A stretch of 64,000 nucleotides of DNA from contig JAVRCV020000033.1 in the NCBI GenBank assembly GCA_034530615.2, forward strand, positions 1-64,000. Direction: 5' to 3'. Source of the DNA: Aulosira sp. ZfuVER01. Its GTDB lineage: Bacteria > Cyanobacteriota > Cyanobacteriia > Cyanobacteriales > Nostocaceae. The stretch's first letter is position 1. Each line of letters begins with the position of its first letter. The notes under the pieces were generated by a model. The model searched no databases. It was not told the DNA's origin and saw only the letters and a list, made by a program, of their open reading frames with translations. This document shows, one piece after another, positions 1-64,000 of this stretch. The translations under genes were made by a program, and so were the position numbers.

Positions 1-36
1 TTTTATAATTTTACTACCTACTTTTATCATAAGTGA

Positions 37-2250
37 TTATACGAACATGATATTATTCAAACTATTGGCAACATCGGGATGTTCCTTACCCAGTACCTTC
101 TCCCCAATAGCCAAAGCACGTTGCAACAGAGGTAGAGCTTGTTGATATTTCTCCTGTCCTACGTAAACCATAGCCAAATTATTGAGGTTTTGGGCAACAT
201 CGGGATGTTCGTTACCCAGTACTTTTTCTCTAATAGCTAGAGCACGTTGCCACAGAAGTTCCGCCTGCTGATAGTTACCCTGTCCTTGATACAGTACGGC
301 TAAGTTGTTTAGGCTACTGGCAACATTAGGATGTTCATTACCCAGTACCTTCTCCCTAATAGCCAGAGCGCGTTGATAGAGAGGTTCTGCCTGTTGATAC
401 TTCCCCTGTGTCCGGTAAAATTCAGCCAAATTATTGAAGTTTTGGGCAACATCGGGATGTTCGTTGCCCAATGCTTTCTCCCTAATAGCCAGAGCACGTT
501 GATAAAGAGGTTCTGCCTGTTGATAATCTCCTTTTAAGTGGTAAAGTATGGCTAAATCATTTAGGCTAGAGGCAAAATCAGGATGTAAGTTGCCTAATAC
601 TTTTTCTCTAATAGTTAATGCACGTTGATACAGGGGTAAAGCCTGTTGATAGTTCCCTTGTGTCCGATACAGTCCTGCCAAATTGTTGAGGATAGAGGCA
701 ACATCAGGATGTTCCTTACCCAGTACCTTCTCTCTAATAGCCAAAGCACTTTGGAACAGGGGTAAAGCCTGTTGATAGTTCCCCTGTGCCTCATACAGTC
801 CTGCCAAATTATTTAAGCTTTCCGCAACATCAGGATGTTCATTGCCTAAAACTTTCTCTCTAATAGCCAAAGCACGTTGATACAGGGGTAAAGCTTGTTG
901 ATATTTTCCCTGTGAATAGTAGAGTGTGGCTAAATTATTCAGGCTAACAGCAACCAATGGATGTTCCTTACCCAGTACCTTCTCTCTAATAGCTAGTGCA
1001 CGTTGATACAAAGGTTCAGCCTGTTGATATTTTCCCTGTGTAGAGTAAAGTGCGGCTAAATTATTTAGGCTAACAGCAACCAATGGATGTTCATTGCCTA
1101 AAACTTTCTCTCTAATAGCCAGAGAGCGTTGATACAAAGGTAGAGCTTGTTGATAGTTTCCCTGTACCCGGTATAGTTCTGCTAAATTGTTTAGGCTAGA
1201 GGCAACCAATAGATGTTGACTGCCTAAAACTTTCTCTGTAATAGCCAGAGCACGTTGCAACAAAGGTTTAGCCTGTTGATAGTTCCCTTGTTGTATGTAA
1301 AGTGTAGCTAAATTTTGCAGGCTAGAGGCAACATCGGGATGTTCATTGCCTAAAACTTTTTCTCTAATAGCCAGAGCGCGTTGATACAAAGGTAGAGCTT
1401 GTTGATATTTCCCCTGCTCATTATATAGTGCGGCTAAATTATTCAGGCTAGTAGCTACCAATGGATGTTCCTTACCCAGTACCTTCTCTCTGATAGCTAG
1501 TGCGCGTTGCAATAAAGGTTCTGCTTGTTGATAGTTCCCCTGGTCATAATACATTGAAGCCAAATTATTTAAGCTTTCCGCAACATCAGGATGTTCTGTA
1601 CCCAGTACCTTCTCTCTGATAGCTAGTGCACGTTGATATAGAGGTTGCGCTTGTTGATTGTTCCCCTGGTCATCATATAGTGCCGCTAAATTATTTAGGC
1701 TAGTGGCGACATCAGGATGTTCGTTGCCCAGTACCTTCTCTCTAATAGCCAGAGAGCGTTGATACAGAGGTTGTGCTTGTTGATTGTTCCCTTGTCTATG
1801 ATAGATTAAAGCCAAATTACTCAAACTAGTGGCGACATCAGGATGTTCGTTGCCTAGTACCTTCTGTCTGATAGCTAGTGCGCGTTGTAATAAAGGTTCT
1901 GCTTGCCGATCGTTTCCCTGTTCGTGATACATTAAACCCAAATTATTCAGGCTAGTAGCCACCAATGGATGTTCGTTACCCAATACTTTCTCTCTGATAG
2001 CTAGTGCGCGTTCTGCTAAGGGGATGGCAGTACTGTATTTACCTGCTTGGTATAACTTTATAACCTGTTCGTTGAGTCGATCTGCTTCCTTTAAGGCTGC
2101 TGTTTGTTCGGTTGAATATGCTGGGGGCGGCTGTTGGGCTATACTTTTGACTGGAATACTTAACAGCAGTGATGTTGCAATTGCAATTCCTATTGACCAA
2201 GGTCTTAAGAAGCTACTTGTTGCATTAATAATACTGTATACTTTTTTCAC
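37..2250 (-). CDS. Secreted TPR-repeat protein (42-aa kinesin-light-chain-type repeats), no CHAT domain
   Basis: 737-aa ORF with GTG start and hydrophobic signal peptide (…LLLSIPVKSIAQQ). Consecutive 42-aa repeats such as HPDVATSLNNLAxLYxxQGNYQQAEPLYQRALAIREKVLG; ends abruptly within a repeat (…SLNNIMFV). Confidence 0.9.
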   Translation of the reverse strand: MKKVYSIINATSSFLRPWSIGIAIATSLLLSIPVKSIAQQPPPAYSTEQTAALKEADRLNEQVIKLYQAGKYSTAIPLAERALAIREKVLGNEHPLVATSLNNLGLMYHEQGNDRQAEPLLQRALAIRQKVLGNEHPDVATSLSNLALIYHRQGNNQQAQPLYQRSLAIREKVLGNEHPDVATSLNNLAALYDDQGNNQQAQPLYQRALAIREKVLGTEHPDVAESLNNLASMYYDQGNYQQAEPLLQRALAIREKVLGKEHPLVATSLNNLAALYNEQGKYQQALPLYQRALAIREKVLGNEHPDVASSLQNLATLYIQQGNYQQAKPLLQRALAITEKVLGSQHLLVASSLNNLAELYRVQGNYQQALPLYQRSLAIREKVLGNEHPLVAVSLNNLAALYSTQGKYQQAEPLYQRALAIREKVLGKEHPLVAVSLNNLATLYYSQGKYQQALPLYQRALAIREKVLGNEHPDVAESLNNLAGLYEAQGNYQQALPLFQSALAIREKVLGKEHPDVASILNNLAGLYRTQGNYQQALPLYQRALTIREKVLGNLHPDFASSLNDLAILYHLKGDYQQAEPLYQRALAIREKALGNEHPDVAQNFNNLAEFYRTQGKYQQAEPLYQRALAIREKVLGNEHPNVASSLNNLAVLYQGQGNYQQAELLWQRALAIREKVLGNEHPDVAQNLNNLAMVYVGQEKYQQALPLLQRALAIGEKVLGKEHPDVANSLNNIMFV

Positions 2251-2350
2251 TTTTGAATTAACTGGTATTGGTTGAGTTATTGCACAATCGTGGCTTTACC
2301 CAATAATATTACGTAGCTGTTCGTCAAAAAAAGTCGGTAAATTAATCTCT
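2251..2350 (-). promoter_or_regulatory. Conserved upstream region shared with the TPR-CHAT paralogue (copy 1)
   Basis: Aligns with 5991-6090: ttgagttattgca..tggctttac.ca.taat..aaaaaagt..gtaaa. Confidence 0.6.
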
Positions 2351-2420
2351 GCATTGGCAATCATCCCACCGCATAACTCAAAACATCAGCTTCCAAACCT
2401 GGAATTTTGGCTTGAATTAA

Positions 2421-5400
2421 CTACTTGTTACTCAAAGGTGTCCAGTTACCAGAAGGAACAAACGCAGCCCAGAATCGAGGATGCTGATAATTTTGGCTAT
2501 TGAGTAACTCTATCTGTGCAGAACGTAAAGCTTCATGTCTGCCTTTACCAGCTTTCAAGTTTTGATAATACTTCACCATTAATTCTTTGGTTGCCGCATC
2601 ATCTACTTGCCATAAACTTAAAATCTGAGTTTGAGCGCCAGCCATCACTAAAGCACGGCGCAAACCATAAACACCATCCCCAACTTGCACATCACCTCTA
2701 CCTGTGTCGCAGGCGGAAAGCACTACCAAATTAGTTGAGCGCAAATCTAAACCAGCCACTTCTAAGGCTGTGAGTACGCCATCATCGCTACCTGATGCTA
2801 CCCGATCGCGTTTATTAGCACCAGCCAACGCCAAGCCAGAACGTAATAAGGGATTTTCTATTTGCAAAATCTTAGGCGATCGCGTTGTCATTTCTGTACC
2901 CCGTGATGCATTCAAATTTTGTTCAACATCGCTAATAAAAAAACCGTGGGTAGCTAGATGTAAAATACTGGGACTGTGAAGTTTTTTGATTGTAGTTTCT
3001 GTGGCATCTTTACCTAGCAACACTTGCGCATTGGGTAAGACAGCTTTGATGGCTGTGGCTTCAGCTTTAGTCGCATCTAAGGGATCGAATACCAGATTTG
3101 CCAAGTCTCCAGAGCGTAAATTCTGAGAACCACGCACATTAGGCGCTTTAGCTACAGTTACAGCTTGTAGTTGGTTGTTATAGTCTATATCTGCTAGCAC
3201 TACAGGAGCAGAAGATTTATTTCCACTTGGCGCAAAGCGTAACAAATCCCGTCCACTGGTAAGGTAAGAAAAAGCGTAGCGCTGAATTAGGAATTGTCCT
3301 TGCTCGTTGGTGAGTGCTTCAAAGGGAATTAATGTTAACTGTCCATCCGGAGAAATTAATAAATGACGCGCATTACCTAATAAAGGAAGGATTGGTTCTA
3401 TTAATTTTCTATCTAAAGCGCGAGCCAGTTTTTTAAATGATTTTCCCGTCGCTAACGCTGCTTGAAAATTAATCGCCAATTGGTTAATTTCTGCGGCTTC
3501 TCCTAAATCAATCCACTTTGGTTTGCCAGAAGATTGTAATACCGCTACCGCATAATGCGGTTTATCCCATCCTTGCCCAATTATTTTGCTTTTGGGATTG
3601 TATGGTTGATATTGGACAATTTCTACTAAAGCTGCATCTTGGGGTATTTTGGCTTGAATTGCTGCTAGTTCTACTGATTGAGTTTGCGTGCGGAATTCGG
3701 CACTTTTAGTACTAATCGCTGCTTCCAATTGCTCTTTTTGAGCGTCTAGTTCTTCTAACTGAGATTTAGAGTTTGCAGTTTGTTTTTCTGCTTCCGAAAA
3801 TACTAGAGATGATAGTTGCTGTTGTAGCTGCAACCACTGAGTAAATAACTTTTGGGTTTTGGGGTTGCTGTCAAGTTGAGCGCGTAGTATTTGAATACTA
3901 TCAGCTACGGCATCTAATACCAGCCCTTTGCGGCGTAATACAGTAGTTAATGCTAAAGATGCGGCGGTGGGATTATTGCTAGCTCCATTGAGAGCTAGGG
4001 AAACGCTGAGATTGGTTGTGCCTGTAAAAGTTTTCACATAATTCTGTTTTCTTTGTTCTGAGCCAACAGCAAAAATTAATTTGAGATTGTGTTCTTCAAT
4101 CTCTAATGCTTGGTGTAAAAAATCGATAGCACGAGCAATATCACCTCGATCTTGGTAAAGTAAAGCTAAATTACTTAAGTTTGTGGCTACAGATGGATGT
4201 TCGTTACCCAGTATCTTCTTATAGATAGCTAAAGAGCGCAGAAACAGAGGTTCTGCTTTTTCATAGTTTCCTTGATACTGGTATAGTGCTGCTAAATTAT
4301 TCAGGCTCAAAGCAACATCAGGATGTTCGTTACCGAGTACCTTCTCTTGGATAGCTAAAGAGCGTTGCAGCAAAGGTTCTGCCTTTTGATAATTTCCTTG
4401 ATACTGATAAACTAGTGCCAAATTATTCAAAGCAAGAGCAAAATTTGTATGTTCGTTACCCAGCGTCTTTTCATAGATTGTTAAAGCATATTGAAATAGA
4501 GTTTCTGCTTGTGCATATTTCCCTTGATCTCGATATAAATTAGCCAAATTATTCAAACTCAGAGCAACAGAAGGATGTTCTTTTCCTAGTATCTTCTCGT
4601 CAATAGCTAAAGAGCGTTGAAATAAAGATTCTGCCTGGTCATAGTTCCCCTGCTCTTGGTAAAGTAGTGCTAAATTATTCAGACTTTGGGCAACATCAGA
4701 ATGGGAATCACCTAGTACTTTCTCTCTAATACCTAGAGAGCGTTGAAATAGAGGTTCAGCTTGTTGATATTTTCCCTGTAATTGGTAAAGTAGTGCCAAA
4801 TTATTCAGAGCAAGAGCAACATGGGGATGTGAGTTACCTAGAACTTTCTCGATGATAGCTAGAGAGCGTTGATAAAAACCTTCTGCCTGCTGATATTTTC
4901 CTTGTACTTGATAAAGTAGTGCCAAATTATTTAGACTTTGGGCAACATCAGGGTGAGAGTTACCTAGTATCTTTTCTCTAATAGCTAGAGAGCGTTGATA
5001 AAAAACTTCTGCTTGTTGATAGTTGCCTATTTCTTTGTATAAATAAGCCAAATTATTCAGAGTGCTGGCAACATCTGGATGTTCTTCACCAAATAGTCTT
5101 TTATAGATGTCTAGAGAACGTTGATAAAGCACTTCTGCTTGTTGATATTTAGCTTGTGCATTGTATAGCAATCCTAAATTATTCAGTGTATTAGCAACTA
5201 GTTGATGCGAGTTACCCAAGACTTTTTCATAGATACTTAAAGCGCGTTGATATAGAGGCTCAGCCTGTTGATATTTTCCCTGTAATCGATATACTTTTGC
5301 TAAATTATTTAAACTAGTGGCAACATTTGGATGCTCTTTACCCTGTAGTTTTTCATAAATACTCACAGCTTGTTGATATAGAGGTTCTGCTGGTTGATAT

Positions 5401-5990
5401 TTTCCTTGCTCTTGGTAGATATTAGCTAAATTATTTAAGCTGGTGGCAACATCAGGATGTTCATTACCTAGTACCTTGGTTCTGATCGCCAAAGAGCGTT
5501 GAAATAGGGGTTCTGCTTTTTGATAATTTCCTAGATATTGGTAAACTAATGCCAAATTATTCAGGCTAGTGGCGACAATGGGATGTGAATTACCCAGAAC
5601 TTTTTCTGCGATCGCCAGAGAGCGTTGAAACAAAGGTTCTGCTTGTTGATAATTTCCCTGCTCTCGATATAAGATAGCTAAATTGTTTAAGCTTTCGCCT
5701 ACATCTAGATGTTGATTCCCCAATACTTTCTCTCTAATAGCGAGTGTGCGCTCTGCTAAGGGGATGGCTGAACTGTATTTACCTTCTTGGTATAGTTTGT
5801 TTACCTGCTGATTCAGTTGTTCCGCTTCTTGTAAAGCTGCGCGTTGCTCTACTGAATATGAGGTAGATTGCTGTTGTGCTGTACTTTTAACCGGGATAGT
5901 TAACAATGAGGCTGTAGTAATTGCAGCGATCGCTAACCAAGGTGCGAACAAGCTACTTGCTGCATGAAGATTACTGTATACTTTTTTCAC
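2421..5990 (-). CDS. Secreted TPR-repeat + CHAT (caspase-like) protease
   Basis: 1189 aa; signal peptide, 42-aa TPR array, then CHAT domain with ISPDGQLTLIPFEAL, LHLATHG (catalytic His), LSACDTG (catalytic Cys) and HPRFWAAF. Confidence 0.93.
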   Translation of the reverse strand: MKKVYSNLHAASSLFAPWLAIAAITTASLLTIPVKSTAQQQSTSYSVEQRAALQEAEQLNQQVNKLYQEGKYSSAIPLAERTLAIREKVLGNQHLDVGESLNNLAILYREQGNYQQAEPLFQRSLAIAEKVLGNSHPIVATSLNNLALVYQYLGNYQKAEPLFQRSLAIRTKVLGNEHPDVATSLNNLANIYQEQGKYQPAEPLYQQAVSIYEKLQGKEHPNVATSLNNLAKVYRLQGKYQQAEPLYQRALSIYEKVLGNSHQLVANTLNNLGLLYNAQAKYQQAEVLYQRSLDIYKRLFGEEHPDVASTLNNLAYLYKEIGNYQQAEVFYQRSLAIREKILGNSHPDVAQSLNNLALLYQVQGKYQQAEGFYQRSLAIIEKVLGNSHPHVALALNNLALLYQLQGKYQQAEPLFQRSLGIREKVLGDSHSDVAQSLNNLALLYQEQGNYDQAESLFQRSLAIDEKILGKEHPSVALSLNNLANLYRDQGKYAQAETLFQYALTIYEKTLGNEHTNFALALNNLALVYQYQGNYQKAEPLLQRSLAIQEKVLGNEHPDVALSLNNLAALYQYQGNYEKAEPLFLRSLAIYKKILGNEHPSVATNLSNLALLYQDRGDIARAIDFLHQALEIEEHNLKLIFAVGSEQRKQNYVKTFTGTTNLSVSLALNGASNNPTAASLALTTVLRRKGLVLDAVADSIQILRAQLDSNPKTQKLFTQWLQLQQQLSSLVFSEAEKQTANSKSQLEELDAQKEQLEAAISTKSAEFRTQTQSVELAAIQAKIPQDAALVEIVQYQPYNPKSKIIGQGWDKPHYAVAVLQSSGKPKWIDLGEAAEINQLAINFQAALATGKSFKKLARALDRKLIEPILPLLGNARHLLISPDGQLTLIPFEALTNEQGQFLIQRYAFSYLTSGRDLLRFAPSGNKSSAPVVLADIDYNNQLQAVTVAKAPNVRGSQNLRSGDLANLVFDPLDATKAEATAIKAVLPNAQVLLGKDATETTIKKLHSPSILHLATHGFFISDVEQNLNASRGTEMTTRSPKILQIENPLLRSGLALAGANKRDRVASGSDDGVLTALEVAGLDLRSTNLVVLSACDTGRGDVQVGDGVYGLRRALVMAGAQTQILSLWQVDDAATKELMVKYYQNLKAGKGRHEALRSAQIELLNSQNYQHPRFWAAFVPSGNWTPLSNK

Positions 5991-6090
5991 TTTAAAATAA
6001 CAGATTAGTAGATTGAGTTATTGCATAATCATGGCTTTACTCAGTAATTTTCGCCAAGTGTCTGTAAAAAAAGTAAGTAAACTCAGACTT
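5991..6090 (-). promoter_or_regulatory. Conserved upstream region shared with the TPR-only paralogue (copy 2)
   Basis: Aligns with 2251-2350. Confidence 0.6.
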
Positions 6091-6197
6091 GTTATGCAGC
6101 CAGTTTCAGCAACAGGAGAGAAGAAGTTATGAAAAAACTAGAAAACTCGACGTTTTTATGGATGTAAAGGACTAACAAATAAAAAAATAACTCAGTT

Positions 6198-6260
6198 GTA
6201 AGGGCATGGCACCGATAAAATATTGATATTACCGAAAATTTGTGGATGCCGTGCCCCTAC
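6198..6260. repeat. REP-like palindromic element (GTAAGGGCATGGCA…TGCCGTGCCCCTAC)
   Basis: Terminal inverted repeats around an AT-rich core; a second partial copy lies in inverted orientation at 10581-10633. Confidence 0.75.
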
Positions 6261-6318
6261 TGGCTGCATAATTTATTTCTTGGAGTTCCCTAATCTCACT
6301 GAGAACTCTAGGTTTTGA

Positions 6319-6460
6319 CTTCAGAACACTAAACTTCGAGTAAAAAACTTGAAATTTCCCCTTCAGAACACCAAACATCGAGTAAAAAGCTCGGAACTTC
6401 GACTTGGGAACTTGAAACTCCGAGTAAAAAGCTCGAAACTTCGACTTCTCAACTCCAAAC
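6319..6460. repeat. 42-bp tandem repeat, about 3.4 copies
   Basis: Units start at 6319, 6361, 6403 and 6445 (ctt…aac…aaac…cgagtaaaaa.ct.gaa.tt…). Confidence 0.75.
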
Positions 6461-6551
6461 TTTACTTTCAAAACTGCCCAATCAGCATTAATTGAGTCAC
6501 ATAAGTTCTCAAGTGCGAGATAATTTGTGAAAGACACCAGGGTGCATTTCA

Positions 6552-8351
6552 TTGGTTAAACGATCGCAAATCCCAGAAAGTTCTTCGATGCAAGCAATCC
6601 AGCGGGTGCTGGGAAGCTTGAGCAATTACCGATGGATTTCCTTAGGAGCTTTCTTTAGTCTCTTACTTTTGACAGTTGCGAATGCTGTCACCCCGCAATT
6701 ATTTCGCTGGGGAATCGATGAAGGGATTGCCCAGCGCAACTTAGAGATTGTACTTTACAGTGCTGCATGGATGGTAGTTGCCGCGATCGCTCGCGGTTTG
6801 TTTAATTTTGGACAAAGCTATTTAGCAGAAGCCGCTTCTCAAGGTGTTGCTTACGATTTACGTAACAAGATTTTCAGCAAGATTCAAAACCTCAGTTTTA
6901 GCTATCACGACCAAGCACAGACTTCGCAACTGTTAACCCGCGTCACCAGTGATATTGAGCAAATTCGCACCTTTATTGGCACTAGCTTAATTCAGGTTGT
7001 GGGTGCAGTGGTGACATTAGCGAGTATTGCGGTAATTTTGCTGGTGATGAATTGGCGATTAGCATTAATTACCCTCACAGTAGTGCCCATTTCAGGATGG
7101 TTAATGGCGCGATTTGTCACCCGCAATGACAGACTATTTCGCCAGGTACAAGAACAACTGAGTAATCTGAATGCAGTATTGCAAGAGAACTTGCTAGGAA
7201 TCAGGGTAGTCAAAGCTTTCGTGCGGGAGTCAACCGAAAGGTTGCGTTACACGACTCTTAATGATGACCTAGTCATAGCGAATATGAAGACTATTCGCGC
7301 CATCCGTAATACCTTCCCCTTTATCTTTTTAATGAGTAATTTAGTGACTTTGGCAGTATTTGCTTATGGAGGGGCACAGGTAATTGGTGGTAGGTTCTCT
7401 GTTGGGGAATTGGTAGCGTTTAACTCTTACTTAGTATTGATACTGCAACCAATTTTGTTGATTGGATTTGCTGCACCTGCGATCGCACAAGCTGCGGCTT
7501 CGGCGGAACGAGTTTATGAAGTGGTGGATGCGGCGGTGGAAATTCGCGATCGCCCGAATGCAGTAGATTTTCACACCTGCGGCGGGAGAGTTACCTTTGA
7601 AAATGTCTCGTTTCGTTATCCGGGAGCCACAACTGAAGCCCTAAAGAATGTGTCTTTTGAAACCAAGCCTAAGGAATTAATTGCGGTTTTAGGCATGACA
7701 GGCTCCGGTAAAAGCACAATTATGAACTTAATTCCCCGCTTTTACGATGTCACCAATGGCGCAATTCGGATTGATGGCGTGGATGTACGGGATTTTACCC
7801 TGAAAAGTCTCAGAGCGCACATCGGGATTGTCTTTCAAGAAACTACCCTATTTTCTGGCACCATCCGCGAGAATATCGCCTACGCCAAACCTGATGCAAC
7901 CTTAGAACAGGTGCTTGAAGCCGCAAAAACTGCCCAAATCCATGATTTCATCGCCAGCCTACCCGATAGCTACGAGACGATGGTAGGCGAACGCGGCATC
8001 GGTTTATCTGGAGGACAAAAGCAAAGAATAGCGATCGCCCGCACCTTACTCACCGATTACAGTATTCTGATTTTAGATGACAGTACTTCGGCTGTAGATG
8101 CCAAAACTGCCGCGCAAATTCAAGCGGAATTGGATAATTTAATGCGCAAAAAAGCTTGTGTAACTTTTGTTGTGGCTCAACGTATTAGCACTATCAAGAA
8201 TGCCGATCGCATTTTTTTGGTCGATAAAGGACAATTGGTTGCTCAAGGCACTCATGAAGAATTAATGCAAACCAGTCCACTCTACGGGGCAATTTTGGAA
8301 TCTCAAATAAAGCCAAAGGAGAACAATTTACAATTCAAAATTCTCTCTTGA
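6552..8351 (+). CDS. ABC exporter, fused TMD-NBD, subunit with degenerate catalytic site (start may be ATG 6588)
   Basis: TM helices; Walker A GMTGSGKS; signature LSGGQ; Walker B ILILDD (Glu to Asp); switch AQR (His to Gln). Confidence 0.93.
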   Translation: MVKRSQIPESSSMQAIQRVLGSLSNYRWISLGAFFSLLLLTVANAVTPQLFRWGIDEGIAQRNLEIVLYSAAWMVVAAIARGLFNFGQSYLAEAASQGVAYDLRNKIFSKIQNLSFSYHDQAQTSQLLTRVTSDIEQIRTFIGTSLIQVVGAVVTLASIAVILLVMNWRLALITLTVVPISGWLMARFVTRNDRLFRQVQEQLSNLNAVLQENLLGIRVVKAFVRESTERLRYTTLNDDLVIANMKTIRAIRNTFPFIFLMSNLVTLAVFAYGGAQVIGGRFSVGELVAFNSYLVLILQPILLIGFAAPAIAQAAASAERVYEVVDAAVEIRDRPNAVDFHTCGGRVTFENVSFRYPGATTEALKNVSFETKPKELIAVLGMTGSGKSTIMNLIPRFYDVTNGAIRIDGVDVRDFTLKSLRAHIGIVFQETTLFSGTIRENIAYAKPDATLEQVLEAAKTAQIHDFIASLPDSYETMVGERGIGLSGGQKQRIAIARTLLTDYSILILDDSTSAVDAKTAAQIQAELDNLMRKKACVTFVVAQRISTIKNADRIFLVDKGQLVAQGTHEELMQTSPLYGAILESQIKPKENNLQFKILS

Positions 8352-8432
8352 AAAGTTCTGATTGGCGGAAGCCGCCGCTCAGACTTTCCGCAAAATTCAA
8401 AATTCAAAATCTAAAATCTAAAATCCAAAATT
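8350..8432. repeat. Hairpin element plus heptamer STRR tract (AAAATTC/AAAATCT)
   Basis: gaaaagttctga..ggcggaagccgcc..tcagactttcc followed by aaaattc aaaattc aaaatct aaaatct aaaatcc. Confidence 0.7.
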
Positions 8433-8435
8433 ATT

Positions 8436-10217
8436 ATGAGAGGTTTCGGCCCGGTTGTTGCACCTGAGCAACAAGCAACTCACCAACTCTCCACTTTGCG
8501 GCGCTTTTTGCAATACTTGCGACCCTACCGCAAAGAACTCCCCATTGCCTTGACATTAGTATTGATTGGTGCTTCAAGCCAGGCGATCGGGCCCTTTTTA
8601 CTTGGTTGGTCGATAGATCATCTGATTGCCAAGGGCAATTTACCAGGTTTGATGCTGCTATTAGGGCTACTGGGAATAATTTACGTGCTTGGTATCTCGG
8701 CAACACGCGGTCAAATTATTCGCGTCGGCTGGATTATGCAGCGCTTGCTGGCACAACTGCGGCAAGATATTTTCACCAAAATTCAGAGTTTGCCACTCAG
8801 CTTTTTCGATCGCAGCGAAGCCGGGGATTTAATGAGTCGCCTGCTCAATGATGTGAATACGGTAAATCAGGCATTTGGGCAGACTGTGGCCCAAATGCTG
8901 GGCAATACTTTTAGTTTGGTTGGGATTGTCATTGCTATGCTGACAATCAATTTACAACTCGGCTTGTTGAGCAACCTAGTTGTACCAATCATGATTTTAA
9001 CCACGAGCTTATTTGCACGTTGGGCTAGAGCGAGATTTCGCGTTACACGACAGACCATTGGCGAACTTTCCACCAAGTTGGAAGAAGATATTGGCAGCGT
9101 GCGAGAAGCACAGGCATTTAATCGCGTCCAGCTGAACATTCAAGAATTCGCCACTCTCAACGCGGCGAATCGCGATGCCAATGTCCAAGCTGTGGCAATT
9201 ACTGCGGCGTTTTTGCCGTCAATTGATTTTCTCAACACTCTCGCAACCGCAGGTGTTCTGGCTTATGGTGGCTATCTTGCTGTGACAGGAGGCGCGACAG
9301 TCGGTGTAGTTACATCTTTTCTACTTTACGTGCAGCAATTTTTCCGCCCAATCCAAATTCTCAGTCAGTTTTATACCCAAGCTCAGTCTGCTTTTGCTGG
9401 ATTAGAGCGAATTTTTCTGCTGTTGGACGAACCATCGCAACTCAAAGATGCACCTGATGCCACCGAAATGCCTCCAATTGACGGTGAGGTGACATTTGAA
9501 AATGTCAAGTTTGGCTATAATCCAGAGCAATTGGTTCTCAAAGGCGTGAATTTAAAAGCCAGTCCCGGACAGATGGTTGCATTAGTTGGGCCAACCGGCT
9601 CAGGTAAAACGACAATCGTTAATTTGATATTGCGTTTTTACGATGTCTCTGATGGTGCAGTAAAAATTGATGACATTGATGTGCGTAGTGTTACTCAAAC
9701 TAGTTTACGGCGGCAGATTGGCATTGTTTTGCAAGATAATATTTTATTTAGCGGTACTGTAGCGGAAAACATTGCCTTTGGATCTCCCCACGCTACCCAA
9801 GCTGATATCGAAGCTGCTGCCCAAATGGCGAATGTGCATGAGTTCATCACTTCATTGCCACAAGGTTACACAACTCAATTAGGCGAACGAGGTGCGCCTC
9901 TCAGCCAAGGACAACGACAACTAATTAGTATTGCTCGTGCGGTGTTGATCGATCCCCGCATTCTGATTCTGGATGAAGCTACCAGTAGTATAGACACCCG
10001 CACAGAAGCGCTGGTACAAAATGCGATCGCTCGCTTGTTGCAAGGTCGTACCAGCTTCGTGATTGCTCACCGCCTTAGTACCGTGACTCAAGCAGATCGG
10101 GTGTTAGTGATTCAGCAAGGGCAAATTGTCGAACAGGGAACCCATGCAGAACTTATGAGTCAGCAAGGTGTCTATGCCAATCTCTATGCTCTCCAGTTAG
10201 GTGCAGGAAGCACATAA
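8436..10217 (+). CDS. ABC exporter, fused TMD-NBD, partner subunit of a heterodimer
   Basis: Walker A GPTGSGKT; non-canonical signature LSQGQ; canonical LDEATS and AHRLST. This is the complementary pattern of TM287/288-type heterodimers. Confidence 0.93.
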   Translation: MRGFGPVVAPEQQATHQLSTLRRFLQYLRPYRKELPIALTLVLIGASSQAIGPFLLGWSIDHLIAKGNLPGLMLLLGLLGIIYVLGISATRGQIIRVGWIMQRLLAQLRQDIFTKIQSLPLSFFDRSEAGDLMSRLLNDVNTVNQAFGQTVAQMLGNTFSLVGIVIAMLTINLQLGLLSNLVVPIMILTTSLFARWARARFRVTRQTIGELSTKLEEDIGSVREAQAFNRVQLNIQEFATLNAANRDANVQAVAITAAFLPSIDFLNTLATAGVLAYGGYLAVTGGATVGVVTSFLLYVQQFFRPIQILSQFYTQAQSAFAGLERIFLLLDEPSQLKDAPDATEMPPIDGEVTFENVKFGYNPEQLVLKGVNLKASPGQMVALVGPTGSGKTTIVNLILRFYDVSDGAVKIDDIDVRSVTQTSLRRQIGIVLQDNILFSGTVAENIAFGSPHATQADIEAAAQMANVHEFITSLPQGYTTQLGERGAPLSQGQRQLISIARAVLIDPRILILDEATSSIDTRTEALVQNAIARLLQGRTSFVIAHRLSTVTQADRVLVIQQGQIVEQGTHAELMSQQGVYANLYALQLGAGST

Positions 10218-10292
10218 ATTAGCCTTGGTCAGCTAGTCATACACTTCGCTTTAAGAATCATACAAATACATGATAGAGGCTTTAGCAATGCT

Positions 10293-10580
10293 TATTGGCG
10301 TCAACTTAAGAAGGTAAAGCCCAAATTTGTTGAGTGTAAGCGTCAATCTCTCGATGGCGCTTACGCCTAGCTTTGACTAATCCAAACAGCTTTTGATGTT
10401 CAACAAGATAAGGAACAGCCTCACTGGCATCACCACGTAGAACGGCTTGGGAGAAATGGTATAAACTGCGGAAAACCATCTCTGTAGAAATCAGGTCTAG
10501 GGGTTGATTCAATGCTCAGGAATCTGACGATATACTAAACTACATCCTATGCTTCCTTTTTGCTTAAGTTGACACCAATG
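10293..10580 (-). mobile_element. Internally deleted IS4-family element (288 bp) retaining both ends and the transposase C-terminus
   Basis: Inverted ends TATTGGCGTCAACTTAAG (10293) and CTTAAGTTGACACCAATG (ending 10580). ORF 10306-10512 (…ISTEMVFRSLYHF…FGLVKARRKR) resembles cyanobacterial IS4 transposase C-termini. No target duplication is visible. Confidence 0.8.
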
Positions 10581-10633
10581 GGCATCCACAGACTTTCGGG
10601 AAAACCGACATTTTATCGGTGCCGTGCCCTTAC
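10581..10633. repeat. Truncated REP-like element, inverted copy of 6198-6260
   Basis: ggcatccaca..ttcgg.aa.a.c.a.attttatcggtgccgtgcccttac matches the reverse complement of 6198-6250; its left arm is cut by the IS end. Confidence 0.75.
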
Positions 10634-10660
10634 GTCCCGTGTACTGCTGATATTTCAAAA

Positions 10661-12631
10661 TCAACTCCACCCCCCAATTTCTGCCTCTGTCAAAGGCTTC
10701 TCCAACTTGCCATATTCCGTCTGCGCTGCTCGTAATACGTGCTTCATCTGCACAACTTCCCCCGCATCAGCCGCTAAAAATGCTGCATTTAAGGCAATGT
10801 TCCGAATATTACCTCCAGCTACGTTGAGGCGTGCCAGTTTTACTACATCTAAGTCGGCTGTGGGTGTATTGGGTGGAAAAATCCGTCGCCAAATCTCGGC
10901 TCGTTGCACTGCATCAGGGAAGGGAAACTGCACGACAAAGCGAATGCGGCGCAGAAAGGCGCTATCAATCGCACTTTTGAGGTTGGTTGTTAACAGTGCC
11001 AAACCTGGATAAGATTCCATCCGTTGCAGTAAGTAGCTTACCTCGATGTTGGCATAGCGATCGCGCGCATCTTTAACTTCGCTGCGTTTGCCAAATAAGG
11101 CATCCGCTTCATCAAATAATAAAATTACTCCGCCTTGCTCTGCGGCATCAAAGACGCGGCGTAAATTCTTCTCTGTTTCGCCAATATACTTACTCACCAC
11201 CGATGATAAATCAATGCGATACAGGTCAAGGCGCAATTTATTAGCTAACACTTCCGCCGCCAAGGTTTTCCCCGTACCGCTAGCACCTGCAAATAAGGCA
11301 CTAATTCCCAAACCCCGCGCACTCTTAGCAGCAAATCCCCATGTGTTATATACAGTACTGCGCTGCCGAACATGAGCCGCAATATCACGGAGAATGCTTT
11401 GCTGGTTTTCTGGTAATACCAAGTCGTCCCAATCGGCTGCTGGCTCAATCCACTGTGCTAGCTCATCTAAGCGGGGTCGTGCTTGTAAGCGGCAGGCATC
11501 CCATAAAATATTGGTGAGGTTGTTTGACTGTGGCTGTGCTAATTGTCCAGCGGCTTCTGCACAGGCTGCATAAATGGTTGCGGGACTCAAGTTAAATTGA
11601 TCGACTAAAATTTTGACTTGTCCGTTGAGTTCGGGTGCAATTTCCGATAACGCTTCTTGCCAAACTGCTCCTTGTTCTTTGGCTGTGGGTTGCTGCACAT
11701 CAAAACTTACAACTAAGCGTTGTGGTAGACGCATTCTTTCCCGGCTTGTGATCAGCAAAAAGCCATTTGTGCGTTCGATGAAATGAGCGATCGCATTTAT
11801 CCGCGTCACATCATTAGTATCGAGTTCATCGCAGTCTATCAGTAAGACACTCTTAGTTAAAATTGTCTCCCGTGTCCACAGGCGAATCAGGTTATCTAAT
11901 TCTCCTGGTAATAGGGGAATGACTTGTGCAGGCATCACCCACAGATGTAAATTCTGGAGTTGACAAATTGTGGCTGCAATGGCGCGTTTGCTGCTAGTTT
12001 CGTAGCCACATAACTGGACGATGGGTAAATTATTTCCTTTATAATTCTGCTGCCAAACTGCGGTAACTCGCTCTGCTAAAGCTTGGTGTGATGGGACTAA
12101 ATCTCCCCCACCTAGTAATGGCTCGATCACACCAGCCAAACGTTCGTCAAGATATTGGATACCAACTAAATAATGTAAAATCCGTTCGTCAATTCTCAGG
12201 GGACTGAGGGTTAAAGCATGAGCTTCCCCAATTTGAATTAATCGCCAACGACGTAAAGGTGCATTGGGTGCGATCGCATCCCAATGGGCATTAGGTAACG
12301 CAGCTAAAGCTAAACTTAAAGTAGGATAAGCTCGTTGTGCATCACCTTGTGCGATCGCACATAACCGGGCAAAATCTCCACTCAATTCCATACCTGCACA
12401 CAATAGCAACAAGTCGCGCTCAAAAGCTGAGAGACTAAACATCCGGCATATATTATCTAATGCCGATGGTGTAGGCATAGCCGCAGCTGCTTGCTGTCGG
12501 GCGTTCTCTTGGTTTTGTAGCTCAGTCGGCTGCTGTGCATTTGTTGTATAACTTTCTAAAGCACCACGTACCAAAGCTAAGGCTGCTGAGAGGTAACGCT
12601 GGTTTGCATCGTGCCAATTATGATTATTCAT
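10661..12631 (-). CDS. AAA+ ATPase of the contractile-injection-system type (Pvc15/Afp15-like)
   Basis: N-terminal FSLSAFERDLLLLC…PLRRWRLI domain; degenerate first P-loop; second GASGTGKT, VVSKYIGETEKNL, LLFDEADALFGKR, RYANIEVSYLLQRME. Confidence 0.88.
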   Translation of the reverse strand: MNNHNWHDANQRYLSAALALVRGALESYTTNAQQPTELQNQENARQQAAAAMPTPSALDNICRMFSLSAFERDLLLLCAGMELSGDFARLCAIAQGDAQRAYPTLSLALAALPNAHWDAIAPNAPLRRWRLIQIGEAHALTLSPLRIDERILHYLVGIQYLDERLAGVIEPLLGGGDLVPSHQALAERVTAVWQQNYKGNNLPIVQLCGYETSSKRAIAATICQLQNLHLWVMPAQVIPLLPGELDNLIRLWTRETILTKSVLLIDCDELDTNDVTRINAIAHFIERTNGFLLITSRERMRLPQRLVVSFDVQQPTAKEQGAVWQEALSEIAPELNGQVKILVDQFNLSPATIYAACAEAAGQLAQPQSNNLTNILWDACRLQARPRLDELAQWIEPAADWDDLVLPENQQSILRDIAAHVRQRSTVYNTWGFAAKSARGLGISALFAGASGTGKTLAAEVLANKLRLDLYRIDLSSVVSKYIGETEKNLRRVFDAAEQGGVILLFDEADALFGKRSEVKDARDRYANIEVSYLLQRMESYPGLALLTTNLKSAIDSAFLRRIRFVVQFPFPDAVQRAEIWRRIFPPNTPTADLDVVKLARLNVAGGNIRNIALNAAFLAADAGEVVQMKHVLRAAQTEYGKLEKPLTEAEIGGWS

Positions 12632-13899
12632 GGAATTATCACCTGTGGTGCATCATATTTCCCAGCTTGATTAATATGTAGCGGACTTTCCGCCCCGTCT
12701 ACTCGCACCCTGACAAGATATGTTCCTGGTTTGACATCGTTTACCGGAATTGTTATCGCATCGGTGTCTTCATTGTGTACCGCCACAGGAAAAGAGTAGA
12801 CACCAGGACTGTTATTTGAGATTTCATTCAGAAGTAAAACTACCCGTTGCATCTTGCCAACTTTCGGCTGAAATTTCACGGTAATTTCTCCTGAACGTGA
12901 ATTCTCAGCAGTTTTTTCCACGTGTACAATTGTGGCTGTGATTTTGGGGTGCAGCACAAAAGGCGTAACATTAGATTCAACCTGCTGTTTTTGCCCTGCA
13001 TCACCCATTTTCAGATGCACAACTTGCACAGCTTGTACACCTGCATATAAATCTGGCGGTACTAGCAGACTAATTTGCGTTTCTTTCACATCTTCTGGTA
13101 CTAGCAATTTCTCTGTATTACCTAATCTAATTCTGGTAATCTCACCTCGTAACCGCTTACCGCGAATTACTAATGTACTGTCTACAACAATTAATTGTTC
13201 TGTTTCGGCGGGGGCGATAACTTGCTCTACACTTGGTTGCGACAAGGACATCATACATAAACCCTCAGCTTTTGCAGAGTCATCGCTCTCAATCAACACC
13301 ATTGATGCTTGATAGCTAGCTGAGGGACGATAATGAGTTTGTAACGCAGACCAAAGTTTAGAAGTGTCTTCCATGTTAAAAAATTCTGGGGAAAGTTTAA
13401 TTTGCCCAATTTGTTCAGCTAACTCCGAGACAGACACATTCACCAAAGCCTGAGCAAAGACATTAGACGTACTGCGTGTAGATGCGTTTTTCAAAGCATT
13501 TTCAATTGCACTAGTTGCGATCGCCGAGGTGCGATGTAACAGTTGCATTGCATACCCCAGTAAAAGCTCTGCCTGAAAATCTTTGGCACCATAAGCTGTA
13601 AGTAAGTAATGCAAGTCTAAAGCTAGTGGCGGATTTGCCGAGCGTAAGTTTTTATTTATACGTGAACTTTTGCTGCGAAATTCCTGAGATACCCAATCAA
13701 CATTACGGTTTTGCGTCACCTGATAGAGAAATAAATTGAGTTGAGCGCGCTCATCAGTTCCCACTGTAATTAGATCTGGTGGTAGCGCAGTCACAATTAC
13801 GTCACCAACACTTGCCGTAATTGAGTCACTAACTAGACCATTTTCCAGCAAGTCTTTCAGTACTGCTGTCACAGCGGCTATCGAGAGTGCGTTACTCAT
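12628..13899 (-). CDS. DUF4255 / Pvc16-like protein with C-terminal Ig-like (IPT/TIG-like) domains
   Basis: MSNALSIAAVTAVLKDLL…LNLFLYQV…PPLALDLHYLLTAY…LWSALQTHYRPSASYQASMVLIES; 4-bp overlap with the ATPase gene. Confidence 0.85.
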   Translation of the reverse strand: MSNALSIAAVTAVLKDLLENGLVSDSITASVGDVIVTALPPDLITVGTDERAQLNLFLYQVTQNRNVDWVSQEFRSKSSRINKNLRSANPPLALDLHYLLTAYGAKDFQAELLLGYAMQLLHRTSAIATSAIENALKNASTRSTSNVFAQALVNVSVSELAEQIGQIKLSPEFFNMEDTSKLWSALQTHYRPSASYQASMVLIESDDSAKAEGLCMMSLSQPSVEQVIAPAETEQLIVVDSTLVIRGKRLRGEITRIRLGNTEKLLVPEDVKETQISLLVPPDLYAGVQAVQVVHLKMGDAGQKQQVESNVTPFVLHPKITATIVHVEKTAENSRSGEITVKFQPKVGKMQRVVLLLNEISNNSPGVYSFPVAVHNEDTDAITIPVNDVKPGTYLVRVRVDGAESPLHINQAGKYDAPQVIIP

Positions 13900-14273
13900 T
13901 CTGATTCCTCACGCTACTAGCACTTATTGATTGTTTAGCTCAGACAAAATTCTCAAAACATTTTTTTGCAAAATATTTCACATTCTGCTCGGTGGTGATT
14001 CCCGGTAAAATTTATAAAAATAAATAATTGTATTTTGTCAACTATCTATGGATACACTCAATAAAACTTTGAGTAAAATGTATCTTTGCTATCGGATTCA
14101 TATCTGATTTTTGAAATCCAAATAGTAGGGTGGACATCGTCCACCATATCTGGGTTTACGGGTTTTTCATAGTTTGTGTATCAGAGTATGAAACTTTGAT
14201 GCGTAGAGTCTGTCAAGGTTAATAAGTCACAATTTCTCTGACAAAGCTCTATTGGATTCAAGTTAAATTTAAC

Positions 14274-14419
14274 CAGGATTTACGCAACTGGCACAATTAT
14301 CTTCTGGTCTAAGAGTCCAGGGTCAAGAGTCAAGGGTCAAAAATTAAGGTTTTTTGGACTCTTGACTTTTGACTCTTGACAACCTAAACGAAAAAAATAT
14401 GACACTTGCGTAAGTCCTA
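14274..14419. mobile_element. MITE (146 bp) with imperfect 22-bp TIRs and 5-bp target duplication TTAAC
   Basis: CAGGATTTACGCAACTGGCACA … TATGACACTTGCGTAAGTCCTA; TTAAC at 14269-14273 and 14420-14424; interior of inverted GAGTCAA/TTGACTC heptamers. Confidence 0.85.
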
Positions 14420-14667
14420 TTAACATTCGGAACAAATTGGCACTACCATTAGTCATGCTTTTAAGCTTTTATTAAGTATTTGATACAAAGTCCCAGCATT
14501 GGTTAAACTTATTAATATGTTAAGCTGAACGTAGATAAATTAATAATTACGAGTAATAAAAATTACTATTACCTCAATATTATCCGGCAGAAAAAAGTTG
14601 CCACGGGAGTAATATTTATTTTTGTTGCCAGAGAAAACATTAAAGTAACTAGGATGGGTTCTATCAG

Positions 14668-16749
14668 ATGACATCCCCACCATCTTCAAATTCTTGGAAT
14701 GGGCGCTTTATCGGTGATAATGAGCGATACCGTTTAGACAAACGGTTAGCTGGTGGTGGTATGGGTGAAGTCTTCCTGGCAATGGATACCCGTGTAGGTC
14801 AGCAAGTAGCATTGAAGTTATTGAAAGATACCCTAGTAGCCTCGAAAGAGATGCGAAAGCGGTTTGAGCGGGAAATAGCAGTCTGTGCGGCTTTGCAAAG
14901 TGACCACATTGTGAAGATTAGCGATTGTGGCGTCACAGTTGAAGGACATCCATTCTATGTAATGGAGTATCTGCGGGGGCAAACACTGCGACAATTACTA
15001 CTACGTGAGAAGCGTTTATCGGTAGAGCGAACTGTAGGTATCATCGCTCAAGTTTGCAAAGGTTTAAAGCTAGCTCATGAAGGAGTAGATTTACAGCGCG
15101 ATGGTGGTAAAAGCACTGAGCATATTCAGGTAATCCATCGCGACCTCAAACCAGACAATATCTTTTTAGTGCCTACAGATTTGGGAGAGTGGGTGAAGAT
15201 TTTGGATTTTGGTGTTGCAAAAATCCGCCATGAATCTTCAGAACAAACTAATATCACCAATACATTTATTGGCACATTTCGCTACGCAGCACCGGAGCAG
15301 ATCCAAAGCGATAAAAACTTAAACGCCAGGGCAGATATTTACAGCTTGGGACTGATCCTATACGAAATGCTGAGTGGAGTAGATCCCTTTGGTTTAGGCG
15401 TCAAGGCTAATAATATCAGCGAAGCCTCTTGGGTATTAGCCCATGCTTATGAACCGCCGAAGCCATTGCGATCGCAACTTGGGTGTGAATATTTGTCTGA
15501 GCAATTAGAGGCTGTAGTTCTCAAATGCTTGCACAAGAATCCACAGAATCGTTTTGCCAGTGTAGAAGAACTGGATCGAGCTTTGCAGGCTGCGGCTAAA
15601 CCAATCGCTCTTAATCTTAGCGTTGAGGATGAACAAGCGATCGCTCCCCATCCCACTGTACCCAGACCAGCTACCAATCTCGACACCATACCCCGACCGC
15701 TGACAGCGATTGACCAAAGCCAACTTGAGGACACCATGCCTCCTTCTCAACCGTTGTATCATCATGGCGAGACCGTCCCACGACCATTGACACCAGTTGA
15801 GCCAAGCCAAGGGGAACATGAAACCATACCTCGTCCCCAACCTTTGTATCATCAAGGTTCAGATCGAGAAACCACACCCCGACCCCTAACACCGGTTGAG
15901 TACAGCCAAGGGGAACATGAAACCATACCTCGTCCCCAACCTTTGTATCATCAAGGTTCAGATCGAGAAACCACACCCCGACCCCTAACACCAATTGAGC
16001 AAAGTCAGCCAGAAGGCACGATTTTTCAACCACGTCCTGGACAACACCAAGGTTCAGATGGGGAAACAGTACCGCGACCTCTGCAACCTATTCCCCAACA
16101 CCAAGGACAAGATGACACCATACCTCGCCCCCAACCTATGCCAAGTCAAGGTTCAGACGGGGAAACAGTGCTACGACCTCTACAACCCATTCCCCAAAAC
16201 CAACCAGAAGGCACGATTTTTCAACCACGACCAGCAGCACATCCAGAAACTAATCAAAATTTAGTTGGGAATAATCCTGAATTCAGCCAAGAAGGGACAA
16301 TTTTTCAACCCCGCCCTGCATCCCACCAAGGCGAACAACCAGCATCAGAAGGGACATTGTTCCAACCACGCCCCAAGCCCCGACCAATACCGGATGGTGG
16401 TACAATTTTTCAACCCCGCCCTGCATCTGGCCAAGCTAGTCGTACACCCGACGGCGGTACAATCTTTCAACCCCGTCCTGCATCTCATCCCAGTGGTCAG
16501 CCCACACCCGATGGTGGCACAATCTTTCAACCCCGCCCTGGACAAACAGCACGGGATGGTAGCACGATTTTTCAACCTAGGACACACAAACAACCACTTC
16601 AGAAGCTTCCTCAAAATTTCTGGCGAATTCTAGGTATAGTGTTGGCGATTGGATTTGCCTTAGCAGCAGTCATTTACTTGTATCCTCACTTACAACCTAG
16701 TAAAGAAAACGATCAGAAAACTTGGCAGAAATTCAACCATGTATGGTGA
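14668..16749 (+). CDS. Hanks-type Ser/Thr kinase with Pro/Gln/Thr repeat linker and C-terminal TM helix
   Basis: GGGMGEV, VALK, HRDLKPDN, DFG, GTFRYAAPE; repeat region; ILGIVLAIGFALAAVIYLY. Confidence 0.95.
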   Translation: MTSPPSSNSWNGRFIGDNERYRLDKRLAGGGMGEVFLAMDTRVGQQVALKLLKDTLVASKEMRKRFEREIAVCAALQSDHIVKISDCGVTVEGHPFYVMEYLRGQTLRQLLLREKRLSVERTVGIIAQVCKGLKLAHEGVDLQRDGGKSTEHIQVIHRDLKPDNIFLVPTDLGEWVKILDFGVAKIRHESSEQTNITNTFIGTFRYAAPEQIQSDKNLNARADIYSLGLILYEMLSGVDPFGLGVKANNISEASWVLAHAYEPPKPLRSQLGCEYLSEQLEAVVLKCLHKNPQNRFASVEELDRALQAAAKPIALNLSVEDEQAIAPHPTVPRPATNLDTIPRPLTAIDQSQLEDTMPPSQPLYHHGETVPRPLTPVEPSQGEHETIPRPQPLYHQGSDRETTPRPLTPVEYSQGEHETIPRPQPLYHQGSDRETTPRPLTPIEQSQPEGTIFQPRPGQHQGSDGETVPRPLQPIPQHQGQDDTIPRPQPMPSQGSDGETVLRPLQPIPQNQPEGTIFQPRPAAHPETNQNLVGNNPEFSQEGTIFQPRPASHQGEQPASEGTLFQPRPKPRPIPDGGTIFQPRPASGQASRTPDGGTIFQPRPASHPSGQPTPDGGTIFQPRPGQTARDGSTIFQPRTHKQPLQKLPQNFWRILGIVLAIGFALAAVIYLYPHLQPSKENDQKTWQKFNHVW

Positions 16750-17117
16750 GCCGAAAAGCTTCTTCTGCAAAGTACAGTAATTGATAAATTCAGGAGCCAG
16801 TCGCGTACTCTAGTTTCCAGAGTTGAGCTATACTTCAAACGGCTAATATTTGGACTTTACAAGATGGTATAAATTTCAGAAGAAAAACTTGAACAAAAAC
16901 TTTGCGTACCTTTGCGTTTAACTCAGCGAACCTCTGCGTTTAAAACAAAAATTACCTGTCTTGTCTTCTGCCCTCTGCCTTTCTTCACTAAAAATTCGGA
17001 AGTACGTCGTGGGCTATTGGGAGCAATTTTGGCGAAATCAATTCAGAAAAATCCTGTACAGGGCTATTTTCCTTCAAGAATTTGGCTACTAGTTACTAGG
17101 AAATTTAGTCAAGGTGC

Positions 17118-17801
17118 TTAATCTAAGTTGAGAAGTTGCCAATCAATCTCTGGCTTACCAAAAGAACGCAACGCTGAATTGATAGCGGAGAAAGGTTTGC
17201 TACCAAAAAAGCCATTATGTGCAGAAAGTGGTGAAGGATGTGCTGATTTAATTACTTGATGTCGCGTTGTATCTATCAATTTAAGCTTCTTCTGTGCATA
17301 CCCACCCCACAATACAAAAACAACAGGATCTAGCTTTTGATTGACTTTGCTAATCACTGCATCTGTGAAATTCTCCCAACCTTGATTTTTGTGAGAATTA
17401 GGTGTGTGTGCTCTAACAGTTAGCACTGCATTTAACATCAGAATGCCTTGTTTAGCCCATGATGCTAAATATCCATGATTCGGGATATTAAACCCAACAT
17501 CATATTGGAGTTCTTTAAAAATATTGCTCAGTGATGGGGGTGGCTTGATACCAGGTTTTACAGAAAAGCATAATCCATGCGCCTGGTTTTGATCGTGATA
17601 AGGATCTTGACCAAGTAAAAGTACATTTACTTTTTCGTAAGGTGTCAATTCAAAAGCTGAAAAGATATCTTCTTCAAGCGGGTATATAGTATGAGCTTGG
17701 CGTTCTTCTACTAAAAAATTTTGAAGCTTACTGAAATATGGTTTACTAAACTCTTCCAACAGAACTGCTTGCCAACTAGGGGAAATTTGGCTAGGTATCA
17801 A
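17118..17801 (-). CDS. ung: Uracil-DNA glycosylase (family 1)
   Basis: GQDPYH, PPSL, LLNAVLT-like LMLNAVLTV, HPSPLS motifs. Confidence 0.96.
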   Translation of the reverse strand: MIPSQISPSWQAVLLEEFSKPYFSKLQNFLVEERQAHTIYPLEEDIFSAFELTPYEKVNVLLLGQDPYHDQNQAHGLCFSVKPGIKPPPSLSNIFKELQYDVGFNIPNHGYLASWAKQGILMLNAVLTVRAHTPNSHKNQGWENFTDAVISKVNQKLDPVVFVLWGGYAQKKLKLIDTTRHQVIKSAHPSPLSAHNGFFGSKPFSAINSALRSFGKPEIDWQLLNLD

Positions 17802-18300
17802 ATTTTTGGCCTTTACTTAAGTATATAGTCCATAATTATAGCAATAGCGCAGAAAGCGTTCTTGCAGATTAGCAATCCAAAAATCTTGTGATTGCGTCGT
17901 TTCACTCGCAATGACATATTCAGGGTAACTTGCCGGACATCATATAAAATCTACTATCTATAAAATTTGAGCAAAAATACATTGAATCTGCGTATATTCA
18001 TATAGCGATCGCATGATTTTCATATTATTTTTATGTAATTGCCACATTTACTTGTTACACTGATATCAAGCAAACATTGAGTTTGCTCCTCACACCATAC
18101 TTTTACCCTCTTGTTTGTCAATGGCAAGAGGGTTTTTTTATTAGGAGTTATCCATTTACAAGGTTTTTCAGGTAAATGGAATATACAGGTAGAGAATATT
18201 GTTGTGCCCCCTGCGGGTTCAGTAGAGCCACTGCGTTGCCGTGATACCAGCACTGCTTCGCCAAGTTGCAATATCCTGTAAATTTTAGGGTTACAGCTTG

Positions 18301-19164
18301 TTAGGGATTGCAGTAAATACATTGAGATGGATCGGCAAACTCTATACCATCAGGGAATAATCTATTTTGGCTGAAACCACATTTTTGGCATTTATAAATT
18401 ATAGAATGAACCAAGGTAGTAGGCAGAGCGCAAATTTCACAAGGTAATCCTCTGATTCTTTCTCTAATGTCAAACCCAGGCATATAACATTGCGGACAAT
18501 AACTTTTAATCTTGCTCAACAAATTCTCAGTAGCTTTGGCGATATTTTTCATCCTTGTGGGATTGTAAAGTGCACGCATATCAGTTTCAAGATGCACTTT
18601 GCCATCTGGTGAATGATTGAATGCCCATTTCAAAGCGGCTAAAAATTTTTCTTCAGTATTAATACCTTTAATTAGCTCATGGTTATCTTGAGTTATTTGC
18701 TGATAACTGACAACCAGCCCGTGTTCTGGAAACCCTACTTTTCTGGCAAAATCGTAGGCTTGTTGAATATTCTCCACGACCTGATGGTTAAAATTAGTTT
18801 CTAGAGACAATTCTTCGCCAATGATTTCTAGGTCGTTTTCTCGATCTATTAAAATGACTATTTCTCGATTTGAGTAAATATAAGGCAGAGATGGATGAGG
18901 TGCAAAACTACCTTCACTAGCGATCGCTAAATTTACACCTGTTAATTCAATTGCTTTTGTAGCTTTTAATTTAGCTGCTGCAATCTGAGTGCCAGGGCGT
19001 TCTACTTCTCTAGTAAATGTACCGAAAATATCAGTATTAAAATCCTGCGGTACTATAACTTTAATACTTAACTCCTGCTCCAAAACTGGGGCAATTACTC
19101 TCTGTTTTTGGTGCATCGTCGCTAGTACTGCCACACGATTACTAAATAATTGCTGATTTTTCAT
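18301..19164 (-). CDS. DUF6671-like protein with four C-terminal CxxC motifs
   Basis: LATMHQKQRVIAP, FGTFTRE, ASEGSFAPHP, ETDMRALYNPTRM; CPQC, CEIC, CQKC, CIYC. Confidence 0.75.
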   Translation of the reverse strand: MKNQQLFSNRVAVLATMHQKQRVIAPVLEQELSIKVIVPQDFNTDIFGTFTREVERPGTQIAAAKLKATKAIELTGVNLAIASEGSFAPHPSLPYIYSNREIVILIDRENDLEIIGEELSLETNFNHQVVENIQQAYDFARKVGFPEHGLVVSYQQITQDNHELIKGINTEEKFLAALKWAFNHSPDGKVHLETDMRALYNPTRMKNIAKATENLLSKIKSYCPQCYMPGFDIRERIRGLPCEICALPTTLVHSIIYKCQKCGFSQNRLFPDGIEFADPSQCIYCNP

Positions 19165-19536
19165 CGTGAGCTTACCTCCTAGTCATAAAGCTGAATTCCC
19201 AACTTTCATTATTGATGAACACTTTAAAAACGCAATACAGTTCAGTTAAAGAACTGATTATCAAGCAGTGCTTCCTTCAGCTAGGAAACTTGAGAGAGCG
19301 ATCGCCCTAGGTTCTCGCAGAGTAGCAGAAGAGTAACGGCGGGATTTTGGGGTAGTAAAGGTTATTACCGCGATCGCCAAAATGCATCTTAAAAGGGTGA
19401 GGAGCTTTTATTGCAACAACGGGATGCACTGCTGAGATTTTCAACTGTTCCTGCTGATTAATGCCCGTTGCTGCCCCAACACTCGTATGATCAGAATAAT
19501 AGGAACATATTAACAGCCAGATTTTTACCGTAAAAC

Positions 19537-20400
19537 ATGGGCAGTATTTGGGAACTCGATTTTTACTCCCGTCCGATTCTGGACGAAAATCAAAAAAAAG
19601 TTTGGGAAGTCTTAGTCTGCGAAAGTCCCTTGGATATCCGCGCGAAAACAGATTCTTTGTTTCGCTATGCAAAATATTGCCCCAGTACTCAGGTAAATTC
19701 GGGTTGGTTGCGGACGGCGTTACAGGAAGCTATTAACCAAGCTGGAGAGGCGCCAATCAAAATCCGCTTTTTCCGCCGCCAAATGAACAATATGATTACT
19801 AAAGCCTGTCAAGATGTGGGGATTCCTGCTCAACCTAGCCGTCATACTTTGGTTCTCAATCAATGGCTAAACCAGAGAATGGAGGAAGTCTACCCTAATG
19901 AACCAGGGTATCAAGCGGTAACTAATCCTTCGGTACGCTTGGAAAATCCTTTGCCTCAACGTTTACCAGATGCTTTAGAAGGGAATAAATGGGTATTTGT
20001 TTCCTTAGAAGCTTCAGAATTGATGGATATGCCAGAGTGGGAAATTGGTTTTGGTGAAGCTTTTCCTCTAGACTTGGTGCAAGTATCACTCGAAACCCGC
20101 ATTCCTGGTGTTTTAATTTTTTCATCTAGAGCCTTGCCCATTGCAGGCTGGATGTCTGGTTTAGATTTAGCTTGCTTAAAATTTGACACAAGTGTTGGTG
20201 CAAGATTACTGTTAGAAACTGGTGTGACAGAAAGCTGGATTTTGGCAAATATCAAAAACCCTCAAACTTTAGCAGAAGCCAAAGGTTTTGAAGCAGCCAA
20301 GCAAAAAGCTAATGGAGTGCATTTTATCGGCGTGCAGTCCGATCCTCAAGCAGAATCTTTTGCGGGATTTTGGCTGTTGCAAGAGGTCAATCTGCCGTAA
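19537..20400 (+). CDS. Tab2/Atab2-family RNA-binding protein (DUF1092)
   Basis: WELDFYSRPILDENQKKVWEVL…IRFFRRQMNNMI…FAGFWLL. Confidence 0.92.
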   Translation: MGSIWELDFYSRPILDENQKKVWEVLVCESPLDIRAKTDSLFRYAKYCPSTQVNSGWLRTALQEAINQAGEAPIKIRFFRRQMNNMITKACQDVGIPAQPSRHTLVLNQWLNQRMEEVYPNEPGYQAVTNPSVRLENPLPQRLPDALEGNKWVFVSLEASELMDMPEWEIGFGEAFPLDLVQVSLETRIPGVLIFSSRALPIAGWMSGLDLACLKFDTSVGARLLLETGVTESWILANIKNPQTLAEAKGFEAAKQKANGVHFIGVQSDPQAESFAGFWLLQEVNLP

Positions 20401-20553
20401 ATTAATGGCAGAGTAGTGGGGGAATCGGTATGAGGATCAACGGCAAGGGTAACAATCGCCTTGACGAAAGACCAGTCATTACTGACTATTTACTAATAAA
20501 TAACCCAAAAAGCAAGGGCTGATAAATGTCGATGATTTGGGATAATGATTTGC

Positions 20554-20792
20554 GCGGCAGTTGCTACCCTGTGGGTTCTGCTTTGCAGTATGGCGAACAA
20601 GTCGGGGAATCCGACGCCACTTGCTACCCTGCGGGTTCCGCTTTAGCGGTACAAGCCGGGAAACCCGACGCCAGTTGCTACAACGGAGGGAACCTCAATG
20701 GACAGTTTGCTCAAGTCGGCAAAGCCGCCCACGCAACTGTCCTCCGCAACGCACTGGCTCTCCAACGCGGTGGCTCCCCAACGCATTGCCTC
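20554..20792. repeat. Nested cluster of short dispersed repeats (SDR-like), four levels
   Basis: Left arms GGCAGTTGC, GCCACTTGC, GCCAGTTGC and GGACAGTTTGC are closed in reverse order by GCAACTGTCC, GCACTGGC, GCGGTGGC and GCATTGCC. Confidence 0.85.
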
Positions 20793-20838
20793 GTCCCTCT
20801 GCGGTTCAAAATCCACAATCCATAAATTACCAAGGGTC

Positions 20839-22152
20839 ATGGGTTCTGAAAATTTGTCACAAGATACGCTAGCAGAACATCTGCTGGAGCTAGCCATTAA
20901 GTCTGGAGCCGAAGCTGCTGAAGTGTATCAGTCGCGATCGCTTTCTCGACCAATATTTTTTGAGGCCAACCGCCTCAAGCAGCTCGAAACTAGCCAATCT
21001 GAAGGTACAGCACTAAGACTGTGGCGCAACGGCCGCCCCGGACTCACTGTGGCTTACGGTTCCGTGGAACCGCAAGCGATGGTAGAACGCTCTCTAGCCT
21101 TGAGTCAACTTAATCAACCAGAACCAGTGGAGTTGGGAAGTAACTCGCAGCCATCCTATCCAGACTTAGGAAAAAGTGTGCCGATAGAGGTTTTGGTTAA
21201 CTGGGGCAAAGAAGCGATCGCGCTAGTTCGAGATGCATATCCTGATGTACTTTGCAATAGTGACTGGGAATGTGATGTGGAAAACACTAGACTTGTCAAT
21301 ACCGCAGGTCTAGATTGTTACTACACAGATACAACCCTCAGCTGCTATATGTCAGCCGAATGGGTGCGGGGCGACGATTTTTTGAGCGTTTCTGATGGTC
21401 AAACCCAACGGGACGAACTCGATCCGGAGAAACTGGCTTATCAAATTTTACAACGGTTAATTTGGGCCAGAGAAAACGTTGTACCCCCTAGCGGTCGCGT
21501 TCCTGTTTTATTCACATCTAAAGCTGCTGATATGCTGTGGGGTACGGTGCAAGCAGCCTTGAATGGCAAACGGGTTCTAGAAAAAGCTTCTCCTTGGGCT
21601 GAACGTTTGGGTAAGCCAGTCGTTGCACCTAGCCTCACCCTCTACCAAGATCCCCAAGCGGGGCCTTACAGTTGCCCTTTTGATGATGAAGGTTCTCCTA
21701 CCAAGCCGATAGTTTTTATCCAAAATGGAGTTTTACAGCATTTTTATTGCGATCGCACTACCGGACGCCAACTAAATATTGGCAGCACAGGTAATGGTTT
21801 TCGTCCCAGTTTGGGTAGCTATCCCTCTCCCGGTTTATTTAATTTTTTGATTCAGCCCAGTTCTACATCACTACAAGATTTGATTCAACAAATAGATGAT
21901 GGCTTGATTGTCGATCAAATGCTGGGTGGAGGTGGTGGTATTTCTGGCGATTTTTCCATCAATATTGATTTGGGCTACCGCGTACAAAATGGTCAGGTAA
22001 TTGGCCGCGTTAAAGATACGATGGTTGCTGGCAATATCTACTCAGCCCTGAAACAATTAGTAACCCTAGGTGGCGATGCTGATTGGAATGGCTCTTGTTA
22101 CACTCCCTCTCTGATAGTAGAGGGACTCTCGACTACCAGTAGAAATAATTAA
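20839..22152 (+). CDS. pmbA: TldD/PmbA family protein (PmbA/TldE-like); probable start ATG 20839
   Basis: GAEAAEVY, FEANRLKQ, PFDDEG, STGNGFR, SGDFS, VKDTMVAGN; the longer ORF N-terminus is encoded by repeat DNA. Confidence 0.88.
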   Translation: MGSENLSQDTLAEHLLELAIKSGAEAAEVYQSRSLSRPIFFEANRLKQLETSQSEGTALRLWRNGRPGLTVAYGSVEPQAMVERSLALSQLNQPEPVELGSNSQPSYPDLGKSVPIEVLVNWGKEAIALVRDAYPDVLCNSDWECDVENTRLVNTAGLDCYYTDTTLSCYMSAEWVRGDDFLSVSDGQTQRDELDPEKLAYQILQRLIWARENVVPPSGRVPVLFTSKAADMLWGTVQAALNGKRVLEKASPWAERLGKPVVAPSLTLYQDPQAGPYSCPFDDEGSPTKPIVFIQNGVLQHFYCDRTTGRQLNIGSTGNGFRPSLGSYPSPGLFNFLIQPSSTSLQDLIQQIDDGLIVDQMLGGGGGISGDFSINIDLGYRVQNGQVIGRVKDTMVAGNIYSALKQLVTLGGDADWNGSCYTPSLIVEGLSTTSRNN

Positions 22153-22184
22153 ATAGTCACCTCACTGAAATCAGGTGGATTTAA

Positions 22185-22214
22185 AATCCTCGACTTCTTG
22201 ACGAAGTCGGGGAT
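22185..22214. terminator. Hairpin downstream of pmbA (terminator or REP-like)
   Basis: atcctcgacttc ttgac gaagtcggggat. Confidence 0.55.
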
Positions 22215-22503
22215 ATGGGCAGATATTTTTGCTTGACTATTCATATACCGAAATTTGCGAGAAAAAAAACGACGCTGATTTTTTTAATTTTACTCAGACA
22301 TTTTTCAGACAAGCTCATGCTAAAGATTTCATGATTCCCAAATCTTCAATTAGGGTATCGAAAATGTAAAAAATAGTCAGCAAGTAATTAGAGTTGATCG
22401 ATTCATTTTGTGAGTAAATTTTAGGAGTAACTCTCATTACATTTTTAGGGCTGCTGAATAGGAACTATATAATGAAGCCCTTCACTTTCAGTGAAACCTA
22501 AAA

Positions 22504-23616
22504 ATGAACTTTAACTCGCAGAATCTTAGCTCAAACCGTAAGTCTAAAACTTTTAATAACCCAGAGCGTTTTATTGAGGGGTGGTATTGGGTAATGCCTT
22601 CTGATAATCTGCGCTTAGGTGAAGTCAAGTCTATCACTTTATTAGGCAGGGATCTAGTAATTTATCGCGGTAAAGATAGAAAAGCTGTTACTATTGATGC
22701 CTACTGTCCACATATGGGCGCTCATTTAGGTGATGGTAAAGTTGAGGGTAATGAACTGCGCTGTTTTTTCCACCATTGGAAATTTGATCGTGAAGGATTG
22801 TGTGTTGAGATTCCCTGTCTAGATGAACCGCTTCCTATCAGGTTAAAAACTTGGCCTACCGCAGAGAAATACGGGATGATTTGGGTTTGGACTGGAGAAA
22901 TTTCACTACAACCTCTGCCCTTTGTACCAGAGTTAGAACATAAAGAATGTGATGTGGTTATTGTTTCTCATTTTGTGGCTAACTGTCATCCCAATGTAGC
23001 GATTATTAATACCATCGATACCCAACATTTTAATACAGTTCAAAAACTTCCATTAGAAATTATCTTTGAAAAACAAGAACTGAACCAAAATGCGATCGCC
23101 TTCAGCAATACTACACGAGGAAGAGAAAGTTCTCTTTTCATCAAGCTGATTCGTCCTTTCTACAAAAATGCTGTAACTTATAGTGTTTGTTATTGGTACG
23201 GTAGCAATAGCATGGTAACATTTGGCCCTGATTTCCTCCATTTACATCTCATGTTTACCCTGCGCCTCATAGAAGGAGGAAAAACTGAAGGATGTACATT
23301 ATTAATGATTAAAAAACGTCGGGGAATTCTTGGGTGGTTATGTAATCGAATTGTGCTGTGGCTAGCTAATATTTGGGGTCAAAATTTTCTCAAAGGTAAC
23401 ATGAAGCTGTTTGAGAAAATGCAGTTTAATTTGAAAACTCCTGTCAAAGCAGACCAGCCAATTATGCAGTTTGTCAACCATCTAGAAAGACAAACAGCCT
23501 TATGTTGGGGAACTTGGCAACAAACGCGTTCTCCGAAGGAGTTGTCGAAGACATCGCTCCGCGATGAAAAAGTCAGAGATAATCGAGATAAATGGCGAGA
23601 TGTGCTCAATGACTAA
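22504..23616 (+). CDS. Rieske [2Fe-2S] oxygenase-family protein
   Basis: CPHMGAHL…CFFHHWKF Rieske motif; NTIDTQHFNTVQ at the mononuclear iron site. Confidence 0.9.
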   Translation: MNFNSQNLSSNRKSKTFNNPERFIEGWYWVMPSDNLRLGEVKSITLLGRDLVIYRGKDRKAVTIDAYCPHMGAHLGDGKVEGNELRCFFHHWKFDREGLCVEIPCLDEPLPIRLKTWPTAEKYGMIWVWTGEISLQPLPFVPELEHKECDVVIVSHFVANCHPNVAIINTIDTQHFNTVQKLPLEIIFEKQELNQNAIAFSNTTRGRESSLFIKLIRPFYKNAVTYSVCYWYGSNSMVTFGPDFLHLHLMFTLRLIEGGKTEGCTLLMIKKRRGILGWLCNRIVLWLANIWGQNFLKGNMKLFEKMQFNLKTPVKADQPIMQFVNHLERQTALCWGTWQQTRSPKELSKTSLRDEKVRDNRDKWRDVLND

Positions 23617-23723
23617 AGTTGATAAACATTAAGATGGTCATTTGTCAAGAGTCAAAGGTCAAATTGATATTACTGTTAAATTCTGTATTTTGTTTTAAAT
23701 TATACCAATTTGAAAAAAGAATG

Positions 23724-24014
23724 CTCCCCCACAGGCGACTGGTGTTAGCGCAGCGCTAGCGACGCAGGAGCGTCACCCAAAGGGCGTTGCATGGTGAGGC
23801 AATGCGGTCAGCAATTGCCGAAAAGGTTCCCCCGACTTGAGGAGCCAGTGCGTTGGGGAGACAGCGCCGTGGGCGGGTTTCCCGACTTGAGGCGACTGTC
23901 GTCGGCTCTGCCGACTTGTAGACGCAAAGCGGTGAGCCAGTCCGGTGGACGGGTTCCCCGGCATAAAGGAACTGGCGAACCCGAAGGGCTTCCCGCAGGG
24001 TAGCAACTGGCGTC
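23724..24014. repeat. Second nested SDR-like cluster, preceded by a MITE-type end (ATACCAATTTGAAAAAAG at 23702)
   Basis: GAGCCAGTGCGTTG…GCAACTGGCG encloses GACAGCGCC…GGCGACTGTC and TAGACGCAAAGCGG…CTTCCCGCAGGG, which itself encloses GAGCCAGTCC…GGAACTGGCG. Confidence 0.85.
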
Positions 24015-24051
24015 AAACTTTCCAAGACGGATTGGGAATTTTTTTGTGCGA

Positions 24052-25203
24052 TTATTCTTGATTTTCTTGCTTCAGTGCCCGACGAGCTAACTTGACGTAA
24101 GTTTTCACGGTAGTATAGGGCATTTCTAAATCTTGGGCTATTATTTGCAATGATTCGCCCATTTCCCGTCTGGCCAAAATCGTTGCCCATGTAGAGGCAA
24201 TTTTATCAGTGCGATCGCCTCCTGTACGTTTTCGTTGAGCTGTAAATAGCGCCGTCAGTTCCGCAATGCGTTCTCCCAACAGATTTGTTAGCAATTGGGT
24301 AGGTGTAGTTGGTTCTGGTTCCAGCCATTCTAAGCGCGTTTGTCCCAGTCCAAAGGTAGTTTTGTGTCCTGTACCGCAGTAAGGCGCAAGTCTGACTAAG
24401 GCATAAAACAACTGGGTAAACTCAGTATTAGCTAAAGCGGCTTTACTTAAACTACAAGAAATTGCCCCTGTGAACCCAGTCACCGAACCTCGTTTACCAG
24501 CTGCTACTTTTACCGACTCCAAGCGGTGCTGGTGGATAATTACTCCTTCGTCTATCCATTCGAGAAAAGATTCTGGTTCTACAAACATTCCCGAAAAGTC
24601 ATTCCAGCGACGCAGGTAACTATGAAAGAGATTTACAGGAACAGGGAGAGGGAAATGATGACCTTTACGGCGGAAGCTGGTAGGTGAGACAAAGCTGAGA
24701 CTGATGTTAGTTTTTTTCTCTATAGATGACTGCAACAATTGGGCGTAGGTGGTGGGTAAATGGGCAATACTCACCTGTTTGATTTGCAAGGGTGCATCTC
24801 TTAAAGCCAAGGTTTGTGGTAGTTGGGTTAACCATTGACTGAGAAACTGCGCCACTCTTTGAGAAAGGGCGTTGACGTGCCAACGATAAATTTGTTTTGC
24901 TTCTAGTTGCAGTTGTTTCCCAGTAGGGAGAAGTTGACCTTCCAGCGCCGAAATATTGAAAGGTTTTTCTGACTCCCCATCATGGAGATAAGCAGAAAGT
25001 TCTGGGTTTAATTGCCGTACTTGATCGAGAAACCAAGCATGGAGTCCAATTGTGTACTGAGAATAAAGGGTACTAGAACTAGTTGCCTCAAGGTCAAACA
25101 CCAGTCCTACCAATTCAGTGTCATCTGTCCAAGTGGGAATAGAGGGCGGTAACACAGACTTGGACTTGGCTTTGCGACTAGTAGATATAGCTGCTCTTGC
25201 CAT
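24052..25203 (-). CDS. cas6: CRISPR-associated endoribonuclease Cas6 with C-terminal helix-turn-helix extension (orphan)
   Basis: GLHAWFL, KPFNIS, FVSPTSFR, PLPVPVNLFHSYLRRWNDF, GFTG, glycine-rich loop CGTGHKTTFGLG; tail GESLQIIAQDLEMPYTTVKTYVKLARRAL is HTH-like. Confidence 0.93.
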   Translation of the reverse strand: MARAAISTSRKAKSKSVLPPSIPTWTDDTELVGLVFDLEATSSSTLYSQYTIGLHAWFLDQVRQLNPELSAYLHDGESEKPFNISALEGQLLPTGKQLQLEAKQIYRWHVNALSQRVAQFLSQWLTQLPQTLALRDAPLQIKQVSIAHLPTTYAQLLQSSIEKKTNISLSFVSPTSFRRKGHHFPLPVPVNLFHSYLRRWNDFSGMFVEPESFLEWIDEGVIIHQHRLESVKVAAGKRGSVTGFTGAISCSLSKAALANTEFTQLFYALVRLAPYCGTGHKTTFGLGQTRLEWLEPEPTTPTQLLTNLLGERIAELTALFTAQRKRTGGDRTDKIASTWATILARREMGESLQIIAQDLEMPYTTVKTYVKLARRALKQENQE

Positions 25204-25222
25204 CGCTGCTTGCTATGCAAAT

Positions 25223-25242
25223 AACGTTAAATATTTTACGTT
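25223..25242. promoter_or_regulatory. 20-bp near-perfect palindrome upstream of cas6 (candidate operator or RNA hairpin)
   Basis: AACGTTAAATATTTTACGTT matches its reverse complement at 18/20 positions. Confidence 0.5.
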
Positions 25243-25278
25243 CTTTTCATCCCCATAAGGAGATAAAAATGAATTATC
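25243..25278 (-). CRISPR. Solitary degenerate CRISPR repeat in the cas6 leader (not an array)
   Basis: Minus strand GATAATTCATTTTTAT-CTCC-TTAT-GGGG-ATGAAAAG (36 nt): 4-bp stem, 4-nt loop, 8-nt tail. Resembles the Nostoc type III repeat recalled as GTTTTAATTCCTTTA-CCCC-TCAC-GGGG-ATGGAAAC. Confidence 0.62.
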
Positions 25279-25765
25279 AGAGAGTAAAACAACTTTCTGC
25301 TGCCCAAGCTAGTAGAAAATCAGAATCTGCAAATGACTGGTGAGTTTTGAGGTGGGAATTTTGCCAAATGGGACTAGTCGCCAGGGAATGTATTTTTTAT
25401 TCATGCCAAAATCCTCTAACTTTAAGCAAGCGAAACCGCTAAAAACGGGTAAAGGCCTATGCTAATTGCAGTCGTTGGAAATGGAACTAAAAATCAATAG
25501 GGATCAATTTCAACATAATTCGTAATTACTCATTAACTCCACAATTATTTAGTTTTGTAACCTAAAAATTGCATTTCTATGGTGGCCATAATTGCTGAAA
25601 TTGCTTATTGACCAGGCGATTGGCAAAATATTACAGATTGTTAAAATAACTTTCTCAATTAGGACAGCCGATGCGTTTGGGGAATTTAAAATTCAAAATT
25701 GCAATCCCCATAAATAAATGATGTTGTTCGTCAATTCACTATGGATGAAACCCTTCACCCTTAAC

Positions 25766-26353
25766 TCATAGACCAGAGGACTCAATATCCAATTGAATTT
25801 CACAATTTAATCTTTTGAGTAGCGATATTTTATACACATCGCCTTGATTCATTTCACCTGGTGTCTGCATTTGACTCAAAGCGGTGACAACTTCATCAGA
25901 ATTTGCGGTGAGAATAACCACAGGGCGATCGCACGCTATGGGAAAATCATGCCAAGTGCCAATATGCAATAAGAGTCCGTAACCAGGAGGAAACCGCAGT
26001 GCTTGCACTTGATTTAAATTAGGCAAGTTTTCCTCATTGTCATGATTAGGTGGTGCCATCACCATAATAAATGGTGCTTGTCCCAAACCAATAAACATTT
26101 GGGTCATGTGCATATGGCGTTCTAACCAAATGATTGACGGATATCCTGGTAGGATTTTTGCAGTTCTAAAGGTAGCTGTTCCTCGATAGGTAAAGTCAAT
26201 ATTTTCGCCTTCTAATACTCGTCCTTGATAAAAAGGGATTCCTAAGCCAGGTTTGCTAACATCATCACCTAATAGATGTCCATAGGGTTGAGTATTTTCT
26301 GTGTTGGCATCAATTACAGGGATTTTTAAAACATTAGTGGGAGAAATATTCAT
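25766..26353 (-). CDS. Ureidoglycolate lyase-like cupin
   Basis: ENTQPYG, WLERHMHMTQMF, GLLLHIGTWHDFP. Confidence 0.8.
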   Translation of the reverse strand: MNISPTNVLKIPVIDANTENTQPYGHLLGDDVSKPGLGIPFYQGRVLEGENIDFTYRGTATFRTAKILPGYPSIIWLERHMHMTQMFIGLGQAPFIMVMAPPNHDNEENLPNLNQVQALRFPPGYGLLLHIGTWHDFPIACDRPVVILTANSDEVVTALSQMQTPGEMNQGDVYKISLLKRLNCEIQLDIESSGL

Positions 26354-26390
26354 ATTTTTGGCTTTAGAATTTAGATAAATAAAGATTTTT

Positions 26391-26455
26391 AACCGCCGAT
26401 GAACGCCGATAATTTGTGATAATTATCTGTGTTTATCTGTATTGATCTGTGGTTT
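26391..26455. repeat. Decamer repeat element (AACCGCCGAT…ATCTGTGTTT) overlapping the 3' end of the gene
   Basis: aaccgccgatgaacgccgat … atctgtgtttatctgtattgatctgtggtt; related tract at 38547-38586. Confidence 0.65.
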
Positions 26456-27304
26456 ATTAATCCATTCATAAATACCTTCACCTGTGGTTAACCAGGTATT
26501 AGGTTGATTTTTAATATGTAATAAACATTGCTTTAAATATTTTAACCTTAGTGGTTGACCCACAATAAATGGATGTAAGCCAATCGCCATTACCCTTGCT
26601 TGGTTTTCTCCCTCTTGCCATAATTGGTCAAATTGGTCTTCGATAGCGTGGGCAAATTCTGCACCCGAAAAACGGTTACTTAAACACAAGGTAATATCAT
26701 TTGCTTCTATAGTGTAAGGAATAGCTAGTAAGCGATTATTATTCGGTAAAGGATACCAATAGGGTTGGTCATCATTTACCCAGTCAGCAGTGTACACAAT
26801 TCCAGCATTATGTAATAGTTCAAAGGTTGATTCTGTAATCGAAAATCCAGGAGTTAACCAACCTTTAGGAGTTTTGCCAGTTGCTTGATGCAGTAAATCT
26901 AAAGTTTGATTAATTACCTCAGTTTCTACTTCTATATTCATCCCACTATGACCAGTGGAATTATTAATCCCATGCGCCATTATTTCCCAACCATGTTGCT
27001 TTATGGCTGTGATAATTTCCGGATACAGTGAACATATTTCGCCGTTTAATGCTGCTGTTACGGGAATTTCTAACTCAGCAAATAGTTCAAATAGCCGCCA
27101 AATACCTACACGATTACCATAGTCTCGCCAGCCATAATTAGCAATTTCTGGGTAGCTATTTAAATGAGGTTGAATTGCAGTTCCCAGTTTGCCAAAGGTG
27201 AAATGTTCGACATTCATTACTACCCAAACAGCGACTCTGGCATTATTGGGCAATTTTAACGCCGGACGCTGTGTAATTGGTTGGAAAATTGGAGGTTGCA
27301 ACAT
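26423..27304 (-). CDS. Polysaccharide-deacetylase-fold hydrolase, PuuE/allantoinase-like
   Basis: RVAVWVVMNVEHF, NYGWRDYGNRVGIWRL, WEIMAHG, DWVNDDQPYW, MAIGLHPF; co-oriented with the ureidoglycolate lyase gene. Confidence 0.8.
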   Translation of the reverse strand: MLQPPIFQPITQRPALKLPNNARVAVWVVMNVEHFTFGKLGTAIQPHLNSYPEIANYGWRDYGNRVGIWRLFELFAELEIPVTAALNGEICSLYPEIITAIKQHGWEIMAHGINNSTGHSGMNIEVETEVINQTLDLLHQATGKTPKGWLTPGFSITESTFELLHNAGIVYTADWVNDDQPYWYPLPNNNRLLAIPYTIEANDITLCLSNRFSGAEFAHAIEDQFDQLWQEGENQARVMAIGLHPFIVGQPLRLKYLKQCLLHIKNQPNTWLTTGEGIYEWINKPQINTDKHR

Positions 27305-27348
27305 TAAAAATTCAAAAGTTATGAACTGCGTACACTCTTTTTAGTGTC

Positions 27349-28251
27349 TTAGTGGTTTAGTGGTTCATCCTTTGTAACCGCAGGTGCAGCTTTTTTTGCT
27401 ATAGCTTCTTCTTTAGCTTGCATTTCTAGCAGTTCTGATACTGTCACACATTTATAACCCTTGGCTTTAAGACCAGCAATAATTCCTGGTAACGCTTTCA
27501 CAGTCCGAGAACGGTTGCCACCACCATCGTGCATCAATACAATTGAGCCTGGTTTTACATCATTAACTACATTTTTAATCATTCCTGCTACCTGTGGTGT
27601 ATGACGGTTAGCATCCCCTGATAAACTTGACCACATCATGACAGCATAATTTTGATTTTTGGCGTAGTCAGCTAATCCATTATGTAGGTAGCCTCCAGGG
27701 GGACGGAATAAAGCAGTTTTCACGCCTGTAGTTTTATAGATAATATCTGCTGTGCGATCGATTTCACTAGCCGCCATAGCTGTATCCATATGATGATACG
27801 AATGATCCCAGGTATGGTTGCCAAGGGCATGACCATCAGCCACTATTTGTTTGGCTACTTTGGGATAAGTTTGCACCATTTCCCCAACCACAAAAAACGT
27901 AGCTTTAATCTGATTTTTCTTTAAAATTTCTAGTACCTGTGCGGTATTTTTCGGGCTTGGGCCATCATCAAAAGTTAGAGCAATTGCTTTCTGGCTTGGT
28001 TTTACCTGGGCATGATAAATGGTTTGTCCCTGAAATGGCTTTGGTACTTCTACAATTAAGTTTTTGGCGGTTGCCGCATTTTGAGATGTTGCGCTTTGAG
28101 AACCACCTTTTACACTTTTATCGGTTGGCTTTTTGATTGCCAATTCATAGTGCAGTCCACCCTTCAGCAAACTCAGAGTCAAACCACTAGTAGCAATCGC
28201 TACCATAATAATTACTGCTTGTAACACTTGCGATCTCTTCTGGGCAGTCAC
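27349..28251 (-). CDS. NodB-type polysaccharide/peptidoglycan deacetylase with N-terminal membrane anchor (probable GTG start 28251)
   Basis: ALTFDDGP, GNHTWDH, FRPPGG, IVLMHDGGG; AAGGAG 7 nt before the GTG. Confidence 0.92.
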   Translation of the reverse strand: MTAQKRSQVLQAVIIMVAIATSGLTLSLLKGGLHYELAIKKPTDKSVKGGSQSATSQNAATAKNLIVEVPKPFQGQTIYHAQVKPSQKAIALTFDDGPSPKNTAQVLEILKKNQIKATFFVVGEMVQTYPKVAKQIVADGHALGNHTWDHSYHHMDTAMAASEIDRTADIIYKTTGVKTALFRPPGGYLHNGLADYAKNQNYAVMMWSSLSGDANRHTPQVAGMIKNVVNDVKPGSIVLMHDGGGNRSRTVKALPGIIAGLKAKGYKCVTVSELLEMQAKEEAIAKKAAPAVTKDEPLNH

Positions 28252-28724
28252 CTTAACACTCCTTACACTTAAGTCACACGTTTCGTCCGACTTCCCCTTT
28301 TGCAATCCTGGCTTTTTGAATAGTACCTGAGATTTTTGTTCCCACTAGCCTAATCGCAATCGATTGTAAATCAATATATCCGTTGCCAAAAGAAAAAAAG
28401 GATAAATTAAGTAAAAATACTTACTAAATTAGAGTTTTATTTTTTACAAAATATAATAATCTACAAGTTAATTTTTATGTCTTGAGACTGAGGTGAGAAC
28501 ATCGAAGTATTGGTAATGCCCTTATTTCTGATTTTGATGGCTCTAACTATTCAACAGTTTCAAATGCTTATGGCTCATCTAACAAGCGGTTTGAGCCAAA
28601 AAAATAATAGCGCTTCCCATCATACTAGGCAAGCGCTACTGTTTCAGTTTGACTCAGGAAAGATTCAAAAGTAGTTAAACAGATTCCCCGATTTCTATGA
28701 TTAATCGCCCACAACTTAATTTTT

Positions 28725-28997
28725 CTAAACAGCGCTGTGGCGGTTTAGTAAGTTCCACAAGAAGACAGCAATAATTGCGCCAATAACTGCCACGAAAATA
28801 CCAGGAATACTCAAAGTAGGAGCCGCTAGAGCTAATCTTCCTGTAGTGAAGAATATACCCAGGCTACCGCCAACAAAAGCACCGATGATGCCTAAGATGA
28901 TTGTTGCAAGAATGCCACCGCCTTGACGGCCGGGATAGATGGCTTTAGCGATCGCACCAGCAATGAGACCTAAAACAATCCAAGCAATAATGTTCAT
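28725..28997 (-). CDS. GlsB/YeaQ/YmgE (transglycosylase-associated) membrane protein
   Basis: MNIIAWIVLGLIAGAIAKAIYPG…LGIIGAFVGG. Confidence 0.92.
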   Translation of the reverse strand: MNIIAWIVLGLIAGAIAKAIYPGRQGGGILATIILGIIGAFVGGSLGIFFTTGRLALAAPTLSIPGIFVAVIGAIIAVFLWNLLNRHSAV

Positions 28998-29151
28998 AAG
29001 TTCACTATTTATTAACAGTTTTTTACTAAAAGAAATAGTAACAGTCTCACCATGAGTAGCCAATCTATCATCAGAACTAATTGTTGAATACCTTTAGAAA
29101 TAAATAAATTACTGAATATATCTATAGATAGATGCCACTCTTGAAATTAAG

Positions 29152-29185
29152 AAAAAGCTTCTAGTAGGTCTTTTACTAGAAGCTT
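29152..29185 (-). terminator. Intrinsic terminator downstream of the 6S RNA
   Basis: 12-bp perfect stem AAGCTTCTAGTA/TACTAGAAGCTT with a U-run on the minus strand. Confidence 0.6.
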
Positions 29186-29284
29186 GTCAAACTATTGCTT
29201 GGTAATTGCAGTATATGCATTTCTCATTAACTATCTCTTCTACTAGAAGCATTAGAGAATGTATTAAAATTGCAATTTACTCAA

Positions 29285-29458
29285 AAAACTTGGCAGCCGT
29301 CTAACCAAAATCACCCACAGCGTATGAAGTGGCGGGGATTACTCAACTTGTTCGCCGTTAGGCGTCCTCTTGCTCTACAAGAGAACCACAAGGTTAGAGT
29401 AGTCGCCAAAATAACAGTGTAAGTCTCACGCGCTCGTGTTATACCGCTCAGAACTGGA
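29285..29458 (-). ncRNA. ssaA: 6S RNA (cyanobacterial SsaA); ends approximate
   Basis: Minus strand folds as one long rod: GCGGTATAAC/GTTAGACGGC, ACTTACA/TGTGGGT, central bubble TGTTATTT opposite CTTCATACGC, TGGCG/CGCCA, TACTC/GAGTA, apical GTTCTCTTG/CAAGAGGAC; about 175-180 nt. Confidence 0.85.
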
Positions 29459-29519
29459 ATTATTGGCTATTAGCCTGGAAATGCGATTTTGAGGTTCTTT
29501 AGCAACAAAAGTCATTTTA

Positions 29520-30122
29520 TTATTTATTGCTTCTATTTTCCTGAATTATATGAATAATCGATGGAATTAAAGAAACAACTATGATTAATCCAATAATCGG
29601 TAATAAATATTTATCAACTTGTTCAGGAGGCAAAGATTTTCCTAAGAAAAATCCTAGAAAGGTAATACCAAATGTCCACAGGAAACCACCGATTAAGTTA
29701 TAAGACATAAATGTCCGATAATGCATAGCACCAATCCCGGCAACAATTGGAGCAAAAGTCCGAACAATTGGTACAAAACGCGCTAGAACTATAGTTTTCT
29801 TACCGTGTTTTTGATAAAAATTCTGGGTTTTATAAATATGTTTTTTATGAAATAACCACGAATCTTCTTTGCTAAATAATTTTCTGCCAAATCTATATCC
29901 AGTAGTGTAGCCGACATTATCGCCCAAAACGGCACAAATAAAAGCACCAATAATTAAAATCCAAATGTTCAATAATTGCTGAGAGGCTACAAACCCAGCA
30001 GTGAATAACAAACTATCTCCAGGCAGAAAAAAACCAATTAGTAACCCAGACTCAGCAAATATAATTCCCCATACACCAAAATAGCCGAGTGATTTAATTA
30101 GTGCTGGTAAATCGAAATGCAT
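29520..30122 (-). CDS. dedA: DedA family membrane protein
   Basis: FAESGLLIGFFLPGDSLLF, ARFVPIVRTFAP. Confidence 0.94.
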   Translation of the reverse strand: MHFDLPALIKSLGYFGVWGIIFAESGLLIGFFLPGDSLLFTAGFVASQQLLNIWILIIGAFICAVLGDNVGYTTGYRFGRKLFSKEDSWLFHKKHIYKTQNFYQKHGKKTIVLARFVPIVRTFAPIVAGIGAMHYRTFMSYNLIGGFLWTFGITFLGFFLGKSLPPEQVDKYLLPIIGLIIVVSLIPSIIHIIQENRSNK

Positions 30123-30271
30123 ATAATATCTTACCTTTTAAGCATAAACATACAACATCTTAACGTTTGGCAATTTTTTGGGACGCAAATTAATATTAAG
30201 ATTACGTAAATATATTGTTTCTTCTAGAAAATACTAATGGCAAACGGTAGGTTTTGGGTTAAGGGTGCAAG

Positions 30272-31054
30272 ATGCAGAGATATTTGAAAGTCTTAAGGCT
30301 ATTTTGGAGTACTGCGATCGCATCTGAGATGGAGTATCGTGTTAACTTTATCGTTGCTACCATCACTAGCTTGGGTAATCTGGCGGGTAGCCTGTTTGGT
30401 CTATTCTTGTTTTACCGTACTGGCTACACTTTTGCTGGCTGGTCATGGGACGCCGCTTTAGTTGTGCTGGGCATTTTTACATTCTTACAAGGTTTTTCTT
30501 CTACCTTTCTCGCTCCGAACCTGAATAGCATTGTCCGCCATGTGCAGGAAGGTACTTTAGACTTTGTGCTACTCAAACCTATCCGCAGTCAGTTTTGGCT
30601 TTCTACTCATACCCTTTCCCCTTGGGGTTTGCCAGATTTAGTTTTTGGGAGTGCGATTATTGGCTATGCAGGTTTGCGTCTTGGCTTAAGTCTCAACAAC
30701 TATCTAGTCAGTACAGTACCCTTATTTTTGGGTTTGGTGATTCTTTATAGCCTGTGGTTTATGCTGGGAGCCACTAGCATCTGGTTTGTGAAAATATACA
30801 ATGTTACCGAAGTGCTACGGGGTTTATTAGAAGCTGGAAGATACCCAATTGCAGCTTACCCCGCTGCTTACCGCTTTTTCTTTACTTTCGTAGTACCTGT
30901 AGCTTTTTTGACTACAGTCCCAGCAGAAGCAATGCTAGGTCGGGGACAAATTACCTGGGTCATAGGTGCAGTAGTACTGGCATTAGGGCTATTTTGTGTC
31001 TCTACTTGGTTTTGGCGGTTTGCGTTGCGTTTTTACACTAGTGCTTCGAGTTAG
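30272..31054 (+). CDS. ABC-2 type permease (DUF990-like)
   Basis: MEYRVNF, GTLDFVLLKP, GRYP, six TM helices, FYTSASS C-terminus. Confidence 0.9.
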   Translation: MQRYLKVLRLFWSTAIASEMEYRVNFIVATITSLGNLAGSLFGLFLFYRTGYTFAGWSWDAALVVLGIFTFLQGFSSTFLAPNLNSIVRHVQEGTLDFVLLKPIRSQFWLSTHTLSPWGLPDLVFGSAIIGYAGLRLGLSLNNYLVSTVPLFLGLVILYSLWFMLGATSIWFVKIYNVTEVLRGLLEAGRYPIAAYPAAYRFFFTFVVPVAFLTTVPAEAMLGRGQITWVIGAVVLALGLFCVSTWFWRFALRFYTSASS

Positions 31055-31214
31055 AGTGAAAAGTGGATACTGGTAAGCTTTTTATTACCTTCATTGCCTT
31101 CTGGCTTTATCAACTTACCGCTGCTGGCTATGATTTCATTTTGAATGCCCTATCAGTCGTAAACTTTTTTTGAATTGGTATCATTTCAAAAATCAAATAA
31201 GAGTCCTCTATCTA

Positions 31215-31538
31215 TCATTTTGAATTATCTTCAAAGTCTGTTAACGCGCAAGCAAATTCCCTAAAGGATGTTTTAATTAAGACCTCTTTCATTCCTCTGT
31301 CTAAAGCAGAATCACGTATGAGGTCTGATAATTCTATAAATAATAGAGAAATCATAAACCGATCTTGGCGATCGATCTGTTTTAAGCAAGATTGGATAAA
31401 CTCATAAAGCTCTGTTTTTCGAGTTTTGGTTTGTTCTTCCCATAGTTGAAATGCTAACCGGAAGGTTTTCAACCGTATCTCATTAGTGTTGTAGGTCGTA
31501 TCTTTGTAGCGAATTGATACGCGCTGGGGCATTTCCAT
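31215..31538 (-). CDS. Hypothetical helical protein (107 aa)
   Basis: ATG-initiated ORF filling the intergenic gap; no recognised motif. Confidence 0.6.
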   Translation of the reverse strand: MEMPQRVSIRYKDTTYNTNEIRLKTFRLAFQLWEEQTKTRKTELYEFIQSCLKQIDRQDRFMISLLFIELSDLIRDSALDRGMKEVLIKTSFREFACALTDFEDNSK

Positions 31539-31658
31539 AAGTTTTAACAGAGAGACTTACATAAAGGCTTATTCTGTTTTATCTTGGCTTATCCGGAGAA
31601 ATAATTTTGTTAGAACGATGTCATATTATTTAACTTTAGTAATCATACCAATAGTGGC

Positions 31659-31686
31659 TAAGGGTTTAGCATTGCTAAACCCCTAC
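31659..31686. repeat. REP-like palindrome GGGTTTAGCA-TGCTAAACCC
   Basis: Same core at 38660-38689; half copy at 10275-10292. Confidence 0.75.
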
Positions 31687-31702
31687 GAAAGTCCCATTTA
31701 TC

Positions 31703-32662
31703 TTATACACCGCTCTTTGTTAACTCTAATTCCCGCCGCCTCGGTACGTCATAAACCATGAAATCATGAGCCATATCAGTCTTCGGGAAAATTGCTCTAG
31801 CTTCCTGAAGTAAATCTCTCAACTCTAAAGTGTTTCCCGGAGCATAGCGGGGGCTGAAATGAGTCATGATTAAGCGATGTGCTTTAGCAACTAAAGCTGT
31901 TTGCGCTGCCATTGTGCTGGTGGAATGTAGGCGTTGAAACGCCATATCTGCATCTTGATGAGCAAAAGTTGCCTCGTGAATTAATACATCTACATCCTGT
32001 GCTAATTCAACTGCGCCTTCACAATAAACTGTGTCTGTACAATAGGCAATTTTGCGTCCAATCTCTGTAGGGCCGCACAATTCTTTGCCATTAATGACTC
32101 GCCCATCATTAAGAGTCACGGTTTCACCACGCTTGAGTTGACCGTAAACGCGGCCTGGGGGAATTTGCAACTCCTTAGCTTTTTCTACATCAAAGCGTCC
32201 TGTTCGGTCTTTTTCAGCAATGCGATAACCGAAGGCTGTAATCCGGTGATGCAAAGGCCCACAGCTGACAGTGAATTCATCATCTTCATAAATTACCCCC
32301 GGACGGATGGCATGAATTTTGACAGGATAGGAAAAGTGGGTATGGGAGTAACGTAAGGCAGCTTGGATATATTCATTTAATCCGGGTGGACCGTAGATAT
32401 CAACTCGTTGCACATTACCCGCCAAGCCACAACTTGCAAGCAGTCCCATCAAACCAAAGATGTGATCGCCGTGCATGTGGGTAATAAAAATTCGGGATAG
32501 TTGGCTGATTTTCAGGTCACTCCGCAAAAGTTGGTGCTGAGTACCTTCACCACAATCGAATAACCACAGCTCTGCCCTTTGGGGTAATCTCAGGGCAACG
32601 CTAGAAACATTGCGTGCTCTTGTGGGTACACCGGAACTTGTCCCTAAGAATGTTATCTGCAC
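31703..32662 (-). CDS. rnz: Ribonuclease Z
   Basis: FLGTSSGVPT, FDCGEGTQ, THMHGDH, HEATF, THFSPRY. Confidence 0.97.
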   Translation of the reverse strand: MQITFLGTSSGVPTRARNVSSVALRLPQRAELWLFDCGEGTQHQLLRSDLKISQLSRIFITHMHGDHIFGLMGLLASCGLAGNVQRVDIYGPPGLNEYIQAALRYSHTHFSYPVKIHAIRPGVIYEDDEFTVSCGPLHHRITAFGYRIAEKDRTGRFDVEKAKELQIPPGRVYGQLKRGETVTLNDGRVINGKELCGPTEIGRKIAYCTDTVYCEGAVELAQDVDVLIHEATFAHQDADMAFQRLHSTSTMAAQTALVAKAHRLIMTHFSPRYAPGNTLELRDLLQEARAIFPKTDMAHDFMVYDVPRRRELELTKSGV

Positions 32663-32898
32663 AGCGTGATTTAGCCTTCCTCTTGCTTAATTTGACGCTC
32701 TTTCTCTATAGTGGCATGGTTGTTGAGCTTTCATACTTTTGGGATTTAGAAAGTCATAGCCAGAGGTGGAAAAGCTGCGTAGAAGCTCTGCTTCTTGTCG
32801 CCAGACATCGCTCTTTTAGTATACAAGAAACCAGACCCCTCTGAAATCCTTATAGGTAAAGGATTTCAGCATAAATAGCATCTAGGAGATATTCTTAA

Positions 32899-34482
32899 TT
32901 ACGATGCTAAAACTTTCACTTCTGGCTGTACTTTGGCTTCCGCCTCTAGAAACTCAGCTACTTGCGCCTCAATTTCATCCCGAACAATTTGGCGATATTC
33001 CAAGAAATGCTCGATTTGGGCACAAACCGATAAATAGCTACTGACTCCACCTGGATTATGTTGATACATATTCCATAGGTTGCGCCAGAATTGCCAGCGT
33101 GTCTGACGCAGCACACCTTGTCGCCAGCAGATTGTCAGCAACGCCCGGATTACCTTCCAGTTCAATGGTTTTTTGGCACCTTTGCCTTTTTTAGGGTAGG
33201 TGGCTTCGCCCAAAATCCGGTAGTGACGGTATGCACGATCCAAAAACCGCGATGGCTCATACAGTTCCCAAAACGCCTCGACATATTCGCGGGCGATATC
33301 TGCTAATGGCCGAGTTGGCACAAAGTTCATCAATGTGGTTTGGTTGATGTTGGCAGATTTGCTGCGGAGTCGTCCTTCTTTTTCTAATCGATGCCAAAGG
33401 GCTGTATCGGGAAGCGCTTGCAGCATACTAAATAAGGCAGTAGGAATAGCAGTTTGCTCTACAAACTTGACGATTCTTGCGCCGGCTCCTGGTTTCTCGC
33501 CATCAAAGCCAATAATAAAGCCTGCCATAACACGCAGTCCTGAGCGCGTAATTGTATGCACCGCTTCACTAAGGGAGTCTCGCGTGTTCTGGAATTTCTG
33601 AGTAAAGGTGAGACTTTCCTCGTCGGGAGTTTCAATTCCGAGAAACACAGCGCCAAAATTACACGCTACCATCAAGTCCATCAGTTCTTGATCTTGAGCT
33701 AAATCAACTGAAGCTTCTGTGGCAAAGGAGAAGGGATAGTTATGTGCCACCATCCAAGGCTGGAGTTCCTTCAAAAATAATTTGACGTTGCGTTTATTAC
33801 CGATGAAGTTGTCATCCACCATAAAAATGCTCCGCCGCCAACCGAGTTCGTAGAGGTAATCAAGTTCTGCTAGTAGTTGGGCGGGGTTTTTGGTGCGGGG
33901 TTTGCGACCATAGAGAACAATAATGTCGCAGAACTCGCACTGGAAGGGACAGCCTCGGGAAAATTGCACCGACATCTCCGCATAGGCATCAAACTCTAGT
34001 AAGTCAAAGCGCGGAATCGGGGTGTTGGTGACATCTGGCTTTTCACCGCCAGAACGAAATACACCTGTACGATCGCCTCGTGCGATCGCCTCTACAAATA
34101 ATGGTAAAGTGATTTCTCCTTCATCTAATATCAAGTAGTCTGTGCCAGGGGCTGTTACTTCATGGGGTAGGGCTGTAGCATAAGGGCCACCCACCGCCAC
34201 ACGCTTACCCCGAAGTTTCGCCTCCCGAATCTGCTCTAGCAAATCATCTTTTTGCACAATCATCGCCGACAGAATCACCAAATCTGCCCAAGCCCATTCT
34301 GCGTCTGTGATTTGACGCACATTCCGATCTACTAGCTTGAATTCCCATTCTTGAGGCAAAATCGCGGCTACCGTCACTAAGCCGAGAGGGGGTAACATTG
34401 CCTTACGATCTAATAAAGCCAGTGTTTTTTCAAAAGACCAAAAACTTTTGGGAAAGCGAGGATATACAAGTAAAACATTCAT
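32899..34482 (-). CDS. B12-binding radical SAM protein (DUF4070 clade)
   Basis: PPLGL, VAVGGP, RGCPFQCEFC (CxxxCxxC), VDDNF, GFIIGFD. Confidence 0.92.
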   Translation of the reverse strand: MNVLLVYPRFPKSFWSFEKTLALLDRKAMLPPLGLVTVAAILPQEWEFKLVDRNVRQITDAEWAWADLVILSAMIVQKDDLLEQIREAKLRGKRVAVGGPYATALPHEVTAPGTDYLILDEGEITLPLFVEAIARGDRTGVFRSGGEKPDVTNTPIPRFDLLEFDAYAEMSVQFSRGCPFQCEFCDIIVLYGRKPRTKNPAQLLAELDYLYELGWRRSIFMVDDNFIGNKRNVKLFLKELQPWMVAHNYPFSFATEASVDLAQDQELMDLMVACNFGAVFLGIETPDEESLTFTQKFQNTRDSLSEAVHTITRSGLRVMAGFIIGFDGEKPGAGARIVKFVEQTAIPTALFSMLQALPDTALWHRLEKEGRLRSKSANINQTTLMNFVPTRPLADIAREYVEAFWELYEPSRFLDRAYRHYRILGEATYPKKGKGAKKPLNWKVIRALLTICWRQGVLRQTRWQFWRNLWNMYQHNPGGVSSYLSVCAQIEHFLEYRQIVRDEIEAQVAEFLEAEAKVQPEVKVLAS

Positions 34483-34775
34483 TAAAGTAATTGTCTAAAT
34501 TTTTGTTGCTGATTTAGTTAATACAAAGGCTGAAACGGTGCTAATTTATTTGCACTTATACTTAATGTAGCAAAAGCTATAACTTTGTTCCCAAAGCTAT
34601 ATCGTAATTCTCTCACCAATCCCATGACTCAGTAAGCATTAAGCAATTGAAATATTTAAGGTTATTTTAAATAAAAAGTATATTAATTAACATCTTAAAA
34701 CTATAAATACATAATTTATCTAGTGGCATTATTGAGGTAATGGGTAATATATATAACTAATTACCCATTGCCTAT

Positions 34776-35621
34776 TTAAGTGTGGAAGATCACAGTGACT
34801 AAGGGCAGAAAAGCTAATAGAAAGCTATGCCAGAAATGCAATTGAGTCGCAGGGGTTTGCTCTTGCGGTGCTAATAGAGCTGCGATTCTCTGCTCTAAGC
34901 GATCGCTTTCTCTTGCCGAACCTAAAGCAGCACAACAAATTTCTGATACTACTGGGGTGCTACTGACTACCAACAGCAGCGATTCTGCTAGCAGTAAGGG
35001 GTCGACCTGGGATGCTGCATAACCATCTGCCCGTAGTTCGCGCAAAACTAACAGTTCTTCCCACAAAGAATCTGTGTTAGGCAACCACGCGGTACAAGAA
35101 CGCACCCAACCCAGCCAGAAAAACCAAAATGTGTCTCGGTAATGGTAATGGCCTTGTTCGTGTGCCAAGACACTTTCTAAATGTTCGTTGGAGAGAGTTT
35201 GGAGTAATCCCTGGCTAACTACTAGTTCGGGGTGCCAAAAACCGATTTGACCAGCGAAGAGTGCGCCTGTGTTGAGTAGCCGGATTTGTCTGTTGCCAAA
35301 ATTAACTAGGGGACAGTTACGGGCAGATTCTACAGACTGCCAGCCGAGGATGGCGTGTTTAATGCATAAAATACTAAACAATCCTAGATATATCAGCGCT
35401 AGGAGATAGCTACCCCAGCCTGTATACATTCCCCCCATTTTTCCTTGGGGACCCATACACAGTACAGCGATCGCAGTCATAAATAGCAGCAAGGGGGGAA
35501 AGAGGAATAAAAATAGCGATCGCCGCCATCTGAGACTCCAATTCCCTTCAGGGCCGATCCAAGTGGATCTTAACCAGCAAGCAACTGCCAAAGTAGCCAA
35601 AATCATCATTAAATGCATCAT
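34776..35621 (-). CDS. M56 (BlaR1-like) membrane zinc peptidase
   Basis: TM helices, LAHEQGH (HExxH), RELRAD. Confidence 0.9.
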   Translation of the reverse strand: MMHLMMILATLAVACWLRSTWIGPEGNWSLRWRRSLFLFLFPPLLLFMTAIAVLCMGPQGKMGGMYTGWGSYLLALIYLGLFSILCIKHAILGWQSVESARNCPLVNFGNRQIRLLNTGALFAGQIGFWHPELVVSQGLLQTLSNEHLESVLAHEQGHYHYRDTFWFFWLGWVRSCTAWLPNTDSLWEELLVLRELRADGYAASQVDPLLLAESLLLVVSSTPVVSEICCAALGSARESDRLEQRIAALLAPQEQTPATQLHFWHSFLLAFLPLVTVIFHT

Positions 35622-36037
35622 TCCCCCTCCCTAGCTTGACGTGCGGCTTGAATGCGTTTGGCGATCGCTGCGATTTGTTTGCTAGCTGTTTCATCCAGAC
35701 TATCAGCGAAGGCAGCAACAACATCCGGATTACCTACCGCCAAAAATCGCTGCAATTGTTCGTGAGCTTTAATTACATCTGCTTGCTGCTTTGTCAGCAA
35801 TGGTCGCCAATAAAATGCTTTGCCTTTTTTATCACAGACTAGCCAACCTTTATCAGTCAGGCGGCGCAAAACAGTTGTTACAGAAGTATAAGCTAACTCC
35901 CGGTTTGGGTCAGACAGAATGCGATCGTGTACATCCTTCACTGTAGCTGAACCCAGTTCCCAGATGATCTGCAAAATTTCTGCTTCTAGGGGACCTACGG
36001 ACAGTTGTTTGGGGCGGTAGTCGGGTAAAGGAGCCAT
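35618..36037 (-). CDS. BlaI/MecI/CopY family repressor (probable start 36037)
   Basis: GPLEAEILQIIW…ATVKDV…LAYTSVTTVLRRLTDKG; 4-bp overlap with the M56 gene. Confidence 0.92.
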   Translation of the reverse strand: MAPLPDYRPKQLSVGPLEAEILQIIWELGSATVKDVHDRILSDPNRELAYTSVTTVLRRLTDKGWLVCDKKGKAFYWRPLLTKQQADVIKAHEQLQRFLAVGNPDVVAAFADSLDETASKQIAAIAKRIQAARQAREGE

Positions 36038-36332
36038 ATCGATTTTGGATTTGAGATTGTGGATGAGTGGATTGAACGTGAAAATTCTCCTCTCAATTTG
36101 CAAGGCTTCGCCTGAGTGCGCGTAGTCGTAAACGCAAAAGAACTATTCTTTTTTCAGATTACCGTTGATTGAAACTGCTAATTGGCCGCCGAGACTGATT
36201 TTGGCAACATTTTCTCAGGCTCACGGCGAAAAGGGGAGTGTGGGGAGTGTGGCAAGAAGTAGGACAAGGAAGAAATAACTAGTTGACTTTTGTCTCATGC
36301 CCATTAACAAACTATCTGCAATAATTTTTAAC

Positions 36333-36349
36333 TATTGAGAATAATTATT
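36333..36349. promoter_or_regulatory. Putative Fur box (copy 1)
   Basis: TATTGAGAATAATTATT; the 13-mer ATTGAGAATAATT recurs at 36761. Confidence 0.5.
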
Positions 36350-36760
36350 ATTTGAATAGAAAATAGCAATATCTATCCTAGGCAGCATTATCAACCGTTA
36401 GTTAGTTGTTAACCTTTATTTAACGAGTGTTCATCAAGATAAATTTTTTAGTAAAATTTATAAAGATTATCAATTACTTGCATTTCTTATTGACTTCAGT
36501 TAGAGTCAAGGCAGGTATCCAAAAAAAGCCTGATGTCAATTTCAGGAGAAAAAATCAATAAAAGAGTAGATACCAGAACTATAAACTGAGTATGGTCTAG
36601 GAAAATTGTCGTATTTTCTGAAAAATACTTTCCTGCAACTCAAATTTAAATAGTTATTGACTATCCTTTACTAGTTATTTTTATCACCTTACTTTAATCA
36701 GTAAAGGAGATAGAATAGATTATCTGGATTTTGACTAAAATTTTATTTTTTTCCAAACCA

Positions 36761-36780
36761 ATTGAGAATAATTTGCAATA
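36761..36780. promoter_or_regulatory. Putative Fur box (copy 2)
   Basis: ATTGAGAATAATTTGCAATA, imperfect inverted repeat upstream of the sucrase/ferredoxin-like gene. Confidence 0.55.
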
Positions 36781-37430
36781 TGTTTTTAAAAAACACAGCT
36801 AGTGACGAAAAATACCTAAAATTTAATAGCCTAATTAAAGCAGTCTCGACATTTATTGCAGGGCAACATCAAGCAATAAAAGTAAATTGGCAAAAGGGGA
36901 TAAATTTTCTTAAGTGCTTGGTTAAGCAGCCAAATCCCTCTGCAAAATGGCATAAGAGTAAAATTCTGCCCACAGATGTAGAGACAGAGGCTGTAAATGG
37001 CTATATAGATTATTTAATTAAAAATTTAAATAAGTGCGGTAATTTTAGCCAAATTTTTAAGTGTGATTTCCGTTACTTCAATGACTTAAGTAAGTTGAAG
37101 TTACTATACTTTGACTGTGGCTCTCTAATCAAGAGTACACAACACTATCTTTAGCGATTGACAGTTAATAAACTGTTGCACTATAAGAGATACAAAATTC
37201 ACTTTGGTGTACGGAAGAAGTTTTATAACTCTTTCCTACCGACATTGTGGAGATTTTATTAACCGGAAATAGGTTTAATAAAAATGAATGTTATAAAGTG
37301 GCTACCTAGTTGGTGACAACAAATGCTGATTGTTTCTTGTTGTCACATTTATTAGAGGCTATTGTAGCCACGATCGCAATTTTACTTTGTCATAAACTTG
37401 TCCATAAAATTTACGAATGAGAACAGCTAA

Positions 37431-38408
37431 ATGAATACCTTTTTTTGCTCAGATTACTCAAGACAAACAGGAGAAGATGTTATTGGTAGTGGCACCAATT
37501 ACGAAACTTATATTTTAGTTGAGTGTCCGCCTCCTTGGACAACAGAAGCTTTTAATTCTAAATGGGTACCAAATAATCTGAAGATTTTAGTTGAGGAGGT
37601 AAAACGCGCTAAATTACCAATAACATTTTTGTTAATTGCTAACGATAGAACTCACAAAGTAGAACAAACAACTCTTTTGATTTACCAAAAACAAAAGGGA
37701 TTAACTCAGGGATACCGCAAGCACGAATTTAAGCTAGCAAATATTGAAAATGTAGCTGCGGTTGTCAAACAATTCTTACGGGGTAGTATTTCTGAGTATG
37801 AAAAACAAACAAGTATTACTAGAGATATTTTAGTATGTACCCACGGCAGTCATGATAAATGCTGTGCTAGATATGGTAATCCCTTTTATTTTCATGCTCA
37901 AGATACAATTTCTCACTTAGGTTTAGAAAATGTGCAGATTTGGAAATCAAGCCATTTTGGTGGACATCGATTTGCACCAACAATGATAGACTTACCAGAA
38001 GGGCGATATTACGGCCTTGTCGATCAAAATGCATTCAAATCGATTTTGACTCGGACTGGAAATATTCAGTGCTTAAATAAAGTCTATCGAGGCTGGGGTA
38101 TTTTGCCAGTTCCACTTCAGATTTTAGAAAGGGAATTAATTTTCCATTACGGATGGGATTGGTTTAACTACAAAGTAGCAAGTAAAATCCTAGAACAAAG
38201 CTTAGATAATAATACAGTACTAGCTGAACTTACTTTTGAAAAAAGTACAGGTGCGCTGTATACTTGCCAAGCAAAATTAGTCAAAGATGAAACTAAAACC
38301 CTAGAAATTAAGACTGCTTGTAATGCAAAGCAAGCTTCAGCAGTTGTTAAATATACTGTAGCTAGTCTTTGGCTGGAATCTAAGAAAGTTGCATCTTTGA
38401 GTGCTTAA
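37431..38408 (+). CDS. Sucrase/ferredoxin-like (thioredoxin-fold 2Fe-2S) protein
   Basis: LVCTHGSHDKCCA and SSHFGGHRFAPT motifs. Confidence 0.9.
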   Translation: MNTFFCSDYSRQTGEDVIGSGTNYETYILVECPPPWTTEAFNSKWVPNNLKILVEEVKRAKLPITFLLIANDRTHKVEQTTLLIYQKQKGLTQGYRKHEFKLANIENVAAVVKQFLRGSISEYEKQTSITRDILVCTHGSHDKCCARYGNPFYFHAQDTISHLGLENVQIWKSSHFGGHRFAPTMIDLPEGRYYGLVDQNAFKSILTRTGNIQCLNKVYRGWGILPVPLQILERELIFHYGWDWFNYKVASKILEQSLDNNTVLAELTFEKSTGALYTCQAKLVKDETKTLEIKTACNAKQASAVVKYTVASLWLESKKVASLSA

Positions 38409-38623
38409 CTAATACTATGTCTGCTTGACTACTTATTAATAAGAATAAGACAATCCACTACAGAAATATGATGGTGCGTTATTTATATATAGCGCACCAT
38501 ATACAATTTAAGATTGATATTCTCTCTGTTACCCCTTCAGTTAAACATCTGGATTTATCGGCGTACATCTGCGTGTATCGGCGGTTAATTATGCTTCTCT
38601 GAACTGTATTGATCTATTAGTAA

Positions 38624-38728
38624 TACCATTTTATTTTAATCATGATACATATACGTGGGTAAGGGTTTAGCATTGCTAAACCCTTACTACGAAAAATATA
38701 TATGTAGCAGGATTTTCGTGAATTGATA
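38624..38728. mobile_element. Degenerate MITE carrying a REP palindrome
   Basis: ATACCATTTTATTTTAATCATGATACATAT … ATATGTAGCAGGATTTTCGTGAATTGATA imperfect inverted ends around gtaagggtttagcattgctaaacccttac. Confidence 0.55.
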
Positions 38729-38775
38729 AACGTCGTTGTATTAAATTGTCATCCCAAATTTGAATTGAGAAGTGT

Positions 38776-40656
38776 TTAAGTTCCTAACATTTGTAAGTTA
38801 TGCAACGTCGCATACATTCCTCCTTGTTGGAGTAATTCTTCATGGCTTCCTTGTTCGATAAGTTCCCCTCGTTTCAAGACAAAAATTCGGTTGACATTGC
38901 GAATTGTTGATAAACGGTGAGCAATAATAATTGCAGTACGTCCCACCAAAAGCTGGTTTAAGGCTTCTTGAATTAAAGCTTCTGTTCCTACATCTAAGCT
39001 AGCTGTGGCTTCATCCAATACCAAAATTTGTGGATTGCGAATAGCAGCACGCGCAAAGGCTAAAAGTTGCTTTTGTCCGCTAGAAAGATTTGTACCTCTT
39101 TCGCGCAATTGAGTATCATATCCTTGGGGTAAAAGTTCAATAAACTGATCGATATTAGTTTGTTGTGCTGCTTGTTGAATCTTTTCAAAAGAATAGTTGT
39201 CTCCTAGGGTGATGTTGCTTTTGACATCCCCTGCAAATAAAAAGCCCTCTTGTAAAATTACTGCTAAATAACGCCGCAATTCTGCCTGTGGTAAGTCACG
39301 AATATCTATACCATCAACGAGAATGCGTCCTTGGGTGGGTTCGTAGAGGCGACACAATAGCCGAATGATGGAACTTTTACCGGCACCTGTAGGCCCAACT
39401 AATGCTACTTTTTCACCAGGATGAATGGTGAAATCTAAGTCTTTAATTACATACTCATCATTTTTGTAGGCAAACCAGACGTGTTCAAAACGGATTTCTC
39501 CTAGTTCTGGTGAGGGGTTAGATTCTGAAGATTCTAGATTAGCAACAACCTCGTCTATATAGCCGAACTTAGCATCATAAACTGAGATGCGCGAATTATA
39601 GCGATCGCGGATTTCTATCGGTTCATCTAAAATGTTGGTGACTCGTTCTATAGCGGTAAACCCTGCTTGAATAACAGTGAATTTTTCTGCAAAATTCCGC
39701 AAAGGGTCAAATAATTGTTGGGCATATAAAACAAATGCCGATAAAATCCCAAAAGTAATACTTTTGCCAAGCAGCAACCAACCACCTACGACTAACACAC
39801 CTGCGATCGCTAGTAAGCTAATCCACTCTAAAATGGCTGAAACTGCTGAATCGTAAAAGATAGTTTTATCTACTTGCTGTTTGTAACGTTGGTTGGTATT
39901 GCGGAACAATTCGCTATTGAACCTCTCTCGCCGGAACAACTGCACTACGTTAATACCAACGATGTTCTCTTGCAGTTGGGAGTTTAAAATAGAAAGTTCT
40001 TCTCGTGCTTTGTAATTTGCTTGGCGATACTGTTTTTGCAAGTAAACAACTACCAAGCTGATGGGTAACAGGATTACCAGTAGCAAAGATGCAAGTTCCC
40101 ACTGAAGAGAAAACATCAAGCCGATAATCACCAGCATGGAAAATAAATCTGATATAATGCCGACTGCCCCAGTAGAGAATACATCTCCCAAGGCTTCCAC
40201 ATCACTGGTGAGTCTGGTAATTAATTTACCAATAGGTGTCCGGTCAAAAAAACGTACAGATAACAATGTTACATGATGAAATAAATCCTCGCGAATCACC
40301 GCCGTGATTTGTTGTCCTAGTTTCTGTACGAGATAACCTTGAAAACCTGTGAATATCAGTCTGACAGTAATAGCAATCAGTAACAATCCTTCGATGATAT
40401 TTAGCCCTTGTATCAAAGGACGATTCCTGAGAAACTCGTAAACACTGGGTTCTTTGCGGATGAGCGATATAGCCTGTCCAATTAATAGTGGTTGTACAGC
40501 ATTCGCTAAAGCGATCGGTACGAGTAGGCACATTGACAGCAATAGCAATTTTCCACTACGGCGGGCATAAGGTACTAAGCGCAAAAATAACCGCCAGTCA
40601 TTGTTACGCCGACGGTGTTGTGTGTAAGATTTTTTGAGGGATTGGTAGGTGCTCAT
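38776..40656 (-). CDS. ABC exporter, fused permease/ATPase
   Basis: GPTGAGKS, LSSGQ, LDEATA, AHRLST. Confidence 0.93.
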   Translation of the reverse strand: MSTYQSLKKSYTQHRRRNNDWRLFLRLVPYARRSGKLLLLSMCLLVPIALANAVQPLLIGQAISLIRKEPSVYEFLRNRPLIQGLNIIEGLLLIAITVRLIFTGFQGYLVQKLGQQITAVIREDLFHHVTLLSVRFFDRTPIGKLITRLTSDVEALGDVFSTGAVGIISDLFSMLVIIGLMFSLQWELASLLLVILLPISLVVVYLQKQYRQANYKAREELSILNSQLQENIVGINVVQLFRRERFNSELFRNTNQRYKQQVDKTIFYDSAVSAILEWISLLAIAGVLVVGGWLLLGKSITFGILSAFVLYAQQLFDPLRNFAEKFTVIQAGFTAIERVTNILDEPIEIRDRYNSRISVYDAKFGYIDEVVANLESSESNPSPELGEIRFEHVWFAYKNDEYVIKDLDFTIHPGEKVALVGPTGAGKSSIIRLLCRLYEPTQGRILVDGIDIRDLPQAELRRYLAVILQEGFLFAGDVKSNITLGDNYSFEKIQQAAQQTNIDQFIELLPQGYDTQLRERGTNLSSGQKQLLAFARAAIRNPQILVLDEATASLDVGTEALIQEALNQLLVGRTAIIIAHRLSTIRNVNRIFVLKRGELIEQGSHEELLQQGGMYATLHNLQMLGT

Positions 40657-40873
40657 AGTAAGAGCATTATAGTGAACTACCTATGCAATTCGCTACGCCA
40701 TTTGGAAGGTTTCTAACGTTGTATATGTTGTTGCAGATGTGTATTTGCTGTCTTTTTAGTTAGCGATCGCAGTAATTGGTAACATTACTGTGATTAACAG
40801 CTATTGAGGATAATTTTCTCCTATTCTCAGAAATTAGGTTTTGCATCTGTACTTAGGCTACTTCGCCTCAATT

Positions 40874-41593
40874 TCAAAACTGTACCTTGTATAAAGTAAA
40901 CAATTCGCCTGATTGTCGCGCCACGACTTTAGCACCCGCCGCTTTAATTGTTTTTTCCCACTCAGCCACAGATTCTAGAAACACTTCAGCGCCCAAATAA
41001 GTTTCCAGAACTGCCCAATCCTCCGCTAAAGGCTGTTCGGGATTGAGGATGTCAAATACAAATTGTCCACCAGGTTTTAAGACTCGCTTGACTTCTAGCA
41101 ACACCGCACTCCAATATTCCAGGGGAAAATAGCAGCTAAATCCTGTGGCGATCGCTAAATCAAACTGATCTGCGGCATAGTTTAAGTGATGAGCCGGGCC
41201 TAACTCCACACCTTTGAACAACTTGGAGTTCAACTGTGAACCACGAGAATTGAGCGTATCCCGTGCTACAATGCTTACCTCTTGACCGTAAAAGTATGCT
41301 TGCCAATCGCGCCAAGGATAAATTAAAAAGCTGACACCGCAACCAATATCTAAACAGTGCTGATTCTTTTGAGGTTTAGCAATTTCCCAGAAGCAAGAAG
41401 CAATTCTTCCTGGTAACGTTCCAGTCATCCAATCCCGAAAGATGGGCATTTCCTGTACTTCTGTGGGTACATCAAAAGGTTGATTTTGATACTGTCGGTT
41501 AAAGCGATATGCAACTTGCGCTATTCTCTCTTGCCATTTGTCTGAGTGATGGCTAGAGGTGGTGTATGGAGTTTGGGAAGGCTTTTTAGACAT
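40874..41593 (-). CDS. Class I SAM-dependent methyltransferase
   Basis: CLDIGCG, FDL, RVLKPGG. Confidence 0.9.
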   Translation of the reverse strand: MSKKPSQTPYTTSSHHSDKWQERIAQVAYRFNRQYQNQPFDVPTEVQEMPIFRDWMTGTLPGRIASCFWEIAKPQKNQHCLDIGCGVSFLIYPWRDWQAYFYGQEVSIVARDTLNSRGSQLNSKLFKGVELGPAHHLNYAADQFDLAIATGFSCYFPLEYWSAVLLEVKRVLKPGGQFVFDILNPEQPLAEDWAVLETYLGAEVFLESVAEWEKTIKAAGAKVVARQSGELFTLYKVQF

Positions 41594-41702
41594 TCGATGC
41601 TTTACTACTTTTTCAGGACTTTAGTCAAGTTATAGTCTAGACAAAGTCTCACAAGTAGTTTTAACACCCTAAAATTAATCCAAACGCATCGGCAACTGCT
41701 AA

Positions 41703-41909
41703 GAGGATGTTTGAAAAGTCACTAATGATGTATCAAATACTTTTAGATCCCCCTAAATCCACGCCACTTGCTTCAACGGGGGGAACCCCCGCAACGCAGT
41801 GGCTCCCCTTAAAAAGGGGGACTTTGATTCAGTTTTCCCCCTTTTTAAGGGGGGTAGGGGGGATCAATTAGTATCTAAAATTACAGCTAACCACTTTTAA
41901 AACATCCTC
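41703..41909. mobile_element. MITE with IS5/IS1031-type ends and TAA target duplication, containing an SDR insertion
   Basis: GAGGATGTTTGAAAAGT … ACTTTTAAAACATCCTC flanked by TAA at 41700-41702 and 41910-41912; inner CCCCTTAAAAAGGGGG hairpins; SDR acgccacttgc…gcagtggctc at 41761-41805. Confidence 0.88.
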
Positions 41910-42026
41910 TAAGAGCAAAAATAACTGTCAGTCATTTTCACATCAACAAAATTGGATGTAATATTCTGGGAGTAGTTGGGAAGTACTCATAGTTAAAGCA
42001 TCAGATTCATTTTTGTTGTTAACACC

Positions 42027-42557
42027 ATGCCCGAGATAGAAACTTTGCGACTGCGACTAAGGCACTTTACCCTAGATGATTTCGATGACCTGTTTCGACT
42101 CTACACTGATACAGAAATCATGAAGTATCTATCACCTAGAACGCCAGAACAGACGAAGAACAGCTTGTGCAATCATATTCGACAATGGCAAGAACACAAC
42201 TTGGGTATGTGGGCTGTAATACACAAACAAACGGGTAAGATGATTGGCCGTTGTGGACTGGGTTTTCTGGCAGATACCCCAGAGGTGGAACTGGGTTATG
42301 TATTTGACAAGTCTTATTGGAACATGGGGTTGGCGACCGAAGCGGCACAAGCGACGTTAAAATATGGTTTTTGGGAAGTGAAATTAGAGCAAATAGTAGC
42401 GATCGCTCATCCAGAAAACATTGCCTCAGTGCGTGTAATTGAGAAAGTGGGCATGAAATACCAAAAGCATACCCGCTATTACAGCCACGATGTAGTTTAC
42501 TACACCCTCCCCCGTTCAGAATGGCAACCGAATAATTCTCTTTACATTCTGCGTTAG
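42027..42557 (+). CDS. GNAT N-acetyltransferase (RimJ/RimL-like)
   Basis: IETLRLRLR, ELGY, YWNMGLATEA, ENIASVRVIEKVGM. Confidence 0.93.
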   Translation: MPEIETLRLRLRHFTLDDFDDLFRLYTDTEIMKYLSPRTPEQTKNSLCNHIRQWQEHNLGMWAVIHKQTGKMIGRCGLGFLADTPEVELGYVFDKSYWNMGLATEAAQATLKYGFWEVKLEQIVAIAHPENIASVRVIEKVGMKYQKHTRYYSHDVVYYTLPRSEWQPNNSLYILR

Positions 42558-42665
42558 ATGAGTCAAAGGCAGATAGCAAAAGAGGCTGGCAAGATTTACT
42601 AAACCTCTGTGACCTTTGAATTTACCACAACAGATTATTGAGATTTTGGGTGAATAATTTAGCAA

Positions 42666-43430
42666 ATGAAGAAAAGTTTTATTGAAAAGGTAAGAAACGA
42701 CGCACCTATTATAGGAACAGTTGTCACCCTCAACTCTCCTGAAATAGTAGAGATTTTATCTCTGTGTAATTTTGACTGGCTGTTTCTCGACATGGAACAT
42801 GGAACGTTATCGGTTGCTGCGGTACAACACCTGATTCAAGCAATACGCGGTGATTGTTCTGTTATTGTGAGAATTCCTGAGAACAGTACTGTATGGATCA
42901 AGAAAGTATTAGATACAGGATGTGACGGTATTCTTGTACCACAGGTAAAGAATGCAGACGAAGCACGACGAGCTGTAATGGCAAGTAAATACCCGCCAAA
43001 AGGTGAACGAAGTGTAGGTATTGCTAGAGCACATAGCTATGGTATGTCATTTGCTGAGTATGTGGCTTGTGCAAATGACACAATTGCTTTAATTATCCAA
43101 ATTGAACATATTCATGCTGTCGATAATCTTGATGAGATACTTAATGTTGAGGGAATTGATGGGGTTTTTATCGGCCCTTATGACTTGTCAGGCAGTATGA
43201 ATTTATTAGGACAAGTAACTAGTGAACCTGTTCAAGAGGCAATACAGCAGGTTAAGCAGAAATGTAAAGCAAAATCTATGCCAGTTGGTATTTTTGTCAT
43301 GAAAGGAGAAGCGGCACAGAAGGAAATTAAAGATGGCTGCAAATTCATTGCCGTCGCTATTGATAGTGTTCTTTTATCGAATGCTGCTCAAAATGCACTT
43401 ACCTTGGCTAAGGGTTCAGCTACCAATTAA
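42666..43430 (+). CDS. HpcH/HpaI class II aldolase family
   Basis: DWLFLDMEHG, LDTGCDGILVP, YPPKGERS, IQIE, FIGPYDLS. Confidence 0.93.
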   Translation: MKKSFIEKVRNDAPIIGTVVTLNSPEIVEILSLCNFDWLFLDMEHGTLSVAAVQHLIQAIRGDCSVIVRIPENSTVWIKKVLDTGCDGILVPQVKNADEARRAVMASKYPPKGERSVGIARAHSYGMSFAEYVACANDTIALIIQIEHIHAVDNLDEILNVEGIDGVFIGPYDLSGSMNLLGQVTSEPVQEAIQQVKQKCKAKSMPVGIFVMKGEAAQKEIKDGCKFIAVAIDSVLLSNAAQNALTLAKGSATN

Positions 43431-43815
43431 TAGCAGACAGTAATAGCGTTTCACTTGAATAGGGTATAGACAAATTCTAGAAAATCAATTTCTCTATTAC
43501 CTCCTTCCTCTGCGGCCTCTGCGGTTAAATAAACTATTTTATGTTCGTGTAAAGTCTCCTTTTAGTCATTGCGAGCGGAGCAATCGCCTAGGATTGCCCC
43601 GCTCGCAATAATATATTTATTGCCTGAATTTTAACACCCTAGGCACTACCTCAATACAGTTCAGTTAACCTCACAAACTTTAGACTAAAATGCTAATTTT
43701 TTGCGTTAATTAGCCAGAACCGTTGACTGAATTTTAAACTACTTAAATTAATTAGATGAAGCTAGATTTTGATAGTTTTATACCTTGTCTGCTTTGCTCA
43801 ATCCTACCAAGAATT

Positions 43816-44397
43816 TTAGTTAACTTTGGCAGGAACCCAATCATCACGCTTAGGTTGGTCAATACCAGGTGATTGAATACACGTTAAATAACATTGTCCT
43901 TCACCTTGCACAGTGAAACCATGAGCGACATTAGTAGGATTATAAATTCGATCTCCAACAGTAATAGGAAACCATGTACCCCTGCCTCCTGCCATACCTA
44001 GACTATCTGACTCAGAAGTCGGCGACCAATTTTCTTCTACAAGAGCATAAGCATTAACCGGGTTAGGAAAACCTTCAGCTTCTGCAAGCATTACACACAA
44101 CGCATGGGCTATCGGATGAGCATGGACAGAACCGGGGTAATTACTTTTAAGGCCAATGAGTATAACTTCCAGTCCCTCTGGCTCCAGGTTGTATCTTTCT
44201 ATAAACGGTTGCAATATTTCTTTGCGGATCGACATTTTATCAAACCCGTGATAATCCTTTTTTGTCGACCAATCAAAGATTTCTGCCGCAGGTTTTTTCC
44301 TTAACATCTCGATTAAGTCATCGCCAATCACTTCTAAAGCTTCTCTTGATACTTTTGATAGCTTTTGAGTTGGCTTAGGGGAAGTAGCGCCTGTCAT
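43816..44397 (-). CDS. Hypothetical cupin-like protein
   Basis: HAHPIAHA … NPTNVAHGF metal-binding pattern; AAGGAG ribosome-binding site. Confidence 0.65.
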   Translation of the reverse strand: MTGATSPKPTQKLSKVSREALEVIGDDLIEMLRKKPAAEIFDWSTKKDYHGFDKMSIRKEILQPFIERYNLEPEGLEVILIGLKSNYPGSVHAHPIAHALCVMLAEAEGFPNPVNAYALVEENWSPTSESDSLGMAGGRGTWFPITVGDRIYNPTNVAHGFTVQGEGQCYLTCIQSPGIDQPKRDDWVPAKVN

Positions 44398-44708
44398 GTT
44401 CTGACTCCTTAAATTCAGTTAATTGGACTTATTTGTCTCTATTTCCACGCTGATTGTTTGCAACTGATGCGCTATTGATTGTTGCAAGTTTTCATCCAAA
44501 GTTGCATTCAAAGGTGGTACTTGACGCAGCGAAGATGAGACGCGATGAATTCTCCGTCTCTTGAGTAATTTATGGTGATTTACTAACATTTTATCTAAAA
44601 AATATCAGATCGCGTCTTGACGGAAATACTTTAATATGATATTTACAAAAAAACATCTTTTGATATAAAAGTAGCTTAACTCCTGTCACGAAGAGGCACA
44701 GGAGAAAC

Positions 44709-44759
44709 CCCATAGGCCAGATTTCTTTGGATATGGTGGATCGAGGTTTGTATAGTTTT
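44709..44759 (+). pseudogene. Heavily decayed IS4 transposase fragment
   Basis: Translates PIGQISLDMVDRGLYSF, 9/17 identical to PLDLISTEMVFRSLYHF of the IS4 remnant at 10306-10512. Confidence 0.4.
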
Positions 44760-44907
44760 CCCCGTCATTTCTGGCAAATTGAGATACTATAGTATTAGTT
44801 TTGTCAATTAGTAATACTGCTGGAAACTGAAGGCAAGGCGAGGCATCAAAGTAAACTTGGTGCTGGTTTTTCAGGGCAAGAATGATGATGCGTTTAAATA
44901 TTACGCG

Positions 44908-44933
44908 TAGACGCAAAGCGGCTTGCCTTTGGC
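44908..44933. repeat. 26-nt SDR inserted into a HIP1 site (GCG^ATCGC)
   Basis: GCG + TAGACGCAAAGCGGCTTGCCTTTGGC + ATCGC; the first 14 nt are identical to 23919-23932. Confidence 0.8.
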
Positions 44934-45267
44934 ATCGCTTCCCCAAAAAATTATGTTTTCTAGCACGATTTTTGGATGCTTTTTAAGCAAGATTACTTAC
45001 TAAAAAACATAGTATCACCTGAAATTATCATGCTCGCGAAGGCATCAACACTTATGCCAATATCAATTACTTCGGCTTAAACTACTTCGCTTCCGTCGCA
45101 CTCCTCAAATTTATTTGGTTTCCTAAAAAATCAACCAGTGTAGATTTTTCTTTAATTGGTTTAACAAGATTTATTTAATTTGAGAGTTTCTCAAAAATCA
45201 GCCAACTATGAGGAGTGACGGAAATCCTCTAAAGCACTCTTTATACTATCAGGATGAGGAGTCCTAT

Positions 45268-46068
45268 ATGGAAGTTTTACATCATGACCAGACTCTTGTA
45301 GTGGAAAGTTCCCTAACTTTTAACAGTCTCTGCGGTTTACTTATGGGTAGCGTACTTGCCGTGAGGATACCTAAGTTTTATGAAATTGATAGATGTAAAT
45401 ATTTAAGCAACATACTATCAAATTCTGTAAAAAATGAATCTACTTCTTCAGGAAAAATATACATCAGTGATGTTGACTCTTTCTGGAATACTATAGATAA
45501 GCCCGAACTCAGGGAAAGTTACTTTAATACTGCAATACCGACAATGAGAAGGTTGCGTAAATTCAGCTTTCCTTACGCATCCCCATTTGATTTATTAAGA
45601 CTTGAGCTTGATGAGATATGGCCGAGTGGAGTATCAATCATGCATTTAGGCGGAAAAACTATGCTCTTTGGCATTACACGCATTTGGCAAGTAGGATTTG
45701 AAGCTCTTCCTCATCAAGATGTTTTCTGGAGAGAAATACCCAATTCAAATGAAGCTAAAGAGCAGATTTCACAACTGGGTGTGAATGTATACTTGAGTTC
45801 AGCTGACTTAGGAGGAGAGCTTGAACTTTGGAATTATTCATTTTCTGATGAGGACTGTGAAAGAAACGGAATTAAGGGAAGTTACGGCTTTAGCCGGAGT
45901 TTGTTACCAAATAATTCTCTAGTTATCAAACCTCAAGCAGGAGATTTAATAATGTTTAATACTACTAAAGTTCATGCTATTAGAAAAATTGTGCAAGGAG
46001 AGAGGATAACTATTTCAGGTTTTATCGGCTACTGGGGTATGGATAAGCCACTAAAATGCTGGAGCTAA
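45268..46068 (+). CDS. 2-oxoglutarate/Fe(II) dioxygenase (probable start 45268; ORF open from 45208)
   Basis: PHQD (HxD), GGELELW, GDLIMF, KVHAI, ERITIS; GAGGAG 6 nt before the ATG. Confidence 0.85.
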   Translation: MEVLHHDQTLVVESSLTFNSLCGLLMGSVLAVRIPKFYEIDRCKYLSNILSNSVKNESTSSGKIYISDVDSFWNTIDKPELRESYFNTAIPTMRRLRKFSFPYASPFDLLRLELDEIWPSGVSIMHLGGKTMLFGITRIWQVGFEALPHQDVFWREIPNSNEAKEQISQLGVNVYLSSADLGGELELWNYSFSDEDCERNGIKGSYGFSRSLLPNNSLVIKPQAGDLIMFNTTKVHAIRKIVQGERITISGFIGYWGMDKPLKCWS

Positions 46069-46204
46069 TACTGCTGCGCGGAATCGAATTTTGTTGAAGA
46101 ATCGGAACTTCACCCATTTTCGTGAAAATTTGATGCTATTGAAGTCCAAAAGGTATACAAACCAAGTCACTAATTTTAAGTTCAGATAACGATCAATCTG
46201 TTTT

Positions 46205-46385
46205 CTATTCGCTGCTTTCTGCTGTGGATTGTTCTGGCGATTTGATTATTCTTCTACCCCAAGGTTTTAAAACGGAAATTGCAATAATGGAAAGTATACA
46301 GATATTTTGAACTGCACCACCTATGAGTACGCCTTTGATATCAAAGGCGTACAGTGGGTTGGTTAATGCTTGCGATCGCTCCACC
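46205..46385 (-). pseudogene. 3' remnant of a membrane-protein gene (DUF2269-like C-terminus) fused to mobile-element DNA
   Basis: …NPLYAFDIKGVLIGGAVQNICILSIIAISVLKPWGRR; upstream DNA ends in an IS5-type terminus TTTTCAAACAACCTC-TTA near 46544-46561. Confidence 0.45.
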
Positions 46386-46587
46386 CACAGCTTCAGAAGG
46401 ACGGCTATCCCGACATCACAGCCAAGCCTGAACGCACAAGGACTTAAGGCATTTAGCGACTCACCAAATATCGACAGAGCAACAGTCAGACACAAGTAAA
46501 TTTACACATACTGTTAACGAGATTGGCGTAAAAAATGTCTGGCTTTTCAAACAACCTCTTAGGGCGAAACTAAAACGTTAAAGTTTC

Positions 46588-47295
46588 TCACAGCAATCGA
46601 TTTTTAAGGAATATTTTTACTCGTTCCACTTCCACTTCCACAGGTATTGCGTGATCAAAGATTGTTTTTCCTTCACAACTACCCACTCTTTGTGCAACTG
46701 GAATTTTACAGTTTTCGTCTACACCTTGCCCTTCTATTTCTTCACCTTTTCCATTTAAACAAAACAAACGAGGTGTGCTATTCCATTCAATATCACGTTG
46801 AGACTTTTTAATATTTGCATTTACTTCAACTGAAAAACTTCCTTTCTTAATCACTTGCATATTAGGTTTGTCGTACTGACCATCATAAATTACATAAGAA
46901 AATTCATTCAGTCCGGGTCTAATGACAAACTTGGTTTTTTTGTGGCTATCAGCAAAGTCAAAAACTATTTTTTCAGACTTACCATTTTCTTGTTGGTATT
47001 CTCGATCTGTATATGGAACCCTCTCTGAACTATCTTGAAGTTTTTCATTAACAATTCTTACTCTTCTATCCTTAGCTGTTGGTACTTCTTTGTCGATAAA
47101 CCAACCTACTATCTTTTCTTGACGAAAACCAGGGCAAGTTCCTACAAACTCAATTGCATCAACAATTGTCTTATTTAAGTCAACACCACCATTAAAGATA
47201 ATACCTACATTTCGTAACTGTTCTTGTGCGTGTGTAGAGCTTATGCTACATACTACAATAGCACTAGCTAGTAAACACAAATTTTTAATTTTCAT
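46588..47295 (-). CDS. Hypothetical secreted protein
   Basis: Signal peptide MKIKNLCLLASAIVVCSISSTHA-Q; 235 aa; four Cys in the mature region. Confidence 0.75.
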   Translation of the reverse strand: MKIKNLCLLASAIVVCSISSTHAQEQLRNVGIIFNGGVDLNKTIVDAIEFVGTCPGFRQEKIVGWFIDKEVPTAKDRRVRIVNEKLQDSSERVPYTDREYQQENGKSEKIVFDFADSHKKTKFVIRPGLNEFSYVIYDGQYDKPNMQVIKKGSFSVEVNANIKKSQRDIEWNSTPRLFCLNGKGEEIEGQGVDENCKIPVAQRVGSCEGKTIFDHAIPVEVEVERVKIFLKNRLL

Positions 47296-47795
47296 GATTT
47301 TTTACTTCCTTAAGTATGTTGCCAATGTTCTTTTATGGCTATTTCTAGAAAAAGAACCAAAATCCTTACTGTCTATACCTTTATTAGGCGTATAAACTTT
47401 TCTCATGAGCCTTAATTAAAAATGTTTCATAACGAAATCAAGGCTTAAATTTTTGAGTATTTGCCGTTTAAAATTAGATGTTTATGCGGTTAAAATAAAA
47501 AATATAAATTTATGCTTCCCCTGTCGATTTTTTGAATTCTTAATTAGTTTTTAAGAAAGGGGAAGTAGATATTTAAGATAATACTATTACTACCATCTCC
47601 AGTGATATCTATATATTTTTTTTTCTGGTAATGAGTTAGAAGAACCTGGTGAAGGATTAGAAGAAGCAGGTGAAGGATTAGAAGAAGTAGGCGAAGGTTC
47701 TCCGATTGCAGTTCCCTGTACTTTTTTTAAACTTTCTTGTGTTACAATAGCACCTTCGGATGTCTTTACCATGTTACTAAGATTTGGTTGTTGAC

Positions 47796-48976
47796 CAGAA
47801 ATGTTGAATGTTAAGAAAAATTCGATAAAAATAGCCCAAAATATGGTAATTTTGGGCGAAGGATTCAAATATATTAGTTTGATTGTGATTATAAATTCCT
47901 TTCCCAAAATTGTCAAAGACATCCTGAAAAGCCTGCCCAAAAATGATTATCCAGTATTGAACAGTCGTCTATTTTTTGAGTGCTGGCTATCCTATGCCCT
48001 GGATAACAGTTTAACAAGTATGCGAGATTTATTTAAAAGATTAAATAACACAGGATTTGATCTAGATATTTCTACTTTTTCCAAAGCCAGTTCTCACCGC
48101 ACGCACAAACCCTTTCAAGAAATTTATCATAAATTAAATGCGCAAGTCCAGAATAAAACTCATAAAAAATTACATGATAAATATGCAATTTGTCCAATTG
48201 ATTCAACAATTATTACTTTAACCAGTAAGTTGTTATGGGTACTAGGACACCATCAAGTCAAGCTTTTCAGTTCTTTAAATTTATCTACTGGAAGCCCAGA
48301 AGATAATTTCATCAACTTTGGGCATGACCATGATTATAATTTTGGTTCAAAAATGATGTTTAGTTTGCCCACAGATGCTGTTGGGGTAATGGATAGGGGA
48401 TTTGCTGGCTTGAAATTTATTCAAGATTTAGCGCAAGAAAATAAATATTTTGTTCTGCGGATTAAAAATAATTGGAAGCTAGAATTTTCTGACTCAACTG
48501 GATTAATTAAAGTTGGTGCATCCGATGATGCTCAAGCCTATAGAGTTATTAGCTTTTGTGATTTAGATACGAAAACTGAGTTTCGCTTAGTGACGAATTT
48601 ACCAGCCTCGGGAGATGCGGCAGTTACTGATGATGAAATTAGGGATATTTATCGGTTACGTTGGGGAGTTGAATTGTTGTGGAAGTTTTTAAAGATGCAC
48701 TTAAAACTTGACAAATTAATTACCAAGAACGTCAATGGTATCACTATACAAATTTACATTAGTTTAATAGCATATTTGATTTTACAACTTGTATCTATTC
48801 CCAAACAATGGGGACATACACTATTAGATAAATTCCGTTATTTACAATCCTGTATGTGTCAAAAAATCAGTTATGTTCATTGGCTTGAGGAGATGATGTT
48901 ATGTTGACTATTTTAGGCTTTTTAGAGTTGGTTTAACCAAGTATGTAAAGTTTTGTATCGACATTCAACATTTCTG
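47796..48976 (+). mobile_element. Complete IS4-family insertion sequence (1181 bp), 16-bp perfect TIRs, 9-bp TSD
   Basis: CAGAAATGTTGAATGT / ACATTCAACATTTCTG; GTTGTTGAC at 47787-47795 and 48977-48985. Confidence 0.95.
47801..48907 (+). CDS. IS4-family DDE transposase (true start probably GTG near 47885)
   Basis: IDST, MDRGF, FVLRIK, YRLRWGVELLWKFLK (YREK-type motif). Confidence 0.93.
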   Translation: MLNVKKNSIKIAQNMVILGEGFKYISLIVIINSFPKIVKDILKSLPKNDYPVLNSRLFFECWLSYALDNSLTSMRDLFKRLNNTGFDLDISTFSKASSHRTHKPFQEIYHKLNAQVQNKTHKKLHDKYAICPIDSTIITLTSKLLWVLGHHQVKLFSSLNLSTGSPEDNFINFGHDHDYNFGSKMMFSLPTDAVGVMDRGFAGLKFIQDLAQENKYFVLRIKNNWKLEFSDSTGLIKVGASDDAQAYRVISFCDLDTKTEFRLVTNLPASGDAAVTDDEIRDIYRLRWGVELLWKFLKMHLKLDKLITKNVNGITIQIYISLIAYLILQLVSIPKQWGHTLLDKFRYLQSCMCQKISYVHWLEEMMLC

Positions 48977-49810
48977 GTTGTTGACCATACATAAGTTCAC
49001 ATGAAGAATAACCGAATTCTTTATGCATTGAAACTGCTAATGTAGAAATCTCATTAGGTATAGTAACGCCATTGTATAAAGCATAAGCTTGTATAGCTGT
49101 TTCACCTCCATCAGCTAATGTTTTAACTAAAGCACCACAAGTATCTGCATCATTAATTATTCTTGCTGAAGCGGCTAATTTGAGTCCTCGATAGACCTGC
49201 TGAAAGTTAGTATTCATACAAGTAGCAACGCCAACTTGGCTACACATCTTACTTGCGCTTTGAATACCTTCTCCGATAGCATCAGCGACAGGTTGAGTAA
49301 CATTGCTATTTATCTGATCCCCAACTTGATTTATTTGATCTCCAAGATTTTCTACTCCCTTTATTACATCATCCATAGTAGGGAATCCACCAGCATAGAC
49401 GGGAGTTGATAGAGGAAATATGATAGCAAATGCAATAGCTGTGCAGATAGACTTGTATAGTTTCATAGTATTTATCTCCTTAGACTGCTAGTTAGTGTTT
49501 ACATTGAATTTCAGTTATTGATGAATAAAAAGTAATTTTAATGAGGTACAAAAATTACTTTTTATTTTCTATATTTAGAATCTGTTATTAATGAACTCTT
49601 TGACTGTTAACAATGTTACTAAAAGGAATTTTAAGTTTGTATTGAGCTATCCTTGTTAATATCGTCAAAATATGCGATGCAAATACTAAATAGTCACAAA
49701 TACTCAAGAATATGAACTGGTTTATCCAATGTGATATTCCTGCTTTCAAAGGATGTCTAAATAAACTCTCCAGATTGGATGTCGGAAAAACCACAGTATA
49801 ATCATTTTAA

Positions 49811-49837
49811 TAAGCAACCATATAATATGGTTGCTTA
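49811..49837. terminator. Perfect hairpin downstream of the hybrid kinase gene
   Basis: TAAGCAACCATA-TAA-TATGGTTGCTTA. Confidence 0.55.
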
Positions 49838-49924
49838 CTATTTTGCAGCTATGTACATTCGTTGATGTCTTGAGCTATACACCTCAGAATCTTTGACTAA
49901 AACAATTTATTGTTTGTCCGCTGA

Positions 49925-52900
49925 CTATTGAACTGGAATGAAGAGTGCAAATTCTGTACCTTGACCGGGAGAAGAGTTGCATTCGAGCGAACCGCCGTGC
50001 TTTTCTACTATAATTTGCTGGGCGATCGCCAATCCTAAACCGGTTCCTTTACCAACAGCTTTGGTAGTAAATAAATGGTCAAATATTTTTTGTTTAACTG
50101 ATTCACTCATACCCATACCATTATCAGAAATTGAGATTTTGACGAGGTTATCTTTCATTGAGGTAGCAATCTTAATACGGTTGGGATTAGCTTGTATATC
50201 CTGAAAGCTACGTCCATGATTTGATTCGTCTAAAGCATCAATAGCATTCGCCAGAATATTCATAAATACTTGATTTAATTGTCCTGGAAAACACTCAACT
50301 TGAGGTAGGTTGCCATACTCAGTTATCACTTCAATTGCTGGGCGTTGTTCGTTAGCTTTGAGGCGATGTTTGAGAATTAAAACTGTACTGTCAATTCCTT
50401 CGTGGATATTAAATGGTACTTTGTAATCTTTGTCAGCACGAGAGAAGGTGCGGAGACTAGTGCTGATATTTTTCAGGCGATCGCAAGCCATAGTCATTGA
50501 ATCAATCACTTTGGGTAAATCTTCCAAGGTATATTCCAAATCAATTTCGACCGCATGGTCAATAATTTGTTCGCTCTGGTTTTGGCAAGTTTCTTGATAT
50601 AGTTTTAGGTGTTCAACAATATCTACAAGTGAGGGTTTAGCTTGTTGGAGACTGGCAGCAATAAAACCCAAAGGATTATTCATTTCGTGAGCTACACCAG
50701 CAACTAAATTACCCAACGCAGACATTTTTTCACTTTGCACAATTTGTAATTGAGCATTTTGTAATTTGTTTAATGCCTGTTCTAATTGTTGGGCATATTG
50801 CTGCGATCGTTCATATAATCGAGCGTTTTCTAGAGAAATGGCGGCTTGTGTGCAGAGTACGTTGAGTAGTTCGACGCGATCGCCACTGAACGCCCCTGTA
50901 ACTAAACTATTTTCTAGGTATAACAACCCCAACAACTTGCCCTGATATAAAATCGGGTTGCACATGATACTCTTAGGCTGTTGACGGATGATATACGGAT
51001 CGTTAGCTAAGGTGAGATCGGTACTCGCATCAATCAGCACAGTAGTCTGCTGCTCATTTTTGACTTTGTAAATTAGTTTCAGAGGGATTTCTAGGCTTTC
51101 CTCAATGGGGAGATGCTGCAATACAACTGGCTCTGTTAAGAGAGTAATTAACCCTTCGATCAGCAGGCAATCGTCTTGTAACAGCATTAATACACATTTA
51201 TCAGCCCCCGCATTTTCAATGACAATAGAAAGTAACGATACCAGCAGTTTTTCCAGTTCAATTTCACCAGAGAGAGTTTGCGAGGCTTTGAAAATAGTAG
51301 CTAAATCCAGAGAATGGGAGACACTTGTAGAAGAACTAGTAGCGGTAACAGTTCCCAAGTTGAAGACAGTTTCGTTAACTGAGACAGGAGTGCGAGTTTG
51401 TTGGAAAATAGAACCCAGTAATTGCGGGTAACGCTTTTCTATATCGGCGACTTTGGCTTTTGCACCCCAGCGAGCATAACCGTAATAGGCTTCAATCGTA
51501 TAGTCTTGGGCGATATGCTGTCTGCCCCAGTCGAGGTAAAATTTAGCGGCGAGTTCATTGGCAAGAGCTTCTTCTTGGATATATTCGTTGGCTTTGGCAA
51601 GAGATATTGCCTTGTCGTATAAATCCATAGCTTCGACTTTGTTTCCTAACACTCGACATTTTTCTGCTTCCACCAAATCAACCTTATGTTGATAATTCAT
51701 CGGAGCATATTGCGCCCAGTGTTGTAGTTGAGTTTGGTTCTGCTCTACTCGTTGAAATACTTCTGATACTTGTTCCGATTGCAAATTTAAAGCTGCTAGA
51801 GCAATCAAAGAATCATAGAAATAAAATGCAGGTTCGTATACTAATCCCTTAGCAGCATTTAAATAACGACTGCATTCAACAGTATGGTTTTGCGCTTGCT
51901 CAATTTCTCCAAATAAGAAACAGAGCATAAGTTTATATGAATGGAACACACATAACTCAGTGACATCATTATCAGAAATTAGCTGCGGCAGAAGTTCTGC
52001 CTCTTGTACAGCTTCCCCAGACAAAATACAAGGATGCTCCCCAAAACCCAGCAAATTTAATGCCGACTGCCAAGAAAGGCGACAATGATTAGCTAGTGCT
52101 GCTTGGTTCAGTTGCATCAACCCATTGTAGTAAGCACGAGCATTCTGCTCTAAAGTAGCAAGAGGCTGATTACACCAAAAAGAAGCATTACAAAAAGTAC
52201 GGGCATGATATCCAGCAAACTTCGTGCTGCCAACTTCTAAACCAGTCACGTAGCCATCTTGCAAGAGTGGCAGAGTATCTTTGATGTGAGATTTGCGGTG
52301 CAGAACAAAACCTGCCAGCACCAAAAGTACTTCTGGTTTAATAGCTTTAGCGTCAAATTTAGAGATAATTTGCAGTGACAATTGGCCAAACTTTGTACCT
52401 GCATCTACATCTTGGAAAAAATTGCACAGAAGGAAACCATAGTTAGCGTAACTAAATGCAGAAGTTACTGTATTTCCATACTGAATGGATAATTTGACTG
52501 ATAACGCCACTAGTAATGGACACAAGATAGAACCACTGTTGTACGCTGGTGGGATGAGACTACTAGCAATCTGGATAATTGCCAAGACTTGCCGATCTGT
52601 CATCACAGGTAAATCAACTAAATCTGCAATTTCTCGATCTCCAATCAATTCCTTGATCTCTTGAATTGACTGTTGCAGATCTACTGGTGTGGGTGATTCA
52701 GAAAAAGTTACGCCAAGCTGTTGCAGAAGTTTCTGTCCGACATCAAGGGCATCGAATGGTTTATTTTGAAAGACGTAAGATTGAATTAGAATACAGTAGA
52801 CATTGACTTTTTCTATTAGAGAGTGTGCCTGTTTAATAACACTATCAACCAACTGTTCCATGACTGCAAATTCGCCGCATAAAGAAGCGATTTCCGCAGC

Positions 52901-55303
52901 CAATTCATGGAAAGCGAGGCTCATTTCATATTGCTCTTGCCAAGCTTTTTCTCCTAATAAAGATAATCCAATTTTGGCATATTCACCCGCTGCTTGATAG
53001 GCAGTGGAATTTTTAGCTTTGCGACAAGCAATCAAATTAAGTTGGGCTAATTCATATCGTTGTGTTTGTTCGGTAATTAAAGTAGTACCGTGATTTAATT
53101 GATTCACTATTTCAAAAATTCTCTCTTCTCTTGCTGCTGTTGGAATCTGTTGCAGCAGCAGTTGTCCGATTTGGTAGTGAGTCGTCTGTTTATAGTCCTC
53201 CGGAATCAGAGAATAGGCAGCTTGTTGAATGCGATCGTGTAAAAATTTATATTTAGCTAATTGTTTATTGATATTTTCTAACGCAAATTGCTGGTTATTC
53301 TCTCCCTGATAAAACTTATAAACATCACTAATTGGTAAAATCAATCCTTCTTGCAAAGCCTTCCATAGACAGGCTGCCGTTTCTACTTCTGATTGTTCTG
53401 AAACAATAGCCAAAGTTGCAACATCAAACTGATTGCCGATACAAGCAGCTAATTGTAATACCTTTTGAGTGAATTCTGGCAATTTTTTTAGTTGCAATGC
53501 CATAAAAGCAACAACATCATCTGTAATGGCTTGTTGATTAATTTGTGCAATGTCGCATTGCCAACATCCTAACTCGAAGTCAAATTCAATCAGTTTATCT
53601 TGATGTAAGGCTTTCAGAAACTGAGTTGTATAAAATGGATTTCCTTGAGTTTTTCGATAAACTAACTGAGAAAGATTCAAAGCTAAACTTTCTGGACATT
53701 TCAGTGTGTCAGCAACTAACTTATTTACTTGAGATTGAGATAATGGTGCTAAAGTAATTGTACTAATTGCTGCTGGTATTTTCTCAATTTCACGCAAAGT
53801 CAAGATTAATGGATGTCCTAGAGTGACTTCGTTATCGCGGTATGCACCAATGATGAAAAGATGGCCTGTATCAGCCATTAATTGTTGCATTAATTTTAGT
53901 GATGCTGAATCTGCCCATTGCAAATCATCTAAAAATATAGTTAAGGGATGTTCTGCACTTGTAAAGACTTGCGTAAATTTTTGAAATAATAAATTAAAGC
54001 GATTTTGTGCCTCTATTCCTGATAATTCTATCGCTGATGGTTGTTTACCAATAATGCGTTCTAATTCTGGAATAACTTCAATAATTACTTGACCGTTTTC
54101 GCCAACTGCTGATAAGATTTTGTTTTTCCATTGAGCTAACTGAATATCATTTTCTGTTAACAACTGCCCGATTAAATCTCGAAATGCTTGCACAAAAGCG
54201 CTGAAGGGAATATTACGTTGAAACTGGTCAAATTTACCTTTGATAAAATAGCCACGTTGTCTGACAATTGGTTTATGTACTTCGTTGACGACGGCTGTTT
54301 TGCCAATACCAGAAAATCCAGCAACCAGCATCATTTCGGTTGCGCCCTGACTGACTCTATCAAATGCTTGCAGAAGGGTTTGAACCTCCATGTCTCTACC
54401 ATAGAGTTTATCAGGAATGAGAAAGCGATCGCACACATCCCTTCGCCCAATTTCAAAACTCTCAATCCTACCAGTTTCTTTGAGTTGATATAAACAATTC
54501 TCTAAATCATATTTCAGCCCCAATACACTTTGGTATCTATCTTCAGCATTCTTCGCCATTAATTTGCTGACAATTCTTGAGATAGCAGAGGGAATTTCTG
54601 AATTAATTTCATGGACTAATGGTGCGATTTTGGCAATGTGACAATGTACTAACTCCATTGCATCATGCGATGGAAATGGTAATTGCCCTGTCAGTAATTC
54701 ATAGAAGGTTACACCCAAAGAATACAAATCTGTGCGATAGTCAATCCCTCGATTCATTCTGCCTGTTTGTTCTGGAGAAATATAAGCCAATGTCCCCTCT
54801 AAAACGTTGGGATTGACAAGGGTTTGAGTTTCTCTTGGTAGTAGCGATGCAATGCTAAAGTCAATTAATTTAACTTGTTTAGTTTCGGGATTAATTAAAA
54901 TATTGCTGGGTTTAATATCTTTATGAATAATGCGATCGCGGTAGAGTATATCTAAGGAGTTGCACAGGGCGATCGCAATTTGTAAAAATTGATTTAGCGA
55001 TATGAGATTATTATTAGCGAAATAATCCTTCAGAGAAATCCCGCCAAAATCTTCCATTACTAACGCAAAGCTATTGTGTAATGGTTCTAAACTGTAAGTT
55101 TGAATAATTCCATGATAGCTAAGGTTTTTAGCAATGGCGTATTGATTGCGAAATTGTACTAGTTCACTAAAGCTGGGATACTGATTCTTTAGTACTTTAA
55201 TGATTATTGATAATGAATCAATCTCTCGAATCCCTTGATAAACTACGGTTCTAGAACCATCATAAAGTTTGTTGCTCAAGCGATAACCGGGAATACTAAT
55301 CAT
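49925..55303 (-). CDS. Hybrid Ser/Thr kinase - AAA/STAND ATPase - GAF - histidine kinase
   Basis: HKDIKPSN, DFS, GTLAYISPE; GFSGIGKT, FLDDLQWAD; GAF; AHEMNNP, NAIDA, DNGMG, GTGLGL. Confidence 0.95.
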   Translation of the reverse strand: MISIPGYRLSNKLYDGSRTVVYQGIREIDSLSIIIKVLKNQYPSFSELVQFRNQYAIAKNLSYHGIIQTYSLEPLHNSFALVMEDFGGISLKDYFANNNLISLNQFLQIAIALCNSLDILYRDRIIHKDIKPSNILINPETKQVKLIDFSIASLLPRETQTLVNPNVLEGTLAYISPEQTGRMNRGIDYRTDLYSLGVTFYELLTGQLPFPSHDAMELVHCHIAKIAPLVHEINSEIPSAISRIVSKLMAKNAEDRYQSVLGLKYDLENCLYQLKETGRIESFEIGRRDVCDRFLIPDKLYGRDMEVQTLLQAFDRVSQGATEMMLVAGFSGIGKTAVVNEVHKPIVRQRGYFIKGKFDQFQRNIPFSAFVQAFRDLIGQLLTENDIQLAQWKNKILSAVGENGQVIIEVIPELERIIGKQPSAIELSGIEAQNRFNLLFQKFTQVFTSAEHPLTIFLDDLQWADSASLKLMQQLMADTGHLFIIGAYRDNEVTLGHPLILTLREIEKIPAAISTITLAPLSQSQVNKLVADTLKCPESLALNLSQLVYRKTQGNPFYTTQFLKALHQDKLIEFDFELGCWQCDIAQINQQAITDDVVAFMALQLKKLPEFTQKVLQLAACIGNQFDVATLAIVSEQSEVETAACLWKALQEGLILPISDVYKFYQGENNQQFALENINKQLAKYKFLHDRIQQAAYSLIPEDYKQTTHYQIGQLLLQQIPTAAREERIFEIVNQLNHGTTLITEQTQRYELAQLNLIACRKAKNSTAYQAAGEYAKIGLSLLGEKAWQEQYEMSLAFHELAAEIASLCGEFAVMEQLVDSVIKQAHSLIEKVNVYCILIQSYVFQNKPFDALDVGQKLLQQLGVTFSESPTPVDLQQSIQEIKELIGDREIADLVDLPVMTDRQVLAIIQIASSLIPPAYNSGSILCPLLVALSVKLSIQYGNTVTSAFSYANYGFLLCNFFQDVDAGTKFGQLSLQIISKFDAKAIKPEVLLVLAGFVLHRKSHIKDTLPLLQDGYVTGLEVGSTKFAGYHARTFCNASFWCNQPLATLEQNARAYYNGLMQLNQAALANHCRLSWQSALNLLGFGEHPCILSGEAVQEAELLPQLISDNDVTELCVFHSYKLMLCFLFGEIEQAQNHTVECSRYLNAAKGLVYEPAFYFYDSLIALAALNLQSEQVSEVFQRVEQNQTQLQHWAQYAPMNYQHKVDLVEAEKCRVLGNKVEAMDLYDKAISLAKANEYIQEEALANELAAKFYLDWGRQHIAQDYTIEAYYGYARWGAKAKVADIEKRYPQLLGSIFQQTRTPVSVNETVFNLGTVTATSSSTSVSHSLDLATIFKASQTLSGEIELEKLLVSLLSIVIENAGADKCVLMLLQDDCLLIEGLITLLTEPVVLQHLPIEESLEIPLKLIYKVKNEQQTTVLIDASTDLTLANDPYIIRQQPKSIMCNPILYQGKLLGLLYLENSLVTGAFSGDRVELLNVLCTQAAISLENARLYERSQQYAQQLEQALNKLQNAQLQIVQSEKMSALGNLVAGVAHEMNNPLGFIAASLQQAKPSLVDIVEHLKLYQETCQNQSEQIIDHAVEIDLEYTLEDLPKVIDSMTMACDRLKNISTSLRTFSRADKDYKVPFNIHEGIDSTVLILKHRLKANEQRPAIEVITEYGNLPQVECFPGQLNQVFMNILANAIDALDESNHGRSFQDIQANPNRIKIATSMKDNLVKISISDNGMGMSESVKQKIFDHLFTTKAVGKGTGLGLAIAQQIIVEKHGGSLECNSSPGQGTEFALFIPVQ

Positions 55304-55329
55304 AATGCCAAACTTTCAACATCAGATTT

Positions 55330-55338
55330 AGTATTCCC
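55330..55338 (-). promoter_or_regulatory. Putative SigJ promoter element (J-box GGGAATACT)
   Basis: Exact GGGAATACT on the coding strand, 26 nt before the kinase start codon. Confidence 0.55.
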
Positions 55339-55520
55339 ATAAATCTCAAATATTTTACCAATAGCCCCAAAACACTCGCAGTAATCATACATTAGCTAAT
55401 GCACAATCTGCTAGGAGCTTGCTAGACCGAATTTTGAAATAGCTTTCTTCAGGGCGAAGTTTTCTTTTCACTAAATATAAATTTGAGAGTCTCAAAAAAC
55501 CATCTTCTAGCTTTTTGTTC

Positions 55521-56030
55521 TTAAATATCTCGCATAGCAGGGATTCCCACCTGTAGTTTGAATAGTAACTCAATCAGTGTTTTCTTCTCATCAGAATTAA
55601 GATGAGCCATCATCTCAGTTGTGCGACAGAAATGCTCTGGTAGCATTTGAGTTAACTTTTGCTGTCCTTGAGAAGTCAACTCGACAATTAAACGCCGTCT
55701 ATCTACTGGGTGTGGCTGTCGCTTCACGAGTCCATCCTTTTCCAAACCGTCTAATAAACCAGTGATAGTTCCACGAGTCACACCAGAACGTTCTGCACAT
55801 TCTGAAGGTGTCAAGCCTTGCCCTTTGGTGCGGAATAATTGCATGAGAACTGTAAATTTGCCCATCGACAGCTGATGACGAGCTAAATGAGTATCTAATG
55901 CAGCATAAACAACAGATGTAGTATTCAAAAATGCTAGACAAGCCTCAATAGATGGAATGTCTAACTCAGAAAATTGCTGCGCTAATTCCGTTAACTCTTG
56001 TGGTGATGGTACTTGGGGAGAAACAAACAT
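55521..56030 (-). CDS. MarR family transcriptional regulator
   Basis: LTPSECAERSGVTRGTITGLLDGLEKDGLVKRQPHPVDRR. Confidence 0.93.
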   Translation of the reverse strand: MFVSPQVPSPQELTELAQQFSELDIPSIEACLAFLNTTSVVYAALDTHLARHQLSMGKFTVLMQLFRTKGQGLTPSECAERSGVTRGTITGLLDGLEKDGLVKRQPHPVDRRRLIVELTSQGQQKLTQMLPEHFCRTTEMMAHLNSDEKKTLIELLFKLQVGIPAMRDI

Positions 56031-56190
56031 AAGTTGGCAAGCATTAGTTGACTAACTTACTATATGTTGTCTTAATATTATGTTGATGCGATCGCAGTCT
56101 CATATAACTAGATTAGTAGAAGAATTAGGCTTTCAATCACAGGCAAGGCAGGAAATTAAAATCAAGCTGGCAAGACAGATAATTCGGCAG

Positions 56191-58473
56191 TCAAGACATT
56201 ACCTTCTGCAAAGTGAGCAATAATTCATTAATAGTGTAGGGCTTGGGTAAAAATGTTGTGACACCGCTACTCGCTACAGCCTCCAGCTTATTGGTAGAAA
56301 TCAAGCCACTGGTGGCAATAATTTTGACATTTGGGTTGATTTTTTTTAAGGTGCGGATTGCGGTTACGCCATCGAGGGAAGGAAGCATCAAATCCATGAG
56401 TACGACACTGATTTGATCGATATGTTTAGCATAAACTGCGATCGCTTCAATGCCATCACTAGCGACAATAGCTTTGTAGTTATGAGTTTCTAGGGATGTT
56501 TTGGTAATCTCTTGAATAGCAGGTTCATCATCTACTATCAAAATCATTTCCCCATGTGCAGTCAGCACTGTTGATTCATCTACGCTATGGCTTTCTGTAC
56601 CCTCTACTGCTGGTAAATATACCTGAAAGCGAGTACCAACATTCAGTTCGCTATACACGTTAATAAAACCACCGTGGCTTTTGATAATCCCCAGAACGGT
56701 AGAAAGTCCTAGCCCTGTACCTTGTCCTACCTCTTTTGTGGTGAAGAATGGCTCAAAAATCCGATCTAAGTTTTCCTCAGAAATTCCCACTCCACTATCG
56801 CTGACAGTAATCACTATGTATGGCCCAACTTTGGCTTCTAGATTCATGCGGGCATAGTTCTCATCAATAAACAGATTTTTTGCAGAGATGGATAATTTAC
56901 CACCATTGGGCATAGAATCACGAGCATTGACGCAGAGATTCATTAACACCTGATGCATTTGGGTACTATCACCCGAAACTATCCATAAGTCTTGTGGAAC
57001 ATCAGTAGAGACTTGAATTGATCTTGGCAATGTCTCCTTAAGAACCTTAGAAACTTCCACAATTAGATGTCTGATTTGCAGATTAATGCGTTTGCCTTCC
57101 ACACCTCTGGCAAATGACAGTACCTGCTTGACTAAATCAGCACCGCGTTTCGCGTTAATTTCTAGAATTTCTAACAAATGCTGAGTTCGTTCATCTGCAT
57201 CGGGAAATTTTAGCGGTAGGAGTTGCGCTCCTGCTAAAATTGGCGTCAGGATATTGTTGAGATCGTGAGCAATACCACTAGCTAAGGTGCCAATACTTTC
57301 CAATCGTTGGGCACGAAATAATTGTGCTTCTAAGCGTTTTTTCTCGGTAATATCTGTGTCAACAGTCAGAATTGATTTAGGTTTACCCTGTTCATCACAT
57401 ACCAAACTCCAACGGCTAGAAACTAAAATTTCTTTACCAGTTTTGGTGATTTTAGTAAACTCACCCTCCCACTTACCTTTATTAATGACAGTTAAAAGAG
57501 CTGCTGCGACTTCTGGTGGTGCTTCCTCATCATAAAATAACTCGCTAGCATCTTTGCCCTTAGCTTCTGTGACTGACCAGCCATAAAGTTTTTCTGCACC
57601 TTTGTTCCAGAAGAGAATTTTGTTTTCTAAATCTCGCACGAGAATGGCATCAGTAGCAATGTCTAGTAATGCGGCTTGTTCGCGAATTGTTTCATCAGCT
57701 AACTTGCGTTGTTGTAGCGCAGCTTGCCGTTCGCTAATATCAATGCAAGCACAAGTGATGCCGATAACTTGTTGTAACTCGTTGCGCAATGGTTCTACAG
57801 TCAAGTCGTAATAGCGAATTCCTTGGGCAGTAGTTATAGATACTTCATCTCTAGTACCTACCCCCGTCACCAGCACCCCCAGTTTCAGCGCAGTCAAATG
57901 GTGGGCACTTTCCAAGGGAATTAATTCTGAGTCGCGTTTACCCAACATTTCTTCGGCTGTAAACCCAAAACCTGGGTTATAAACCCAGGTATAGCGTAAT
58001 TCTTGGTCTTGGTTAAAGACAAAAATTGGTGAGTTTTTTAAAGCAACTCGAAATCGTTCTTCACTCTGTCGCAGTGCGTCTTCTATTCGTTGACGCTCAA
58101 TAGCATAACGCATAGAGCGGACTAACAAGTCGCCTGTTACTTGCCCCTTGACTAAATAATCTTGTGCGCCTTCTTGCATTGCTTTGAGGGCTAAGGTTTC
58201 ATCGTCAATCCCAGTCAGCACAATGATGGGAGTTGATTTTGCCTGATTGCGCGCTCTAATAAAGGTTTCCAACCCCTGGCTATCTGGGAGCGATAGATCT
58301 AAAAGTATGACATCAAAGCTTTCGTGAGCGAGATAGCTGAGTGCTTCGTCTAGCTGCTCAACAGGTTGCAACTCAACCGCAGTGGCGGTGACATCGTTTA
58401 AAAATTCCTGCAACAACAGGACATCACCGGGGTTATCTTCAACTAACAGGACTTTAATAATTTCACCTGCCAT
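56191..58473 (-). CDS. Hybrid histidine kinase REC-PAS-PAS-HK-REC (probable start 58473)
   Basis: LLVEDN…LLDLSLPD; PAS domains; AHDLNN; NARD; EPFFTTK; GTGLGL; C-terminal receiver. Confidence 0.94.
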   Translation of the reverse strand: MAGEIIKVLLVEDNPGDVLLLQEFLNDVTATAVELQPVEQLDEALSYLAHESFDVILLDLSLPDSQGLETFIRARNQAKSTPIIVLTGIDDETLALKAMQEGAQDYLVKGQVTGDLLVRSMRYAIERQRIEDALRQSEERFRVALKNSPIFVFNQDQELRYTWVYNPGFGFTAEEMLGKRDSELIPLESAHHLTALKLGVLVTGVGTRDEVSITTAQGIRYYDLTVEPLRNELQQVIGITCACIDISERQAALQQRKLADETIREQAALLDIATDAILVRDLENKILFWNKGAEKLYGWSVTEAKGKDASELFYDEEAPPEVAAALLTVINKGKWEGEFTKITKTGKEILVSSRWSLVCDEQGKPKSILTVDTDITEKKRLEAQLFRAQRLESIGTLASGIAHDLNNILTPILAGAQLLPLKFPDADERTQHLLEILEINAKRGADLVKQVLSFARGVEGKRINLQIRHLIVEVSKVLKETLPRSIQVSTDVPQDLWIVSGDSTQMHQVLMNLCVNARDSMPNGGKLSISAKNLFIDENYARMNLEAKVGPYIVITVSDSGVGISEENLDRIFEPFFTTKEVGQGTGLGLSTVLGIIKSHGGFINVYSELNVGTRFQVYLPAVEGTESHSVDESTVLTAHGEMILIVDDEPAIQEITKTSLETHNYKAIVASDGIEAIAVYAKHIDQISVVLMDLMLPSLDGVTAIRTLKKINPNVKIIATSGLISTNKLEAVASSGVTTFLPKPYTINELLLTLQKVMS

Positions 58474-58478
58474 TTCTA

Positions 58479-58925
58479 TCACTCCGGCGGCAGTTTGACG
58501 ATCGCAAACCAAAAGTTTTCTATAGATCGAATAATTTTAACAAATTGATCGAAGTCAACTGGCTTAGTTATATAACAGTTGGCAGCTAAATTATAGGCTT
58601 TAAGAATATCTTCTTCGGCTTGGGAAGTCGTCAGCACAACTACAGGAATTCTTTTGAGATGTTCGTCACCTTTGATTTCTGCTAGGACTTCGCGACCATC
58701 TTTTTTTGGTAGGTTTAAATCAAGTAGCACAATATCGGGATGTGGTACATTAGCATATTTATCTTGTTTTCGTAAGAACGCCATTGCCTCAACCCCATCC
58801 TCAACGACATTTAGGTGAACCGCGATTTTGCTATCTTCCAAGGCGATGCGCGTTAGTAGGGCATCGCCAGGATTGTCTTCTACTAACAAAACCTCGATAG
58901 GCATAACTCCCGATCGATTGTTCAC
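58479..58925 (-). CDS. Single-domain response regulator (Rcp1-like)
   Basis: [39 protein letters not shown]. Confidence 0.93.
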
Positions 58926-61480
58926 GATTGCTTACCTGTTTTATCTGGAATCGTAAAGTAGAAAATCGAGCCTTGACCCGGTTTCGACTCCATCCAGATC
59001 CTACCGCCGTGGCGTTCTATAATCTTCTTACAAATTGCCAAACCAATACCAGTACCCGGATACTTACTTCGACTGTGCAATCGCTGAAAAATTACAAAAA
59101 TTCTTTCAGCATACTGGGATTCTAAACCAATTCCATTATCACGCACTGAAAACAACCATTCATTTTCCAATGGGGTGAGATGGGAATTTTCTTGGTCTGA
59201 TTCTATGCTGTTCTTGATGGCGGTGATGTGAATTTGGGGTGACTCCTCCCTACGAAATTTAATCGCGTTAGCAATGAGGTTTTGTAATACTTGTGCCAGT
59301 TGAGTCGGATCGGCTATGACTTCTGGGAGAGAATCGGCAGTAATTACCGCATGACTTTCGGCGATCGCAATTTCCAGGTTGGCGATCGCTCTGGCTAAGA
59401 CAGTATTACAATCTACTAATCTAAAGGGTTGCCCTCTAGTACTGACACGGGAATAGTTCAACAAATCGTTGATTAAAGTTTGCATCCGCTGTGCCCCATC
59501 AACAGCGTAGCCAATAAACTCATCGGCACGGGTATCTAGCTGATTTTTGTATCTCCGCTCGAGTAGCTGTAAATAACTAATCACCATCCGCAATGGTTCT
59601 TGCAAGTCATGGGAAGCAATATAAGCAAACTGTTCTAATTCAGCATTGGAACGTGTAAGTTCCTGACTTTGGCGGGTTTCTTGTTCTAATAGTTGGGCTT
59701 GGGATAGGGCAATACCAATTTGGTTCGCTAGCTGCTGCAACATCTCCAGTTCAAAACTGTTCCACTCACGGGGAATATCACATTGATGGACAATCAACAA
59801 GCCCCAAATACCGTCTCTAACGAGTATCGGCACTACCAAGTTAGCTTTGACATCATATTGCCGAAGAAATTCCCGGTGGCAGTCTTGGATGTTAGCTTGT
59901 TCAACGTTTGCGATCGCACTCACTCTGCCGTGACGATATTTTTCTACGTAATCTTGCTGAAAGCATGGGTCAAGAATATTTTGTCCCAGCACTATAGGCC
60001 AACCAGGCAATACCGCTTCTTGTACTACTGTTCCCGAACCATCTGGCCAAAGCCGGAAAGCCAAAACTCGGTCAGCGTGCAGAAGTTTTTGGATCTCTGT
60101 CACCGTAGTTTGGAGGATATCATCTAATTGTAGAGATTCACGAATTTTCAGGGTGATTTCCGAAAATAATTGCGATCGCAAATTTTGCCTTTTTAATTCT
60201 TCTTCTACCTGTTTGCGATCGTTGATATCAGTATGAGAACCAACCATTCGCACTACATTACCTGTACTATCCCAAAGCGCCTGTCCACGATCTAAAATCC
60301 ATTTATAACTGCCATCTTTACACAGAAGCCGATGTTCAGTTACGTAATAGGGCGTTTTTTTGTGTAAGTGATCCTGAACTGCTTGCAATACCCAATTTAA
60401 ATCTTCAGGATGAACTATTTTTGACCATTCATCGATACTATTAGCAATTTCGTGGTCTTGATAACCGAGCATTTCTTTCCAACGAGTAGAAAAAAATACT
60501 TCGCCTGTCTTCAGGTTCCAATCCCAGATCCCATCATTATTACCTTGTAAGGCTAACTGCCAGCGTTGTTCGCTCTCCTGTAAGGCAGCTTCTACTTTTT
60601 TGCGCTCAGTAATATCTCGCGTAAAACAGCGCGTATGAATAAAGTTGCCTTCTTCCCAAAACACATTCGAGTTAATTAAAACATGGCGAATCGATCCATC
60701 CTTGCAACGTAACTTTGCCTCATAATTGTGTAAAGTTTCGTTGCTAGTCAACCTTTGCAGAATATCCTCGATTACATCTTGGTCAACATGAAACTCAGTA
60801 ATAGAGTGTCCGATATACTCAGAGCGCGTGTAGCCTAAAAGGTCGAGTTCTGCCTGATTTGCCCAAGCAATTGTGCCATCTGCTTGTACCCAGTGCATCC
60901 CTACAGTAGCATTTTCTACAAAGTCTCTCAGTTCTTGCTGACTGTGTCGTAGTGCTGCTTCTACTCGCTTTTGTTCTTCAGCAAAACGAGATACCTCAGC
61001 CAAATTACGTCTTAGCTCTAGTTGGCTAATAACTTGACGAGCAAGTGCTTGCAGCACTTCTACTTGTTTGTCGCTGAGTTGCCGTGGCACATTATCAATT
61101 ACGCAGAGAGTACCAACCATATCTCCCTGAGGAGTAATCAAAGGTACACCTGCATAAAACCGCGCAAAAGGATAGGAAATCACTACTGGATTTGTTGCCA
61201 ACTGTTCATCAGCTAATGTATCTGGTACTACCACAATGTCTTGCCTGTCTTGGCAAAGGTAGGATAAACCAATATTCCGGGGCATTTCCGGTACATCCAA
61301 ACCTAATCTGGCTTTAAACCACTGTCGATTTTCATCAATGAAATTCACCAAGACTATAGGAGCGCCACAAATAAATGCAGCTAATTGGGCAATATCGTCG
61401 TAAGCTTTTTCTGGTTCAGTGTCCAGAATTTGATACTGACGCAAGGCTTCCAGTCTTGCCGCTTCTTTATTAGGGAACAC
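58922..61480 (-). CDS. GAF-PAS-PAS-GAF histidine kinase with a DXCF cyanobacteriochrome domain
   Basis: Second GAF has DPCF and CH (IQDCHREFL); kinase [22 protein letters not shown] (Cph1-type). Confidence 0.9.
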
Positions 61481-61943
61481 AGGCTTTATAAATGTTTATT
61501 AAGATATATAAATTATACAATTTTTAGTTTATACATCGAAAATACATAATATTTTATACAAATTTGGATTGTAGTTTAGAGATTGCCAAATAACTACTGG
61601 TATTTGTTTTCACATTTTATTGAGCGCAAATAAGCTGCTTTGGTTATTTGTTTTTCTCTTATGAGTTTTGATTTTTATTATTAAAAGAATTGTATTAATA
61701 TACAATACTTTCATGCAGACAGATGAGTAGGAAACATCATTAAGATAATTTGATATACGAAAAGATTGTGGGTGTTCCCGACAAACAATTTATCTGCCGC
61801 AAACATTATTGGAATTGGTAGGATTTTCAGCGTTCAGCAGACATTGTTTTCCTCTGTCTATAGTTGGATAAAAATCCTAGGGTGTGGAACCTCCGTGTAG
61901 AGGTTCCTCTGCCTTTGAAATTCTGTTTTGAGCTACAAGACGA

Positions 61944-62588
61944 TTAAACTATAGACAAGATATGCGATCGCACATCCTCTACCAATTGATGTAAATTACC
62001 TGTGTTTAGGCGATAACTCAGTGGGTGGGCAATTAACCTCGCTGTACTTTCATACAACGTTGTAATTTCCACCAAACCATTTTCTCGCAAAGTCCGCCCT
62101 GTAGACACCAAATCTACAATCGCTTCTGACATCCCCGTAATCGGGCCTAGTTCCACTGAACCATACAACGGGACGATTTCTACAGGTAAATCCAGGCTTT
62201 GAAAATATTCACGAGCGCAATTGACATACTTAGAAGCAACTCGACCATGAGCTGGTAAATCTAAAGGTGATTTGTAAGGACTGGATTCTTTAACAGCTAC
62301 AGACATCCGACATTGCCCAAAATGTAAATCTACCAAATGAGCAACTTGGGGCTGTTTTTCTCGCAGTACATCGTAACCAATAATACCCAGTTGTGCTTGC
62401 CCATATTCCACATAAACAGGCACATCCTGACCCCGCACCAACAGTCCTTTCGCCTGTCCGCTAGCATCAAGAATCTGAAGTTGGCGGTTCCCTGCATCTA
62501 AAAAAGCGCTAAAATCCAATCCTACAGATTGCAACAGGCGGATGCTATTTTTCAGTAGTTCCCCTTTCGGCAAAGCAACAGTCAACAT
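61944..62588 (-). CDS. hisG: ATP phosphoribosyltransferase, short form (probable start 62588)
   Basis: [37 protein letters not shown]. Confidence 0.96.
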
Positions 62589-62665
62589 GATCGTTCTTGG
62601 TATCCTTGGCATATCGGCGGTTCAATAATATTGAGAATATCTCGATATGCTGACCAATAAGCAGT

Positions 62666-63355
62666 ATGAGAATTTTATTAGTTGATGACGAAGTAGAACT
62701 AACTGGCCCCTTAAGTCGCGTCTTAACCCGTGAAGGTTATAGCGTAGATGCGGCTTATGAAGGCATAAATGGCAGTAACCTGGCACAAACTGGCAGTTAT
62801 GACCTGCTAATTTTAGACTGGATGCTGCCCGGAAAAACAGGCTTGGAAATTTGTCAGGAATTACGCCGCCAAGGTAAAACCACTCCGGTGCTGTTTCTCA
62901 CCGCCAAGGATACTCTAGATGACCGAGTTGAGGGTTTAGATGCAGGTGCGGATGATTATTTGGTAAAACCTTTTGAATTGCGGGAATTGTTAGCTAGAGT
63001 TCGCGCCTTGTTACGTCGTTCTGGGGTGGAGACATACAGCACGACAACCGGACGCCTCACAGTAGCTGATTTAGAACTGGATATTGAGAACCAAGTAGCT
63101 TATCGTCAAGAACGAGTCATTGAACTATCCCAAAAAGAAAGCCAATTACTGCAATACTTCATGGAACACAGCGGACAACTGCTGACTCACGCTCAGATTA
63201 TGCAAAATCTTTGGCAAGATGAAGAACAACCAAGTAGTAATGTGATTGCAGCATTAATTCGCCTACTGCGCCGTAAGATTGAGGTTGCTGGTGAAGCGCA
63301 GTTGATTCACACTGTTTATGGCAAAGGCTATCGCTTTGGTAGTGCTGGAGAGTAG
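62666..63355 (+). CDS. rppA: OmpR-family response regulator (RppA/NrsR-like)
   Basis: Receiver (LDWMLPG, GADDYLVKPF) plus winged helix (SNVIAALIRLLRRKI, TVYGKGY). Confidence 0.8.
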   Translation: MRILLVDDEVELTGPLSRVLTREGYSVDAAYEGINGSNLAQTGSYDLLILDWMLPGKTGLEICQELRRQGKTTPVLFLTAKDTLDDRVEGLDAGADDYLVKPFELRELLARVRALLRRSGVETYSTTTGRLTVADLELDIENQVAYRQERVIELSQKESQLLQYFMEHSGQLLTHAQIMQNLWQDEEQPSSNVIAALIRLLRRKIEVAGEAQLIHTVYGKGYRFGSAGE

Positions 63356-63438
63356 GGATGAGGGAGTGTGGGGAGTGTGGGGAGTGTGGGGAGAACTGGG
63401 ACAAGGGAGACAAGGGAGACCGGGGGGACAAGGGAGAA
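63356..63438. repeat. Nonamer tandem repeats (GGGGAGTGT / GGAGACAAG) between convergent genes
   Basis: Directly visible; related tract at 36233-36270. Confidence 0.85.
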
Positions 63439-63442
63439 ATAA

Positions 63443-64000
63443 TTAGTTGACTTTGGACTCTTGGCTTTGGACTCTTGATCCTTGACTCTTCAACAATTGA
63501 TTAATTTGAAGTTGCAATTTTTCGCGCAATTTTTGAGCTTGTTGATAAACGGCTGCACGTTCCTTGCCGAGATTAATATTTAACCCTGTTGGTTCCAAAG
63601 GTTGAATAAAATAACGTAGACGAGTTTTCATTGCCCAAACTCCCATTGAGGGAAAGAGAATCAAAAGCGGCATCAAGGGCGATAAAGGTAAAAATGGCAA
63701 TTTGAATAATCGTTGCAATTTTCTGAGATTTACAGTCCAAGGATGCAAATACTCATTACCGATGCAAATAACTGGGAGAATGGGAACTTGATAGCGATCG
63801 CTCAACTGCATAAAACTGATATCAAACTTTTCTAATTGATACCTTCTTCTCCAACCTTTTAGAGGCCCGCGTAAGCCTTCAGGTGCATAGAGGACAATTT
63901 TACGTTGCTGCATCGCCGCTTCAAAATCATCTAATTCGGCTCGCACACCACCTAAAACCTGTGACCATCCTGGCGGTAGCCACCAAATCATCCAAGGATG
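63443..64000 (-). CDS. Glycerolipid acyltransferase (PlsC/DGAT-like), 5' part outside the window
   Basis: LGGVRA, LYAPEGLRG, SFMQLS..YQVPILPVICIG. Confidence 0.75.
   Translation of the reverse strand, partial: HPWMIWWLPPGWSQVLGGVRAELDDFEAAMQQRKIVLYAPEGLRGPLKGWRRRYQLEKFDISFMQLSDRYQVPILPVICIGNEYLHPWTVNLRKLQRLFKLPFLPLSPLMPLLILFPSMGVWAMKTRLRYFIQPLEPTGLNINLGKERAAVYQQAQKLREKLQLQINQLLKSQGSRVQSQESKVN

What the first reader, a model, noticed from the sequence alone, without database searches (positions are those of the whole stretch)
24052..25278. Orphan Cas6-HTH with a single Cas6-substrate repeat in its own 5' leader: candidate array-less autoregulatory module
Seen: cas6 has no other cas gene or array in the window. 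39 nt before its ATG, on the mRNA strand, lies GATAATTCATTTTTAT-CTCC-TTAT-GGGG-ATGAAAAG (36 nt). The stem pairs fully only on the cas6 strand (U-G wobble; the other strand gives a C-A mismatch) and is followed by exactly 8 nt. Established: Cas6 cuts at the 3' base of the repeat stem leaving an 8-nt handle; Nostoc type III repeats have CCCC-N4-GGGG-ATGGAAAC geometry; repeat-derived regulatory RNAs (CreA/CreR, solitary repeat units) exist. Inference: Cas6 binds or cleaves its own leader as negative feedback, or the cut releases handle plus a spacer-length 39-nt RNA usable as a guide, while the enzyme serves arrays in trans.
Basis: partly seen in the sequence, partly recalled or inferred. Interest (0 to 1): 0.85.

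Follow-up and report, generated by a model that had tools for sequence, protein, structure and literature searches.

The report
CRISPR repeat remnant in cas6 promoter
A lone leftover CRISPR repeat sits right against the start signal of a gene for a CRISPR RNA-cutting enzyme that carries an extra DNA-binding domain, and it is kept there in many related cyanobacteria, which hints that the enzyme controls its own production through it.

Summary
The gene (24052-25203, minus) is the Alr1482-type Cas6 of heterocystous cyanobacteria: a hairpin-repeat Cas6 fused to an ECF-sigma-region-4-like HTH. The fusion is published; the function of its HTH is not known. The window holds no array and no other cas gene.

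Of 138 distinct orthologous upstream regions, 94 carry this element. In 18 it is the in-register last repeat of an upstream array, and in 76 it stands alone. In the lone copies the 5' half of the repeat has decayed to zero information while the hairpin and tag persist.

The element lies 11-12 nt before a conserved TAnnAT hexamer in 87 of 94 loci (25238-25233 here). Conservation starts at the hairpin, and lineages that lost the hairpin keep the hexamer. So the element most likely lies at about -37 to -17 of the cas6 promoter, not in the mRNA leader.

- **Best reading (0.45):** a selected promoter-embedded repeat, probably the operator for the enzyme's own HTH.
- **Rivals:** an RNA substrate on read-through transcripts (0.25), a relic (0.2).
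- **Missing:** no TSS data could be obtained.

The parts
24052..25203 (-). cas6-HTH gene, 383 aa (P0001), Alr1482-type Cas6 with a C-terminal sigma-region-4-like domain
   Evidence: ORF and translation. TIGR01877 106.6 bits and Pfam CRISPR_Cas6 74 bits. 98 near-full-length orthologous places at 54-100% identity. The family is described in the Reimann et al. preprint passages.
24328..25086 (-). Cas6 ribonuclease part (about residues 40-292), including the glycine-rich loop GTGHKTTFGLG
   Evidence: PADLOC Cas6 PDLC01466, residues 41-295, E 1.7e-59. Best solved relative is Thermus thermophilus Cas6A 4c8y, E 8.9e-13. G277, T278, G279, H280, K281, T282, T283, F284, G285, L286 and G287 are invariant in 32 orthologues.
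24070..24300 (-). C-terminal HTH domain (about residues 302-378), ECF sigma region 4-like
   Evidence: PADLOC PDLC01151 'HTH ... often fused to Cas6', E 1.3e-22. Pfam Sigma70_r4_2 22.4 bits, below cut-off. Model pLDDT 82.9. Top Foldseek hits are sigma region 4 / -35-binding domains (3hug E 0.024, 2h27, 6jhe), none at E <= 0.001. The putative recognition helix TVKTYxKLAR is invariant or nearly so.
25243..25263 (-). Conserved repeat remnant: T-CTCC (25263-25259), loop TTAT (25258-25255), GGGG (25254-25251), 8-nt tag ATGAAAAG (25250-25243). Predicted at about -37 to -17 of the promoter.
   Evidence: Sequence. The element is present in 94 of 138 distinct orthologous upstream regions, and in 75 of 87 with at least 70% protein identity. 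It is the in-register terminal array repeat in 18.
25264..25278 (-). Not conserved. In this lineage its T-run pairs with the tag to extend the hairpin to 11 bp.
   Evidence: Zero information at these positions in 76 solitary copies. Pairs 6-12 are at shuffle level across loci.
25233..25238 (-). TAAAAT, predicted -10 hexamer of the cas6-HTH promoter, 12 nt after GGGG (4 nt after the tag)
   Evidence: A TAnnAT hexamer lies 12 nt (73 loci) or 11 nt (14 loci) after GGGG in 87 of 94 loci: TAAAAT 57, TACAAT 15, TAGAAT 8, TAAGAT 5, TATAAT 2. It is kept in lineages that lost the hairpin. No TSS was measured.
25204..25226 (-). Predicted 5' UTR of about 23 nt, if transcription starts about 7 nt after the hexamer. 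Contains the conserved CATAGCA.
   Evidence: Inferred from the hexamer position. Conservation is shown.

Best explanation
The element is the surviving last repeat of a CRISPR array that ancestrally lay directly upstream of this cas6-HTH gene and ran in the same direction. Relatives still have that array. In this genome the array is gone and the repeat's 5' half has decayed. The 5-bp palindrome/hairpin (TCCCC-N4-GGGGA type; here TCTCC...GGGGA) and the 8-nt tag persist at a fixed 4 nt before the gene's -10 box (TAAAAT, 25238-25233).

The element therefore occupies about -37 to -17 of the cas6-HTH promoter and is probably not part of the main mRNA. The most likely working is that it is a cis-regulatory DNA site. 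The enzyme, modelled as a dimer, would bind it through its two sigma-region-4-like HTH domains and so control its own transcription. From the position between -35 and -10, that control is most likely repression.

Shown: the homology to terminal array repeats, the conservation, the fixed spacing to the hexamer, and the domain make-up.
Inferred: that the hexamer is the promoter, that the HTH binds this DNA, and the sign of regulation.
For: 1. Identity. In 18 of 94 element-bearing loci the element is the in-register (about 72-75 nt) last repeat of an upstream array in the gene's orientation, often full length and identical to the array repeat.
2. Selection. In 76 solitary copies the repeat's 5' half carries about 0 bits while TCCCC, GGGGA and the A-rich tag stay informative. 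Anchored on the hexamer, and so not ascertained on the hairpin, 73 of 85 close-clade loci keep it. Alignment of 12 upstream regions shows conservation starting sharply at the 5' arm. In some array-adjacent loci the element keeps its own identity (tag ATGAAATC against array ACTGAAAC), so it is not merely homogenised by the array.
3. Promoter placement. TAnnAT lies 12 or 11 nt after GGGG in 87 of 94 loci, with -10-like variation at positions 3-4. 85 of 87 close-clade loci have the hexamer 26-40 nt before ATG. Hairpin-less lineages (L107-109, L160, L118/L033, L176/178, L135, L031) keep the hexamer, the UTR and an open gene. Four of these lineages keep the tag (KGAAAT) without an intact hairpin, which an RNA-hairpin role does not explain.
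4. A DNA reader is fused to the enzyme. The HTH matches PADLOC PDLC01151, and the best fold matches are -35-binding sigma region 4 domains. Its putative recognition helix is nearly invariant, as is the palindrome. The literature calls its role elusive and suggests dsDNA binding.
5. Dimer. The homodimer model scores 0.52 against 0.00 for the best of 3 controls. That mark was reached by 20 of 30 proteins solved as pairs of one chain and 1 of 23 solved as single chains. The runs agree in at least 84% of contacts and the partner pLDDT is at least 77. The pass may come from likeness to solved Cas6 dimers. A dimer would fit a palindromic site.
6. Uniqueness. This is the only intergenic solitary hairpin-plus-tag in the 8-Mb genome.
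Against: - No transcription start was measured. The only RNA run found gave one 210-nt contig inside the gene.
- The predicted promoter has no -35 match, and the consensus scan reports no promoter on this strand.
- DNA binding by the HTH is untested anywhere.
- The sense-strand RNA hairpin is stable here.
- In the 18 array-linked loci the element must be transcribed for the last crRNA to mature. An RNA role is therefore certain to be possible in relatives.
- Stem variants lean slightly toward sense-RNA-compatible wobbles: 9 T-G against 5 C-A cells, which are not independent.
- A distant clade (L081-83, L087-89) has a TTAAAAT upstream of its TTCCCC-N4-GGGGAA hairpin, which would put the hairpin in the RNA.
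- Between this window and its closest relative, 5 of 12 hairpin positions differ but only 1 of the 47 downstream. At least 6 lineages lost the hairpin without losing the gene. The constraint on the hairpin is therefore not absolute.
- No second site with hairpin plus hexamer exists in the genome that would indicate a regulon: 6 hits against 3 in the control.
Confidence: 0.45

Rival explanations
1. RNA-level feedback. The element is transcribed from an upstream start, from read-through of the upstream small ORF or gene, or in relatives from the array promoter. The Cas6 domain then binds or cuts it at the base of the stem. This separates or marks the cas6 mRNA, which would have a processed 5' end at 25250.
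For: - The element has the geometry of a hairpin Cas6 substrate, and the Alr1482 family cleaves such repeats in vitro and in vivo (preprint passages).
- In 18 loci it is the array's in-register last repeat, so it is transcribed there if the last spacer is used.
- The sense-strand fold is -12.2 kcal/mol, z -3.5, against z 0 for the antisense strand.
- The 5-bp stem is nearly invariant, with 9 T-G wobble cells against 5 C-A cells.
- A co-directional small ORF kept open in 4 close relatives ends 46 nt upstream of the hairpin.
- A distant clade has a -10-like hexamer upstream of its hairpin.
Against: - The conserved TAnnAT lies downstream of the element at fixed spacing.
- No conserved promoter lies upstream; conservation starts at the hairpin.
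- Hairpin-less lineages keep the tag and hexamer.
- The closest relative's stem (CCCC/GGAG) mispairs on the sense strand.
- There are no compensatory changes apart from one locus, L043.
- In this window the 11-bp stem buries 7 of the 8 tag nucleotides, unlike array repeats.
- The tag differs at 2 of 8 positions from every array tag in this genome.
Confidence: 0.25
2. Functionless relic. Recombination between repeats collapsed the upstream array to one repeat, which is decaying. It appears conserved only because it abuts the promoter and because collapses are recent and recurrent.
For: - Arrays in these cyanobacteria fragment readily (preprint).
- All intermediate states are seen: contiguous arrays, arrays some distance away, and pairs of hairpins 41-44 nt apart.
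- The hairpin was lost in at least 6 lineages with the gene intact.
- 5 of 12 hairpin positions differ between the two closest relatives.
- Shmakov et al. judged type III stand-alone repeats to be degraded remnants.
Against: - A collapse leaves a whole repeat. Yet in 76 solitary copies the 5' half is at 0 bits while the hairpin and tag stay informative. That asymmetry is not expected from neutral decay.
- Retention is 73 of 85 in a hexamer-anchored count across genera whose flanks are unalignable.
- The spacing to the hexamer is fixed.
- The element keeps its own identity beside a different array repeat.
Confidence: 0.2
3. Array-less guide. Cutting releases the tag plus the 39-nt downstream stretch as a crRNA-like guide for a type III complex.
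For: Only the geometry: an 8-nt tag followed by a spacer-length stretch.
Against: - The stretch is the gene's own promoter and leader. It is conserved as such, with a -10 pattern.
- No second repeat or other 3' end-defining element follows it.
- The block is unique in the genome, with no complementary target found.
- The element is probably not transcribed from the main start.
Confidence: 0.03
4. Transcription insulator. The hairpin stops or pauses read-through from upstream, whether from the former array or from neighbouring genes, before the cas6 promoter.
For: A stable hairpin lies on the sense strand directly before the promoter.
Against: - No T-run follows the hairpin, and the terminator scan does not report it.
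- The conserved core stem is only 5 bp across loci.
Confidence: 0.05

Closest known systems
Alr1482, the type III-D Cas6 of Anabaena sp. PCC 7120 (Reimann et al., bioRxiv 10.1101/2020.04.14.041012; passages read)
   Same: - The length class matches (377 aa against 383 aa) and the architecture is the same: Cas6 plus a C-terminal domain of about 70 aa resembling sigma-70 domain 4.
- The clade is restricted to heterocystous cyanobacteria, and the domain is present in all clade members.
- The enzyme serves remote 'orphan' arrays.
   Different: - The passages I read say nothing about a repeat in the gene's promoter and call the domain's role elusive.
- Alr1482 is described there as the Type III-D Cas6, and the III-D cassette as linked to arrays CR_2 and CR_3. 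Here the gene stands alone among housekeeping genes.
- I did not examine the PCC 7120 locus itself.
Repeat-like regulatory mini-arrays (CreR, CreA and other crRNA-like RNAs; Shmakov et al. preprint, passages; other papers seen as abstracts only in the listing)
   Same: A degenerate CRISPR repeat next to a cas gene, conserved among relatives, and proposed to autoregulate cas expression.
   Different: - Those act as RNAs loaded into effector complexes (Cascade, Cas12a) whose spacer pairs with a cas promoter.
- Here there is one repeat, no spacer with a target, and a likely position upstream of the start.
- The proposed reader here is a protein domain fused to Cas6.
- Shmakov et al. found no conserved positions for such elements in type III systems.
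Degenerate terminal repeat of a CRISPR array
   Same: It is homologous to one, and in 18 loci it is one.
   Different: Ordinary terminal repeats have no known role beyond ending the last crRNA and they decay freely. This one outlives its array and keeps fixed spacing to a -10 box.
ECF sigma factor region 4 bound to -35 DNA (2h27 sigmaE, 6jhe SigW, 3hug SigL)
   Same: These are the best fold matches of the C-terminal domain. From memory (not tested here), ECF -35 elements are of the GGAAC/TGAAAC type, which resembles the repeat tags (ATGGAAAC, ACTGAAAC).
   Different: - Foldseek E-values are all above 0.001, and the profile search of PDB sequences gave nothing below E 0.19.
- The domain is fused to a ribonuclease, not to sigma region 2.
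- The site ends 4 nt from the -10 box, not 16-17 nt.
Thermus thermophilus Cas6A (4c8y/4c8z) and the T. thermophilus type III Cas6 acting as a negative regulator (PMC12102369, abstract read)
   Same: Cas6A is the closest solved relative of the Cas6 part (E 8.9e-13) and is a hairpin-repeat enzyme. The second paper is a precedent for a Cas6 with a regulatory role beyond processing.
   Different: Neither has an HTH. The Thermus regulation works by competition during Cascade assembly, not at a promoter.

Membership tests
Cas6 endoribonuclease (TIGR01877 / PF10040) | Profile match above the curated cut-offs | tested here: met
   TIGR01877 106.6 bits (cut-off 58.65). PF10040 74 bits (cut-off 25). PF19308 30.5 bits (cut-off 23.9).
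Cas6 endoribonuclease (TIGR01877 / PF10040) | C-terminal glycine-rich loop | tested here: met
   GTGHKTTFGLG at residues 277-287 is invariant in 32 orthologues. That this loop defines the family is recalled knowledge.
Cas6 endoribonuclease (TIGR01877 / PF10040) | Cleaves repeat RNA 8 nt from the repeat's 3' end | not testable with these tools
   Shown for Alr1482 in the preprint. Not shown for this protein or this element.
Alr1482-clade Cas6 with sigma-domain-4-like extension | C-terminal HTH domain of about 70 aa after the Cas6 fold | tested here: met
   PADLOC PDLC01151, residues 302-378, E 1.3e-22. Four-helix model with pLDDT 82.9. Top fold hits are sigma region 4. Pfam Sigma70_r4_2 is below its cut-off.
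Alr1482-clade Cas6 with sigma-domain-4-like extension | Orthology with the Nostocales clade | tested here: met
   98 near-full-length places at 54-100% identity in genomes of the same family. Named relatives are Nostoc, Calothrix, Tolypothrix, Anabaena, Nodularia and others. The PCC 7120 protein itself was not aligned.
CRISPR array | Several direct repeats separated by unique spacers | tested here: not met
   There is a single copy. The window has no array and contig C33 has none.
CRISPR repeat (by descent) | Homology and positional identity with array repeats | tested here: met
   It is the in-register terminal repeat in 18 loci and identical to the array repeat in about 10 of them. The 3' 20 nt match 15 of 20 positions of this genome's class A repeat (my hand count on the consensus).
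crRNA-like regulatory mini-array (CreR/CreA type) | Repeat(s) flanking a spacer that is partly complementary to a promoter, next to a PAM | tested here: not met
   No second repeat. The downstream stretch is the promoter itself, not its complement. The block has no other match in the genome.
Sigma-70-type promoter | -10 hexamer TAnnnT at a suitable distance from the start codon | tested here: met
   TAAAAT at 25238-25233. 85 of 87 close-clade loci have TAnnAT 26-40 nt before ATG.
Sigma-70-type promoter | -35 hexamer 16-18 nt upstream | tested here: not met
   The consensus scan finds no promoter on this strand. The -35 position falls in the variable loop and the 5' arm.
Sigma-70-type promoter | Mapped transcription start | not testable with these tools
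   The only RNA run found gave one contig inside the CDS. No readable published TSS table was found.
Intrinsic terminator | GC-rich hairpin followed by a T-run | tested here: not met
   Not reported by the scan. The hairpin is followed by GAACGTAAAA.
Rfam CRISPR direct-repeat or other RNA family | Covariance-model match | tested here: not met
   0 matches at gathering score in the window. Only chance-level hits (E >= 0.53) in 25180-25320.

The most novel reading that the evidence does not exclude
Cas6-HTH reads the same CRISPR repeat in two forms. The Cas6 fold reads it as an RNA hairpin. The ECF-sigma-4-like HTH reads it as double-stranded DNA.

On this reading the repeat remnant in its own promoter is the operator. 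The hundred-odd repeat copies in the genome's arrays would then be further binding sites. They could titrate the repressor, so that Cas6 supply scales with repeat number, or they could hold the enzyme on array DNA for co-transcriptional capture of the nascent hairpin.
Probability: 0.25. Interest if true: 0.8.

Novelty: new variant of a known kind. Interest (0 to 1): 0.6.

Why it matters
The sigma-domain-4-like extension of the Alr1482-type Cas6 is conserved in every clade member, and its role is called elusive in the one study that characterised the enzyme. A conserved repeat remnant wedged against the -10 box of that very gene gives the domain a concrete candidate target, and simple experiments (gel shift, reporter, TSS mapping) could settle the question.

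If it holds, it would be a way of regulating a cas gene through a CRISPR repeat read as DNA by a Cas-fused HTH. That differs from the RNA-guided CreR and tracr-L type loops. It would also run against the view that stand-alone repeats near type III systems are only debris.

If it fails, the site is still a clean example of an array collapsing to its last repeat.

Tried and rejected
- **RNA evidence.** One metatranscriptome run held 0.13 of the sampled words. Laying it gave a single 210-nt contig at 24701-24910 inside the CDS. This says nothing about a start, an end, or whether the element is transcribed.
- **Published TSS data.**
  - The Nodularia CCY9414 paper has no CRISPR text, and its readable supplements hold only a protein list.
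  - The supplements of the PCC 7120 RNA-seq paper PMC3141674 could not be read.
  - Only 2 papers in the library mention alr1482.
  - Hou et al. 2019 is cited by others but was not found in the library.
  - Supplements I could not see may hold the alr1482 TSS.
- **Rfam.** Nothing at gathering score and only chance hits in the region.
- **Covariation.** The 5-bp stem is almost invariant and pairs 6-12 are at shuffle level. This cannot tell RNA from DNA. The 11-bp hairpin of this window is lineage-specific.
- **Regulon search.** Hairpin plus 11-12 nt plus TAnnAT gives 6 hits genome-wide against 3 in the reversed control. The C23 hit precedes no gene.
- **Second solitary hit.** C41:109207 lies inside a coding region. 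A 21-of-22 look-alike at C4:127152-127173 has GGTG in place of GGGG and lies at the edge of an ORF. I treated both as chance.
- **Alternative promoter.** I considered the tag as a -35 with CATTAT-like as the -10, 16 nt downstream. I rejected it because those positions carry far less information than TAAAAT.
- **PDB sequence profile search with the HTH.** Nothing below E 0.19.
- **Earlier notes of this scan.** Nothing for this place or this protein. One search failed on a word limit and I did not repeat it.
- **Mimicry of own arrays.** The tag (ATGAAAAG) equals no array tag in this genome. In several relatives the element differs from the adjacent array. I therefore dropped exact mimicry.
Full report
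**1. What is in the window**

It is followed by 39 nt and then by the ATG of a 383-aa ORF at 24052-25203.

The ORF is a Cas6:
- TIGR01877 scores 106.6 bits against a cut-off of 58.65.
- Pfam CRISPR_Cas6 scores 74 bits.
- The closest solved relative is Thermus thermophilus Cas6A, 4c8y, at E 8.9e-13.

It carries a C-terminal HTH:
- PADLOC profile PDLC01151, whose own description says the domain is 'often fused to Cas6', matches residues 302-378 at E 1.3e-22.
- Pfam Sigma70_r4_2 matches below its cut-off.
- A model of the last 92 residues (pLDDT 82.9, four helices) finds -35-binding region 4 of ECF sigma factors as its best fold matches: 3hug, 2h27, 6jhe. No match reaches E <= 0.001.

The gene is orphan in this window:
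- The neighbours are housekeeping genes: TldD/PmbA, a Rieske protein, a ureidoglycolate-lyase-like protein, polysaccharide deacetylases, DedA and RNase Z.
- Only 1 of 43 window ORFs scanned matches a Cas family.
- The window has no array, and my array finder listed none on contig C33.

**2. The genome has CRISPR systems elsewhere**

My array finder and consensus script found 12 arrays on eight other contigs. The repeats end in ...CCCC-TCAC-GGGG-ATGGAAAC...CCCC-GCAA-GGGG-ATTGAAAC and related forms.

I scanned 98 of 143 ORFs flanking those arrays. The scan shows:
- a type III cassette with its own 257-aa Cas6 on C22,
- a type I-D cassette on C46,
- a Cas1 plus a WYL protein on C5.

Arrays on C3, C28, C52, C73 and C4 have no cas gene in the flanks I scanned. 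The protein search of the genome finds three Cas6 genes in all.

**3. The protein is a known type**

I read passages of the preprint of Reimann et al. (10.1101/2020.04.14.041012). It describes Alr1482 of Anabaena PCC 7120 as follows:
- It is a 377-aa type III-D Cas6.
- Its extra 70 residues resemble sigma-70 domain 4.
- It cleaves one group of repeats strongly and another group weakly.
- Its homologues in Nostocales all keep the extra domain.
[quoted passage not shown]'

None of the passages returned for 'promoter', 'TSS' or 'leader' concerns a repeat upstream of the gene.

**4. The element is conserved**

A search of 151 genomes of the same family found a match at E <= 1e-20 in 104. I collected 98 near-full-length places (54-100% identity) from these genomes. 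I added 80 named loci from Nostoc, Calothrix, Tolypothrix, Anabaena, Nodularia, Dolichospermum and others.

This gives 178 loci and 138 distinct upstream regions with at least 150 nt. Of the 138, 94 carry a C-rich/G-rich 4-nt stem with a 3-5-nt loop plus an A-started tag 36-54 nt before the ATG. By identity class that is 75 of 87 at 70% identity or more, and 19 of 51 at 50-70%.

These loci are related, so the counts are not independent events. Start codons in the distant class are less certain.

**5. What the element is**

In 18 of the 94 loci the element is the last member of an upstream array. It lies in register at about 72-75 nt and in the orientation of the gene. In about ten of these it is a full-length copy of the array's repeat.

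In another 19 loci an array lies further upstream. In 57 there is none in the available flank of 0.2-3 kb. Many loci also have an array beginning about 280 nt after the stop codon.

The window's element is therefore the leftover last repeat of an array that once abutted the gene.

**6. It is kept by selection, but only its 3' part**

- In the 76 solitary copies the positions of the repeat's 5' half carry about 0 bits. TCCCC, GGGGA and the A-rich tag remain informative.
- That count is ascertained on the stem, so I re-anchored on the downstream hexamer. On that anchor, 73 of 85 close-clade loci still show the hairpin.
- Alignment of 12 upstream regions shows conservation beginning abruptly at the 5' arm and running to the ATG.
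- Synteny of the flanking genes holds only for the three closest relatives.
- In several loci the element sits in register behind an array yet differs from it: tag ATGAAATC against ACTGAAAC, and other loops. It therefore has its own lineage.

A collapsed array leaves a whole repeat. Loss of one half and retention of the other argues against pure decay.

**7. Where it lies relative to the promoter**

Exactly 12 nt (73 loci) or 11 nt (14 loci) after GGGG there is a TAnnAT hexamer, in 87 of 94 loci. The hexamers are TAAAAT 57, TACAAT 15, TAGAAT 8, TAAGAT 5 and TATAAT 2. In this window it is TAAAAT at 25238-25233.

Variation confined to positions 3-4 is the signature of a -10 box. That judgement rests on general knowledge of sigma-70 promoters.

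Several lineages lost the hairpin:
- L107-109, where heptamer repeats replace it,
- L160,
- L118/L033,
- L176/178,
- L135,
- L031.

All of these keep the hexamer, the downstream leader and an open gene. Four of the lineages keep the tag (TGGAAAT or TGAAAT) at its place without an intact hairpin. An RNA-hairpin function does not explain that.

No conserved promoter lies upstream of the element. The consensus scan finds none on this strand in 24900-25900.

If transcription starts about 7 nt after the hexamer (near 25226), the layout is:

| Part | Position relative to the start |
|---|---|
| Spacer AACG | -16 to -13 |
| Tag | -24 to -17 |
| GGGG | -28 to -25 |
| Loop | -32 to -29 |
| (T)CTCC | -37 to -33 |

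The element would then be promoter DNA, not leader RNA. This is a prediction. I could not obtain a measured start (see section 11).

**8. RNA or DNA?**

For RNA:
- The sense-strand fold is stable here (-12.2 kcal/mol, z -3.5), while the opposite strand's is not.
- The stem is nearly invariant, with 9 T-G cells against 5 C-A cells.
- In array-linked relatives the element must be transcribed for the last crRNA to be cut.
- A distant clade (L081-83, L087-89) has TTAAAAT upstream of a TTCCCC-N4-GGGGAA hairpin.

Against RNA:
- The closest relative (95% identical protein) has CCCC-ATGA-GGAG, which pairs fully only on the other strand.
- Beyond 5 bp there is no covariation.
- The 11-bp stem of this window buries 7 of the 8 tag nucleotides.
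- Tags persist without hairpins.

For DNA:
- The position is in the promoter.
- The element is a 5-bp inverted repeat.
- A sigma-region-4-like HTH is fused to the enzyme, and its putative recognition helix is invariant or nearly so.
- A homodimer model passes its controls: score 0.52 against 0.00 for the best of 3 controls. The mark was reached by 20 of 30 proteins solved as pairs of one chain and 1 of 23 solved as single chains. The runs agree in at least 84% of contacts and the partner pLDDT is at least 77. The interface is at residues 180-188, 218-232, 242-244 and 253. The pass may reflect likeness to solved Cas6 dimers.

From memory, not tested here: ECF -35 elements are of the GGAAC/TGAAAC kind, which resembles the repeat tags.

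**9. Verdict on mechanism**

I put 0.45 on a selected promoter-embedded repeat that serves as the operator for the enzyme's own HTH. From its position, autorepression is the likelier sign. I put 0.25 on RNA-level binding or cleavage on read-through transcripts, 0.2 on a relic, and the rest on minor options. The RNA and DNA readings are not exclusive. The boldest reading is that the protein reads the repeat in both forms.

**10. Novelty**

The fusion is published. The promoter-proximal repeat is not mentioned in anything I could search.
- Searches.
- Passages read.
- Abstract read.

Shmakov et al. (preprint, passages) found no conserved positions for stand-alone repeats in type III loci and regarded them as degraded. 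Known repeat-derived regulators (CreR, CreA, crRNA-like RNAs) work as guide RNAs in effector complexes. This element would differ in its reader and probably in the form in which it is read. I rate it a new variant of a known kind.

**11. Limits**

- There are no TSS or binding data. The one RNA run found gave a single 210-nt contig inside the CDS.
- The Nodularia paper's supplements hold no TSS table, and the supplements of PMC3141674 could not be read.
- The PCC 7120 locus itself was not inspected.
- The counts are over related genomes.
- Flanks of 0.2-3 kb limit the 'no array' calls.
- Foldseek matches are below the usual significance.

Noticed in passing
window 25309-25404 (-): A small ORF (31 aa; ATG at 25404, TAG at 25311-25309) lies co-directional with cas6-HTH and ends 46 nt before the hairpin. 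It stays open in the three closest relatives despite an in-frame 21-nt indel, giving 38 aa there. If it is expressed, its transcript could run through the hairpin.
   Followed up: partly
window 25436-25448 (-): A weak terminator-like hairpin (CCGTTTTTAGCGG followed by TTTCGCTTGC) lies between the upstream gene and the small ORF.
   Followed up: no
window 7-2048 and 4081-5810: Two long runs of about 14 and about 13 tandem 126-nt units lie inside two large minus-strand ORFs (37-2250 and 2421-5990). Both ORFs match a TPR-repeat profile.
   Followed up: no
window 14668-16749 (+), repeats at 15730-16585: A protein-kinase-like ORF (matches PD-T4-6 and mad6 kinase profiles) has a C-terminal region of degenerate repeats built around the DNA unit ...ATTTTTCAACCNCGNCC....
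   Followed up: no
G000 contigs C3, C4, C5, C22, C28, C46, C52, C73: The genome holds 12 CRISPR arrays in about five repeat classes. It has a type III cassette (C22), a type I-D cassette (C46) and a Cas1 plus WYL pair (C5). At least five arrays have no cas gene in the flanks I scanned.
   Followed up: partly
L011/L157, L134, L136, L137, L168, L169 (upstream of their cas6-HTH): A second hairpin-plus-tag lies only 32-44 nt upstream of the promoter-proximal one, so two repeats sit almost without a spacer. These look like arrays caught in the act of collapsing.
   Followed up: no
L081-L083 and L087-L089 (60-63% identical orthologues): This clade has a different layout. GCGATCGC...TTAAAAT is followed 11 nt later by a symmetric TTCCCC-N4-GGGGAA hairpin, 32-37 nt before the ATG, with no CRISPR-like tag. 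Here the hairpin may lie in the RNA.
   Followed up: partly
L107-L109 (87% identical orthologues): The hairpin and tag are replaced by tandem heptamers (CCCCATG/CCCAATG). The -10-like hexamer and the leader are kept, with a 9-nt deletion in the leader that is also seen in L010.
   Followed up: no
G000 C4:127152-127173 (L002 about 1501-1523, -): A 21-of-22 look-alike of the window's TCTCCTTATGGGGATGAA stretch, but with GGTG in place of GGGG, lies at the 5' edge of a 257-aa ORF. It is probably chance.
   Followed up: partly
many orthologous loci, about 280 nt after the cas6-HTH stop (for example L032, L043, L053, L068, L077, L093): A second CRISPR array often begins downstream of cas6-HTH in the same orientation, so the gene is frequently sandwiched between two arrays. 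The window has nothing of the kind downstream.
   Followed up: no
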